Below the pieces are notes generated by a model. That model did not search any database and was not told the DNA's origin. It saw nothing but the letters and a program-made list of their open reading frames with translations. Of a stretch of 64,000 nt of DNA, positions 1 through 64,000 are shown one piece after another. This DNA comes from Epithemia pelagica (lineage: Eukaryota; Protista; Bacillariophyta): assembly GCA_946965045.2 (NCBI GenBank), contig OX337233.1:3286001-3350000 (forward strand), in the 5' to 3' direction. A program made the translations under genes and the position numbers. How positions within the stretch are numbered: position 1 is the first letter of the stretch; the number at the start of each line of letters is the position of its first letter.

Positions 1-1326
1 CAAAAACTGGGTTCCAGGCCTTCACTGATGCACAAGGAAAGTGCGTTGGACCAGATCATGGAGCGACTCATGCCCTTCTTTAAGGGCATGAATCACAGTG
101 GAACAGAGGCCTCCTACGTGAGAGTCTCTCAAATGCTAACGGCCTGTCAACAAGCCAAGCATTTTGTGGAGTTTTATACCATAAACCGATCAGACGGGGA
201 GTTTGAATTTGCAGAAAGATTGGTGGAGAGCAATTTGAATGACGGAGACAATGGTTATGAGGAAAAGGCCGATCCTGGAAAGCGCAATAAGAATACAACC
301 CGGCCAACAACACGAATGAACCGTGTTTTTGTCACAGAACTTCTGGTGTTAGCAAAGTGTCACGAGAAAAAACGTGAGAAGGGTGCTATGGTGGTTGACA
401 AGAATCACTTTTGGAGAGCACTTGATTCTACTACACTGGAAGTGCAGAAGAAGGTGCGTCGACAGGGTGATGGGAAGGTTAAAGCCGATGCTGTGGACGA
501 GTATGTCATGGTGAAAGTACAGGAAATGATGAGTACAGCAACACATGATCAACGACAGCCGTCCAAGCTCACCGCCTCAGACCCCATGGACGTTGATGAC
601 GAGTCTGAAATTGACATTGAAAAGGCCATAAAAGAGCAAGACGAAGAAGATAAGCCCGTTGATGATGGTACTCGCTTTTACAGTGACGACGAAACCGCAG
701 TTGTTGATGTTGAAGAAGAGGCCGAGTTTTATGGGAAACCTATGACAGACCAGTCGGATTTATACGAAAAGACTGACAAAGGAAGCCAAGAAATGAATGA
801 TTCCCATGAAGGACGAGATGAATATACACGTGAGGAAGCCGACATTCAGGAAACACAAGTCGAAGACATTGTGGCATCGGAGGGTTCTTATATTGCAGAC
901 GAAGCAGAAGACATTGAGACTCTTGACGATGAGGAGGAAGACGACATGAATAGTCAAGAGAACGAGTGACAATCCACGGAAAAGAAGGAGAGCGACACTG
1001 TTTCAGAACAAGGATTGCGAGAGAAAAAGAATGTCAAGGGGATGAAGGTCATTCCGCTCAATATAATGGCAGCAGACGATGTCATTTCGAAAGCATTGGA
1101 GAAAATGAGCGAGAAGAATGTCATTGCAGCCAAACAAAGGGATGCGGATCGCAAAGAGCGAGAGCACCATTTCCTACGTTACAGGCTGTTTGGAAGACTA
1201 GAGGAAATGGAAAAAGAAGGGACATCTTTAGGTTGGACTGACAGAGACGATGAAGATGTGAATGTTGGTGTTGAGTTGGATGACGGACTGGATGAGTATG
1301 AGTTTTATAAAGAATCGTTAATGTAA
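1..1326 (+). pseudogene. 3' part of a large gene running off the window start; DUF6589-like motif then a very acidic tail; interrupted by one in-frame TGA at 967-969
   Basis: Frame 1 is open from base 1. ORFs 28..969 and 1015..1326 share that frame and are separated only by TGA 967-969 (…ENE*QSTEKKESDTVSEQGLREKK…). SALDQIMERLMPFFKGMNHSGTEASYVRVSQML resembles the D-x2-ME-x-L/N-x3-K…T…R.S C-terminal pattern I recall for DUF6589 proteins (unverified). Confidence 0.5.
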
Positions 1327-1365
1327 ATAATGAACTTAGTAAGAACGTAAAGCAAGTGTAATAAT

Positions 1366-1790
1366 TTATTGACTACTGATATCAAAGAACTTGAACCCCT
1401 CCCAAGAACTCGCATGGTTCATACGGGGATTCCCATTGTCGTAATAACCCAATGATGCTCGTAGGTGGTGTCCATCTATCTCGGGAACAAGGATTTGCGA
1501 CGCGAAACACTTTAGAATGAGCGCTTTTGCTCTTGACCGAACGGTCCGGGCATTAGACGAGCGAAAAACCCTGATTCCAAATCGTTGCTCGCCATCTCCA
1601 TTGGGTTTAAAGGTCTCAAACTCCACTAGGGCTTTCAGAAAGCAATCTTTATGAAGTGACAAGGAAGATGGGGACAGCTTTCGGGTTATTAATACCATGA
1701 CGAGGTATTCTTGGAATGCTTCTTTATCAATGGGACTATCCAAGGGCGTATTGATTCGCGGCGTAGCACAACGCCAACATGCTCCACTGC
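1366..1790 (-). pseudogene. C-terminal segment of the RecQ-like helicase gene, separated from the rest by the retrotransposon
   Basis: After removing the element and one TSD copy, it continues in frame from LPTHCS (10111 side) into GACWRCATPRINTP…FFDISSQ*. Confidence 0.85.
1786..1790 (+). repeat. 5-bp target-site duplication ACTGC (left copy)
   Basis: ACTGC directly precedes the TG of the 5' LTR and recurs at 10111-10115. Confidence 0.95.
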
Positions 1791-2548
1791 TGTTAGGATT
1801 CTCACCGAAAACTAGGTGGCGAAACCTACAACTCATCGAATGATGCTAGTATTTTATGGCATCCGATGACATTTTCCTAAAAGTGAGAAAAGAATGTCGG
1901 CATGCTCGCGAAACTATAAATTTGGCCACAGCATGCTCGCAGTGCACGCGTTATCGGCGACCGCTCGGATATTAACTATGGCCTAACACGTGCGCGCCCA
2001 AAACTATCAAGTGCGCGCCTCTACTATCCGAGTACGCGCATCCACGATTCGACCTAACGGTCTATGTAATCAAAGCACGAATCACGATCACGCGAGACCA
2101 TATCTCTGTTCCCACAAATCCAAGAATGCAAACAGCAACGCGCCCAGGACAAGACTTATACCACGACAAAGCAAGAGCTGTTGCATCCCATACATGTTAT
2201 CCATCACCCTATACATTCAATATACACCAATGCCGGTCTACTCCAACCAGTGAGGACCTATCACACCAGATCCATGGCCGTATGCAAGAGCCAGGACTTC
2301 GGCACCGTCAACCACCTTAGTTAGTAATCGTCTCACAATCATTAATATCACCATTTTAACACTCATCTTAAGACTTACCTCTTATCAGTGGACCAACTGC
2401 CCCCACCCACGGCGGACTTCGACTTGCAACTCTTCTCTGACCCGTGGAGGATTGTTGTATCGGTTGGTGATTCGATTGTCGGCTCAGCGAGCCTTTTACC
2501 TATCCTAACTATCTGTCTAACCCCTGTTGAATCGAGAGAAGTTTATCA
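1791..2548 (+). repeat. 5' LTR (758 bp)
   Basis: TGTTAGGATT…GTTTATCA. No difference from 9353-10110 seen by eye, and the same shadow ORFs appear in both copies. Confidence 0.97.
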
Positions 2549-2565
2549 GATTAACAGTCTCATCG
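2549..2565 (+). promoter_or_regulatory. Putative primer-binding site complementary to a tRNA-Asn(GTT) anticodon arm (half-tRNA type)
   Basis: GATTAACAGTCTCATCG abuts the LTR. Its reverse complement CGA-TGAGA-CTGTTAA-TC contains a canonical Asn anticodon loop. No TGG-type PBS is present. Confidence 0.6.
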
Positions 2566-2586
2566 TTTATTTCCGAGAAGCTTTCG

Positions 2587-3342
2587 ATGTCTCACGACGA
2601 TTCCAACCTCTCTATTCGACACATCTTTCATTCCTTCCAACAAAGCGGGGAGGAACTCCATCCACCCGTGGCCCATCCGGGCGAGCCCTTGATTGAAACT
2701 CCGAAACCGACCCCGACTCAGGCCAGTGCTCCGAATCCCTTCCAGACCCCGGACCAAGTGGTCCAGCCTCCTTCGATCCCGACTCAACCTTCGACTCCGC
2801 CTCGCCGTTTGAACCCTACTCGCACCCGACGTACGAGCCGTCTTCTTACTGCGCATATCCGACACTTCCGCGAGCCGACTGAGTCGACTACCGACCCCGA
2901 CGTGATCCGTTCCACAACCGAACGCGAGATCGATTTCCAGTCCGTCCAACCCGTGACTGACCTTGAGGACATCCAACGACTTCTCGACCTCTTGAACCAG
3001 TGCTCGAGACGCCGTTTCATTGTCCAAGCCCTGTTGGGCAACCCTGTGGAACCCATCCGTATTCGATTCATCTCCTTTGAACGTCCAACCAACTACTTCC
3101 ACACCATCTGGATCGTCAACTCGACGACGAATCCGCTACCTACCCCGACTACTCGTCTCGACGAGTACGTCTCCTTTGTTCACGAGATCCATCTCTGCCA
3201 GGATTTCCGTGCGACTATCTACCCTCTCTTCACTCAACACGTGAACCACTTGTTGGAAGACGACGACGTTGAAGAACTAGCCACTACAGTGACCGATTCC
3301 GCATCTCGTCTTCAGTACCGAGCCGAAAGTGACCAAGAATAA
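2587..3342 (+). CDS. Extra ORF (251 aa) inside the retrotransposon, upstream of gag; Pro-rich N-half and a globular-looking C-half; function unknown
   Basis: ATG at 2587 just after the PBS, open to TAA at 3342 (MSHDDSNLSIRH…RAESDQE). Confidence 0.65.
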   Translation: MSHDDSNLSIRHIFHSFQQSGEELHPPVAHPGEPLIETPKPTPTQASAPNPFQTPDQVVQPPSIPTQPSTPPRRLNPTRTRRTSRLLTAHIRHFREPTESTTDPDVIRSTTEREIDFQSVQPVTDLEDIQRLLDLLNQCSRRRFIVQALLGNPVEPIRIRFISFERPTNYFHTIWIVNSTTNPLPTPTTRLDEYVSFVHEIHLCQDFRATIYPLFTQHVNHLLEDDDVEELATTVTDSASRLQYRAESDQE

Positions 3343-3676
3343 GTAACTTTACGTAGTTTCTACACCAAACCAGACACAAGACCGAGTTCCGTCCAAGACT
3401 TAAACTCAACGCACATCCGGGTACCCTTGGTCGCACAACACGCCACACATTCCCGTCAAATCGCGAAAATTCGGCGAAAATTTGTTGAAACTCGGCGAAA
3501 TTTTGTCGGAATCAACGGAAATTTCCAGGAGTCGCACATCACAACACACATCCGGGTATCACATACGTGGTACATACGTGGCACACGTGGTACATCCGGG
3601 TTCACATCACATCACACATTAAATAAACCACATCACACCGCACATTAAATAAACATCGAACCAACCAAATAACATC

Positions 3677-6600
3677 ATGGAAGCGACACCTCCCAAGACA
3701 CCGTTTACTCCTCCTGAGGACAAGTCAAGTCATATAACCGACCAAGATCTCTTCGACCATATAACTAAAGGCATCTTTGGTTGTAATGATGAACGAGCCC
3801 AATCACTTCAAAAGTGGATGCGACATCATGGTTTTGAACATATCCTTCATGTCCTCGACCATGTTGCAACTGATCCTGAGGAGACACTCAAGGATCTCAT
3901 GCAATACAAGGTTGGAAAGCAAGTCAACGACCTACAGACAAGTACAAGATTACAACTCAAACTAATGGCATATTGGTTACTACAACAACGGCAACTCCAA
4001 CATGGAAAACTACCCCGTGCTACATGGATGAACCTCACGAGGGACCAATATGACGATTGGAGGATCAACACCGACTTTACCAAGTCTGGTATGAACCAAG
4101 ACCCAGTTTCTCCTCTGAAATCACCTGCACACTCCGTATCATCCCGATCTCCCACTACATCCTCTACAACATCCCAATCCATGTTAGATCTCTCTGCTTT
4201 CAAGAAAGGAACCAAAAGAGATGCAACAGCATTTGAATCATTCAAAGACGAACGATACTTTGATTCGTTTTGGCGTGTATTCAAATCAACTGCGAAAGCA
4301 CAAGGATTGTCGAATGTTCTTGATTTCAATTACAAGGTACCCAAGGATGACGAATGCGCAGAGTTACTTTTCCGAGAACAACAAGTCTTTGTCTATTCTG
4401 TACTTGTACGTATTATCCAAACCGACCAAGGAAGAGCATACGTTCGAGAACATGAACATGATGAAGATGCAAGAGCCGTCTTGAAGAAACTCCATGTTCT
4501 ACACACCGAATCTGATCTAGCTAAGCGAGAAGTGTTACGCCTAACAAGCTACATTTCGAATCTTCGACTGGATGACTCTTGGCGTGGTACAACTCGTCAG
4601 TTTCTCCTACATTTCCAAGAACAGCTACGACTTCTGGATAACCTTGTACCACTGTCGGATCGTATCCATGACCATACAAGGATGACCTTCCTTATGCAAG
4701 CTGTTGAAAAAGTACCTGATTTAAGACGAGTCAAGATCTTGGATAACGTTGTCAACACAAAATCTGGAGCCAAGTCTCTCTGTTATCAATCATATTTCCG
4801 CCTGCTTCTTGATGCTGCTTTTGACCATGACCAAGCTACCCGAACTTCTGCGTCTAACCGTCGTCGTCATGTAAAGCAACATGAATTTCAGTTGGATGAA
4901 CCTTTTGAACCAGTGGAGCCCCCTGACTACCAGATCAACAACACGAATATCCAATCTGAAAAGTCCCCAACTTCGTCGAAAATCAGCCTTCCAAGAGATG
5001 TATGGTTTAAACTCTCTGAAGAGGATCGGCAAATCATTGTCGACTTCAATAAATCCGTCCAAGATTCCCCGACAACTCCACGCAAGGTCCAAAGACATTC
5101 TCTTGACATTGATCCTGAACCGGACCCTGATCCTGATGCCAACAACGTTGGTGATATCCATCAAGATGCACCAGAACAAGATCCATTCGATACATCCTCT
5201 GATCCGGTTACCCAGTTCGTACACCAGGCTATTGCATCGACAGATATCAATCATCCAGCATCTGACCTCAGCAACATCTTGTCAACTTCTACGACAAAGT
5301 CAAGTCCTAAAGCCAAGTTCAAGTCTTCTGCCGATCACAAGCAAAAGGTTCATATGTCACGGTATCTATTCTCCCGCAAATCCACCTTTTCTGGTAACCA
5401 ACTCATCGATCGAGGTGCCAATGGAGGCCTTGCAGGATCTGACATGCGCATCCTTGCCAAAACCGGACGTCATATTACCATCGTAGGTTTTGACAATCAT
5501 GAATTGACTGGCCTTCCAGTTGTTACCTGTGCTGCCAAGTTTGATACAAGTGATGGACCCATTATTGGTATCTTCAATGAGTATGCCCACTATGGAAAGG
5601 GTTTATCTATCCATGCCCCAGCGCAATTTGAACATTTCGGCCTATCTGTCGACGAACGATCCGTCAAGGTTGATGGCAAACAACGCATTACTACCCTTGA
5701 TGGACGTGCATTGCCCTTACGAATCAAGGATGGCCTTGCATACATTCAATCTCTGGGAATCCCTTCTGATGACGATATGGATAGATATCCGCATATTGTG
5801 TTCACTTCACCCCATATCTGGGATCCTTCTGTACTTGACCATACCCATCCAGACCCCCATCAAGACCCTGCACCGAACTGGACATCTGTGGAGACTGATG
5901 GTAGTATGGAGACGTACCCCTATGACCAATATGGGGAGTATACCGATCGCATTGTATGCACTTTGAATCTCCTCCTTGATCTCCCATATGATCATGGCCC
6001 CGATACACCTTCCTTCTTTTCCATCTATGCTGATCAAGATGGCAACGACCCCACACTTCATGCGTCTGTCCACAAGCTCTACAAGGAACAATACGACTGG
6101 AAGAAATTTCGCCCTTTCTTTGGGTGGCAATCGGAAGATGTAATCGCAGATACGTTCAAGCATACAACTCGTCATGGACACATTTCCTTTGACCAGGATA
6201 CCTTGAAGAAACATTTTAAGGCCCGGAATCCTATCCTTAACCTACCACGACGGCATGAACCCGTTGCCACTGACTCCATCTTCTCCGACACCCCGGCTGT
6301 TAACCATGGTGGCAAGATTGCTCAGATTTTTGTTGGTCGTGATACTTTGGTTACTGACATTTATGGTATCAAGTCTACCAAGCAATTCGTCAATACCTTC
6401 CAGGATAACATTCGTACACGTGGTGTCATGGAGACTTTGATCAGTGATGGTGGTTCGTCACTTATTTCCCACAAGGTCAAGGATATTCTTCGCACCCTTC
6501 TGATTGGTGAATACCGTTCCGAGCCCTATCATCAACACCAGAACAAAGCTGAGAACCGCTACCAGACCGTTAAGCGTATGACCAACGCTATCATGAATGC

Positions 6601-9358
6601 CTCTGGTTGCCCTGCTTCTGTATGGTTACTTTGTTTAGAATATGTGTGTGACCTCCTCAATCACACTTCCTCTCCCACCCACTCTGGCCGCACCCCTCTT
6701 GAGGCTCTTACCGGTACCCCACCCGACATTACCCATCTCCTTTTCTTTCCTTTCTGGGATGAGGTCTACTATCGTGTCGACCCTTCTGAACCTACCTCCG
6801 GTTCTTACCCTTCGTCTCCCGACGAGAAGCTTGGCCACTGGGTTGGTTTTGCCCACAATGTTGGTGATGCCTTTACTTGGAAGATCCTCACTGCCGACAA
6901 CGTCATCATCTACCGTTCCGCTGTCCGTCGCGTTGCCTCCACTACCCCCAACCTTCGTGTGGATATCTCTTCAGGGGAGGAGTCGCCACATAAACCCACT
7001 GACAAGCAAGGTGACACTGTCTTTATTCGCAGCAGAAGTGAAGACCCATCCACACCTATGCCAACAATTGACTATGACGATTTAGTTGGACGCACATTCC
7101 TTTGTGACACTGAAGAGAATGGGGAGCGCCACCGAGCACGAGTAATCAAACGAGTTGTCGACCTGGAACAAGATGCAACCAAACAAGAAGATCGACTCAA
7201 ATACATCTTTCGCAAGTCTAACTCCAATGTTGATGAGATGATCTCCTACAACCAGCTCATGGAATACATTGAAAGGGATAATCAAGCCCAAACGACAGGG
7301 GATAGTCTCTTCCGATTCAGAGACGTTATTGCACACCAAGGACCTTTGAACTCAAGCGACCCAGACTATAAAGGGAGTAAATATAATGTCCTTGTTGATT
7401 GGGAGACTGGGGAGACGACATACGAACCTCTATCTCTTATTGCAAATGATGACCCCATCACAGTCGCCATCTATGCCAAGAAAAATGGTTTGCTGGATCT
7501 ACCTGGATGGAAACATCTCAAGCGATACGTCAAGACAAGCAAAAGACTCATTCGAGCAGCTAAACAATCCAGGATCAAACAAGTTCGTCGCTCTATCAAG
7601 TACAAGTTTGGTTTCCAAGTACCTCGCACCTATGAAGAAGCAGTGGAACTAGACAAGCAGTTTGGGAACACGAAATGGCAAGACGCAACAGAATTGGAAC
7701 TCTCACAGATCCAATCGTATAACACTTTCAAGAACCATGGAAAAGCCAAGTTCATTAATGGGAAATTGGCCAATGCACCAGAAGGATATCATAAGATAAG
7801 AGTACATCTGGTCTTTGATGTCAAGCATGACGGAAGGCACAAGGCACGACTTGTCGCAGATGGACATCTCACCAAGGAACCCGTTGAGACCATCTATTCA
7901 GGGGTTGTCTCCATTCGCAACCTTCGCATTGCCATATTTCTTGGAACCATGAACGACATGGAAATATGGGGAGCAGATATTGGGAACGCATACCTAGAAG
8001 CATTGACAGGAGAGAAGATTTTCATCATTGCAGGACCAGAGTTCAAGGAGTTAGAAGGACATATCTTGATCATCTACAAGGCATTATATGGTCTCAAATC
8101 CTCAGGTGCTCGCTGGCATGACAAACTGTTTGATGTTCTCATTGATATGGGATTTTCTCCAAGCAAGGCTGACCCTGATATTTGGATGAAGAAAGCTCCT
8201 GGAGAAGACTGTTATGAATATATCGCTGTATATGTTGATGACTTAGCTATCGTTGCCATGGACCCTGAAGCTGTCTGCAAGATCTTTACAGAAAAATACA
8301 ACTTCAAACTCAAAGGAGTCGGACCTATCGAGTATCATTTGGGGTGTCGTTATACCAAAGATCCAGACGGTACACTTGTGTCTGACCCACGAAGGTACAT
8401 CGAGAAGATGATGGATACCTATGAACGATTGTTCAATGAGAAACCCAAGAAAGCAAAGCCGCCAGTCATTGCTAACGATCATCCTGAACTCGATGACTCT
8501 GAGCTCTTAGATGAAGAAGGGACCCAGCATTTCCAGACTCTTATTGGACAACTGCAATGGCTAATTACCATTGGCCGTTTTGATGTCTTTCCTGCTACCA
8601 TGACTCTATCAAGGTTCAGAGCTGCTCCAAGGATTGGTCATTTGAAGCGAGCTAAGCGCATCTATGGATACCTCATGTCATTTCCTGATGGGTCTATCAG
8701 ATTCCGCACTGGGGAGCCAGATTTATCAGCTTTACCTATCCAAGAATACGATTGGAGTCGTACTGTATACATGGACGCCAAGGAACGTATCCCTGAGGAC
8801 TGTCCAACCCCACTTGGGCGTTTTGTGACAACTATACATTATGTCGACGCAAATCTCATGCATGATATTGTTACTGGGAAAGCAGTCACAGCCATCCTGC
8901 ATTTTGTAAATGGTACACCCGTGGACTGGTACAGTAAGCGACAAGCCACAGTGGAAACAGCCACGTATGGATCTGAATTTGTTGCCGCAAGGACTGCAGT
9001 TGATCAGATCACGGAGCTACGCCTTACACTCCGATACTTGGGAGTCCCTCTGCGAGAGAAGAGTTACATGTTTGGAGATAACCGCTCTGTCGTTATCAAT
9101 AGCACCACACCACACTCAATCATCTCCAAGAGGCACCATCTCCTATCCTATCACCGAGTCCGTGAAGCTATCGCTGCAAAGTACGTCGCATTCTACTGGA
9201 AAGATGGAAAGACAAACCCAGCTGATATCCTCAGTAAACATTGGGAATTTGCCGCAGTTTGGCCCATGCTCAGATCTTTGTTATTCTGGAGAGGAAAAAT
9301 CCAGGAAAGTGATGAGGGAATTGACAATCCTCATTCGACGAATTGTGGGGAGTGTTAG
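3677..9358 (+). CDS. Gag-Pol polyprotein (1893 aa): gag, aspartic protease, integrase, chromodomain-like segment, reverse transcriptase, RNase H
   Basis: Protease IDRGANGG. Integrase ATDSIFSD / LISDGG / QNKAENRY (DDE). RT ALYGLKSSG and YVDD. RNase H YVDA / TYGSEF / FGDN / ADILSK. The stop falls in the first bases of the 3' LTR. Confidence 0.97.
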   Translation: MEATPPKTPFTPPEDKSSHITDQDLFDHITKGIFGCNDERAQSLQKWMRHHGFEHILHVLDHVATDPEETLKDLMQYKVGKQVNDLQTSTRLQLKLMAYWLLQQRQLQHGKLPRATWMNLTRDQYDDWRINTDFTKSGMNQDPVSPLKSPAHSVSSRSPTTSSTTSQSMLDLSAFKKGTKRDATAFESFKDERYFDSFWRVFKSTAKAQGLSNVLDFNYKVPKDDECAELLFREQQVFVYSVLVRIIQTDQGRAYVREHEHDEDARAVLKKLHVLHTESDLAKREVLRLTSYISNLRLDDSWRGTTRQFLLHFQEQLRLLDNLVPLSDRIHDHTRMTFLMQAVEKVPDLRRVKILDNVVNTKSGAKSLCYQSYFRLLLDAAFDHDQATRTSASNRRRHVKQHEFQLDEPFEPVEPPDYQINNTNIQSEKSPTSSKISLPRDVWFKLSEEDRQIIVDFNKSVQDSPTTPRKVQRHSLDIDPEPDPDPDANNVGDIHQDAPEQDPFDTSSDPVTQFVHQAIASTDINHPASDLSNILSTSTTKSSPKAKFKSSADHKQKVHMSRYLFSRKSTFSGNQLIDRGANGGLAGSDMRILAKTGRHITIVGFDNHELTGLPVVTCAAKFDTSDGPIIGIFNEYAHYGKGLSIHAPAQFEHFGLSVDERSVKVDGKQRITTLDGRALPLRIKDGLAYIQSLGIPSDDDMDRYPHIVFTSPHIWDPSVLDHTHPDPHQDPAPNWTSVETDGSMETYPYDQYGEYTDRIVCTLNLLLDLPYDHGPDTPSFFSIYADQDGNDPTLHASVHKLYKEQYDWKKFRPFFGWQSEDVIADTFKHTTRHGHISFDQDTLKKHFKARNPILNLPRRHEPVATDSIFSDTPAVNHGGKIAQIFVGRDTLVTDIYGIKSTKQFVNTFQDNIRTRGVMETLISDGGSSLISHKVKDILRTLLIGEYRSEPYHQHQNKAENRYQTVKRMTNAIMNASGCPASVWLLCLEYVCDLLNHTSSPTHSGRTPLEALTGTPPDITHLLFFPFWDEVYYRVDPSEPTSGSYPSSPDEKLGHWVGFAHNVGDAFTWKILTADNVIIYRSAVRRVASTTPNLRVDISSGEESPHKPTDKQGDTVFIRSRSEDPSTPMPTIDYDDLVGRTFLCDTEENGERHRARVIKRVVDLEQDATKQEDRLKYIFRKSNSNVDEMISYNQLMEYIERDNQAQTTGDSLFRFRDVIAHQGPLNSSDPDYKGSKYNVLVDWETGETTYEPLSLIANDDPITVAIYAKKNGLLDLPGWKHLKRYVKTSKRLIRAAKQSRIKQVRRSIKYKFGFQVPRTYEEAVELDKQFGNTKWQDATELELSQIQSYNTFKNHGKAKFINGKLANAPEGYHKIRVHLVFDVKHDGRHKARLVADGHLTKEPVETIYSGVVSIRNLRIAIFLGTMNDMEIWGADIGNAYLEALTGEKIFIIAGPEFKELEGHILIIYKALYGLKSSGARWHDKLFDVLIDMGFSPSKADPDIWMKKAPGEDCYEYIAVYVDDLAIVAMDPEAVCKIFTEKYNFKLKGVGPIEYHLGCRYTKDPDGTLVSDPRRYIEKMMDTYERLFNEKPKKAKPPVIANDHPELDDSELLDEEGTQHFQTLIGQLQWLITIGRFDVFPATMTLSRFRAAPRIGHLKRAKRIYGYLMSFPDGSIRFRTGEPDLSALPIQEYDWSRTVYMDAKERIPEDCPTPLGRFVTTIHYVDANLMHDIVTGKAVTAILHFVNGTPVDWYSKRQATVETATYGSEFVAARTAVDQITELRLTLRYLGVPLREKSYMFGDNRSVVINSTTPHSIISKRHHLLSYHRVREAIAAKYVAFYWKDGKTNPADILSKHWEFAAVWPMLRSLLFWRGKIQESDEGIDNPHSTNCGEC
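9347..9352 (+). promoter_or_regulatory. Polypurine tract (GGGGAG)
   Basis: Purine run immediately 5' of the 3' LTR TG. Confidence 0.75.
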
Positions 9359-10110
9359 GATTCTCACCGAAAACTAGGTGGCGAAACCTACAACTCATCG
9401 AATGATGCTAGTATTTTATGGCATCCGATGACATTTTCCTAAAAGTGAGAAAAGAATGTCGGCATGCTCGCGAAACTATAAATTTGGCCACAGCATGCTC
9501 GCAGTGCACGCGTTATCGGCGACCGCTCGGATATTAACTATGGCCTAACACGTGCGCGCCCAAAACTATCAAGTGCGCGCCTCTACTATCCGAGTACGCG
9601 CATCCACGATTCGACCTAACGGTCTATGTAATCAAAGCACGAATCACGATCACGCGAGACCATATCTCTGTTCCCACAAATCCAAGAATGCAAACAGCAA
9701 CGCGCCCAGGACAAGACTTATACCACGACAAAGCAAGAGCTGTTGCATCCCATACATGTTATCCATCACCCTATACATTCAATATACACCAATGCCGGTC
9801 TACTCCAACCAGTGAGGACCTATCACACCAGATCCATGGCCGTATGCAAGAGCCAGGACTTCGGCACCGTCAACCACCTTAGTTAGTAATCGTCTCACAA
9901 TCATTAATATCACCATTTTAACACTCATCTTAAGACTTACCTCTTATCAGTGGACCAACTGCCCCCACCCACGGCGGACTTCGACTTGCAACTCTTCTCT
10001 GACCCGTGGAGGATTGTTGTATCGGTTGGTGATTCGATTGTCGGCTCAGCGAGCCTTTTACCTATCCTAACTATCTGTCTAACCCCTGTTGAATCGAGAG
10101 AAGTTTATCA
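9353..10110 (+). repeat. 3' LTR (758 bp)
   Basis: Direct repeat of 1791-2548, followed by the TSD ACTGC. Confidence 0.97.
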
Positions 10111-10115
10111 ACTGC
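10111..10115 (+). repeat. 5-bp target-site duplication ACTGC (right copy)
   Basis: Matches 1786-1790. Confidence 0.95.
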
Positions 10116-11877
10116 AATGAGTGGGCAAATCAATGACACGTTTCTGATTGGGATGAACCATCATTGATTCCAAGCTGAAATGAATGCACTGTCCCTTGTC
10201 TAGACAGACGAGGTCAAGTACACGCAAGACATTGTGCCATTGACGACGGGCGAGGTCATCGGGAGACAATGTAAGTGAGGCAGAAGGTTTGGAGGTTTGG
10301 GTTCCATTTTCTGCATTGGACTGTCCATCATCGTTACTTTGGTTGGATTTGGCCCGCTCATACTTAGGTATGATGAAAATTCTCGTCATCAATGCAACAA
10401 GGCTATTGAGGGAGACAATCATACAAAAGGAAGAGTTGGAAGGGTTTGCTTTGTCATGACGTCCACAACGTCCGGAACACTGAAGCAAGTCTTCAATACT
10501 CTGTGGGAAGCCCTGAAATAAAACTCTATCTACTTCTGGACAATCCACACCGGAGCTCGATGTCCCAGCCGTAGCGAAGTAGGCAAGGGGGTCAAAGCGA
10601 AGGGGCCGCCGGTTGGTCGGGCATTCATCAAGCAACGGTTGTCCAACAAAAATATCCGTGTGATGGAATTTTTGTTCACGGAACATTTCGCCGTGGACTA
10701 GAAGGATATCTTTTTGACTCCCAACGTTGTTCAGTATGGCTCGGCTTTTGGCATACAAGCTCATAAGAGCCTTCCTCGAGTTGGAGTAAACCATTATTTT
10801 CCGTCCTCCGGGGGCCCGAGATGTCTTGAGGAGATCTCGCTTGATACGACGAAGAGGTTGCTCACTGAATGTAAGGTCGAGGAAGAGGTTACGTCGTTCG
10901 ACGCCTGAATGATTTGCGGGCCAGATAAGATCTTGGGTGGGATTGAAAGACAACCCAGTCAACGTCGTCAAATCATCCACCATGGATTGGGAGGCGGTTG
11001 CTGTCATGAACAAAATAGGAATGGGTGCGGTCAATTGTTTTTCCATCAAGTGGAAGAGACATTTGCGAAGTTCTCCAAACTCCCGGCGAAACTCCATTCC
11101 ATGACTTGCGTAGAGGTGGCACTCGTCGATAGCAACAGAGCGCAAAGTGCCATTGCGACAACAAATGGATATGGTTTGTTGCCAGAGTGGGTCTCGTGTG
11201 AGTTTCTGCGGTGATGTGAACAGAAATACTCTTTTCTTCGAGGTCTTGTTGTTGGGTAACGCCTCAAGATGGCTCCGAAGAAGGTCATTCAGGTTCTTCG
11301 ACCGAATGACATCCAGATTGTAGACATGGAGGCGATTCGACAGCCTTCGAGACAACGATAGCTCCGTCAACTTGGAGGTTTGATCGGCGGCCAAACTCAA
11401 AAGGGGAACGATTGTGATCGTGATTGGACCACAAAGTATTCCGGAAACGTCTCTCACGGCAGATTTTCCACCACCAGTTGAACGAACAAGAAGAATAGGA
11501 CGTAGAAGGGAAGGGGGGTTGCGGCTCAATTGGCGTTGAAGTACTTCTTTACATGCATGGACTTGCCATGACCGGGCCGTCTTTCCATGCCAGCCTCTGA
11601 ATACGGAGTTGACGGCGCCTTCGAGGGAAGGACGCCCATGGGATTCATTATTAGTAGAAAGATGGATGACCGGAGGCGTTCGGTTGGATGGAAAAGGATT
11701 ATCTTGGCCTCTTGCAGCATGGTCATCTGTCTTGTTGTTGTTGCAGTCGGAGAGCCTTGTATTTAGAGTGTCTTGCTCCAATGAGGAGAGGCTTTGGAGA
11801 GCCCGCGCTTTCGTAGAACCGTCGTGGGTAGTATTGGTGAGAGCCTTGTGGTCGGGGTTGGAGGTGCGGGTAGCCAT
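10111..11877 (-). pseudogene. RecQ-like SF2 (DEAH-box) helicase, N-terminal and core part, disrupted by the LTR insertion
   Basis: Motifs STGGGKS (I), IVPLLSLAADQ (Ia), AIDECH (II), MTATA (III), SSGVDCPEV (V), QCSGRCGR (VI), then a Cys cluster. Intronless. Likely ATG 11877 (MATRTSNP); the ORF is open to 12036. Confidence 0.88.
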
Positions 11878-12002
11878 GATGGATGTAATCGTCCTCACTA
11901 GTTTGCCTCCGTGGTGGCTCTGTGGAGGTGAAATGCAGTTTGTATCAGAGTCGAGAAATTGGCGATTTGGGGCCCTCGAGCCGTGGGGGTGACTAAGGGA
12001 AT

Positions 12003-12044
12003 GCACTTGAAAAGTGCGACTGACCAGTCGCCCCATGCTTGGGG
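12003..12044. other. Three abutting short inverted repeats (hairpin cluster)
   Basis: GCACTT/AAGTGC (12003-12017), GCGACTG/CAGTCGC (12016-12031), CCCCA/TGGGG (12031-12044). Confidence 0.7.
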
Positions 12045-12137
12045 GTAAAAAAGGAAGTCCCCAACTCGAATAGTTGTTCCCTTTCCATCAGGCCACAACA
12101 ACAGCAACGCATTCTGATCCAGGGAATCCAGAACGCC

Positions 12138-13994
12138 ATGGCCAATAACCAGGTGTGGGTAAGATGGAAGGACTCTTCTGATGACTGGTTATTTGATACT
12201 GTCACGGATCTGAAAGATGATGCGCAAATCACGGACCTGCGTAAAGCGTTTGTGAGGCAACAATACCTTCAAGGTCAGCTTTCACCTGCAGAGGTACAAG
12301 TTCGCGAAACAACCGTCCATGGTGAGGACCGTCTCAAGGCGAGCAGCCCATTGGTGACCTATTTTGTGCCTCCCACAGGTTGTGTTCCGGAGCCCGGAAA
12401 AAGCGAGGACACTGCTTTGTTTCTGACCGTTCCGCGGATTGCTGCAAGAGGTACCAAACAACAAGAACAAACGAACCAACGATATTTGGTCCTTAGTGTC
12501 TCCGAGGTAGCAAAGGATCCCAAGCTCCGTACCGAATTTCGAGACAAGCAGGTGGCGGAGGATTCTTGTCGGGGCGGCTTTATTGCCCAAAAGTTTTATC
12601 TGGAGTTTGTCCTGGCCGCTCGAGAGTTTGAAACGTTTGAAAGAAAAGACAGCGTCGTCGAGGAAGTGGCCAAGCTTGGACAAGTCCTTGCTGTCGGCTC
12701 CACAAAGAAACACTCCTTGTTCCACAATTCATACCCTGATGAAGAAGAAGTCTCGCATTCAGCGGTAGGGTCGGAGCTGTTTCGACTGGCAATCGACTTG
12801 CTGCAGCAAGACCGGGATGCCAAGGACCCGATGCGCTTGAGAGTAACGCATCAGCAGCATCTTGTGACCAACATTGAAAGTCCAGACAGTGCTCCCCAAG
12901 AGTTCGAAATCATTCGCAAGAGAAAGAGGGAAACCGGAGAACTTGAATCGAAACCAGTGGAAGATGAGAAATCTCTGGATCCAATCGACATGTGCGCATG
13001 GTTTGTCCATCCAGAACGAACACTTGGGGCGTGTGTCTTGGCGGCATGTCAATACAAGCCCAGCGGTATCCCAGAGACGGAACGGAAAGCGCAAGCGGAC
13101 ATGTACGGGAGCAACATTCTGATTCTACACCAGAAACCATGTATTGTCATTGACATTGCCGGGGCAAACGATCTTGACGATTGGAACGTGTCGGCGTATG
13201 GTCTCATCCAGGCTCAATTCACCAAACAATCACATTTGTGGGAAACGTCGCCTCTCTACGTTGGCCGCGGTGCGGAAGCGATCGTGATGGTGGCTCGCGG
13301 TCTTTTAGCGGCACAAGAAAGCTTTCCTTCGAGACTGGAACAATATGGCAGTCGCCTTGGCCCGGTGGTTGGTAAGATTGACGAGTTTGTCTACAAGGTC
13401 TACGACATGGCCCAACATCGAAAGCCGAATATCGATGCTGTGCAGACGCTATTTGATGACAATGCAGAGCTTTTGTCATCCAAAGACGATAAACTTGAGA
13501 TTGTGAAAATGAAGTGGATTCCAAGTAACTGGAAGAAAGATGTGAATACGGATGTTTTTCAGGAAATCATTCGAAAACTACGACTTCTTCACGAGAATTT
13601 TGGACCCCATGGTGATATTCGCCTTGCGAATCTGCTCAGCTGTGGGAGTATCATCGACTTTGATTTTGTTCGGGCTGAAAGGTATCCTTCAACATTGAAT
13701 TCGATATCTCAGGATGGAAGGAGACATCCAGACGTTGAGGACATGATCCATCGTATCGAAGAAAATGGTGACGAGTCAGCACTGATTCAGCCTGAGAAGA
13801 TTCACGACTGGTTCTCGCTAGGGCAGGTCATGCGGCTTTTCCATCCTACCGATGAATCGAACGCGTCGTCATGGGAGTCATTCTGCAAACAGGTTGAGGG
13901 AGGATTGAACACCGTGCCTGTCATGCCTTTTTTCACAGTAATGCTCAAAGATCGCGACATGCCTCTAGCGGGGCAGCGGAGCGAGAGCGAATGA
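12138..13994 (+). CDS. Crinkler (CR)-like protein, copy 1: ubiquitin-like header + putative restriction-endonuclease-fold domain + atypical kinase
   Basis: N-terminal VWVRW…DLRKAFV…EDTALFLTVP resembles CRN Ubl headers ending in HVLVxxP. Central DPIDM…ACQYKP is a possible PD-(D/E)xK variant. Kinase motifs VYKVYD, HGDIRLAN, IIDFDF. ATG at 12138 (MANNQ). Confidence 0.7.
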   Translation: MANNQVWVRWKDSSDDWLFDTVTDLKDDAQITDLRKAFVRQQYLQGQLSPAEVQVRETTVHGEDRLKASSPLVTYFVPPTGCVPEPGKSEDTALFLTVPRIAARGTKQQEQTNQRYLVLSVSEVAKDPKLRTEFRDKQVAEDSCRGGFIAQKFYLEFVLAAREFETFERKDSVVEEVAKLGQVLAVGSTKKHSLFHNSYPDEEEVSHSAVGSELFRLAIDLLQQDRDAKDPMRLRVTHQQHLVTNIESPDSAPQEFEIIRKRKRETGELESKPVEDEKSLDPIDMCAWFVHPERTLGACVLAACQYKPSGIPETERKAQADMYGSNILILHQKPCIVIDIAGANDLDDWNVSAYGLIQAQFTKQSHLWETSPLYVGRGAEAIVMVARGLLAAQESFPSRLEQYGSRLGPVVGKIDEFVYKVYDMAQHRKPNIDAVQTLFDDNAELLSSKDDKLEIVKMKWIPSNWKKDVNTDVFQEIIRKLRLLHENFGPHGDIRLANLLSCGSIIDFDFVRAERYPSTLNSISQDGRRHPDVEDMIHRIEENGDESALIQPEKIHDWFSLGQVMRLFHPTDESNASSWESFCKQVEGGLNTVPVMPFFTVMLKDRDMPLAGQRSESE

Positions 13995-14047
13995 AGCAAT
14001 GGTTCCTTGTAACTGGTGTCCTTCAACGACCATGATACAGTGCTGGA
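12472..14047 (+). repeat. Duplicated block, copy A (paired with 16902-18481)
   Basis: Near-identical sequence from CGAACCAAC to …CAGTGCTGGA, continuing about 50 bp past the stop codon. Confidence 0.92.
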
Positions 14048-14422
14048 CACCGCTTCAAACTTGTCCAACTCGCCCGTGGTGGGTACTACCCACAAGATTG
14101 TAGCATTGACGATGCTTTTGAATGCCGTGAACATCCAATTGAGACGGAACTTGGTATCGTTTCGGTCGCTGTGGTTTTTTTGGATGAGAATGCTGCGAAC
14201 CACTTCATCGCGGATGTTCACAGCCATGTTGCCAAATCACCTGGCGTGGTTCTTTTCGAGGATAAGGATTTCAAGTGCACGTTGATAGATCCCTTCAGTC
14301 CAAAACAGTTTGTCCTGGAAACCCACTACAAGCCCAGGGAACAAGACGGGGAGGCGCCACTCGACTCGCCTGTTTGGGAAGTTGAGTTGCAGTCCATCGA
14401 TGCCTCCGATGTCACGTACTGA
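13991..14422 (+). pseudogene. Detached C-terminal domain (about 143 codons) of the ancestral CR-like gene, with a nonsense TGA at 14033-14035
   Basis: Reads MKQWFLVTGVLQRP*YSAGHRFKLVQLARGGYYPQDC…PVWEVELQSIDASDVTY*. Copy 2 has AGA at the TGA position, and its kinase frame runs into this same frame. Confidence 0.7.
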
Positions 14423-15049
14423 CACAACGTGTACAAATATCAGAACGCCGGGGAAAAGATTACCATGTTGCAATGAGTGGGAACTTGGGAGGATCCAGCT
14501 CGATCGAGTTGGATTTGTTCCGGCCCCTGTGCCCCCTTTAGGTCTGCTCAACTTAGCAGGAGTTGACGCCCATGGGACCGCTTCTCGTACTGCAAGTGCT
14601 GACAATCGACAAGCAACTAGCCTGTAGTGAAAAATGGATAGCTTGATGTTGCTGGGCAGTTCTTTTTGATTTTGTTGTAGTCGCAATGTTTTGAGTTTCA
14701 GAACATGAAAATAGCTGTTGCGGCTTTGAGTTTAGGAGGTCCGGTCTTGCACAAAGACAACAGTGACAGTCACAAAGTGACATATATTCATGGGAATCTT
14801 GATTCTTTAATGGCGCAGAGTCTTCTTCGGCGTTCTTCAAGTATTGGATGAGTGGTAACAGCGAATCCGCCAAATGGTCGTGGTCAGCAAAATTGTGTCG
14901 TAGCAACAGCATCACAAGCCAAGAAAAAGACCGATGGAACCCCCATGACAATCACAGCAACCGTCCTGTCAAGAAAAAGATGTGGACCTCCACGGCAACG
15001 AAAAGGAAAAAGTACTCTGCACTAGTGCAATCGTAATGGACACAAAATG

Positions 15050-16201
15050 GCGACAAACCGGATTGCCCATGACTACGACACCCTGTATGATCTCTTCCTT
15101 TTTGGAATGCACGACTGTGGGTTCCTGGCATCCCTGCCCCAGCTACCAATCCACGGACGACTACTTTGTGTCCTGCAAAGTGCCATGATGCCACCACAAA
15201 CCCCCAGATTCTTGTCTCACGACCGCACAACCACTGTGGTGGCACTTCCACTTGTAGAGACACAAAAATTTGGTCGTTCCTACCAAGTCTTTGACAGCAA
15301 ACAAAAGCTCTTTCTACTTTTGAGTAACCAGTAACGAGGTCCTAGGATTGGAATTGTACGTAGAAAACATGTCAACGACTTGAAAACAAAACGTCTAGGC
15401 TTCATCGTTCCCTTAATCACCGCGATGCGTATTCGGCATTGCTCGTTTTTAAGCTGATGTCGAGGTAGAGAAGAGTGAACGATCAGCATGTTGGATGCCC
15501 ATTCCATCCAGAGACTGATACCATCCGCCGGGCTGCTGCTCACAGAGTCGACGAAAACACCATGTATACCAGTCTCAGCGTGCTGCGTAATCCAGATACT
15601 CCACCGAGTCAACATAACCATGCTCGTTAAGGCCTCCAACGACAAAGATGCGGTGGCCAACGACTGCACTGGCACAAAATGATCGACAAAGGTTCATGCT
15701 TGGTCCCGCAGTGACAGTGTGGTTCCTGGTATCAATGATATCAATCGACGACAAAAAGATCGTTGTAGCCACCCAGTACAACGATTTATCGGTTGATAAC
15801 CGCTACAGCACGACGTGCTCTTCGCCCCGTTGATAAGCGACAATTCAATGTCACCCAATGGATCTTCTGTGAATTTGAAGTCGAAGATGATTACAGCAAA
15901 TCATTGGCATCAATCCGCTCCATGCAATTCAAACATGAACCTTCACTGCATCCTGTATCCTCCCACCACGTAAATGCCTCCATTGCACTCAACAGCGGCA
16001 AGTTCGTCACGTTTCTTGTTCATGGGTGGACTTTCTCGCCCCTGCTTGTTTGGGTCTGATAAATTCAATGCAAGAATGGAATCGAGCTCGCCTTGAGCTG
16101 TGTGATATCACACGCAACACGACGACAGTTTGTCTCTTGTTGTTGTTGTCGTTGTCCTTTACGGGATGATCGAGTACGACCGTAGAAAGATCGCGACGCA
16201 T
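15050..16201 (-). pseudogene. Kelch-repeat pseudogene, paralogue of 39130-40497
   Basis: Colinear fragments in several frames with stops: MNKKRDELAAVECNGGIYVVGG; MERIDANDLL*…HWVTLNCRLST; CASAVVGHRIFVVGGLNEHGYVDSVEYLD. Ends are approximate. Confidence 0.8.
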
Positions 16202-16720
16202 CCACCCTGAAGAGGAGGTCAGTTGTTTTCATTCCATTCTGGTGTCGCGTTCAAAAGGACAAGGCCCGACTCCTATGCTGATTCTTGCTCATGGTGTGCT
16301 GGCGTTCGATGTCTGACGTACAGACGGAAATTCGAATCTACCTACCTAGGTAATTCGTGACTCGATTTCACCCTAGCTAGCTAGCTATAGAGTACTCCTA
16401 CGAACCACACCAAAAAGGAAAACATATCCATAACCTGAGGAGTGTTGTATTGCTCACATGTGGTCAATGGGGAATGGGGCGACGGTAAAACCTTGCTCAC
16501 GGACTCAGGAGCCAAAGGTATCAAAGGTCTCTACTAAAAATACAGAGTAGGAGTACAATAGATTGCGATTGCCAAAGATACAACCAGATAGCAACAGTAA
16601 TCGACCCGCATCTGTTCGAAAAGATCCACGGTTGATTGACAGACGGCCTGACAACTGACAGCGTCGATTCTTTCCGGCAAAAATGCAGCTACAAGTGAAT
16701 AGACCATACACAAACGCAAA

Positions 16721-18433
16721 ATGGCAAGTCCAACCTCTCCTTCTCCTTGGGATCGAATCGGTGAAGAGTTTCGCGCCTTTCTCGAAGGAGCCGGCTATAT
16801 CGCTGATGAATTCAACGACATAACATTTAATCGGACAGGAGCATTCAAAGAGTTCAAAGAGTTCAAGCAGCAGCAAGAGCTGATCGCTCTGCAAAAAAAG
16901 TCGAACCAACAATATTTGGTCCTGAGTGTCTCCGAGGTGGCCAAGGATCCCCAGCTCCGTACCGAATTTCGAGACAAGCAGGTGGCGGAGGATTCCTGTC
17001 GGGGCGGCTTTATTGCCCAAAAGATTTATCTGGAGTTTGTCCTGGCCGCTCGAGAGTTTGAAACGTTTGAAAGAAAAGACAGCGTCGTCGAGGAAGTGGC
17101 CAAGCTTGGACAAGTCCTTGCTGTCGGCTCCACAAAGAAACACTCCTTGTTCCACAATTCATACCCTGATGAAGAAGAAGTCTCGCATTCAGCGGTAGGG
17201 TCGGAGCTGTTTCGACTGGCAATCGACTTGCTGCAGCAAGACCGGGATGCCAAGGACCCGATGCGCTTGAGAGTAACGCATCAGCAGCATCTTGTGACCA
17301 ACATTGAAAGTCCAGACAGTGCTCCCCAAGAGTTCGAAATCATTCGCAAGAGAAAGAGGGAAACCGGAGAACTTGAATCGAAACCAGTGGAAGATGAGAA
17401 ATCTCTGGATCCAATCGACATGTGCGCATGGTTTGTCCATCCAGAACGAACACTTGGGGCGTGTGTCTTGGCGGCATGTCAATACAAGCCCAGCGGTATC
17501 CCAGAGACGGAACGGAAAGCGCAAGCGGACATGTACGGGAGCAACATTCTAATTCTACACCAGAAACCATGCATTGTCATTGACATTGCCGGGGCAAACG
17601 ATCTTGAAGATTGGAACGTGTCGGCGTATGGTCTCGTCAAGGCGGAATTTTCAAAAAAATCACATTTGTGGGAAACGTCGCCTCTCTACGTTGGCCGCGG
17701 TGCGGAAGCGATCGTGATGGTGGCTCGCGGTCTTTTAGCGGCACAAGAAAGCTTTCCTTCGAGACTTGAACAATATGGCAGTCGCCTTGGCCCGGTGGTT
17801 GGTAAGATTGACGAGTTTGTCTACAAGGTCTACGACATGGCCCAACATCGAAAGCCGAATATCGATGTTGTTCGGATGCTACTTGACAAGGATGTAGAGC
17901 TCTTGATTTCTAACGACAAACAACTTGAGATTGTGAAAATGAAGTGGATTCCAAGTGACTGGAAGAAAGATGTGAGTACTGAGGTTTTTCAGGAAATCAT
18001 TCGAAAACTTCGACTTCTTCACGAGAATTTTGGACCCCATGGTGATATTCGCCTTGCGAATCTGCTCAGCTGTGGGAGTATCATCGACTTTGATTTTGTT
18101 CGGGCTGAAAGGTATCCTTCAACATTGAATTCGATATCTCAGGATGGAAGGAGACATCCAGACGTTGAGGACATGATCAATCGTATCCAAGAAAATGGTG
18201 ACGAGTCATCACTGATACAGCCGGAAAAGAGTCACGACTGGTTCTCGCTAGGGCAGGTCATGCGGCTTTTCCAGTCTACCGATGAATCGAACGCGTCGTC
18301 ATGGGAGTCATTCTGCAAACAGGTTGAGAAAGGAGGATTGGAACCCAAGCCTAACATGCCTTCTTTCACTGTAACGCTCAAAGATCGTGACATGCCTCTA
18401 GCGGGGGTAGCGGAGCGAGAGCGAACGAAGTAA
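16721..18433 (+). CDS. Crinkler (CR)-like protein, copy 2: short helical header + the same nuclease-like and kinase body
   Basis: From NQQYLVLSVSEVAKDP onward it is highly similar to copy 1. The first about 60 aa (MASPTSPSPWDRIGEEFRAFLEGAGY…) are unrelated to the copy-1 header. Confidence 0.72.
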   Translation: MASPTSPSPWDRIGEEFRAFLEGAGYIADEFNDITFNRTGAFKEFKEFKQQQELIALQKKSNQQYLVLSVSEVAKDPQLRTEFRDKQVAEDSCRGGFIAQKIYLEFVLAAREFETFERKDSVVEEVAKLGQVLAVGSTKKHSLFHNSYPDEEEVSHSAVGSELFRLAIDLLQQDRDAKDPMRLRVTHQQHLVTNIESPDSAPQEFEIIRKRKRETGELESKPVEDEKSLDPIDMCAWFVHPERTLGACVLAACQYKPSGIPETERKAQADMYGSNILILHQKPCIVIDIAGANDLEDWNVSAYGLVKAEFSKKSHLWETSPLYVGRGAEAIVMVARGLLAAQESFPSRLEQYGSRLGPVVGKIDEFVYKVYDMAQHRKPNIDVVRMLLDKDVELLISNDKQLEIVKMKWIPSDWKKDVSTEVFQEIIRKLRLLHENFGPHGDIRLANLLSCGSIIDFDFVRAERYPSTLNSISQDGRRHPDVEDMINRIQENGDESSLIQPEKSHDWFSLGQVMRLFQSTDESNASSWESFCKQVEKGGLEPKPNMPSFTVTLKDRDMPLAGVAERERTK

Positions 18434-18481
18434 TGGTACCTTGTGACTGGTGTCCTTCAACGACCAAGATACAGTGCTGGA
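16902..18481 (+). repeat. Duplicated block, copy B (paired with 12472-14047)
   Basis: Direct-orientation homologue with an offset of about 4430 bp. Confidence 0.92.
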
Positions 18482-18913
18482 GCTTTAGTCTTCTGGTTTT
18501 GGTCGGAACTAGGATGATTGGTTGGGACCAATACCGGAAGTATGGCTATAGAAGTCGGAATCTATCGGAAAACGGTACCCATTACCCATTACCATTACCC
18601 ATACCTTGACTATTATTAGTTCAAGGTTCGAGTCTTTGGCTGCGTCTATCATGTCTGCGACCCACTAACACTAACCAGGATACATTAAGACAACCAATAG
18701 CTACCACAACAAAAACTTGTAATAATAAATAATACCTACTGTCTCATTCGTATTTAGATGGGGTAGATGATCAATTTTGTTAAATCCAGATCCTCCCCAA
18801 CGACCAATCCCGGCTCTGCACTTCTCGAAGTTTCGACTCCAGTCATTATTTTATTTTTTCCTCACACATTATTTCATCACGGGCGGTTTATCTGTTTCTC
18901 CATCATCATTATC

Positions 18914-20070
18914 ATGCAGGCTTCCAATCCCCCTTCTCCCACCAGCCCACCAGGAGGAGATTCATCGGTACGGTATGAGCAACTTCCTTTGAACAGCCAC
19001 AACCATGATGCAGCATCGGCAGCAGTACCAAGTGGAGGACGAATCATTCGTCCTATAATACATCACCATCATCATCACGAGCAAGTGCTACCATTGCTGG
19101 AGAAGCCCAAGCGCCCCTTGTCGGCCTACAATCTGTTTTTTCGAGATGAGCGGCTCAGACTTTTGGCCAATCCTCCAGCCCATTTGGAGGGGGCAGATCG
19201 AAAAATGGGGCTAGCAGACATGGTGCGAACGATCGGAAGTCGATGGAAGACAATTGATCCAGAAACTAAAGCGAAATACGACAGTCTGGGGAGAGAAGAG
19301 AAAGTCAGATACAAGAAGAAGCTTGCAGAGTGGAAGCGCCTAATGAAAACGCAGTATTCCAAGACAAAGAAGATGGCACCCACAAATTCTGCGTCTGTGC
19401 CGTCCTATTATACGACAACGACCAGCACTGCCACTGGCATTGACGGTAGCGGCTTCCTCGCACAGCCTCATCCTCCAGTCGCATCGGCTGGAGGAGGTCG
19501 ACATTCGTTTACATTCTCTAGTAGCTCGTCATTCAACAGCACGAGCAGCAACATAAGCGATCAGCTGCAACAACAACAGCAGCAAGACCACCGCCTTGGG
19601 GAACGGGCGTATGCCGTCGCTGGCCCAGTGCCAGAAATGGGATATCACGAAGCACCGGGGAGAAATAGAACGCTTTTTTCTCCAGTGACAGTGACGTTAG
19701 CAGCAACAGTGCCATCGAAAGAGCTTCGTCTGTGTCGTATGCGACACATGCCCCGGTCGCTCCCTCGCTTGACGATGCAAACATGGCAGTGAGTCCTCGG
19801 ACACAACAACAACAACAACAACAACATTCTGTTCATACCTCTGCTGGGACAAGTATGAGTGGAGAGAATTCAGTGGGGATAGCACAACAAGAACAGCAAA
19901 CTAGGAGCACTCCTGTACAAGGAGCGGAGGGTGGAGATTCTTCGGATCCAACAACGAGAAGATCTCCCAGCAACGACTCTTTGCAAGGACCCGGCATTGG
20001 ACGACTTGCTCAGCAGCTTGATAGTGATGCAATGGACTATTTCATTGATTTGTTCCAATCGCAACCCTAG
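18914..20070 (+). CDS. HMG-box DNA-binding protein; probable intron 19609-19685
   Basis: KPKRPLSAYNLFFRDER…IGSRWKTIDPETKAKY. Splicing GTATGC…TTTTTTCTCCAG joins the frame ending GIGRLAQQLDSDAMDYFIDLF. Confidence 0.85.
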
Positions 20071-20254
20071 TACATACTCCTCTATTTTGTTATGCTTCGA
20101 AAACTACTCCTATTTCTAATAAGTTTTGCTACCCCAATACCCATACGAAATACACCGACCGTCTGTCCCTCTTCCCATCGTGCGACGTGCGACCTCCCCC
20201 CACCATGACCATGAGTGCGATCATCTGCATCATCTAACCTTATCACCCATCACC

Positions 20255-21097
20255 ATGAAGTTTCGTCCTTGTATAGACCTACACGGAGGCTGTGTGAAGC
20301 AAATCGTTGGTGGCACTCTTTCAATAGAAGAATCGTCGTCACAACCGAAACCCAGCAGTGGTGGCGTCGACTCATCAAGCACAACAACCACGTTAACTAC
20401 CAATTTTTCCACCGATCGTCCCTCATCGGAGTATGCCGACATGTACCGAACGGATCAGTTGAGTGGAGGCCACGTTATAATGCTGGGTCCTGGAAACGAG
20501 GAGGCTGCCCAACTTGCGTTAAAGGCGTGGCCTGGAGGTCTTCAAATTGGGGGAGGTATCACGGATGCGAATGCGCAATTGTGGTTGGATCGAGGTGCTT
20601 CTCATATCATTGTCACGTCCTTTGTCTTTCGGAACGGTGTAATTGATTACGACCGCTTAACGAAGCTCGTCACAATTACTGGGAAAGAGCGCTTAATCTT
20701 GGATCTTTCTTGTCGGCGGCGGCCAGAAAACAACGGGGGTGGACCCTATTATGTGGTGACGGATAAATGGCAAAAGTTCACAAACGTGGAGGTCAGTGAA
20801 GCCAATCTGCAACACTTGTCCCAGTACTGTGACGAGTTTTTGGTGCATGGGGTCGACGTGGAGGGAAAACAGTGTGGTATCTTGGAAGATTTGGTCACTA
20901 TTTTGGGAACATCGTCCCCTATACCCGTGACGTACGCAGGGGGAGTACGAAGTATCCAAGATTTGGAACTTGTCAAGCGACTCGGATATGGCAAGGTGGA
21001 TTGTACCGTCGGGAGTGCTCTGGATATCTTTGGAGGATCGCTATCCTACCGAGATGTGGTGGAATGGCACAATCAACAACAAACACCAAAAGAGTAA
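20255..21097 (+). CDS. HIS6: ProFAR isomerase (eukaryotic HIS6/HisA type)
   Basis: MKFRPCIDLHGGCVKQIVG, GGLQIGGGIT, EFLVHGVDVEG, VTYAGG, TVGSALDIFGG. Confidence 0.95.
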   Translation: MKFRPCIDLHGGCVKQIVGGTLSIEESSSQPKPSSGGVDSSSTTTTLTTNFSTDRPSSEYADMYRTDQLSGGHVIMLGPGNEEAAQLALKAWPGGLQIGGGITDANAQLWLDRGASHIIVTSFVFRNGVIDYDRLTKLVTITGKERLILDLSCRRRPENNGGGPYYVVTDKWQKFTNVEVSEANLQHLSQYCDEFLVHGVDVEGKQCGILEDLVTILGTSSPIPVTYAGGVRSIQDLELVKRLGYGKVDCTVGSALDIFGGSLSYRDVVEWHNQQQTPKE

Positions 21098-21530
21098 CCA
21101 TGAAGCAACCTTTCAGTGTTTATGAGATGAGGCACTCACGATAGACGGAGCATGTCCTTTTTTCAGGTAGCTCCTGGATGCCTTGAACCATCAAATGGGC
21201 TCTGTCGTCCTCTGTCCTATCCTAAGTTGCTTCTTTTGGCGCATCTGTTCATGACGAAGTCAGAAACTCTGCATCAAGGAAAGAGCTGCTCAAAGACATG
21301 CTCTAGTAATCTAGTGGTTGCATAAATTGCTCGCTTGATATTTCCTTTTGATCTAAGTTGCAATAGGATGTATGGAACTAGACACTAGGGTAAGAACTGG
21401 CAAACTATGAAACTACGTGTTGCTACTACTCCTTTAGAGGGAAAACTAGGGATCTCGCTGTCGCGCGTACGTACTTCGTCCTTTTGTTGGAGCGAAGAAT
21501 TCGTTCCGACAGCACTTTTTCTGTCGGACC

Positions 21531-22388
21531 ATGGCGAAGGAAGCTACACCACCAAACCAGGAGGAACAGCAACATCCACAACAACATGTGTGTCTCTTTG
21601 GTATCTCTGCCGACCCTCCTACAGGAACTGCCGGTCATGTGGGAATTGTGAAACAGTTGCTGTCCTACTTTAGGATGGACGACACGAGTGAGGGTCCTCC
21701 ATTAGTCGACCAGATTCGCATCCTTCCGGTATATCGTCATACCTACGTGGACAAACGCAATCGACTAATCGCGTTTGAGCATCGAATGGAACTCTGTCGT
21801 CGAGCATTTTCCAATTTATCTCCCCAGGTGGTGGTGGCCACCGATGAATACGAATCGTGGAAACGTGCAGCAGCAGCAGCCGAGGCCAGTCCAGGACACT
21901 CGACTGAAGCCGTGGTGGTGGTGGGAACGGCCGCCTTGTTGGAATATTTGCAGGAACAAGAACCAAGCACGGTCTTTTCCTTTTGTTTGGGAGCCGATTC
22001 CTTTATCAGTCTGGTCCAAGGGAAATGGAAGGAAAGTGAACGAGTTCTCCAACTCTTGCAAGGGCGATTCATTGTGGTGAATCGAGTCTACGACCCATCC
22101 ACAACGACGCCAGATGACGACGACAAGAACATCCAACAAACCAAGGAACTGGAGACACTGGTCCAATCGGTGCCGGGAGCGCGATTGTTACCACCCAATC
22201 CAGAACTGGGAAGTGTCAGTTCCAGTCAGATCCGTGCCCTGCTTCAAGATCCAATAGAACGACAAGCCCTGTTATCGAAACGGCTCCACAACGACAAGGA
22301 GGAGACGAATCCTAGTAATGATGAGACCATGATTGCCTCGTCAGTGCTGGAGTATATCCAAGAACATGGATTGTATGAGGCTTCCTAG
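21531..22388 (+). CDS. Nicotinate/nicotinamide-nucleotide adenylyltransferase-like (NadD, cytidylyltransferase superfamily)
   Basis: CLFGISADPPTGTAGH (HxGH-like), FCLGADSF, SSSQIR. Confidence 0.8.
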   Translation: MAKEATPPNQEEQQHPQQHVCLFGISADPPTGTAGHVGIVKQLLSYFRMDDTSEGPPLVDQIRILPVYRHTYVDKRNRLIAFEHRMELCRRAFSNLSPQVVVATDEYESWKRAAAAAEASPGHSTEAVVVVGTAALLEYLQEQEPSTVFSFCLGADSFISLVQGKWKESERVLQLLQGRFIVVNRVYDPSTTTPDDDDKNIQQTKELETLVQSVPGARLLPPNPELGSVSSSQIRALLQDPIERQALLSKRLHNDKEETNPSNDETMIASSVLEYIQEHGLYEAS

Positions 22389-23516
22389 CAATCCAATTTG
22401 GCACTGTCTGTCTCACGAAAGTCGATCGTCTACCGATAATGATGAGTCAAAAGAGGGAAGCGCCAAGAATCCAGTGCGTACCCTGCTATATTGTGAAGTT
22501 GTGGAAGGATTCGAGTGCCGCAGCAGAGAGGCACAATCGACTTGGTTGTTGTTTGTTGGAGAAGAAGGGGCCGACAATCTGCTTCTTGTCCCCGAGAAAC
22601 GGTTCCCATACTTCTTTTGGTTGTCTATTGATTGTAGTTCCGTGGAATACTCCCATGCGATGATTCGCAGCCTCAAACGACGTGTGGAACAACCCTATCT
22701 CTCTAGGTAGCTGGGATCTTCTCTCCCTGATGTGGAATGACCATTACACAATGTTCTGTAGCTGCCTCTCGCCAGCAAAATTCAAAGAAGATCTCCACAA
22801 AGTGGAAACATCAAGGGCAGTCACCGACTGTCGCTTCTATACCATGAAAACCGCGGCCAGAAAGATCAACGTGTATCACGTTTTCTGGACCACAGGCGCG
22901 ATGGGATCACAGGTAATTCCAAAACTGATTGGAGAAACTCACGGTTGTTTGCACATCATTGTGCAATAGCCCTGTCACGAAAACTATCCGCAAGTCCTGG
23001 AATTCGTGAAGGGGGAGCAGTTGTTCTCTCGGTCGAGTTCAACTTGTGTGGACCCTTTACGTCGTTGCGTTGGTCATCGACTCCGCGACACCAAGCTGTC
23101 TTTTCAACTGACTCCTCCAGAAAGGGACTGATAACTGGAGAATTATTAGGATGTTGGAATGAAAGTGTGCTCATTCTGCTTCTTGCGTTGCCTTCATTGC
23201 AACCATTGACACCTTTATATGGTTGTTACCAGTAAAGTCGATTGACCCTATGATAGACTCTATCGAGGCTAACTCCTAATAGTTCTGATAGAATGTCATG
23301 ACACATAACCCATTCATCGAGAATTCCGAGCTCCCGAAAACCCCATCATTGTACACTCTGTCTCATACCCCCAAAGCAGTGCTGACGTTTCCTACACATT
23401 GTTCCTCACCCCCAAGAGTTGATGCCTCGCCTTTCTCGCACCACAATAGAATATCTTGTGTCCATTGTCTGTTGTTCCAAACAGAACAAAAGCAAGCAAA
23501 AGCAACGAAACAAACC

Positions 23517-25058
23517 ATGGGCACCCATTCGACGGCTCACGGCCATGACCATTCACACCATCACCATCATTCTCATGACGACGAGGCACCATCCAGTGGT
23601 TCTACGACAAAACATGCGGACACCATGTGTAGTTCCCACGGAGGTGGCGCCAAGTCTTCGTCGTGTTCTTCGTCTCACCACCAACAAAGCGAAGTGATGC
23701 GTCGGTTAAAGACTGCCATGGCCTTGTGTTCCGCCTTTTTGGTGGTCGAAGTCGTGGGTGGATACTTTGCAGGATCCTTGGCCATTTTATCCGATGCGGC
23801 CCATTTGTTTGCCGATTTGGCCAGTTTTGCCGTGGCCATTGGATCCGCGCATTTGGCCTCCTTGCCACCGACGGATTATCATACCTTTGGTTTGAAACGA
23901 ACCGAATCCTTGGCGGCCCTGCTCAGTATGATATCCTTGGCACTCGTTTCCGTGTATTTGGCCATGGAGGCCGTCCGTCGATTGTACAAAATTCTAGCGC
24001 CCAATCAAGAACAAGAAGAAGTCAATGGCAAACTCATGAGTCAAGTCGCAGCCATTGGTGTCATTGTCAATTTGGCCCTGGCATGGGTGCTGGGTGTGGA
24101 GAATCATGTCCACTTGCCAGGAGCAGACCACGATCATTCGCATGATCATGGTCATCATGGAGAGGATGATCATGGTCATCATCACGGCCATTCACACGAC
24201 AACCACAAAGAAGAAGAACAGGGTGGACACAAAAGCCATTCCGAAAATTCTACAAAAGGCGGGCATGATCATCAGGGGGAGCATGAACACGAACACGAAC
24301 ACGAACATAGTCATGGCCACCATGCGTCAGGCCTGGAGGATCATTCGCACGAACACCATCATGACGGAGACGTGGAGTCCGCTCCCTTGCTGCACAGCAG
24401 TGACGATTGTCATGCAGACCATGGTCCCAAAACCTATAATTCAGTGGCGAGTAAAAAGGAGCATGCAAAGAAAAAGAACAAGAGCGAAAGCAGTCCCCTT
24501 CGAAACGTGAATTTACATGCCGCCTATTTGCATGTCTTGGGAGACTTGTTGCAATCCGTTGGTGTCCTGATTGCTGGTCTGATCATTTGGTACAATCCCC
24601 AATGGGCGTGGGTAGACCCGGTGTGTACCCTCTTCTTTTGTGCCTGCGTCTTTTATTCGACTCTATCCGTGTTGCGAAATTCCGTAGCGGTCCTCTTGCA
24701 GGAAACACCCTCCAATGTCAATTGGCAACATGTTTACGATTCCATTGAAAGTATTGAAGGAGTCAAGAATGTCCATGATTTGCACATTTGGTCCATTTCG
24801 CATGGCATTCCGTCCTTGTCGGTCCACTGCTCTTCGGACGGCGATCCCCAAGTGGCCATGAAACGCATTTCCTCCTTGCTCAAGAACGAAATGGGCATTC
24901 ATCACATTACCATTCAAATACAAGAAGGAACTGGCGATTGTATTACCTGCGCCAATGTGGGTTGTGATAGCGCTCGCCTCGAAGAACGCAACAGTTTTCG
25001 AAAGCCTGGTAGCACAAGCATTCACAGCAGTGGAAGCAGCCATCATACTCCTGTCTAA
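23517..25058 (+). CDS. Cation diffusion facilitator Zn2+ transporter (ZnT/SLC30/MTP1 type) with long His-rich segments
   Basis: SLAILSDAAHLFAD, NVNLHAAYLHVLGDLLQS, VHDLHIWS, HHITIQ; His-rich loop between TM4 and TM5. Confidence 0.93.
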   Translation: MGTHSTAHGHDHSHHHHHSHDDEAPSSGSTTKHADTMCSSHGGGAKSSSCSSSHHQQSEVMRRLKTAMALCSAFLVVEVVGGYFAGSLAILSDAAHLFADLASFAVAIGSAHLASLPPTDYHTFGLKRTESLAALLSMISLALVSVYLAMEAVRRLYKILAPNQEQEEVNGKLMSQVAAIGVIVNLALAWVLGVENHVHLPGADHDHSHDHGHHGEDDHGHHHGHSHDNHKEEEQGGHKSHSENSTKGGHDHQGEHEHEHEHEHSHGHHASGLEDHSHEHHHDGDVESAPLLHSSDDCHADHGPKTYNSVASKKEHAKKKNKSESSPLRNVNLHAAYLHVLGDLLQSVGVLIAGLIIWYNPQWAWVDPVCTLFFCACVFYSTLSVLRNSVAVLLQETPSNVNWQHVYDSIESIEGVKNVHDLHIWSISHGIPSLSVHCSSDGDPQVAMKRISSLLKNEMGIHHITIQIQEGTGDCITCANVGCDSARLEERNSFRKPGSTSIHSSGSSHHTPV

Positions 25059-25331
25059 CACTATACAAGTTCGATTCCTATATCCCCATAACTACATTGT
25101 ATCATAGAAAAATCGAAACCGCTATACATTCCTTCTTACATGGATCAAATGCGGCCAAAAAGCGGAGATTAAAAAGTTTGGCCAGTAGGGGACAGTATCA
25201 CGTTCCCCCTTACATTTCGATGCATTGTGGGAACTGTTTGTTGTTGCTTTCACGGCAACCCAGCTAAAAAAGCGTTTCCTGTATATATATAGAGGGTAAT
25301 AACCATCAATCGTCTCCTTCCTTCTCAGGCC

Positions 25332-25845
25332 TTATTGGGTTTGTTGCTGTTGTGCCAATTGTGCTTGTTGTTGCTGTTGAACCGCTTGGTGTTCGGCAAA
25401 CCGTAGTCCGACACGTTGTGTCATCTTAATGTAGCGAGCTGAAAAACACCAAAACAAGAAGAGTGCAGGTATATATGAGGAATTGGTCGAATGAATGCGG
25501 CTGTGATTGATACACTTCTGAAAAAGAGACGTACTGGCACATTGTTCCACACAGCTAATCTCGGACTTGTCCAAGGCCTTGCTTCGAAAGGATGTCACAC
25601 AGGAATCGAAGCATCGGGCCACCAAATTGTTGTACATGCTAAAAACCACCGTACAGAGGGGGAAATGACATGATGGAACGGAGCAAGAACGGGAAGTTGA
25701 TTAAATGAGTACACGAGTCGCAGAATAACATAGGGGTTCGATGTTTCAGAGCAACGTACGTCAGGGAGTCCTTTAATTGGAGCTGCTCCATTTCCTTCAT
25801 GAACAACTTTTGTTGGTGTGGTGCCAAACCTTGAACAGCCTCCAT
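25332..25845 (-). CDS. TIM9: Mitochondrial small TIM chaperone Tim9; introns 25639-25759 and 25439-25534
   Basis: The spliced product has the twin CX3C motif (RCFDSCV…SCVEQCA) and RYIKMTQRVGLRFAE. Confidence 0.9.
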
Positions 25846-26146
25846 GATGATTGATATGAGTAGATGATGAACAGAGAGTTTGCGTAGTGGATGGTAATGA
25901 AATGGTTCCCCCTCCCTCGTCTCAAGGTGTGGTCGTCGTTGTGATTAGACATCCAACAGGGGGAGGGAGATGGCGCGTCTGATATGCGACCCGATCTCAT
26001 CGATGATTTACCTCTTACCGGTCTCACTAGTAACGCCACACAACGTGCGGCACGGCGGTACATTGTGGCTGCAACCCATACAAGTGTCTTGAGGTTTTTG
26101 TATTCGACTGGGTTACCCATTGGACCAAAAACGTAGAACAAGAACC

Positions 26147-26908
26147 ATGGCTGACGTTGAGGAACAACCGGCTGAGGCCGCCTCGGAATACGCTGAAGGA
26201 GAAGAAGCTCCGGAAGGCGGAGAGTTTGAAGAAGAGGAAGATGAATTCGTTCCGGTCGCTGGCAATGAGATTAAACTCTTTGGAAAGTGGTCGTTTGACG
26301 AAATCGAAGTCCGTGATATTTCGTTGGAGGTATGTATTCTGAGATTTTTGTTGAATGATTGGTGAGACGGCCTTGTCTCACATGTATTTTGTCTCGTGTA
26401 GGACTACATTGCGTGCAAAAATGATCACGCCACATACTTGCCGCACACAGCCGGACGCTACCAAATGAAGCGTTTCCGTAAGGCCTCCTGTCCTATTGTG
26501 GAACGACTTGCCTGCTGCCTTATGCGCCGCGGCCGCAACAATGGAAAGAAACTCATGGCCGTGAGAATCATCCAACATACACTGGAGATTATCCATTTGT
26601 TGACGGATAAGAATCCCATTCAAATTGTGGTGGACGCCATTATCAACTCGGGACCTCGGGAAGATTCCACACGTGTGGGTGGTGCCGGTGTGGTCCGTCG
26701 TCAGGCCGTGGATATGTCTCCCTTTCGACGTGTCAACTACGCCCTGTACTTGTTGGCCACGGGTGCCCGAGAAGCCTCCTTCCGAAACCTCAAGACCATG
26801 GCTGAGTGTCTAGCGGAAGAACTCATCAATGCCGCTCGTGGGTCCTCCAACTCGTATGCCATTAAGAAGAAGGATGAGATTGAGCGCGTAGCTAAATCAA
26901 ATCGCTAG
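26147..26908 (+). CDS. RPS5: 40S ribosomal protein S5 (uS7); intron 26330-26401
   Basis: [47 protein letters not shown]. Confidence 0.98.
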
Positions 26909-27502
26909 ATATTTCTATTTTTCTCACAATTTGTAATTTAGTGTTTTACCAGAAGAGATCCTCCCTGCGCGAAATGTCAGTTGGCTCAGCTTCTTTTATT
27001 ATCTAGTGTATTCCAAGCTTGGATAGAGGCTTTGTGCGCCATGTCAAATAGCCGACCTTCCCACGGTTCAGTGGTCCAAAATCGAACATTAACGCGCCAG
27101 TTCTACTACGGTATGATGAAGTCTATGCACATAGCCACCTGAAAATGGAATGGGAGTTGGAGGGAGAGACGGTATGATCGTGACCGTCCGAGACACAGAC
27201 AAGGAAGTGGAAAAAATGCAAAAAGAATGTCGATTTTGAATTTTGGTCAGGGACAGAAAGAATTATGACGTCATCATGCCAGCTTGCGTCATCACCGAAA
27301 GATCGCCGATACATCCAAGCGCGTGAATCCGTTTAAAGTATCATACTGACTTTCTCAATCAGTGAGTCGGGACAGCTGGAGAGCACGATGGATGACGTTT
27401 TCGACGGCATGGTATTGCGAAAGACAGCTTGTCGTCTGCCAAAGCAACAAAGTTACAAGTTACGCCTCTTCTTTCACTCTTTTGTAGAGAAGAACACCGA
27501 CC

Positions 27503-29108
27503 ATGGTAACCATGATGCGACCAACAGCCACCAGAGCGGCAACCTCTGCCTGGAGAGCCGTCTCCTCCTCGGCGCAATCGACAATTCGTCGATCAACGAT
27601 CCGAACCATGGCCACCTTTCCCGATGCCTCGTCTCTCAACTACCCAATCGTCCCCAAGGAGGATTTTGGGGCCTTTAAGGAATATTCCGTGATTCATACG
27701 GATCGATCCCTCAATCTCATGTCGGATCCCTTTCAACGAGTCATGAGGGATTTGAATCAATTGCTCAAGGTCACCTACAATGCCGATAAGGTCATTATTG
27801 TGCCAGGGTAAGATTCTCTTTCGATGAAAATACGATTCAAGCCTGGCACCGTGTCTGTCATTTGCAGTACCTTGTATATGGCCCTCTCTGTGATCCTACA
27901 TCTTGTCTTACGAGTACTGGTTCTGTCATTTATTGCATTGTTCTCTTTGTTTTATGAATGGTTGTTGGCCATGTTCTCTTTTTCCTTTATCCTGTTTTTG
28001 ATAATTTGATTTTGTTTGGTCTTGCACCTTCTTGTCGCGTCATTGATTTTGGGACTGTGATGTTCTCCTTGCGACTCGTTTTGTTGTGAAACTACTCTAT
28101 AGATCTGGAACCTATGGCATGGAAGCTGTAGCGCGTCAATTTGCCAATGACGAACATGTCATGGTGGTGCGCAATGGATGGTTTTCCTACCGATGGACCG
28201 AAATTTTGGAAATTGGCGACATTCCCAAGTCGCATACGGTCCTCAAAGCCCAACCCGTGGCGAACAATGATGCACCCCATGTGCAGTACGAACCCCATCC
28301 CGTCGATCAAGTGGTGGCAAAAATTCACGAGGAACGTCCGGCCGTCCTGTTCATGCCGCACGTGGAAACTTCGGTGGGAATGATTTTGCCGGACGATTAC
28401 ATTCGCCAAGTGGCGGCCGCCATGCATGAAGTGGGCGGTTTGGTCGTCTTGGATTGCATTGCCTCGGGTACCGTGTGGGTGGATATGAAGGATGTCGGTG
28501 TCGATGTCTTGATTTCGGCGCCGCAAAAGGGATGGACCGGCCCACCCTGTGCCGCCTTGGTCCAATTGTCCCAACGGGCCGTGGACCAGATGGAACATAC
28601 CAAGGAAACTTCCTTTTCCATGTCCTTGAAACGATGGGGCGCCATTATGGACACGTACGAAAATGGCGGCTTTGCCTACCACACCACCATGCCGACGGAC
28701 GCCTTGCGCGATTTTCACGAAATTTCGGTCGAAACCTTGAAATTCGGCTTGCCCGAACTCAAGGCGGCGCAACTCCAATTGGGAGCCGCCGCCCGCGCCG
28801 TCTTGGACAATCGGAATTTGACCAGTGTCGCTGCTCCGGGCTTTGCCGCACCCGGTGTCTTGGTCTATTACAGTCCCGGAGACGATACGGCCAATCCGGT
28901 CATGATGACCTCCTTCAAGGAACAAGGATTGCAAATTGCCATGGGAGTCCCATGGAAGATTGATGAACCACAAGGACTCAAAACCTTTCGTGTAGGATTG
29001 TTTGGATTGGACAAATTGGGACACATTGACGCCACGGTTGGTACTTTGGAAAAGGCCTTGGATCAAGTCTTGACCGATTTGGGACAATCCGGTAGCAAAG
29101 CGGCATGA
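27503..29108 (+). CDS. Class V PLP aminotransferase (alanine-glyoxylate/serine-pyruvate type) with an organellar-like presequence; intron 27808-28102
   Basis: IVPG|SGTYGMEAVA across the intron, PHVETS, LDCIASG, ISAPQKGW (PLP lysine). Confidence 0.88.
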
Positions 29109-29685
29109 GATTCTTCCATTCTTTGACTTTTTAAACAATAGAGAAACATACTACATTGTTGTCTACGCATTGCAGTCGTAGTGATATTCGGTATCTGTAG
29201 ATTTCTATAGAAAGCAACGACGGTAGCATCAAGGTCTAAACGAAACCAATGCGTGTTGCAAAACAAGCACCCTGCCGTGACAAGTACGGATACGAGTGCA
29301 GATTTCTAGGAACCGTGCATGGTATGGAAGATGTGTATCTTTCGTAGCAGTTTCTCTATGACACCAACCGAGTGGCGTTTATCTATGACATGTCGAATCT
29401 CGAACTCGTGTCGTTCGATGAACGATTCCCTGTACAACACGACGACGACGACAGTTTCCAAATGATTGCGCGATCCTCATGGACCGACCGACACAGTGTA
29501 TCGTGACACGAACAACATGGTATTAGATCCAGTGAATGGGACCGAGCAAGCGGCCTTGCGCGCGCATGTTCTCAACGGGAAATTCACGTTTGTGTGTGTG
29601 CTCGGTTTGACACGCACACTCGTGGCTGTCTTCCCCATCGTATCGCCTCTAATAGACTAGTGTGTTTCGTTGTTGTTGTTGTTGG

Positions 29686-32043
29686 TTATTCATGCTTGGC
29701 TTCCTTCTTGTCACGGGGACGAAAAAAGCTCGTGTCTCCCGTACCACGACCGGGCGAACCTTCTTCATCCTCCTCCTCGTTATACGCCATACTGCTGCTC
29801 GTACGGACCGGTCGTCGCCGAGTCCTGGTATTGCCGTTCGGTCGTTTCGAGGGGTCATCCAACCAATGCGTCCGCCAGGCATCTTCGGGCAAGTGAGCGA
29901 CGCGATGGACCGAACGCCGCATGACCCAGACCCACACACATCCCAATCCACTCAAGACGAGTTGCAAGACGCCAAAGGGATCGCGACCTCCGGTACACAC
30001 CACGTTGGAGGCGGCTGGTTCGGCGGCTGGTTCGGTATGACACGTGGCGGGCCGCGTCAAGACACTGACGAGCCACAAGACGAGCGAGGCGGGATAGGTG
30101 CCACCCAAATTGGCCGCTGTATTCAACAGCGTCATGTACGAGCCGCCAATGGCCGGATCGACGCAATGGGCAAAAAAGACCATTTGGGCATTGAATTGCA
30201 AACTCGCGCAAATGGCTTGAGCCGCCGTCGAGGCCACGACCGCCCCCCAAAACAAGAGAGACTTGGAAGTATGATGGTGTTGAGTGTTTTTCAACACCCA
30301 CAACATGAGCGTATCCAAGAGCGGTACGAGGGTGACACGGAATTGATAGGCCGTCATGAACTGTTGCAGGGGATCGCCGTGCCAGACTTTGGAGGCCACG
30401 AGGGGGACCAAAATACCCAATGGCAAAATGACAGTGGGCGATAAGAGGGCCGTGGTGGATTTGCTCAAGCCATATTCCACCGCCTTGAGAAATTTCACAT
30501 TGTCATTCAAGGCGGTTGGCAATCGATAGGTTAACAAAATGACAAACAAGGATTGGACGGCCGGCAATTGACAGACGGCCCACAAGCGACGATAGGTTTC
30601 CCGCAAGCCAATTTCGGAGGCATCCAATTCATGGTCTTCATCGTACTCTTGTTCCACGTGCAATTGTTGTTTCTTGTTGTGGTCATGAAAGGAATCGAGT
30701 CGATCGGATTGCAACAAGACTTCACTGGATCGAGGCATGCCGGTACTCAGACTTCGATGATACGACGAGGATGATGATGATGATGATGTCACCGTTGTCG
30801 ACGACACTTCTCGTTTGAACAGGGCGACGGCCGTGGTGGTGGCAAGCATGAAGTATCCCATGCCTTGCAAAAAGGATTGGAGGGAGACGAGACCGCGCGT
30901 GGGATTGGAGGGCAAGCCCAGCAGGGGTCGCCACAACACTTGACTGCTTTCCACATCGTTCAAGGCCAAGAATCCGACAAAGGATAAAAAGTAGCCAATG
31001 TTTTGACCAATGGAATTGCAAATGGGACCTCGTCCCCGATTCTTTTTGCTGAGCAACGTCAAGGCCCATCCGTCGACGGCAATGTCTTGAGTGGCCATGA
31101 GAAAGTACAAGACAAAGAAAAACAACGTCACCCCTTGCACATTCAACGTCGTCGTAGTCGTACTACTAGTACTCGTCGTATCCAACCCCAATTGTCGTTC
31201 GACAAAGTTGGCGCCCGTGACCATCATGAGACCGGCAATGGCTTGGACGGGCACGAGCCAGGATTTGCGTCGACCAAACTGTTTGAAAAAGCAGGCATCG
31301 ACCAGGGGTGCCCAGAGCAATTTGAGGGAAAAGGGCCAGGAACAGAGGGCAAAAATGGCATTGGCTTGATAGGACAATTGCGTGGCGGCCGACACGACAT
31401 CTGTCGTACTGGATGCTGCCGCACTGACACTGGCGGCCGACAGGGCTTGAAGCTTTTGTTGAATCAAAAAGGGAATCGAGGCCGACAAGCCCATGGGAAT
31501 GCCTTGCAAGGTATACAAGGCCACCAAGAGCGCGTAATTGAGGCGATCGTCGTGATCTTCGGCGGCAGCCACTGGTGGTTCTGGCTGTTGCAACAGTGGA
31601 ACCGTCGACGACGAAGTCGAGACGGCCGTCGGCCAAGACGCTGCTGCTGCGGCGGCTGTCGCCGATGACGACGACAATAGGGGAGCCGATTGGGGAGGTT
31701 GTGGCAACCGAGAGGACAAGGAGGACGATGCGTCTAGGACATGTTGCTGTGATTGTGGTTGATGCTCGGAGGAGGAAGATGGTGGTACTGGACTGGTTTG
31801 GGTCGTAGCCGAGGCATATCGTGGGACTGTCGTCGTGGTAGTTCTCGGTGTCGTTGTCGTGGTGGTTGTCGTGGCGGTGGATGCCAATGCCGACGAAGAC
31901 GACGACGAATTGCGAGTCGACGGCATGCTTGTCGTCGTTGTGGGTGTGGTGGTGGTTGCGGTTGTGGTTGTTGGAGGCTTGGTCGAGTCTTTGACCGTCG
32001 ATGCCGTCCTTCGTTTCATGCCTTGTCGAAATCGATGCAACAT
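29686..32043 (-). CDS. Acetyl-CoA transporter (SLC33A1/AT-1-like MFS protein)
   Basis: LYTLQGIPMGL, SWPFSLKLLWAPLVD, FGRRKSW, ATQDIAVDGWAL, GGSYMTLLNTAANLGG. Confidence 0.92.
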   Translation of the reverse strand: MLHRFRQGMKRRTASTVKDSTKPPTTTTATTTTPTTTTSMPSTRNSSSSSSALASTATTTTTTTTPRTTTTTVPRYASATTQTSPVPPSSSSEHQPQSQQHVLDASSSLSSRLPQPPQSAPLLSSSSATAAAAAASWPTAVSTSSSTVPLLQQPEPPVAAAEDHDDRLNYALLVALYTLQGIPMGLSASIPFLIQQKLQALSAASVSAAASSTTDVVSAATQLSYQANAIFALCSWPFSLKLLWAPLVDACFFKQFGRRKSWLVPVQAIAGLMMVTGANFVERQLGLDTTSTSSTTTTTLNVQGVTLFFFVLYFLMATQDIAVDGWALTLLSKKNRGRGPICNSIGQNIGYFLSFVGFLALNDVESSQVLWRPLLGLPSNPTRGLVSLQSFLQGMGYFMLATTTAVALFKREVSSTTVTSSSSSSSSYHRSLSTGMPRSSEVLLQSDRLDSFHDHNKKQQLHVEQEYDEDHELDASEIGLRETYRRLWAVCQLPAVQSLFVILLTYRLPTALNDNVKFLKAVEYGLSKSTTALLSPTVILPLGILVPLVASKVWHGDPLQQFMTAYQFRVTLVPLLDTLMLWVLKNTQHHHTSKSLLFWGAVVASTAAQAICASLQFNAQMVFFAHCVDPAIGGSYMTLLNTAANLGGTYPASLVLWLVSVLTRPATCHTEPAAEPAASNVVCTGGRDPFGVLQLVLSGLGCVWVWVMRRSVHRVAHLPEDAWRTHWLDDPSKRPNGNTRTRRRPVRTSSSMAYNEEEDEEGSPGRGTGDTSFFRPRDKKEAKHE

Positions 32044-33701
32044 AGTCTGTGTCTGCGTCGTTTGGTGGTTTCCGTTCGTTCGTCTTCGTTCGTTCGTTGG
32101 TTCGATCCTTGATGATTGTGAATGGAGCGCCAGAAGGCGATTACGATCGAACCATTCTTGCCACGTGGACGGTCGGAATGACTCATACGCGACCGCACGC
32201 GCCGAATCGGCGTCTGGCGTCTGCGAAAAAAATCACCACTAGAAAAATTTTGACTGGTTGACAAGAATTCCGAGCGGTTGCGGAAAGATCATTGGACTCC
32301 TGGACCGCTGGTTGTATAGAGAAATTGAAGGACCCAACGATCCTGCTCGGAGCTCGACCGATGGAGGGTGGTGACACAGTGAAGTGGAATCCCATAAGAA
32401 GCTACGAGGTGCGTCTCGCAAGTCAGCTTCTCTAATGGTGTATTTTCTCGCGGAGCAGTTGATGGCCAGTCTGGACCTTGAAAGCCCCAACGCGATACGA
32501 CATGCTAGGTCGACACGTCGGACTGGAATGGCGACGGACTACCTACTGCAAACTGCACCATTCACCATCGATTTGCAACCACTCTCCTATTCTCCCTGCG
32601 TAGTGAGTAGATTCTAGTACTCCTAGCTAAGAACTAGGAACCCTAGCTAAGAGCTAGGAACCATAGAACTGGTAGGATTCTATAAAACATAATATTGGAC
32701 AAACGCTCCCAAAAAACAATACTACAACTCATAATAATACATGGCTGATAGTGTCGCTCACGAATAATAATAATATGACGGTTCATGGTATGGGGGAGAC
32801 CAATACGAGAAGTGGGGGCAATTGGGGCATCGACCAATCCATCAAGTCCATCAATTTTACGTCACGTCATGGAACGGAGAACGGACCATTCCTTCATCGA
32901 CCACTTCTCGACAAGCAGAGGTAGCATGTACTCCTATTAGCATTCAGTGGTTGGAGGTATCATCCACAGGAGACGGCCACAGCCAGAAGTTCACGCGATC
33001 GGGTTCCAGGGAGATTTCCTTCCAAATAACACAACAATGCAAATGTCGAGCCTAAAAGGGCATTTCCATGGCCAAAGTCCTGCCATTGCCACATAACATT
33101 CAGCATTGCCAAATGGTATCATTGTACTCCTAGGGGAAGTCTACTATGTCAAAGCGTCAGTAGTCAAAACTATTGACGTAAAGTGACATTTCGATGCCCC
33201 GACAAAAGGGTTCCGTTTGGGGGAGGCCATCCTCCCCCAAATCCCTACCCCAACCATATTTCATACTCCCCAACAGTAGTGCCCTAAGCCCCTACCAACT
33301 ACACTATTTAACTCTTCGAGCGAGAAAGACCGACACGACCTCGACAGCGAAATCGACGCGCACTGGTCTCGTAAAATGTCCAGTCCTGCGAACCTTCGAC
33401 TACGGCCTCGTCTCTTATGTTCCGGACGATCGTCCGAGCTCAACGTTTTCAAAAAGGCACTGTCGAGTGGGCAGTAGAGCGGATGCGAACCAACCATTAA
33501 AGGAAACATGGACAAGGAAAGGAAGGCGAGGGAAGAATGCAAAAAGAGAAAAAGAGAGATATGAGATATGATGCGTAGCAACACACCAATAAAGTGCATA
33601 ACACATCACCATCTCTCTCACCAGCGAAGCAACCCACCAACAAAGCAGTATTGTCTACAAGCTTCAGAAAAAACAAAAACAATACTACGAGAACAACAAC
33701 A

Positions 33702-34712
33702 ATGCCTGCCGTTCCTTGGTTAGACTCCACCATGACACGAACTGGACTGATACTACGAAATGATGATGAGGAGGAGGGTGAAGATTTTGAAACCACCCAT
33801 GAGGATGAATTTCTCCGTCCCCATCATCCTGCTCGTCCACAATCGTCGAGCCGCAAAGCCGCCCATCCCAACCAGAACAACACTACAAACACCATTCCAA
33901 TTGCAGAAGAAGAAGAAGAAGACAGTCCTTGCGAATGCTTTGAATGTGGTACTTGGATCCAAGCCGAAGAAGCCCAGGACAATGATGGATTTTGTTGTCA
34001 CTGTGTGGCCAGTCAACGACTGCATCGTCTCCGACTGCGATTGCCCGAACACTATACACTGCGACAAGTCGCGGTAGGGAGTCGTCGCCGCCATCATTCT
34101 TGTTACCAACCACCAAAAGCAGGTGCCTGTGTGGAGTGTGCCAAATCTCACTGGACTGCGGGTGAATGGTACGTGACGCATTCCCTCCAACCGTGGGCAT
34201 CCAGCACCGACAAGTTTTGTCTCGATTGTGCCGAACAACACACCTGGAGTGCCAACGGCTCTCATGAGGACGAGGACTATGAGGACGATGTAGAATCCTT
34301 TTCCTCCTTTGATGAAGAAGGACACGATGATGATGAGGATCAGGAACACGTCACTGCGCCCCATTGCGATTGGTGTGGCAACAAAATTTTGGATGGCATT
34401 ACAGCCGCGCACACCACGTTTTCTTCGTCTGCTTCTGCTGCGGCTTCGTTGTGTGCCGCCCAAGCAGGGGCGGGTACGGTGCATGTGGTACGGCAAGAAT
34501 ACATGTGCACATCCTGCCAACGGATCCATACGACGCAAGAGGCTACTACTACTACAAGCAGCAAGACTCGGGCAGTACCACCCACGCATTCTCCTCCTCC
34601 CAAAGCAGCAGCGGCTACTGGACCACAAGCCGAGGAGGCATCCAAGAAACGCAACGCTCCAGTACAGTCCGACTGTGCGGAACCACCGTCCAAAAAGACC
34701 TGTACCTACTAA
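33702..34712 (+). CDS. Hypothetical Cys-rich protein with several CxxC pairs
   Basis: Open about 336 codons. CFEC, CCHC, CVEC, CLDC, CDWC and CTSC are interspersed with acidic and low-complexity tracts. Confidence 0.6.
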   Translation: MPAVPWLDSTMTRTGLILRNDDEEEGEDFETTHEDEFLRPHHPARPQSSSRKAAHPNQNNTTNTIPIAEEEEEDSPCECFECGTWIQAEEAQDNDGFCCHCVASQRLHRLRLRLPEHYTLRQVAVGSRRRHHSCYQPPKAGACVECAKSHWTAGEWYVTHSLQPWASSTDKFCLDCAEQHTWSANGSHEDEDYEDDVESFSSFDEEGHDDDEDQEHVTAPHCDWCGNKILDGITAAHTTFSSSASAAASLCAAQAGAGTVHVVRQEYMCTSCQRIHTTQEATTTTSSKTRAVPPTHSPPPKAAAATGPQAEEASKKRNAPVQSDCAEPPSKKTCTY

Positions 34713-35835
34713 ACAGAGTCCGCTTACTTACGTACTTACTTCCCAATGAACCGAGAAGAAGAAGAACGAAACTTGAGGAGGGGCCTTGAAGGCACGCACT
34801 TCTTTCCTACAATACAAGATTCTCGGCCGGGGCATGACTCTTTTCGCTCGAGTCGGACCCATCTACTCATGCTCACTATACTACTGCTGTAGAGCACAAC
34901 CACCGGTGGGTGCAGGTGCCAGAGCCAAACGGATGCCCTCCTCCTCCTCCTCCTTTTATTTTCTTGTTTTGCCAAGGAAGGAGACCAAGCAGAATGACTG
35001 AATGAAACTATTGTACTTTTACTAGCTAGTAACTAGCTAGTATCGCGGTTTTTGAAATATCATATAGAAAAAACAACAGTTGGATCCATTCCAAATTCCA
35101 ACGCACTGGAACTTTGTCTCGATATCAATAGAATGGCAATGAGTGGTTCGAATTACTCCTACGATTACGTGTAGCCCACCGTCCGTCCACCTCCCAAACT
35201 GTTGGTAGGTAGCGGTTTCACAGACTGTGATCAATCATGGATATGAGGTCAGCAGAAGCACCTCTCTCGGGCGCACCTGCCCTCCCGACGCCCGACGCGA
35301 CCTCGCATTGGGCGCGGAACCCTGAGAAAATCTCCCTCCAAAACAACCAGACCACAACAAAGCAGATTCAATTGACGTCTCCCCAAGAACGACCGAGAGA
35401 GAGAGAGGTACGACACGTTGAAGAGAAGGAGCATGGTCTTGTTTTTGTTGTTGTTGTTATTGGAGAATTCGAGGCATCGTGGAGGGCGTGCTGGTGGAGG
35501 AACAGGATGGATACGGGACCGACACTTTGTGTACTGCGTTGTGGTCGCAGTGTTTGCTCCAAAGAGGAAGACACCTGTTTTGGAGCGAGCGAGAGAGAGA
35601 GAGAGTTAGACGATGGTAGAATGTTGGTATCGTTGGATTTGGCGTCGTGAGGTTTTCCTGTCATTTTGGTGACATACCTTCTCTAGTGGCACGAGGTTTT
35701 GCGTTCTCTCTCTCACCTTTGTTCTTTCTGCATGTTCATTCTTGTTGGTTGTCGATTGTTGGTCTCTCCTCTTGTGCCAAACGAAGTGAATTGCACCAGA
35801 CAACAACAACAACACACCATCCATCCATTCATATC

Positions 35836-37848
35836 ATGAGTAACTTGTTGACACCGGGCGGTGTCGCCAAATTGTTGCAACCCAAGGATCCGAGTCAACC
35901 CCGCAATACTGGCGAAACCATTGTCGTGCAAGCCATTCACATCAAGTCCATTTCATCGCCACAAAGCAAGCGGTTTCGGATTGTCATTAGCGATGGCCAA
36001 CACTATGTGCAGAGTATGATGTCGGCCCAAATGAATGCCCTCGTCGCCGAAGGGACGCTGCAAGAATTTGGACTCTTGGCCATTCAAGATCACATGTTTA
36101 ATGACATTCAAGGCAAGACCATTGTCATTGTATTAAACGCCCATGTCCTCAGTGAGCAGCCGGGACACAAGATTGGAACGCCCACGCCCTTTGCGGGTGC
36201 GACCACGACCAACGCGGCGCCCGTGCCGGCACAACCCTTGTACAATAGCACCAACAACAACCCGACCAGCCATACCGCCACTGCCTACGATGCCAAACCC
36301 TCTCATACAGCAACGACTACAAGTACTGCGACCGCCATGACCGTCAGTCCTCCTCGAAGCAGTCCCAGTGCCAAGAATCCCTATGGCCGACCCTCCTCAT
36401 CCACGTCATCCTCGTCTCCCGTGGCTCCCATTGTTCGGTCCAACAACACGACCTCCATGAATTACACCAAGATTAGTGAATTGAATCTCTACCACTCGCG
36501 TTGGACCATTCAAGCTCGTGTCACGAGCAAGTCCGACATTCGCACCTGGAGCAATGCCAAGGGGGAAGGCTCCTTGTTTTCCATTAGTTTGTTGGATGAA
36601 TCGGGGACCGACATTCGGGCCACCTTTTTCAAGGAAGCCGTCGACCGCTTTTACGGCATGCTCCAAGAAGGCCGCGTCTATACCTTTTCCGGAGGTCGGC
36701 TCAAGGTGGCCAATGCGCGATGGAATACCTGCAAATCGCCGCACGAAATCACCTTTGACCAAAATTCCGAAATTCACATGTCCCATGACAATTCCAACAT
36801 TCAAACGCATGCCTACGATTTTGTCGAATCCATTGCCTCAATTGAATCCATGATGGTCGATCCCGAAAAACACACGCACGTGGATGTCTTGGCCTATGTC
36901 CACGCCATTAGTGACCCCGTCACGTTGTTGTCCAAAAAGAAGGGACAAGAATTTACCAAATGCGATGTCACCTTGATGGACGATTCGCAAGCGCAAATCA
37001 ATTTGACTCTGTGGAACGATCAAGTCCAAAAGGCCTCCTCCCTCATGCCATTGAATGAACTCGTGGGCGTGTGTCGCTCGCGCTTGTCCGATTATGGGGG
37101 CGGCAAGTCCCTGTCTAGTTTTGATACGGTCGTGCTCGCCAAGAATGAAGCGGGCATTCAAAAATTGCCCGCCTATCACCGTTTACAGGCGTGGTATCAA
37201 GAAACGGGCGGACAAGGTCCGGCCAAAAGTCTCAGCAGTAGTGGCGGCAGTGGCTTTGGCGGACCGGCCTCGTTTGCCGAACGCAAGGAAATTGCCGACA
37301 TTAAACGAGAACAATTGGGTTACCAATCGGAAAAGGGCGATTACATTTCCTTTCCCGGCACTGTCACCTTTTTGAAAAAGGACAAGGAAGGCGGTGCCTG
37401 GTACCCGGCCTGTCCCAAATCCGAAGATCCCTGTCGCAATCGCGTCAAGGTGACACCGACCACCTCCGTATCGGGCCATGGGGAAGCCTGGCATTGCGAA
37501 CGGTGTCAAGAAACCTTTGATCATTGCATCCGACGATGGATCTTTAGTGCCGTCGTCGAAGACAAGTCCAGTTCGACCTGGGTCACCTTTTTCAACGAAA
37601 CGGCCGAAACCCTGTTGGGCCAGCAAACGGCCGATCAAGTCTATACGGCCAGCGATGGCCATGCCCCCAGCGATGCCTACGACTCGGCCTTTGCCAGTGC
37701 CGCCTTTACCGACTGGATCTTCAAGTGCAAAGTCAAGAAGGAATTGGTCAATGAAGAACTCCGCGTCAAGACGCAAGTCACCGCCATGCATCCTGTCGAT
37801 TACGTTCAAGACTCGATGGACTTGCTCACCGCCATTGGCAAATTCTAG
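35836..37848 (+). CDS. RPA1: Replication protein A 70-kDa subunit
   Basis: WTIQARVTSKSDIRTWSNAKGEGSLFS, DIRATFF, WYPACP…WHCERC zinc motif. Confidence 0.96.
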   Translation: MSNLLTPGGVAKLLQPKDPSQPRNTGETIVVQAIHIKSISSPQSKRFRIVISDGQHYVQSMMSAQMNALVAEGTLQEFGLLAIQDHMFNDIQGKTIVIVLNAHVLSEQPGHKIGTPTPFAGATTTNAAPVPAQPLYNSTNNNPTSHTATAYDAKPSHTATTTSTATAMTVSPPRSSPSAKNPYGRPSSSTSSSSPVAPIVRSNNTTSMNYTKISELNLYHSRWTIQARVTSKSDIRTWSNAKGEGSLFSISLLDESGTDIRATFFKEAVDRFYGMLQEGRVYTFSGGRLKVANARWNTCKSPHEITFDQNSEIHMSHDNSNIQTHAYDFVESIASIESMMVDPEKHTHVDVLAYVHAISDPVTLLSKKKGQEFTKCDVTLMDDSQAQINLTLWNDQVQKASSLMPLNELVGVCRSRLSDYGGGKSLSSFDTVVLAKNEAGIQKLPAYHRLQAWYQETGGQGPAKSLSSSGGSGFGGPASFAERKEIADIKREQLGYQSEKGDYISFPGTVTFLKKDKEGGAWYPACPKSEDPCRNRVKVTPTTSVSGHGEAWHCERCQETFDHCIRRWIFSAVVEDKSSSTWVTFFNETAETLLGQQTADQVYTASDGHAPSDAYDSAFASAAFTDWIFKCKVKKELVNEELRVKTQVTAMHPVDYVQDSMDLLTAIGKF

Positions 37849-38207
37849 AGTATCGAGGAGGAGAGTTGTTGTTGACGCGTTATATATAGTAGAGTGGCAG
37901 TGTCCATGGGACATGGGTAACGTTGCAGAGGACAATAGCATAAACTGGGTTTCTCAAATTCTTTCGAGGCTTTGCCAAATGTGTACTAATAACTAATAAT
38001 AGCTACTAGTTAGGTGAAAACCAGAGCTGATCGTTGGAAAAATCAGGTTGGACCCTCTACAAAAATGGACAGCTGTCTGGACTCTAGGACAGACAATGAA
38101 TCAGAACATGAATCTTCTAGGAGCCCATGCTCATGAAGAATCTGGAACGTCGACCCATCCAGTCCAACCCCCCATCGACCGTCATTTTTGGTTCACATTC
38201 GTTCCGA

Positions 38208-38732
38208 TCATTTATTCAAACGTTTGCTGTTTGCTTTCTCTCCACTTTTTGTCACTGGAAGAGGCGCATGTAGAGCATTCGCCACTTGACAAATTTCCAA
38301 GGCATCCTTCAATCGACTTGGTTGGATCGAGACGGCTGTAGGTATGTGTTCATGGTGCCACTCTTGTACCGAATCAAATTGGAGACTTGGAAGATGTTTC
38401 AATGAGATGGTAGCTTCTGTAGATACTTGATCATTTGTTGTGGATGTTGTTGTTGGTACCACCTGACTCTTCTCCAGAACTTGAAACACATGACCCGATG
38501 CCACTGCCGAGGGAATCTCCAACGCTGGCGCTTGGGCCAACAATCCACGTCCTCGCAGAGTCACAGCCTCCACAGTCGTAGTAGTCTTGTTGTCGTCTGT
38601 TTGGACCATGGATGGTTCAAACTGTCGACCATCCAGTGCTCCCGTATACTCCACATGACATGGCAAGATATGGCATACCGCTGCTTCGGATTCGATCGAG
38701 TCCTTGGATTGAGGTGGAGGCAATGACGCCAT
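38208..38732 (-). CDS. RNASEH2C: Ribonuclease H2 subunit C-like
   Basis: CHILPCHVEYTG…TLRGRGL…WHHE…ANALH pattern. Confidence 0.72.
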   Translation of the reverse strand: MASLPPPQSKDSIESEAAVCHILPCHVEYTGALDGRQFEPSMVQTDDNKTTTTVEAVTLRGRGLLAQAPALEIPSAVASGHVFQVLEKSQVVPTTTSTTNDQVSTEATISLKHLPSLQFDSVQEWHHEHIPTAVSIQPSRLKDALEICQVANALHAPLPVTKSGEKANSKRLNK

Positions 38733-38798
38733 GGTGATGTGGATGTGAGCACAATTTGTCATGAAGAAAAAATACGTTCTTTTTTTGTGCCAAATGAT

Positions 38799-38869
38799 TG
38801 CACCATCCGGGAATCGAACCCGGGGCCCAACGATGGCAACGTTGGATTTTACCACTAAACCAATGGTGC
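38799..38869 (-). tRNA. tRNA-Gly(GCC)
   Basis: GCACCATTGGTTTAGTGGTAAAATCCAACGTTGCCATCGTTGGGCCCCGGGTTCGATTCCCGGATGGTGCA: cloverleaf with GCC anticodon and GTTCGA T-loop. Confidence 0.97.
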
Positions 38870-39129
38870 TTACACGAGAGCACGAATTTTAGTTATGTCA
38901 TCACTGTCTTTACGCACTCATCAATTTTCCTTTTCCTCATCTTGTGTTTGTCTCGCAATGAAGAACACACACACATTCGCCGTCGTCTTTACAGGCACAC
39001 AATAGCGGTAGTACCCTCTCTGTCGAATAGTTTGAGAGGTGTGTACAAAAGTCTAGAGAAGAGGCCTTTTCGAAACGGCGGCGGACGACCCTACCCGACT
39101 CGAAACTCTAAACGAAGCAAAACAACACC

Positions 39130-40497
39130 ATGAACAACTACTTCCAACAACAAGCGATGATGTCCGGACTTGCTTTTTGTACAAACCTCCACAGACCTCA
39201 ACAAGAAGAAGAAGTAGAAGAAGATGAAGAAGAACAAGACAACGACGAAGAAGAACAAGACGACGAAGAAGAAGAAGAAGAAGAAGCACAGTTAGTAGAA
39301 GTAGAAGTAGAAGAACAAGACGACGACGAAGAAGAAGATGAAGAACAAGACGACGACGACGACGAAGAAGAAGAACCACAGTGGCAGACAGCTCCATGGC
39401 CTCCCATTCCGGTCGATATGGACGGACATGCATCGGTTGTGATCCATCATCCCGACAAGATTCAAGGACGTATACTGGTCGTACTGGGAGGCTATATTCA
39501 TTCTAATCCTTCTGCTCACTTATTGGGGGAGGATAGATTTAGTTGCACCAACGTGGTTTTGTTGTTGAATATGGACCATGGCCCTACTACTATGGCCTGG
39601 CAAGAAGCGACATCCATGAACGAACACCGACGTTTCTCTGCAGCCGTGGAATGCAACGGATCTCTGTATGCCATTGGTGGAGTATATCCTGACGATCCTG
39701 ACCACCTCTTTGATACAATTGAAAGGATTGACATTGGAGATTTACTTTCTTCATCCTGGTCGGACAATACAGTGAAGAAATGGACAACTTTAAAGTGTCG
39801 CTTGTCCAGCCCAAAAGAAGGGTGTGCCGCAGCCGTTGTACAGGACAGATTCGTTGTTGTGGCAGGTGGAGGTGGTTACGATTCTGGTGCATCTGTCGAT
39901 ATTCTTGACACGCTGTCATCAGAAAGTCAATGCAGTATCATATCCGGGCCACCGTTAAATGTGGCTCGATGTCGCTTTGGAATGGCTGTGATTGGTCATC
40001 GTCTCTATGTGGTAGGTGGGTTGGGCAATTCTGATGAGTTTGAGTTCAACGACTCTGTGGAGTACCTGGAATTTGATGACTGGTTGAAAGCGGGGTCCAG
40101 AAATCCAGCATCGTTGCTCCCGTTCAGCAAGTCGTGGAAGATTCACAAGGATCTTGTTCTTCGCACTGGTCGGCATTGCCATGATGTGGTCCGAGTGGGA
40201 TCTTGTCTTGTTGTGGTTGGAGGAGATGGAGGTGGACCCTACTTGCGCTCCGTGGAGGTCATGGACACGCAACGTAACCTAGTATGGCAGCTCCCAGACC
40301 TGATATCTGGACAGCAAGACCATTGTGTGGTTGCCATTCCGAAGGGCATTGCAATGATTCCATCCTGGCAACCGGATAATGCCGTTGAAATACTTCCTCT
40401 TGTGGACAAGAACTCTGCATGTTTTGTTCAGTTGATGGCTCTCGGTAGGGCCCCACTCCGACCAGAAGAATATGAAAAGTTTGTGCAAGTTTGGTAA
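39130..40497 (+). CDS. Kelch-repeat beta-propeller protein with an acidic N-terminal tract
   Basis: Repeated (V/I)GG…W units such as SLYAIGG, FVVVAGG, LYVVGG and LVVVGG. Confidence 0.88.
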   Translation: MNNYFQQQAMMSGLAFCTNLHRPQQEEEVEEDEEEQDNDEEEQDDEEEEEEEAQLVEVEVEEQDDDEEEDEEQDDDDDEEEEPQWQTAPWPPIPVDMDGHASVVIHHPDKIQGRILVVLGGYIHSNPSAHLLGEDRFSCTNVVLLLNMDHGPTTMAWQEATSMNEHRRFSAAVECNGSLYAIGGVYPDDPDHLFDTIERIDIGDLLSSSWSDNTVKKWTTLKCRLSSPKEGCAAAVVQDRFVVVAGGGGYDSGASVDILDTLSSESQCSIISGPPLNVARCRFGMAVIGHRLYVVGGLGNSDEFEFNDSVEYLEFDDWLKAGSRNPASLLPFSKSWKIHKDLVLRTGRHCHDVVRVGSCLVVVGGDGGGPYLRSVEVMDTQRNLVWQLPDLISGQQDHCVVAIPKGIAMIPSWQPDNAVEILPLVDKNSACFVQLMALGRAPLRPEEYEKFVQVW

Positions 40498-41211
40498 GCT
40501 TGGAGATGGAGTTGCGGAGTTGCATTTGTCCGACAAGGGTAATGTCATGGATTGCTCGTTGGATGGCAAGGTCCCACATTTCGAACTAGGAGACAATTAA
40601 AGCACAAACGCAGACGCAGGACAAATGATTGGTGTGAATCCATAGGTACAGTTTTCCCTGGCATAGGAACAGAAAGCCACGCAATACATGTTAAGGCTTT
40701 GGAATTCATCGATTGCAGCTGTGAAAGATCTTTGGCATAAGATAAAGCCATGTAGCACCTCATCCCAACAAAAATGCATCTCTTATTTTCTTCCTTATTC
40801 TACCTAGGCAGTTTATAGCATCTCTTATTCTCTGCAATTGTCCCTTCACACTACGTACAAGAGAAAGGGAGAGGGAGAGAGGCCTTGAAGGAAGAGTAAT
40901 CTCCGCTCCACAGTTTCCGGTGAAGGAGAATGATCCCGTCCGCACTACCTTTATCCGTGTACTGATGTGCAATGGCCGATATCCGTACTGTCTCTAGAGG
41001 GTATACTGCTCCAGTTGGGATTTCTTCCTCTCCAACAGATCCTGATGTGTTTCATTTTTGGTCCCTAACAACAACTGTCTTTACTCGTTGCGGCAAAACG
41101 ACAAACGTTTGGCAGTACGAGAGTTTCGACCCTTTTCCGTGGTCGTTCACCAAACTGACAGAGCGGTATACAAAATGACACAAATAATATAGCTTAGATT
41201 GCGAAGTTCGA

Positions 41212-43428
41212 TTATTCCGAATCCAATGTGGGTGTGGAATCCTCTCCGTGTGCCGTCGCTGTGGGTGTACCAGCGTCATCCTCCACCGCCAGTGGCGTTG
41301 GTTCTGGCTGGTTGGTATGGATGCTGGCTTGTTGTCGGTCGTCGGCGTTAAGGTTACCACCCAACGGTTGGTCCGTAGTCTCGTGGACTTCGACGGCGGC
41401 TTCTTCCAAGGCAGTTTCCAACTGATGCAATTCGGCCGCCATTTGAGGATCGTTCCAAAGGTGTTCTTCAAAATCGGTCCCCTGCGTGGAGACAGTTGAC
41501 CTGGCACTGTCGGCGACGGCAGAAGCATCATTGTCGTCGTCTCCTCTTTCTTCTGGCACGAAACCACGCTCTTCGGCATCCAAAAACCCCATGCGCGCGG
41601 CACTTTCCTCCAAGGCACGCATCTTTTTGCCTTCCTTGCGTCGACGACGTTTCTCTCTCTTTTTGGATATGGACTTTTTGGTACCGGCAGTCTCTGACTC
41701 ATCGACGTCGTCATTGTCATGTTGATTCTTTTTGCTGTTGCCTTTCGGTGTCGGCGCTTTCTTGACGAGAACGACATCGGGAAGAACAAAGTGATGATGT
41801 AAACTGCGTTGGTCCAATTCCCAATCTCCACCGACGGTGCGCTCCAAATCATAGCCTAACACAACATCACCCGCTTGCAACAAGTGTCCCAAATGGGTAA
41901 CAACCGTCAAGGGTTCATGGTCATTCACGACACCCAGCTCGGATTCTCGTACCACCACCACTTCGGCCAAGGCATATTTGCTCACACCCGACTGTGGTCC
42001 TTGATACAGGGTCGGAGCAGAAGGTGTACCACCACCAGTATGTTCGTTGTCTTCGTGTATTGTCTCAAACGTGTCATCCGGTTGTGCCGTTGCTCCTCCT
42101 CCTGGTCGTCCCGACGGTTGTTGTTGTTTCTCCAATGACTCGACATCTAACACCACAAATCGTACCAATCGTTCACTGGATTGCAACCATCGAACATTTT
42201 TCTCATTGCGGTAGTAATTCTCGGCCGACAGTTCCATTTGATAGTCGGCGAGTCCTTTGTTGCTGCTGGTACTTGTTGTCTTTTTGGAAGTATACGACGC
42301 CGTGGGAGAGGCATCCAGCAGGGTCAAGACGGACGACACTTTATCGACCAAGACGAGGCGTCCCGCCAATTTTTGGGCTCCTCCAACAGCTTGCTTCTTG
42401 ATCAAGACCAAATCGTCTCGACAGAGTGGAACCAATTCACAGGTCAAGGTATGTCGCAGATTGGCCGTATTGTTCTTGACATCGGTCGAGACGAGTTTGG
42501 AACTGGATTTGACGGATCGCATAGGATTGCATCGTTGCAAGTACGAAGCAAAGGCTTGAGCTTGCGCCAAATTCAAAAAGTAAAAATCAAAGCCATTTTT
42601 CGTCGTGTCAATTTTCAACACGTGTTTGCGAATGGTCGTATGTTGCGCCAAGGCCATTTCCAAAGCGGCCAAACCACGTTTGGTCGAAGTCTGTGATGAT
42701 CCCTTGGTGTTGCCTTGTTGTTGTTGCTGCTTGCCATGATGATTGCTGGTGTGATTGCTACTACTGCCACTTCCACTGTAATTGGGTGCGGCTTGTCGGA
42801 CTTGGACCAAGGCATGCCAGGTCCGATTGGTGAATTCTCGATTGCAGTCCGGACATTGTTTCCATTGATTTTTCAATTCCACTTGCACACGTTGTTGGAC
42901 AGGTACATTTTCAATGGTATACCGAACCGTCAAATGAAGCTTGAATCGCATACTGTGTGGCTCGGTCCAAATCCAATGGGCATCCACCAAATGCAATTTG
43001 GGCATGGTCGAAGCGGATGATGATGATAACAAACCGGATCCATGCGCAGCGGCCGAAAAATTGTTATTGCTTGTATTGTTGTTGTTGCTCGATACGGCTG
43101 GAATATGTTTCAAACAAAGGGCCAACAATTCGGGCGATTCCGGTTCCATGGCTTGATAGTGGGCACTGTTATTTGATTTTCCACCGTCGTATCGTTGGTA
43201 GCGTCGACATTGACGACATTGATGGACAATAATGTCTCCTCCACCAGGACCTCGTTGCATCCAGGCTCCAATATCCAACTGAGACGCCAAACAGGCACTG
43301 CATTTGTTGGCCGCATTCGGCCAAATCAAGGTGCCACACAAACAACAGGGAATTTGAACCGCCGTGTACGACGACGATGAAGCCGAAGTCAAGTGCTGTG
43401 CCGTTGTTGTTGGAGGCGGTGCGTACAT
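41212..43428 (-). CDS. NMD3: 60S ribosomal subunit export adaptor NMD3
   Basis: CCLCG…CSAC, CRQC, DAHWIWTEPHSMR, CPDC…WHALVQVRQ, GFDFYF, HLGHLL. Confidence 0.95.
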   Translation of the reverse strand: MYAPPPTTTAQHLTSASSSSYTAVQIPCCLCGTLIWPNAANKCSACLASQLDIGAWMQRGPGGGDIIVHQCRQCRRYQRYDGGKSNNSAHYQAMEPESPELLALCLKHIPAVSSNNNNTSNNNFSAAAHGSGLLSSSSASTMPKLHLVDAHWIWTEPHSMRFKLHLTVRYTIENVPVQQRVQVELKNQWKQCPDCNREFTNRTWHALVQVRQAAPNYSGSGSSSNHTSNHHGKQQQQQGNTKGSSQTSTKRGLAALEMALAQHTTIRKHVLKIDTTKNGFDFYFLNLAQAQAFASYLQRCNPMRSVKSSSKLVSTDVKNNTANLRHTLTCELVPLCRDDLVLIKKQAVGGAQKLAGRLVLVDKVSSVLTLLDASPTASYTSKKTTSTSSNKGLADYQMELSAENYYRNEKNVRWLQSSERLVRFVVLDVESLEKQQQPSGRPGGGATAQPDDTFETIHEDNEHTGGGTPSAPTLYQGPQSGVSKYALAEVVVVRESELGVVNDHEPLTVVTHLGHLLQAGDVVLGYDLERTVGGDWELDQRSLHHHFVLPDVVLVKKAPTPKGNSKKNQHDNDDVDESETAGTKKSISKKREKRRRRKEGKKMRALEESAARMGFLDAEERGFVPEERGDDDNDASAVADSARSTVSTQGTDFEEHLWNDPQMAAELHQLETALEEAAVEVHETTDQPLGGNLNADDRQQASIHTNQPEPTPLAVEDDAGTPTATAHGEDSTPTLDSE

Positions 43429-44221
43429 GGTTTTGATCTCTCTCGACTAGGTAATTTGGTTTGTGATTAGTTTGTTCACAGAGAACGGCTTTCAACGAGA
43501 ATCGTTCCCACCATTGTGATGTGGCAAACGCGCAGGTTGAGGACGCGCGAGATCTTTTTTGATCGAATTCGATCCAGGTCGCACTATAGTCGCGCATTAG
43601 ATAGGCCATCTATGCATTCCCTCGAAATGCTTCGAATAGACGAAGTTGTCCATCTATCTAAATGCCAAACACAAAAGAAACCCCCCGAATATGCCGATTA
43701 CAGAAAGATTTCTCCCCTATCCAACCTGCAGCAAAAAGCAGAGCCATCCCAATACCACGCAGTGCGGAAGGCTCCTTTACGGTTGTAGCGGAACCCGCCA
43801 CAAAACCATGGTCGACAGGCAAAGTCGTTTCAACGTTTTGGTATCTTTTCTAATTGCGAATGGGTCCGCGGTTTATACATCCAAAGGAAAGCCTTTGAGC
43901 GAGAAGAGGGGGACATTCAGCTGCAGTTATATGTGAGAGTTCATTGGACCTCGTTCGGTTCGCGTCAAAACAAACAACTGATCTGCAGTACATCAGTTTC
44001 GAGGCTCGCTGTGTTTTGATTCATCCATTCCAATCTTTGTTTGTTGCGGAAGTTAGTTCAGTGCTGATACTCTACGGATTTCTGCCCCAGGTTTCCATCT
44101 GGATACTCCCATCTATTCTAGTGGATCATGTTTTTCATCGTCATTTCGATTCGGGAGAACTGGCTAAGGAGGAGACCCACAAGAACCTCTGTCTCTGCCC
44201 TTTTGTTCTACAATTCGGTTC

Positions 44222-45071
44222 TTATAATTCGCCACATTGGACAATTTTCAAAGGGACTTGGGGTGTACTGCCATGTAGGGGTACGGCTTCGCATTTTCGA
44301 ACCGTCAACATGGAATCGGCATCCAACACTTTGCCAAAGACGACATGTTTGCCGTCCAGCCATTCCGTGGCGGCCAACGTAATAAAGAATTGAGACCCGT
44401 TGGTATTGGGACCGGAATTGGCACAACTCAACATGCCCGGTTGATGGTGTTTGTGTAGAAAATTCTCGTCGGCAAAGGTCGATCCATGGTAGATGGATGT
44501 CTTGCCGGTTCCATTGTGATTCAGGAAATCACCGCCTTGAATCATAAAGCCCTATAGAGAAAAACCGCCGGATGTTGTTGTCAAGAATGAGGGTGAGCGC
44601 TTGTCAAGCACCCAATCTTCAGTTCAGTATTGTCGTGCGTACCTTGATGACACGATGAAATACACTGTTTTTGTAACCTGTCGGTTGTTCGTTATGAAGA
44701 TACTCCCCCGTACAGAATTGTCGAAAGTTTTCGCACGTCTTGGGACACTGTTGTGGCAGCGTTGTAGAAAATCATGGAGAACCATGAGAGTCGACCAGAT
44801 GAGAAGAATTCCGCATAAGCAAAATTTCACAACACAAAGTAATATGGCAATAGAAACATGCAGTTACACGTACATCTCGTACAAAGAGTTCCAGCTTGAT
44901 ACGTCCCAAAAGCACTCCGTCGCCCAGTCCAACGTCCAGAAACACAACCGCATTGCCTCGTTCAATGGCCTGCATTACATTTGGATCGGGACCGGATATC
45001 GCTGGGATACCAGAAGTGGATACTGCCGGAGCGAGATTGGAAGACGGCACAGCTTGGGTCAAGGACGACAT
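44222..45071 (-). CDS. PPIH: Cyclophilin-type PPIase, cyclophilin H-like; two introns (first 44748-44873)
   Basis: VVFLDV…GRIKLELF|[15 protein letters not shown]…FHRVIK|GFMIQGGDF…[13 protein letters not shown]…[10 protein letters not shown]. Confidence 0.88.
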
Positions 45072-46031
45072 GATTGCAACAGCAAGGGGATACTGCCTAT
45101 TGTATTGGCCGCGGCGATGAAAGAGGAAAGAGATCTGCGACCACGCACGTGCAACATTTGCCTTGGCACAGGGACTGGAATGTTAGTGGGAACATTGCCG
45201 CCAAGATCCAATGACAACACCCTAATTGGACGAATACACGCCCAGACCGCACTTGTAGGATGACATTCTTCTTAGGGTTCAATACATGCGGGTCAAATCT
45301 CTATGGAAACTAAATTGTTTATCTAGGAGGAAATATGAAGAAGTCCTTACAAGTTGAACTCGACGGCGAGAACAACGACTCCCCCTTCAACAACACTTTC
45401 AGGACGTCGAAGGAACGCTTACCGAAAAAGTCACCAACGTTGTCACCACTTTCGCTCGAAAGACATCCAAAGTGCGTCAAGAAAAACAGATTCTGGACCA
45501 TGAGACCTTACCGACCACGACTCAATCTGTGCAGCTCATTCAAAGATGGCTTGTGGTTTGTGTTGCGAGATGTGGAACAAGCAAAGTTGCGGTTCGCGGT
45601 GTTCGGCTTTGGGTGAACCAAGGAGCAAACAAAGGGCACGTCTATTCCACCATCCTAAATTGTTTTCCAGTCATGCGAAGCAAGAAGGCATCAGTCCCTT
45701 TTCTTTTTTGTTGAGGAGCCGATTGAAAAGACTGCTTGGTGTCGCGGAGTCGACGATGACCAAGGCAACGCCACAAGAAGTCATCCTTGGCGCAAGTTGC
45801 AAATTCTCCAACCTAAGGCAAAATTCTGTACGACTTCCCGATCCATTGTCAGTTTTTCAGACGTTGTTAGGTAGTTGTCTTTTGGACACTACGTGTACCC
45901 ATGACGTTAGCTGTTTCTTCTAGACTAGAGCGCACGACACTGGGGGGTGTTAAGGGAGAGAGAAAAACGTTCGAGAGAGAAAAGGCCTACATCCGAATCA
46001 TTAAAAATTATTGTCGTTTGTTTGTTTCTCT

Positions 46032-47366
46032 TTAGACACCATACACCAACGATGCCTTTTCCAAGGCTGCATACAAGGTCGAAGCACGCTGTCGATGCAC
46101 ACACAAGGCATTGGAATGTTGCAGTTTGCAAGTTCTATAGGGACAGTGGGGTGATGCGTGGCACACAGTATCGGCGACTTGTTGCGCGGCACACGACGTT
46201 AAGCGAATCATGGTCTGGCCCCGTTGGCCCGGAAAATAACACGTCATGCCTACACCATCCAAACGATCAATCAATTCGCCAAACGTAAATGCCGGTCCCC
46301 CCATGGTCGCTGGAAAATGGAGGGGAAAGTTATTGGGGGTTTCCCACATGACGACTCGTATGGCATGGCGTTGCAATAATTCCGCCGCACCGACCATGAC
46401 ACGAGCATCGACGCCTTCGGCATCAATCTTTAAAACATCAATAACAATGTTGTCAACGTCGGAATTATCCCAACCATCACGATGAAACAAGTGGTCTTGC
46501 AATGCCAAGGTGTCCAATTTGGCCACAAGAGTATTGGGTGTGCGTTGCGTATTCTGGAGATTGATGCCACTTCCTTCGTTCCAGAACTGTGAAAAGTACA
46601 TTTCGGAATCATCATCAAAGGCCGCGATACGATGCCATTTCCAATGTTGTCTCAAGGCATCAAATTTGGTTTGATTGAGAAATTCTGGATGCATGTTGTA
46701 AACAGGAATGCTCGGTTCGAAAGAATGCACCATGAATGGATCCTTTTCGACATGGCCTGCTTGATGCGTCGCCAGGATGGGAGCGGCTGTTTCCAACCAT
46801 TGCTGTTCCGTTAGGTTGAGCTTCACACACATGGAGGTCACGCCACAGCGAGAACCGGTTTGGCTTTTGGTCAAATTATGACGTGCCCAGTAGCGGGCGA
46901 TCCAGTCATTCGCATATTCCGCTGGTGTAGGAGCCTGCCATGCATTTGGGCGCCACAATTGCAACCACCGCAAGCTCACCAGCCCCTTATTGGCTCCAAT
47001 GTCAATCAACGTGCGGGCATCGGGTAAATGTAAACGCAAAAGAGGAAAGAGGGGTGGCAAATTGTGTCGACCGGCATAGGCCGTCTGACAAGCCGTCGCG
47101 AGTTGATGTTGGACGGCGGCCGCGGTACATTCATGGGATTCACGTGGCAAAAGACCTCGGGAGATGACCTTGTGACGATCGTCGTCTTCCGAGACAACCG
47201 CCGCAAGGGATGTGGTGACTGAGGACACGTATTGCTCCGTAGACGCAACGAGAGCAAAGAGATCTTTTCCTTGGCGAATGGCTCCCAATATCTCATACCC
47301 AGTCAAAAAAAGGACGCAAATCGAACACATGGTGCTCAAACGACGACTTGAGGAACATTTCAACAT
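46032..47366 (-). CDS. FkbM-family SAM-dependent methyltransferase with an N-terminal membrane anchor
   Basis: LIDIGANKG, HSFEP, VLKIDAEGVD. Confidence 0.85.
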   Translation of the reverse strand: MLKCSSSRRLSTMCSICVLFLTGYEILGAIRQGKDLFALVASTEQYVSSVTTSLAAVVSEDDDRHKVISRGLLPRESHECTAAAVQHQLATACQTAYAGRHNLPPLFPLLRLHLPDARTLIDIGANKGLVSLRWLQLWRPNAWQAPTPAEYANDWIARYWARHNLTKSQTGSRCGVTSMCVKLNLTEQQWLETAAPILATHQAGHVEKDPFMVHSFEPSIPVYNMHPEFLNQTKFDALRQHWKWHRIAAFDDDSEMYFSQFWNEGSGINLQNTQRTPNTLVAKLDTLALQDHLFHRDGWDNSDVDNIVIDVLKIDAEGVDARVMVGAAELLQRHAIRVVMWETPNNFPLHFPATMGGPAFTFGELIDRLDGVGMTCYFPGQRGQTMIRLTSCAAQQVADTVCHASPHCPYRTCKLQHSNALCVHRQRASTLYAALEKASLVYGV

Positions 47367-47450
47367 TGTACTGTATAGAAAAACGCGTCTTGTTGCCTCG
47401 GTGGAGTGGGAGTTTTTTTTTGTTGCGTTTTTTTGTGAAGAAACCAGTCT

Positions 47451-47640
47451 ACTGCTCATCCAAATGCATTTTCAGCTCACAGGCATAATACCGGTCATTA
47501 GTGACTTGGATGTACAAGTAGGATAGGGCTAGAAACTGAAAAGACCACTGCTCATCCCAATGCATTTTCAGCTCACAGGCATAATACCGGTCATTAGTGA
47601 CTTGGATGTAGGATATGCCATACCCATGTATAATGGTAGG
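47451..47640 (+). repeat. Direct-repeat block 1: dimer of a 90-96-bp unit plus a shared tail
   Basis: Core TTCAGCTCACAGGCATAATACCGGTCATTAGTGACTTGGATGTA occurs twice (period 96), then GGATATGCCATACCCATGTATAATGGTAGG. Confidence 0.92.
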
Positions 47641-48502
47641 GTGCGATTGGGGGGGTACCTTTGTTCGTCCGTCATCCGAATGGAAAAAAATTGTCTCGTA
47701 TTTTTTCCCAAAGCGCCAGCCGGGTGATATCGCCAGCCTCCCTTCGATCGTTCGAAATCGACACGCCGGTCACGCCTTGTATTGCTGGCACATGGGCCAA
47801 GAATCGTCTCACTTTTCGAGCAACACCACAAAAGACGACCATGAGCAGTGAGCACACCAAAAACCAAAAGAAAACCACCCAGCCGGACGAACGACCAAAG
47901 TGACAACTTTATGGTCAAAACCATCCACCTAGATCACAAGTGAAGGTGGAATGCATCAAAGGAAGGATGACTACATGAAACATGACAATCCACCAGTGCA
48001 ATGAACAATCAACCAGTGCACTGGTTGACAGCGTCATCATGGGGTATGTAAGCCCAGGAAGCAGGAAGCCTAAACTAGTAGTGGACTATGCTTTTATCTT
48101 TCCCATAGACAAAGTGCCAGGAGCTTGTTTTGATACTCCTCTAGAGGTGCATTGCACCATGTGTTGTATTTCTCATGGTTTGGTGTGTGTGTGTGTGATG
48201 ATTCCGTGAAGCTAGATCCACTACTGCGTAAAGAGTACTCGCTTCTGAAACAAAAGACTATTGAGTACAAAATGGGCTTGTAGATTTCTTTGTCCATGTC
48301 TCGTCAAGTCTCACGGCTCACGGTCATGCATGAGCGCAAGCGGCTACACAATAGGGCGAAGCCAGTTATTACAGTTGGCTTGGACGTTATAATAATGTGC
48401 TAAATCGAAAGACATTTGACAGAAATAATTTTTACATTTTTTAGGAAAATTTGAGAATAACCGTATGGACAGCAGACGGGAGGTACCCCCGCAATCGGAG
48501 GG

Positions 48503-48666
48503 TTCAGCTCTCAGGCATAATACCGGTCATTAGTGACTTGGATGTAGGATAGGGCTACAAACTGAAAAGACCACTGCTCATCCCAATGCATTTTCAGCTC
48601 ACAGGCATAATACCGGTCATTAGTGACTTGGATGTAGGATATGCCATACCCATGTATAATGGTAGG
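48503..48666 (+). repeat. Direct-repeat block 2: the same dimer (period 90) plus the same tail
   Basis: Matches 47451-47640, about 1.03 kb downstream. Confidence 0.92.
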
Positions 48667-49197
48667 AGTAGGACGTAAAAATTATGATCTTTAGGAATTA
48701 GGCTAGGAAAGTGAGCGATGGCCAGAGAAGCCATCTGCACACGGGACAAGGACGGACTGAGTTCTGCGAACGTCCAGAAATAATTAGCCGTCGGCTTGTT
48801 ATCGGATTTAACAGTGTGACATGCCCGCTTGATCTTGGTCCTCTAGGCAATACTGTATTTGATTATTTTGGCGACTGTCCCACTCCCGCATTCGCCGTCT
48901 GTGCTCGCGAAACAAATTTGTGAGTGCACTGGATCGAGTGTTGCATGCCAAACCAAAGACTGCTTAGAACTCTCCAGTGTGCTAGTTTGTGTACATGGAA
49001 CCCAAACCGTCGGATCGTCTCACAAGATTGTATCCCCCCAGCAGTTGCCAAATAACACAGACAGAGCAACCGAAGACCGAAGCACCTCTTCTTCTGCAGT
49101 GTCGCTGCATTACCCATCTGCTGCTCCACGAGAGCTCAAAAAAATAATCCAGCAACCAGAATCAAAAAACACGTTTCCAAATCTCTCCTGCTACACG

Positions 49198-49629
49198 ATG
49201 ACACGGATCATGAGAAGTCGAACTCCTGCCCCCGAACAACAACAACAACAACAACAACAAAAGTCGGAAGGAGTGGAGCGTCATGCCTTGAACAAACGCC
49301 CATCGCGTCGAAGACACCAACGCCAATCGTCCAAACGAAAAATACATCCAGTGGATACCACCACCATCACCATCACTACCAGCACAACATCCAAACTCCC
49401 CGCAACCTCCTCCCGACATGTGAAGTCATCAGTACCACCACCGCCGCAAGTCCCGGAAAGTACCCTTTCGTCACCACCATTCGCCGGACACCACCACCAC
49501 CACAAGAGCCGAAGACGATTTCATCATGGACGACTTCGAGCTTTGAGTCAACACATGAGAGGCCACAAGTGTGTGACGTGCAATCAACCACGACGTAGTT
49601 GTCAATGTCATGTCGTTTCCAGTGAATAA
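49198..49629 (+). CDS. Hypothetical small basic protein ending in a Cys/His cluster (HKCVTC…CQCH)
   Basis: ATG 49198, poly-Q and poly-H tracts; no family recognised. Confidence 0.4.
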   Translation: MTRIMRSRTPAPEQQQQQQQQKSEGVERHALNKRPSRRRHQRQSSKRKIHPVDTTTITITTSTTSKLPATSSRHVKSSVPPPPQVPESTLSSPPFAGHHHHHKSRRRFHHGRLRALSQHMRGHKCVTCNQPRRSCQCHVVSSE

Positions 49630-49752
49630 GATTGGAAGGCCTGGGCCGTAGCCGCGGCCACGGCCGAATGTTCGGCTCCCTCCTCTTCGGAACGCTCGAG
49701 TCACGATTCGTACCATGCGCACCCCACGTCTCTTTATCATCGTCGGCCCTGT

Positions 49753-50163
49753 ATGGAACCCATCCATCTACCCACCTTGCCCTTGTGCTGTTGTCCACCA
49801 CCATCCTCGACTGGAAAACAACCGAAACAACCACAGCAAGAAGAAGAAGAGAGTGGCAATGGCACCATGAAACACACACGACGGTCCTCCTTGTCCATTC
49901 TTGTGACACCACCACCCTCACTTGGCAACCAAGATGCTCCTCCTCGTCCCGACACTTTGGAACATGTCGTCATGCAACTCCAATTGGAGGAACCTTGCAA
50001 CGGCAACAAAAAGAGTCTTCTGTTGAACAAACAAGCACCGGCTGAATGGGATCATGTCAGTGACTTTTACGATCGACCCGACAATGTCCCCTTGACGTCA
50101 ACCGTGCTGAGTGAAGAGGACGATGAGGAAGGGTCGTCCTCGCACGAGTTTTCGACCCATTGA
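49753..50163 (+). CDS. Hypothetical protein (136 aa)
   Basis: Open ORF with an ATG start; no family recognised. Confidence 0.35.
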   Translation: MEPIHLPTLPLCCCPPPSSTGKQPKQPQQEEEESGNGTMKHTRRSSLSILVTPPPSLGNQDAPPRPDTLEHVVMQLQLEEPCNGNKKSLLLNKQAPAEWDHVSDFYDRPDNVPLTSTVLSEEDDEEGSSSHEFSTH

Positions 50164-50887
50164 ATCTTTTTGTAATTTTGAATCCCAAACGACTTTTTTG
50201 AACTGTAACCTCTAGAAAGCTATTCAGGTTTTCTGTCATCTACCCACACTGAGTGTTGTAGAGTATGGAGTTGATGAACCATGGACTCGTAGTGTTTGTC
50301 TCGTAGCATAGAGGAACTACATGGTATTGTCGCAATGAACTTGACAATGCCACAACAGAGTCCCTCTAAACACCCATCGTAACCAGACAGGACCCATCTT
50401 TTCTCTCTCAAGAGGGAAAGTACAGGGGCAATCCAGTGCAGGAGGCAATCCAGAAGGACCGACCGAAGCGGCCAGTGACACTGCCGAGGGAATCAAGATC
50501 CTACCTAGCTAGTATTGTGGATTCACCAGATGGATGAGTACTCCAGACAAGCATAAACAGAACAAAATCGAACATGCGAAAATCCATTGTCCGCAACAAG
50601 GCTATCTAGGAAGTTCAAGGGATTGTTCGTTCCATGGTTGCCATCGAGATTGACACTCAACTATACCTCTAGAGTTCCGTGTGAAGATGTTAGTAAGGTG
50701 TCTTGGGCTAGTTTTCGTGCACTCCTGACCGTCAACGGTTTGTGCTCTACCAGAAGTTTCTCGATGACCTTTCGGTCGCATAAACTCTGAATCTATGACC
50801 TTTTAGTCGTGTTTTTGTGCTGCGAGGCGAACCTAACTCGTACGTCGTCCTCACAATCTGCAAAATCTTCGAAAAGATACGACGACA

Positions 50888-51949
50888 ATGATGATCGGAA
50901 AACCGTTCCGCACTCTGGCTAGCCACTCTGGTTTCCCTCTTCTGGTAACGTTGCTACTCCCTTCCCATGTACTCTCGTATGAAATGGCAGCGTATTGCGG
51001 ATATGATTGGCTTACCCCATGCTCTATTGTGCCGTCAACATGGAAGCGTCTCAATGGCGCGTTTGGCCCGGACATTCAAGAGACTCCACCCATTGTTCCG
51101 AGTAAATTCTCTCCTTCCATGAACTACTTGACGCTCGGTGGATATAAAGGTATGTTCAAGAAGGAAGGAATGTGTGCAGCTCCTCTCGATGCGGTCTGTG
51201 GGTCTTTATTTTGCTCACTTCTTGGACTTTGTTCGGTTGTGTTACGAATAACAGTGTATGGAACAGTGCCCGATGCCGACAAAGTCGTTGAAATGATGAA
51301 ACACGCGAATTGTGACAATGTAGACTACGATATGGAAGGCGTTTTAGAGGGCCAATATGGCCTGGTCGACACTCTGACCAACAATGTGAGGAGTCTCCAG
51401 CCCAATGCAAAGTTCTCGATCACTTGCTTGTCTGGAGACTATGGGCAAATGGAAGGCATCCAATCTAACTTTGATGACATTGGCATTATGATTCATGCCG
51501 ATTCTATGCAAAGTGGGGGTTGGGATATTCCTCAAAATAATCCTGAGGGTGGAAGTACTTGGAGGTATATACAAAATTGGATCAATTCCAGCGTCGACAA
51601 CAGCAAGATAGTTTTGTCCATCACGACAAATGGTCTACAAGTACGTGTGCTTGGTCGATTTCTGTCATTTTCTCTCGTTTCTTTCTTACCCTCGCGCCTA
51701 TCTTCTGTTCGTGTTGTCCTGTCTCCTTTCCTTTTATAAATGAATGCGTGTTTCCTCGGGTTATAGCCTTACATGGTGGATTGGTTGAAAAGCGTCATCC
51801 AGCAGTACGGAATGAAGGGAATGTCCGTGTGGAAGCTCAAAGACTTGGACTCCACGGGTGTAACGATTGAGTGCCTGGAGAATATGTACGTGAGTTGTGT
51901 TGCTAGCGCACCAATGGAACATAGCCAAGAACACGACACCGAACTGTAG
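50888..51949 (+). CDS. Secreted GH18 (chitinase-like) glycoside hydrolase; introns 51150-51254 and 51641-51766
   Basis: Signal-like N-terminus; DNVDYDME (DxxDxDxE); SKIVLSI; GMKGMSVW after splicing. The 3' end is uncertain. Confidence 0.7.
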
Positions 51950-52006
51950 AGTTGATAGTGGACTGAAGATAGCGTGTTGTGTGGCTTAACTATGTTGCAA
52001 TTAAAA

Positions 52007-52145
52007 CATGATTGTGCCTTTATTCATGACACCAGACGACAATGATACTGGTATGGTTTGACTGACGATTGTGTGTGGCTCAAAATGTTGTGAATAGACC
52101 ATGATTGTGCCTTTATTCATGGCAACAGACGACAATGATACTGGT
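52007..52145 (+). repeat. 46-bp direct repeat, two copies (52007-52052 and 52100-52145)
   Basis: CATGATTGTGCCTTTATTCATG(A/G)CA(C/A)CAGACGACAATGATACTGGT. Confidence 0.85.
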
Positions 52146-52164
52146 GTGAACCTGTGTGTTGTTT

Positions 52165-52830
52165 TCAATTGTTGTCTTCATTCATTTCATCCAAAATGGC
52201 CATGAAAGCCACAATGATGCATGGATCAATACCCACACCCATGCGAATCTCCCACTGATTGCCGGTAAAGATTCCCATATTGATTTCCTTGGCGTGGACA
52301 CAGACCTTATCATTGCGTGTAATGCGCAATTGCCTCAAGTCCAGTTTGGATCCGACCCCATCCGACACAAATTCCGCTCCATCCGTCATGGTCAAGATTT
52401 TGCGCACCAAAAAGAACTTGTCCTTCATTTTTGGCATATTCGTACAAGGGTTTATCGTCGTGTGTCAAATTCTCGGAGGGTGCTTGTCCTTCCATGTAGG
52501 GTACAAATCCATAAATTTTGAAGGTAGTTTCTCATCGCAAATGCATGCGCAACAAGACACAGAGGGGTTCGCCCGTTTCGACCTTGCGCAAGACCATGCG
52601 ATCTCGCCACGACAAGGCCTTGCCCTTGACATCGACTGGGAAGGTTGTTGATCGCCTGCCTGATAAATATTAAAGGAATCTCCGGACCAGGATTTCCACC
52701 AGCGTTCCTTCATGACAATGTGATGAATTTGATCGGTGGCAAACAAGCCCGGTGCCACATATCGAGTTGGTGCCTCGTGGACGATATTGAAATCAGCTTC
52801 GGTCGGCACTGGTGTCGAATGCTTAAACAT
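52165..52830 (-). pseudogene. LURP1/Tubby-C2-like (scramblase fold) pseudogene
   Basis: IVMKERWWKSWSGDSFNI…[1-bp deletion near 52640] PVDVKGKALSWRDRMVL…[TGA 52532-52534]…[1-bp insertion near 52431]…RMGVGIDPCIIVAFMAILDE. Confidence 0.7.
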
Positions 52831-53223
52831 AATGATACTGAGAAGGAAGCTGTGCAGTCAAAGCTTGTAATGCCAGACTATGGGCTCTATTATATCGGGC
52901 TCTTACTGGGTTGTGAGTTTGTCGTTGGTTGGCACATCTGAACTCTGAACCAAAAAGATTCATTATTCTCTCTTTTGGGGGAAACAAAAACTTTGAAAGT
53001 TTCTGTTCTTGAGAAAGAGGGGGGACCCCTTCTTTTAAGTTTCGTTGCTCCATGGCATGCAGCTTGGATGCATGGAAGGAACCTTGCCGCCGCAACGACA
53101 ACGACAAGCGTGCGTTGCGGTCGCTACATGCGCAAGAAGACGACGCTGTGTCGAGAGAACAGAAGAATCCCTGCTACCGTACTCTCTTTTGGGGTATGAG
53201 AAGGACGGTTGCACAACAATAGA

Positions 53224-55794
53224 ATGATTGCCAGTGGACCGACAGAGGACGTTGCTTCCCACCACTCGAATGCAGCACCAGCAGCAGCCAACAATCATCA
53301 AAATGGTGCCGATACCACCACCCAATCTCGTCGTCATCCCGAGGGACAGTTGGAATCATGCTTGCCGTCGTCGTCGTCAAATTCCATCCCATCTCCTCCT
53401 CCTCCTCCTCCAAAGATTGGAACCCAGAAACGACCACGAGGAGGAGGATATCCGTACGGTGCTTCCCTGACTGGCGACATGTTGGACGACTTGCGAATTG
53501 CCATTGTCGGAACGGGCTTGGCCGGTTTGTCCACAGCCTTGTCGTTGGAGCAAGTGGGGTATCGTCAGATTACTTTGTACGAACGCGATGCTAGTTGGGA
53601 TGCCCGCAAGGAAGGCTATGGATTAACCTTGACGTACGATCCACGTGGGACCTTGAATGCCCTACAAGTCTTGGACGAATTGGCCGCCGACGATTGTCCC
53701 AGTCGATCGCATTACTTGTTCCAGGCCGACGGATCTGTCGTGGGATACTTTGGCAATGCCTTTTCCATGGTCCGCGGAGAACAACAACAATCACAACGAG
53801 CACGACGACGCGGAGTGGGACAACGAGGCAATTTACGAGTGCCGCGTCAAACGGTACGAAAACGATTGTTGGAGAAATTGCAACATTCCAAAATTGCCTG
53901 GAATCACAAACTTGTGGATCTGAAACAGTGCTGTGAGAATGACAATGATCCAACCAATACTACTTCGGAACTGGAGCTCGTGTTTGAGTGTCCACCGCAA
54001 AACACGGAAACGAACGACGACGACAACACTTGCAGTGATACAGCAACAACAGACGCTTGCGACTCGGGCGATTTTCGTCATCATAATGATAGAATTACCG
54101 TTCGCGCGGATTTGATAGTGGCAGCCGATGGGATTCGATCGGCCGTCGTGCGGACGTGGATTCCTCGTCTCCCTCCACCCCGTTCTCTCGACGTGTGTTG
54201 CATTTTGGGACTCACTCAAGGCTTTGTGCACGAATTGTTGGATGAACGAGGCTTTTATACGACATGTACTGCCATGGGTGCCCGTTTGTTTGTCATGCCC
54301 TATGCTGGCAATCGGTTGGATCCTCTCGCCCAACGACGATTCATGTGGCAACTTTCCTTTCCCAGCACCTTGTTGTGGTGGCGCCACGATCCACCGCAAA
54401 CAACAACAACAACAACCACGAATACAACCATGGACTCGGAGACTCCAGAGGATGCAACGTCCCACCACCCACTAATACCAAGTGGTCCCGAGTTGCTCCA
54501 ACAGGCCCTGTCGATTTGTCAGGAGTGGCATTCCCCCGTTCCTGACTTGTTGCAAGCCACACCTGTTTCGACAGTCTGGGGCACGCTCTTGTGCGATCGT
54601 GATCCCAATCTCGTCTATGAACACTTGAAGAAGCAACAGCAACCACAACAATTTCAACGCGTGTTGGTGGTGGGCGATGCCTTGCATGCCATGAGTCCCT
54701 TCAAGGGACAGGGAGCCAATCAAGCCTTGTACGATGGTCGAGTGGTGGCCGAGTGGTTGAATCCAAACCCTCCAACCAACAGCAACAATACCAACCAAAA
54801 GAAGAAGAAACAAGCCAAGACACGACATTTGGACAAGGCTGTATTGGGTTGTCTCCGAGAACTCATGCAACGGACTCGCGGAATTGTCGAGGCATCCCGA
54901 CAGGCCTCGGCCTTTTGGCATTCGTCGTCGTCGTCGTCGTCGTCGTCTTTGGTGTCCACCACCACCACCAACGATACCATTCCATCCATGGTGGATTCCA
55001 ACAATCCTCACATCAAATTTGCTGGTGTGGCACCCGAAGCTCTGCCCCGACTCTTGCAAGAGCTTCAAACTCAAAACATTGGCGCCGGTTCCTGCGACAA
55101 TCTCGATGCCGCCATTGCCCAAGTCCTATTTGCATCTGTTCAACGAAACGAAGAAACGAATGCCACGCACTCCAAACCAACTGCCAAGAAAGACGACGAC
55201 GACTACGACTCCAACCGAGTGGTAGTATCATCCATGACAGAGACAAGAGATTGCATCGAAACCATGAGACCACCAGGCCCATTGACGAATACTAGCTGGT
55301 TGTCGTGGAGTGCCAACGTGTGGCTTGCCACCCGACAAGGCGATTTGGGTCGATTGCGTCGATTGTCGTGGGAAGGACAACAACGACAACAAACTCAAAC
55401 TCAGGTACCATTCGGTGGTAATAGAAGTTGGTTGTTGTGTGAGCTGCGGGATGACACGGAAACGGAAAATACCTTGTTGCATGTGGCCGTCACGGCCGCG
55501 TCGTCCAAGCATCCTCCTTCCTCCAAGGATGCCTTGTTGTCGGTTGTGGTTTGGTTGGTCCGAGAAGCAGGATGCGACGTGCAGGCTCGCAATACCAAGG
55601 GACAAACGCCCTTGGACCTTCTCCTCCTCGTATTACATGAGTTTCCAGGATTGGAACCACCGCCGCATGGCATCACCAGCGCCACGTCGTCGCAGGTCGT
55701 TCCTCGGACGGACGACGACGACAACAACCATCATGTCGCCGCTTCCATGGCAGGACTCTTGAAACGTCTGGCAGCGTTGCAACTCTCGTCGTAG
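53224..55794 (+). CDS. FAD-dependent monooxygenase fused to C-terminal ankyrin-like repeats
   Basis: IAIVGTGLAGLS (GxGxxG), LIVAADGIRS (DG), VVGDALHAMSPFKGQGANQA (GD); ankyrin NTLLHVAV…ARNTKGQTPLDL. Confidence 0.85.
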   Translation: MIASGPTEDVASHHSNAAPAAANNHQNGADTTTQSRRHPEGQLESCLPSSSSNSIPSPPPPPPKIGTQKRPRGGGYPYGASLTGDMLDDLRIAIVGTGLAGLSTALSLEQVGYRQITLYERDASWDARKEGYGLTLTYDPRGTLNALQVLDELAADDCPSRSHYLFQADGSVVGYFGNAFSMVRGEQQQSQRARRRGVGQRGNLRVPRQTVRKRLLEKLQHSKIAWNHKLVDLKQCCENDNDPTNTTSELELVFECPPQNTETNDDDNTCSDTATTDACDSGDFRHHNDRITVRADLIVAADGIRSAVVRTWIPRLPPPRSLDVCCILGLTQGFVHELLDERGFYTTCTAMGARLFVMPYAGNRLDPLAQRRFMWQLSFPSTLLWWRHDPPQTTTTTTTNTTMDSETPEDATSHHPLIPSGPELLQQALSICQEWHSPVPDLLQATPVSTVWGTLLCDRDPNLVYEHLKKQQQPQQFQRVLVVGDALHAMSPFKGQGANQALYDGRVVAEWLNPNPPTNSNNTNQKKKKQAKTRHLDKAVLGCLRELMQRTRGIVEASRQASAFWHSSSSSSSSSLVSTTTTNDTIPSMVDSNNPHIKFAGVAPEALPRLLQELQTQNIGAGSCDNLDAAIAQVLFASVQRNEETNATHSKPTAKKDDDDYDSNRVVVSSMTETRDCIETMRPPGPLTNTSWLSWSANVWLATRQGDLGRLRRLSWEGQQRQQTQTQVPFGGNRSWLLCELRDDTETENTLLHVAVTAASSKHPPSSKDALLSVVVWLVREAGCDVQARNTKGQTPLDLLLLVLHEFPGLEPPPHGITSATSSQVVPRTDDDDNNHHVAASMAGLLKRLAALQLSS

Positions 55795-56620
55795 TAGAGA
55801 GATGGTGGTTTCTTTGGTTCCACGACATGGACCACAAACTCTCAAATCAGGGACTTTTGGTGGTTGGAACCATTGCACTGTACCACACGACGTCTCGCGG
55901 GTCGTCCATCCAAAGAAAAAGAAGGGCAACAGGACACTATGGTCGCTCTCTCCCAACACGACGCTCTTGTAGAAACGCGGGGAACCCAACAGTCAAAAGT
56001 TGCGTGCGTAGGTAGTTCGACAGAGATGGTTCGAAGCACCCCTTACACACGCAAGTAAGTATTATTCGAGCGCCAACGAATCGAGAGAGAGAGCGAGATG
56101 GGGATGCCACACGACATGCGAGCATAACTGGTGTTTTCCCACGAAACACAACACACGGACTGTTCCAGCCCTTTTCTACTCTAGTTCTCTCTCTCTCTCT
56201 CTCTTTTGCTACATGCATTCTACTCTAGACAGACAGAGAATGGTCACAGTTTTGAAACTAGTGTCTCGATAAAATACAAAGCAAACTACTAGGTGTATAG
56301 AAAAGAATACAATAGTCATGGGCATATTAGTTCCAAATGCTCGAGAAAATTGAAGAAACAGAGGATTGTCCACAAGCTTGCATTCCTCTGGGAGTGAAGA
56401 GAGAGAGAGAGAGGGATAGATTCGATGCACGTGTCTTTTTTCTTGGTCTTTTTTCTTTGGATTTGGCGCATGCGACCTGTTGTTCGAGAACCGACAAAGC
56501 AAAGAAGGAATCTTCTTGTGTCCTACCTAGACGTGGAACGGTCTTGTTGTCGAATTCCTTCAACGGTGCCTTTCAATCCAATCGATTCTCTAGTACTTCT
56601 CTGTTTTTTTTGTTTGTGCT

Positions 56621-56983
56621 TTAGAGTTTGGTCATTCCTTGATTCGTTTGCGTGTCATCGTCATCGTCGTCATCCCATGGATGCGTCGTTTGAGGGGGTG
56701 GTCGTCCCATAGTCGTGGCTGTTGCGGCGGCTGCTGCGGCCGTCGTTGTAGTGGCATTTCGGGTGGTCAACGTGTTGGTTTTGCTCAAAAAGGAGGGGGT
56801 TTGTTTGACCCGCGACAACAAGGCATTGGCATTGCGTGTGTACAAGGTCATGCCGGCCGACGATCCCAAAATGACGGCGGCCATGACATAGGACACGGTC
56901 GTGGGACTCCAGGTATCACTGACTTGCCGATTCGAATTATGGGGTGACGTTGTATTGTTGCTGTTGTTGCTGCTGCTTGACAT
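56621..56983 (-). CDS. Hypothetical small single-TM protein
   Basis: 120-aa ORF with an ATG start and one hydrophobic helix (YVMAAVILGSSAGMTLY). Confidence 0.45.
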   Translation of the reverse strand: MSSSSNNSNNTTSPHNSNRQVSDTWSPTTVSYVMAAVILGSSAGMTLYTRNANALLSRVKQTPSFLSKTNTLTTRNATTTTAAAAAATATTMGRPPPQTTHPWDDDDDDDTQTNQGMTKL

Positions 56984-58448
56984 GATGTTACAAAAGACTC
57001 TTGTTTCTTGTTGCTTCTTGGTGGTGGTGGTGTTTGTTGTTGTAGAAAGAGATATCCTTTTGTGTTCTCTCTTTCCCTAATTATTTTTTCTCCCTCACTC
57101 TTCAATGGACGTTCGCACAATTTGGGAGCATGTTCATTGACATGGCAGAAGAAGAATCCTTTTTTTCGGCCGCATCTGTTTGGTGTCATGATTCTATTCC
57201 TTCGCGCTCATTGATGTTTTAGAATACGAAAAGTTATCTCTCTCTACGAGTATAGTAGAAGAGGGAATAGTCTATTCTTCCAGCTGCCGCGCCTACCCGC
57301 TAGAGGGTACGGTCGACCGACTGCCCTGTCGCCATTACTCTCGGAATCATGGAGGGGGGGACAGCCCGCTTGTGACAAGGGGCCACATAGACGAACCGCT
57401 TTTCGGGCCCCACATCTAGCTAGAACCCTCCCAATCCCAACCACCTAATCACAGCGGACTCGAACCCTGGACACCCAGGAACCGAGACCATCATGAGCAA
57501 AGGTCCGAACCACTCGACCAAGGCGGCTGACGAGGAGTGTCAAATATAACAGCGACTGGAACGCGGCTCGTCCATCCTTCCGAATCCAAAGAATCTTTTG
57601 TCTTTTGATGTGGTTCATGTGATGCCATCATCTCAAGGGTCACACAGACCATGAGACGGCCGACCGCGTGATCTCTACTACAACAGAGAGAGAAACAGGA
57701 GAGGTGGATCCCAAGGATGGTCGTGTGTGGTTCCACCTCCGTTTCGTTTTTCGAGGAGACGGGGGCGGATGGGATGCGCGTGAAACCAAACAAGACACAG
57801 CGCTGTTGTGTCGATAGATCGTTGCATCGCATCCTTGCACACAAAACAAACACACACATTGCGCACTCGCTCTCGAATCCGTCCGCATCGCACCCCCAAA
57901 ATCTCTCTCTCTCTCTCTCTCACCTACTGGCAGTCGAACACAATCCCAATACGACGACCAAGACGAACACAGTTTCTTCAAGCGATTTTGAAAAGCGTGT
58001 GTGAGAGGAACAATTGCTTGGTTCGATCCTTATCCACACAAGAAACAAAAGGCATCATCGTCATTCTCATCTTCATGACAGTTCGCACAACCCTTGAATC
58101 TTATATGATCTTGGTGCTGTATAAGCCAACGATTGGACCATGCCAGTCAGTCTTTTTTGTGGACTTTTTTGCGTGCCGCCGATATTCCTCGAATGTCAGT
58201 TGGCCCGACCGTCTGCCCGAGTGGCGGTGTGGTCGACGGTGGTCCTTCTCTCCGGAAACCAGACCTGATGGCAACGCTGTAGCGTGTTTGTGTGGGTGGG
58301 TCCATGGCATGCACCCCGTATCCAGGAGAGAAGCATTCCTCGGAAACAACAAACAAAAAGCTTTGGAGTATGTCCCATGCTTTGGTCCGATTCCAACCAC
58401 AAGCAGCATGGGATCCAACACGACACCCACACAAGGCATTCGTCCCAC

Positions 58449-58540
58449 GGCCGTGTGCCCTCACGGATTGGAAACTGTACGCGGGATGCCCTACTCGTCC
58501 GATGGCCGTGTGCCGTCACGGAGTGGAAACTGTACGCGGG
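58449..58540 (+). repeat. Tandem repeat, two copies, period 55 bp
   Basis: GGCCGTGTGCC(C/G)TCACGGA(T/G)TGGAAACTGTACGCGGG at 58449 and 58504. Confidence 0.85.
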
Positions 58541-59460
58541 AAAAATGACCCAATAGAGAGGTGTTTGTACGTGGCAACATGCTGGACCGTATCGCTCCCA
58601 ACGAACAAACTCGTTGGGTTCTGAACTGTTTCCTGTTATGGGCCACGCCCAAGCGCTGTGAACAATGCCTCTGCGCAACAACGCGTGTAGGGACGCGGAA
58701 TCACTGACAATTTCGCAACGACGGCGACGACGACAAGAAGAACCATTCCTTGCCCTCGTCGTACCCCCAACGCAACATGGTTCGGCAACGAGATTTATTG
58801 GTTACCGATGCCACGTATCCAGTACACATGTCGTCAACAAGCGCGTGCAAGTCGATGCTGCCGTCGGTACCCCGTCGTGGATGAATTGGTGGGATCGTCA
58901 AGGCGCATTGCTGGAGCGGGCCGGGTGCAGCTCTTTCGCTCGCTATAGTTGCTTGCCATGCCCCAAGTCTATATACTAGAGAAAAAGATTTCCAAACGCA
59001 CGAATAGCACAAGTTGTGGGAGGGTTATTACTTTAGTAGGATAGTAGTGGTCGTTGCAACGGCAAGGACCGAATCTACAGACACAGAACAATGTTCCACC
59101 CAACTCGCGCTCCAGGATTGGGAATGGGTTCTTCAACAATAAGGACATAGTTCACACTAGCAGAACAAGAGAGAGAGAGAAAGGTAGTAGTAGCAGTGGA
59201 AATCATAGACACGTTTGTTTCCAATGATGACCCAACGAAAAAAGGTCAATGGTAACAAAAGAGGGGAGGGATATACGAGTGTTCCAATCTTGTTGCCGTC
59301 ATGGCGGAAAGGTAACCCTACTCTCCCGTTTCGTTCCACTGCTGCCAACAGTTTTGTTTTTGATTCATCCAAAAAAACCAGGGGGGTCCTCCATCCTTCA
59401 TCATTTATATAGTATATCCATCCTGCAGCCAGAGTGTCGGTATATGCCTGCCCTTGATCA

Positions 59461-60213
59461 TCAACACAATTCATCGGGCGCCGTTTGGTATTGCGACAGA
59501 GACACACCATCATTGGAAAAGTGAAAGAGCAATCGGGATATGGAATTGCGACATTCTTGTCCCTTGATTCGTTCAAAGCGACACGAGACGGAATTGGGTT
59601 CATTGGTAAAATAGTCTTTTCCAAAATACCAGGTATTGTAATCGAGCGACCCTGTCGCCGGCATCCACCGATCGAGCGGTTCTTGTTTAAAGTGGGCGGT
59701 ATAATCGGCCAAGCAATTTTGCGAGCTGCTCGCCACTTCACCGGGCACGTACGAGTAGGTCCCATACATGGACATGAAGCCCAAGCCATCGCTTTGCAAT
59801 TCGGCAAAGGAACCATCGCGCAGGGCTACAAAGTTGTAAGATATCATACCTTGTGTTTGCACCAAGCAGGTCTTGGTCCAGACACCAATCATGATTTCAT
59901 TGCACGGCAAGGGATGAGAGGAGCCCAGCAAAAACAATTGGGCCGAGCGAGTCCAGATTCCTCCTTGTGGAATCCAGTTTTGAGCCACAGCGACAAGGGT
60001 CAGTGATACAATGACCAGGATGATACTGGAAATTATCACAATCTGCTGGGCCAGTGGTTTTCTTCTTGGTCTACTGGTGATCCAATCTTCGTCGTCGTCA
60101 TCGTCTTGTGGAAGTGTAATGGAGGAGGATGCGGTTGGACTGCCATGAGGAAGCAAGCGACTGAGTTCGGTGGCCGGTGGTACCGAGGAGGATGATTCGA
60201 ATGTGGAATTCAT
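59461..60213 (-). CDS. Hypothetical type II membrane protein; may continue to 59157 through a frameshift
   Basis: ATG 60213; one TM (IVIISSIILVIVSLTLVAVA) followed by a Cys-containing luminal domain. Confidence 0.55.
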   Translation of the reverse strand: MNSTFESSSSVPPATELSRLLPHGSPTASSSITLPQDDDDDEDWITSRPRRKPLAQQIVIISSIILVIVSLTLVAVAQNWIPQGGIWTRSAQLFLLGSSHPLPCNEIMIGVWTKTCLVQTQGMISYNFVALRDGSFAELQSDGLGFMSMYGTYSYVPGEVASSSQNCLADYTAHFKQEPLDRWMPATGSLDYNTWYFGKDYFTNEPNSVSCRFERIKGQECRNSISRLLFHFSNDGVSLSQYQTAPDELC

Positions 60214-61251
60214 CGTGTCGTAGCAGTAGTATATATATGTATATGGATTATGGAGAGAACCGGGAACGGAACGAATCCACCGTAGTTTTGGGTAGTGTTG
60301 ACACTCCAAGCAAGAATGGCCTGATGATTGAATTCTACTTTTTGTGGTCTTGTTGAATCAAATCAATAAGGTTACGCACGAAAGGTTGAGACCATGCACA
60401 ATCCAAGACAGAGCGATGGAATAGGACCAGAGAAAGCAACTGTAGATTCACACAAGAACTACGGATGGGAATGGATGGAAGAAAAGGAGGACCACACCTC
60501 CACCAATACCATTGCGGGGGTTCTGGAAGAAGAAGAAGACAAAGATGGGGATTTATTGTTGTGTGTTGCGATCCAAACGGGCGGCGCGGTTGTTGTTGTG
60601 TGTGAGATCTTCGTTCTGCGCGGTGGATTTTGAAAATTTTTACTCTTGGTGCCGCATTGGCCCGATCCGTCATACTTAATCAACAGCCTTTTGCACGCCC
60701 TGCGTGGTCGGAGAGTACGCACCCGTCTCGCCAAACTTCGGCGGCTGGAATGACGCCAAGCGTGCACAGCCATATCCCGGCGATGATGTCGACCGACTGA
60801 CTGGCGCGCTTGTCCGCCCTAACGGGAATTGTCTGTCCGCACGATGGACAACATCCCCCAAGATTTCTTTTGCGCGACCGAAGAACTTCTTGTGATCCGC
60901 GACCAAATAAGACGCCGTTCCTCAAAACGCGACTGGAACCGGATGGAGGGACTGTCGCACAACACACACGGGCCATAGCTATGTCTTTGGTGATGTAAGG
61001 CGCAACGATATGCCGTTGGCATGTCTCCCTACAACAACATAGCGTACGAGACAATTGTTGGCACAAACGCCACGCAACCACATAAAAGTTTTCTCAAACG
61101 AGACGACAGATTCTGAAGCAAAAATCTCAACAACCTCAAATACACACCACAACATCCGGCCGTCACACCCTCAGCCACAACACTTGTTTGCTGTTGTTGT
61201 CACACCACTCTATCATCATCACACCACAAGAATCCACAACCATATTAGACC

Positions 61252-62312
61252 ATGTCCAAAAACTTGAATGAGTTTCAAAATGCCACTGTCGGAATGGCGG
61301 TGGGCTGCATTGAGGTACGCCCCATGGCGGTTTTGGTTGGTCGTCGAACAAAATGTGTGGTCGACGGACAGTGTGCCCTTGTGCACAGTCATTCCTTCTC
61401 GTTGCTGACACTCGTTCCTTTGCTGTTTGATGCATGATTCTTGTTGTTCCATTGCCAAATCACTACTACTTCAAATACTACTACCTACCCCTTTGTCTAC
61501 AGGTATGCTCGTTGCAACCACTCAACTACGCAAAGAATATGACGCAGATCAATCATCCCATTTCCTTGAACCCAATGGTCATGTACCGAGGCGTGGCCGC
61601 TAATGCCCTCAACATGGGCTCTTGTACCATGATTCAGTTTACGGTGGGAGGATATTTGCGAAAGCTCACCTTGGGTGAAAATCGCGATCGAATCTTGTCG
61701 CTCAAGGAAGAAATGCTCTGTGGTTTGGGTGCCGGTACCGCCAGTGCCTTTTTGGGATCTCCTCTCGAACTCGTCATGGTCCAACAACAGAAAAAGGGCA
61801 CGTCGGTGGCTCAAACCATGTCCAATATCCTGGAAAACCCCGCCAACATTGGTCGTGGTTGGATTGGCTGTGCCGTCCGCGAAGCCTTGTGGACCTGTGG
61901 TTTCTTGTCCATTCCGCCCGTGGTGCGACGAGAAATTCAAAAGGAATGGCCCGAGTATTTTCCCACCAACGATCATGCCCGAATTCCGGCCGCCTTGCTC
62001 GGGGCCCTCTTTGCCTGTTATTTGACGCATCCCTTTGATACCATCAAAACTTGTATGCAAGGCGATATCGAACGAAAAACGTATGGAACGCTGACCCAAA
62101 CGGCGCGTACGATTTGGGGTCAACATGGACTGGCCGGCTTTTATCGTGGATCCACCTTTCGGTATGCTCGTCAAGTATGTGCCGTCTTTATCATGGATCT
62201 CATGCAAGAAAAAGTCGGACAATTGCTCTACCCCCGCGCCTTTTCGCCCATGGACGACGAGGAAGAGGAGGAAGCCTATACCAACCAACGACGCTATCCG
62301 ACACACATGTAA
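61252..62312 (+). CDS. Mitochondrial carrier (SLC25) protein; intron 61315-61502
   Basis: Three Px(D/E)xx(K/R)-type repeats: QPLNYAK, SPLELVM, HPFDTIK. Confidence 0.9.
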
Positions 62313-62749
62313 TGACGGATTGGAACCACAACGACGAGTCGACTAGTGGGTGGGTGTGTAGCTTGTGGCGCGATCGACACACGGTTCCTACCAACCAAAA
62401 CGATGTAGTAGGACTCTAGTACGCCAATTTATTTCGTAGTCAAGAAGCATTCAAGAGTATTGGTTTGTCTCTAGAAGAAGAAAAGAGGTGTGGATCCCTA
62501 CCTAGAGTTGCCTTTCGTCAGCCATTCCAAGAAGAGATCGAGATCACCGCATAGTTCGTATCCTGCCGGTCGTCGGAAGGTCCTCATTTTTTACACGCAT
62601 CTTGTGCGACTGAACTCGCACGCACACGCACGAAGGTGCACAAACGAGAACTGCAACTCCTGCCAACAACTTGGACAGACGACGTGTCCTTCGTCGTTCG
62701 GGACTTTCGACTTTCGACAGCGTGTCCATGGTGTGGATTGGGTGGATCA

Positions 62750-62782
<33 letters not shown>

Positions 62783-63107
62783 TCCATGATGTCACATGGA
62801 TGAAGAAGGAAGAAGAAGGTATCTTTTGAGAGAGAGACCATGTGAGCATATGAGAGACACATCTCAATCCGACACCCACATGACCTCTAGTAGACAATTC
62901 TCCAAACACAGATATCATGTCCTTCATATTTTTTCATGGTATTGAAACAGGAGCAGGATGGCAACCTCAAGACCCTGTCCTTTCTACCCTCTCTCTCTTT
63001 CTCGCACAAGACGAGAGAGGCACCTACGATGATGATGTGACTGATTGACAAAAGAAACTATGAATCCACTTTACTACGGACACGTGAACCTATGACAAGA
63101 GTGCTAC

Positions 63108-64000
63108 CTATACCATTTCCCCTCCAATGGTTGTCTCCTGACTGTGCACTTCCATGACAGATTCGGAGATGGGTTGCAACTCGTGGCATGCCGTGTCCGT
63201 ATCGACCCCAAAACCAGCATGACCCGGTTCGTTCTGGTCCTCCAAGTCTTCTTCTTCTCCTCCTACTGTTGCGGATTTGTCTGGCTCCTCCTCCTCCTTG
63301 TTGTTGTCGTCGTCGCTGGCAGCACCATGGAGTTTGAGGGCCGTCTCGTGAAATTCTTGAATCAAGTGCCGTCCCTGTGCAGCCCATTCGCGTTGATTGC
63401 GCACGGCGTACTGATAGTATTCGTCACTGGAGACACCAAAGACACCACACTCTCTCAAATTGTGCGCCAAGGGAAGAATATAAGATTCAAAAAAGTTCAA
63501 TTCGGCCTGGTACCAATACTCGGAGGGATTTGGTTGTTGTCGTCCCTCGGAATATGCTCGATAGACTTCGCAATAGAGACGTTGATTCCATTTTTGATAC
63601 ATTTGAAAATGTTGCATGGTATGCGCCACATCGGATGCCTGCATCAAGTGTTCCAACACAATCGTGGCTCGACGACCATGGTTGGCTGCTGTGGGGGCGG
63701 ATTCTGCAAAGGCACGGGTCCAACGCTGCTTCCGAGCGGCTCCCAACTCGGGGTCCAGAATCTAGGAAAATACAACGACAAGGAAAACAAGAAGGAACAC
63801 AAGAAACGCGCGTCAGCAATTGTCGTTTCCAACACAAGACACGAACAGACTCTTGTTGTTGTGGTTCGTTTCGTCTTACATCTGTCGCCAGGACCAATTG
63901 GACCAAGAGTTGACGAAACCGTTTGGCTTCGGCCGGGGTGGTATAAATGGCACGTCGCAAGGCATGGTACTCGTCTTGCAGGAGGATGGACCAGGCCAGG
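63108..64000 (-). CDS. 3' end of a 3',5'-cyclic nucleotide phosphodiesterase-domain gene (diatom cyclase-PDE type); intron 63762-63879; starts beyond the window
   Basis: RFRQLLVQLVLATD|ILDPEL…ATIVLEHLMQASDVAHTMQH…WYQAELNFFESYILPLA…CGVFGVSSDEY. Confidence 0.88.

Follow-up and report, generated by a model that had tools for sequence, protein, structure and literature searches.

The start of the window (the whole 64,000-nucleotide stretch analyzed here, from the diatom Epithemia pelagica) holds the right-hand three quarters of a DNA transposon, in which a plus-strand transposase gene converges on a minus-strand RecQ-like helicase gene, and the helicase gene is split by a nested retrotransposon (Table 1). 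The element as a whole extends from G000:C6:3281976 to window position 12047, a span of 16,072 bp that shrinks to 7,747 bp once the insertion is left out. Its transposase open reading frame (ORF) begins at G000:C6:3282122 (L014:4122), 3.9 kb to the left of the window, and is intronless and approximately 1735 codons long.

Table 1. Features of the transposon copy and of the retrotransposon inserted into it (window coordinates unless prefixed).
Feature	Position	Strand	Evidence or remark
Transposase ORF, C-terminal part (aa 1294-1615)	1..966	+	DUF6589, E 1.9e-8
Premature in-frame TAA in transposase acidic tail	967-969	+	ORFs in intact copies: 1711-1754 aa
Last 118 transposase codons and native stop (1324-1326)	970..1326	+	Aligns to intact copy
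Helicase C-terminal part, codon 641 to stop	1366..1790	-	Frame continuity; region conserved in distant relative
Nested Ty1/copia LTR retrotransposon	1791-10110	+	LTRs, target duplication, gag-pol ORF
5-bp target duplication of copia element, ACTGC	left 1786-1790; right 10111-10115	.	
Helicase N-terminal 640 codons, RecQ-like SF2	10116..12036	-	Motif I TGGGKS, motif II DECH, motif VI QCSGRCGR
Right subterminal palindrome with small hairpins	11968..12030	.	DNA folding
Terminal inverted repeat at right end (17 bp; TACCCCCAAGCATGGGG in inward direction)	12031..12047	-	Partner G000:C6:3281976-3281992 (L014:3976-3992)
10-bp target duplication of transposon, AAAAAGGAAG	right 12048..12057; left L014:3966-3975	.	

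The nested element is young, and its insertion into the helicase gene is very recent. Its two 758-bp LTRs (1791-2548 and 9353-10110) show 100% identity to each other, and its gag-pol ORF is intact (1893 aa, 3677-9358, plus strand). Within this ORF, rve precedes RVT_2, which is the copia gene order (integrase before reverse transcriptase). The TG...CA termini of the LTRs, the 5-bp duplication, and an integrase upstream of RVT_2 together identify a Ty1/copia element. When the retrotransposon and one copy of its duplication were excised, the two helicase pieces (12036..10116 and 1790..1366, minus strand) joined in frame into 781 codons with a stop at 1366-1368, as anticipated by an earlier reading of this DNA (hereafter the sequence-only reading), according to which the minus-strand gene, with the retrotransposon removed, is intronless and ends at 1366. 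The rejoined gene was used for this frame check alone; its two pieces were searched separately. The ATG at 12036 falls within the terminal repeat, and the real start probably lies elsewhere.

The helicase contains DEAD and Helicase_C domains by Pfam, and no RQC or HRDC domain was detected in it with the same database. Among PDB sequences, all of its matches were RecQ-family helicases, with canonical members (RECQL1, BLM, WRN, RECQL5, and Escherichia coli RecQ) giving the best matches to the core, in which motifs I, II (DECH), and VI are recognizable. The best NCBIfam model was recQ_fam (TIGR00614), although at 70-72 bits the score lay far below the cut-off of 219.8. Unlike canonical RecQ proteins, the helicase thus falls below the family cut-off, lacks RQC and HRDC, is multicopy, and resides within a transposon. 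Its motif VI and lack of HRDC-type organization had been described correctly from the sequence. Given the subthreshold score, the missing domains, and at least 25 genomic copies, we ruled out an orthologue of RECQL, BLM, or WRN.

The full left gene exceeded the Pfam gathering cut-off for DUF6589 (PF20231; 33.9 bits versus 27, E 1.9e-8, aa 1002-1280), which bears out its provisional labeling as DUF6589-like in the sequence-only reading; the D-x2-ME-type motif LDQIMERLMPFFKGMNHSGTEASYVRVS and the acidic tail on which that reading had drawn are both present. The gene was handled in separate pieces, namely a 1615-aa piece and the tail, the latter both as a 103-codon ORF and as 118 codons. These 118 codons past the TAA match the C-terminus (aa 1627-1731) of the 1732-aa transposase of L036, an intact copy, with 51% identity (E 6e-32). 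Because the native transposase stop lies at 1324-1326, the gap to the helicase stop is 39 bp, close to the 40 bp first estimated. Both genes are broken, as had been suspected: the helicase is split by the copia element at codon 641, and the transposase is cut by the premature TAA. This copy is therefore dead. A search for homologous proteins returned only 13 close ENA proteins, at 55-66% identity.

An RNase H-fold DDE or other transposase core had been proposed as a check on the left gene, and structure prediction recovered one. The AlphaFold2 (AF2) model of the DUF6589 core (pLDDT 92.1, pTM 0.92) has an RNase H-like DDE fold; this confident model used distant relatives from a large profile search, and eight close copies gave a pLDDT of 40. 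The closest solved folds were those of the Hermes transposase (Z 9.3 over 295 aligned residues) and the P-element transposase (Z 9.2 over 291), followed in the ranking by approximately 20 retroviral integrase cores and then Tn5, ISCth4, and RAG1. Foldseek detected nothing significant when the model was compared with the PDB. From secondary-structure position in the model, we infer a catalytic triad of D816 (strand beta-1), D1059 (just past beta-4), and E1314, the last in a helix that follows an all-alpha insertion domain. These three residues were kept across 61 relatives, at identities down to 21%. The putative catalytic-helix motif, D1310-x3-E1314, lies at approximately positions 49-63 of the window. 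Transposases of hAT elements (Hermes) and P elements share the RNase H-like core and the large all-alpha insertion before the catalytic glutamate, whereas their sequence similarity to the DUF6589 transposase was undetectable: profile searches of PDB sequences with transposase alignments A2 and A3 gave chance or low-complexity matches only. Elements of the hAT and P types also lack a helicase gene, and their duplications are 8 bp long.

The ends of the element were set by an internally deleted copy on the same contig (G000:C6:187494-190553), which is 98.8-99.7% identical to the locus and matches it only from the two termini inwards; homology halts exactly at the terminal repeats. The deletion junction of this copy carries a 4-bp microhomology, ACTT. 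In the copy under study, the terminal inverted repeats are 17 bp long and perfect. The right repeat and the adjoining subterminal palindrome (approximately 11968-12047) account for a hairpin cluster that had been noticed just upstream of the helicase. A repeat search for short inverted repeats at the ends found none at the thresholds used; DNA folding revealed them. The palindrome measures approximately 65 nt, with a fold z-score of -1.7 at the right end versus -3.3 to -4.4 at the three other ends tested.

Genome-wide, we detected at least 25 helicase loci and at least 22 transposase loci, with the two genes nearly always adjacent and convergent. The terminal sequence TACCCCCAAGCATGGGG (≤2 mismatches) occurred 138 times, versus 7 times for a reversed control. 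Of 20 elements fetched (112 bp to 8.5 kb), 16 had 9-10-bp duplications abutting TA...TA termini: twelve perfect 10-bp duplications, three of 9 bp, and one of 10 bp with a mismatch. Copies in the family may be full-length, internally deleted, or miniature, and each is flanked by a separate duplication of 9-10 bp. For example, two 2,538-bp nonautonomous copies are 99.05% identical yet lie at different loci with different duplications, and a 118-bp miniature copy has the same ends as the copy in the window. Across the family, the helicases are intronless and approximately 700-780 aa long, copies diverge to 51-61% amino acid identity, many retain long intact ORFs, and pairwise divergence of the transposase runs in parallel with that of the helicase. 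Intact genes together with recently moved nonautonomous copies suggest that the family is probably still active in this diatom. The recurring linked pair and the sharp boundaries with terminal inverted repeats and target duplications, both of which had been named as checks, were thus found. With the DDE core of the left gene and the noncanonical helicase, all four proposed checks favor the original proposal, in which the locus is the right-hand portion of a decaying DNA transposon that carries a helicase.

The pairing of the two genes is also seen outside this genome. A metagenome contig (L051) carries homologues of the transposase (22% identity, E 4e-48) and of the helicase (24% identity, E 2e-31) in convergent orientation, 20 bp apart. 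Terminal repeats of 25 bp enclose the pair, and the duplication is 8 bp long instead of 9-10 bp. Two further distant relatives, P0019 and P0130, exceed the DUF6589 cut-off, and P0130 unites DUF6589 and helicase domains within a single protein. Helicase and transposase are conserved together down to 22-24% identity, so the helicase is an ancestral partner rather than one captured recently. Among ESM Atlas clusters, those closest to the transposase consist of DUF6589 proteins from Cnidaria, Basidiomycota, Mollusca, and Mucoromycota.

With a probability of roughly 85%, we assign the element to the AcademH type of cut-and-paste DNA transposons, on the basis of its architecture, the length of its duplications, and the host range rather than of sequence homology. 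According to published accounts, AcademH elements make 9-10-bp duplications and encode a helicase (PMC10045372, citing Kojima 2020), which contains DEAD and Helicase_C domains and occurs in Basidiomycota, Ascomycota, and Mucoromycota (PMC10799480, citing Kojima 2020). As described in these two citing papers, AcademH (Kojima 2020, Mob DNA 11:15) likewise pairs a DDE transposase with a separately encoded SF2 helicase of RecQ-like type; the elements are several kilobases in size and have terminal inverted repeats. The diatom element has a DDE core, a separate SF2 helicase, terminal inverted repeats, and 9-10-bp duplications. Academ is reported from bivalves (PMC10294476) and Puccinia (PMC5751038), and the phyla with DUF6589 look-alikes agree with the Academ range given in these sources and in PMC10799480. 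The sequence-only reading had called the element uncharacterized; this description does not hold, as architecture and duplication length match those of AcademH in PMC10045372 and PMC10799480. Because the match is to a group known from animals and fungi, what is new is the host and not the type of element. It differs from AcademH as described there in its host, a diatom (stramenopile) in place of animals and fungi, and in a genome with many divergent subfamilies and abundant miniature and deleted derivatives.

Kolobok elements also deserve comparison. KolobokH and Kolobok-1_CCri, likewise DDE transposons, also encode a RecQ-like helicase, which in Kolobok-1_CCri lies on the complementary strand, and Kolobok is found in diatoms. 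Its duplications are 4 bp long and specific to TTAA, and its termini are 5'-RR...YY-3' (PMC9587614). In contrast, duplications of the diatom element are 9-10 bp, varied, and devoid of TTAA, and its termini are TA...TA; these differences rule out Kolobok and KolobokH. A Helitron reading was also considered and rejected.

The best-surviving alternative, which we nevertheless judge improbable, is that the family belongs to an unnamed, separate DDE superfamily whose DUF6589 transposase is unrelated to Academ and which acquired its helicase and 9-10-bp duplications independently. Kolobok lineages captured RecQ-like helicases independently (PMC9587614), so helicase carriage is not unique to one superfamily. 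In addition, as of 2017 no Pfam family corresponded to the RNase H domain of Academ (PMC5751038), and our literature search found no paper linking DUF6589 to Academ. The 2017 statement does not exclude such a link, since DUF6589 is newer. Against a separate superfamily, every AcademH hallmark that could be checked is present here, and DUF6589 look-alikes occur in phyla from which Academ or AcademH is reported (PMC10799480, PMC10294476, and PMC5751038). A Mutator-like (MuDR/MULE) element with an acquired helicase is far less probable still. MULEs, too, make 9-10-bp target duplications, so that the duplication length fits, and the nearness of the fold to Hermes and the P element was counted in favor of this reading; however, even with E values of up to 1 allowed, Pfam returned DUF6589 only and none of the MULE, DBD_Tnp_Mut, or SWIM domains, and the helicase is conserved with the transposase down to 22-24% identity. 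An immobile host gene pair (a lineage-expanded RecQ paralogue beside a DUF6589 gene) could explain divergent copies with long intact ORFs but is refuted by the terminal repeats, target duplications, miniature and deleted derivatives, and near-identical copies at unrelated loci.

For an AcademH-type element, the following mechanism may be envisaged. The transposase would bind the terminal repeat as well as the GGGGTGAG repeats, which are inverted, of the subterminal palindromes, cut at the TA termini, and integrate with a 9-10-bp stagger. The helicase would serve as an accessory factor whose task is probably to unwind or remodel the palindromic ends, or else to aid repair synthesis at either the donor or the target site. 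Internally deleted copies could result when gap repair is interrupted following excision, consistent with the 4-bp junction microhomology. A bolder proposition, that the DUF6589 transposase and the RecQ-like helicase form an ancient obligate two-gene machine across eukaryotes (diatoms, fungi, cnidarians, and molluscs) in which the helicase is mechanistically required, seems to us unlikely. If it were true, the helicase might, for example, open conserved palindromic ends into the substrate of the transposase, and the diatom clade could be a lineage apart from the published Academ groups.

Assignment to AcademH extends the range of helicase-encoding Academ from animals and fungi to diatoms. The element further gives DUF6589, a Pfam family of "unknown function," a well-supported role as the RNase H-like DDE core of a transposase. 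DUF6589 genes and neighboring RecQ-like paralogues in diatom, fungal, and animal genomes should accordingly not be annotated as host genes. The compact, sharply bounded elements, including the 118-bp miniature, offer material for studying a transposon RecQ-like helicase in cut-and-paste transposition. In keeping with a diatom host, this genome encodes at least 11 full-length silicon-transporter genes.

Removal of the nested copia retrotransposon together with one copy of its target duplication restored an uninterrupted helicase frame of 781 codons, with the insertion point at codon 641. This join served as a reading-frame check; similarity searches used its two pieces separately. The left, plus-strand gene extends beyond the window, and DNA fetched upstream (L014) shows a 1,615-codon open reading frame starting at G000:C6:3282122 (coordinates of contig 6 in the window's own genome). 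An in-frame TAA cuts the gene, with 118 more codons to the final stop. Because these codons match the C-terminal 105 residues of a 1,732-aa intact copy (51% identity; E, 6e-32), and intact transposase copies are 1,711 to 1,754 aa long, the TAA is a premature stop. The two genes are convergent across a gap of 39 bp. The sequence-only reading, which had described two broken genes converging once the retrotransposon was removed, was borne out on every point.

Comparison with an internal-deletion derivative on the same contig defined the ends of the element. This deleted copy is 98.8 to 99.7% identical to the studied copy in two outer parts only: window 12046..11104 and a stretch outside the window, 4,024 to 1,905 bp to the left of position 1. 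The deletion junction shows ACTT microhomology. Homology between the two copies stops abruptly on both sides, and this sets the termini as TACCCCCAAGCATGGGG ... CCCCATGCTTGGGGGTA, which form a perfect 17-bp inverted repeat. Direct target duplications flank both the studied copy (10 bp) and the deleted copy (9 bp). The element is 7,747 bp long without copia and 16,072 bp with it; positions 1 to 12044 had been proposed as its right part, which holds except that the true end lies 3 bp further. Each end carries a palindrome of about 65 nt (GGGGTGAG ... CTCACCCC) with small hairpins inside, which accounts for the hairpin cluster noted earlier; the fold z-score was −1.7 at the studied end and −3.3 to −4.4 at other ends tested. 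To the right lies a long open frame, the first ATG of which is about 85 bp from the right target duplication, so the transposon lies upstream of what is probably a host gene. Further right, a segment is about 75% identical to three stretches around the deleted copy (G000:C6:179362-180805, 184695-186155, and 192209-193682), representing another dispersed repeat family.

Positions of the transposon copy, nested and neighboring features, and related elements (window positions unless prefixed)
Feature	Position	Strand	Description
Element, right-hand part	1-12047		
Element target duplications	L014:3966-3975; 12048-12057		AAAAAGGAAG
Helicase gene	12036..10116 joined to 1790..1366	minus	
Left gene, premature TAA	967-969	plus	
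Left gene, final stop	1324-1326	plus	
Ty1/copia LTR retrotransposon	1791-10110	plus	From ORF listing and repeat search
copia LTRs	1791-2548; 9353-10110		758 bp each
copia target duplications	1786-1790; 10111-10115		ACTGC, 5 bp
copia gag-pol ORF	3677-9358	plus	1,893 aa
Long open frame	12141-13994	plus	651 aa as listed; no Pfam match
Dispersed repeat	15149-16286		
Deleted copy	G000:C6:187494-190553		
Intact copies L036 and L037	G000:C4:2025227-2033035; G000:C4:3401457-3409265		7,809 bp, identical
Non-autonomous copy L032	G000:C7:865495-874015		10-bp duplication AGGAAAGTGG
L051 two-gene element	L051:9549-16911		Complete, 7,363 bp; same architecture, in a eukaryote

Both genes recur across the genome as a linked pair. 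A search of the window's own genome detected at least 25 near-full-length helicase loci (53 to 61% identity) and at least 22 transposase loci (51 to 61%), almost always adjacent and convergent. The 17-nt terminal-repeat motif, with up to 2 mismatches, occurred 138 times in the 60.5-Mb genome versus 7 times for a reversed control, and many matches formed inverted pairs. Among 20 elements fetched (112 bp to 8.5 kb), 16 had target duplications right against TA...TA termini: 12 of these duplications are exact and 10 bp long, another 10-bp one has a mismatch, and three measure 9 bp. Of the remaining four elements, two represent a single insertion located within an inverted segmental duplication, and for the other two the retrieved DNA contained one end only. 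Two non-autonomous copies of 2,538 bp each are 99.05% identical, yet they occupy separate contigs and their duplications differ. The studied copy appears to be the only coding-length member of its terminal-repeat subfamily; the remaining copies that share its exact repeat are derivatives of 118 bp to 8.5 kb, the 118-bp miniature element being built from the studied copy's own two ends. From subfamily to subfamily, the divergence of one gene tracks that of the other, a correlation that rests largely on one close pair. The flanks of L036 and L037 are mutual reverse complements; the two belong to a large segment of contig 4 that is duplicated in inverted orientation and do not represent two insertions.

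A Pfam scan of the left gene returned only DUF6589, with a score above the cut-off. Since a word-index protein search yielded close unnamed relatives only, we used a large profile search, which recovered 696 representatives with an E-value of at most 1e-3, of which 303 reached 1e-10 or better. The AlphaFold model of residues 780 to 1350, built from 61 diverse sequences, is confident (pLDDT, 92.1; pTM, 0.92) and has an RNase H-like topology: beta-1 holding D816, beta-2, an insertion, beta-3, alpha-1, beta-4 immediately followed by D1059, beta-5, a large all-alpha insertion domain, and a last helix bearing D1310-x3-E1314. These residues are kept in relatives down to 21% identity, as are the DNxQ(K/R)G motif at D816, E1014, GDGLS, and GxLH. 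Foldseek gave no significant match with the model; an exhaustive VIA-align search placed Hermes (Z, 9.3; 295 residues aligned) and P-element (Z, 9.2; 291 residues) transposases first, followed by about 20 retroviral integrase cores (Z, 6.3 to 7.6) and then Tn5, ISCth4, Sleeping Beauty, and RAG1. From position in the modeled fold, we infer a catalytic triad of D816, D1059, and E1314. By its fold, the left gene is a DDE transposase, which gives DUF6589 a function.

The helicase matched only RecQ-family sequences in the PDB (RECQL1, BLM, E. coli RecQ, WRN, and RECQL5; E, ∼4e-10). Its top NCBIfam model, recQ_fam, scored 70 to 72 bits versus a cut-off of 219.8, placing it outside canonical RecQs, and Pfam detected DEAD and Helicase_C only, with no RQC or HRDC domain, in agreement with the absence of HRDC-type organization reported previously. 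By these profile scores, the protein is classed as RecQ-like, not as a RecQ orthologue. A similar pair is present in L051, a JGI metagenome contig (Ga0214477_100477) with eukaryotic neighbors (nucleoporin, chitin synthase, and cNMP-dependent kinase). Its transposase homologue (1,401 aa; 22% identity over ∼1,000 aa; E, 4e-48) converges on a helicase homologue 20 bp away (806 aa; 24% identity over ∼600 aa; E, 2e-31). Perfect 25-bp terminal repeats (CACACTGTAGTACTTCGGTTATGTA) with an 8-bp duplication (ACTTACTC) enclose the pair, which lies between a function-unknown gene and the cNMP-dependent protein kinase gene. The L051 and diatom helicases are much closer to each other than either is to cellular RecQs, and the gene pair has therefore been inherited together. 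One profile-search representative, P0130, carries DUF6589 and helicase domains within one protein.

Known superfamilies were then weighed against these features. AcademH elements are described as having 9- or 10-bp target duplications and encoding a helicase, in contrast to AcademX, with 3- to 4-bp duplications and a nuclease (PMC10045372). AcademH helicases are DEAD/Helicase_C proteins of Basidiomycota, Ascomycota, and Mucoromycota (PMC10799480). Academ elements abound in Pucciniomycotina (PMC5751038) and in bivalves (PMC10294476), and ESM Atlas neighbors of the transposase core are DUF6589 clusters from Cnidaria, Basidiomycota, Mollusca, and Mucoromycota. The diatom element shows all AcademH hallmarks examined, a likeness judged from published descriptions of architecture, duplication length, and host range. 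MULEs share its duplication length, but no MULE domain was detectable in the Pfam scan of the transposase. Kolobok elements, which can carry RecQ helicases and are present in diatoms, are ruled out because they duplicate a 4-bp TTAA target and end in RR...YY (PMC9587614), whereas the elements here have 9- to 10-bp duplications and TA...TA termini. Assignment as an AcademH-type transposon, by the published description of AcademH, is therefore supported. The earlier proposal of a decaying, helicase-carrying DNA element in a diatom stands, without the label "uncharacterized." The genome encodes at least 11 full-length silicon transporters, identifying the host as a diatom, and none of the papers searched mentions Academ, as a whole word, together with diatoms when discussing transposons. 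The novelty is modest: a known kind of element in a new host group.

The studied copy is dead: a very young copia insertion splits its helicase, and a nonsense codon truncates its transposase. The copia LTRs, with TG...CA ends, are 100% identical, and in the intact gag-pol ORF an integrase match precedes RVT_2; the identical LTRs and intact ORF indicate a very recent insertion, and the nested element looks potentially active. L032, of the same terminal-repeat subfamily as the studied copy, contains copia-like ORFs and is a second instance of copia nested in this transposon family.
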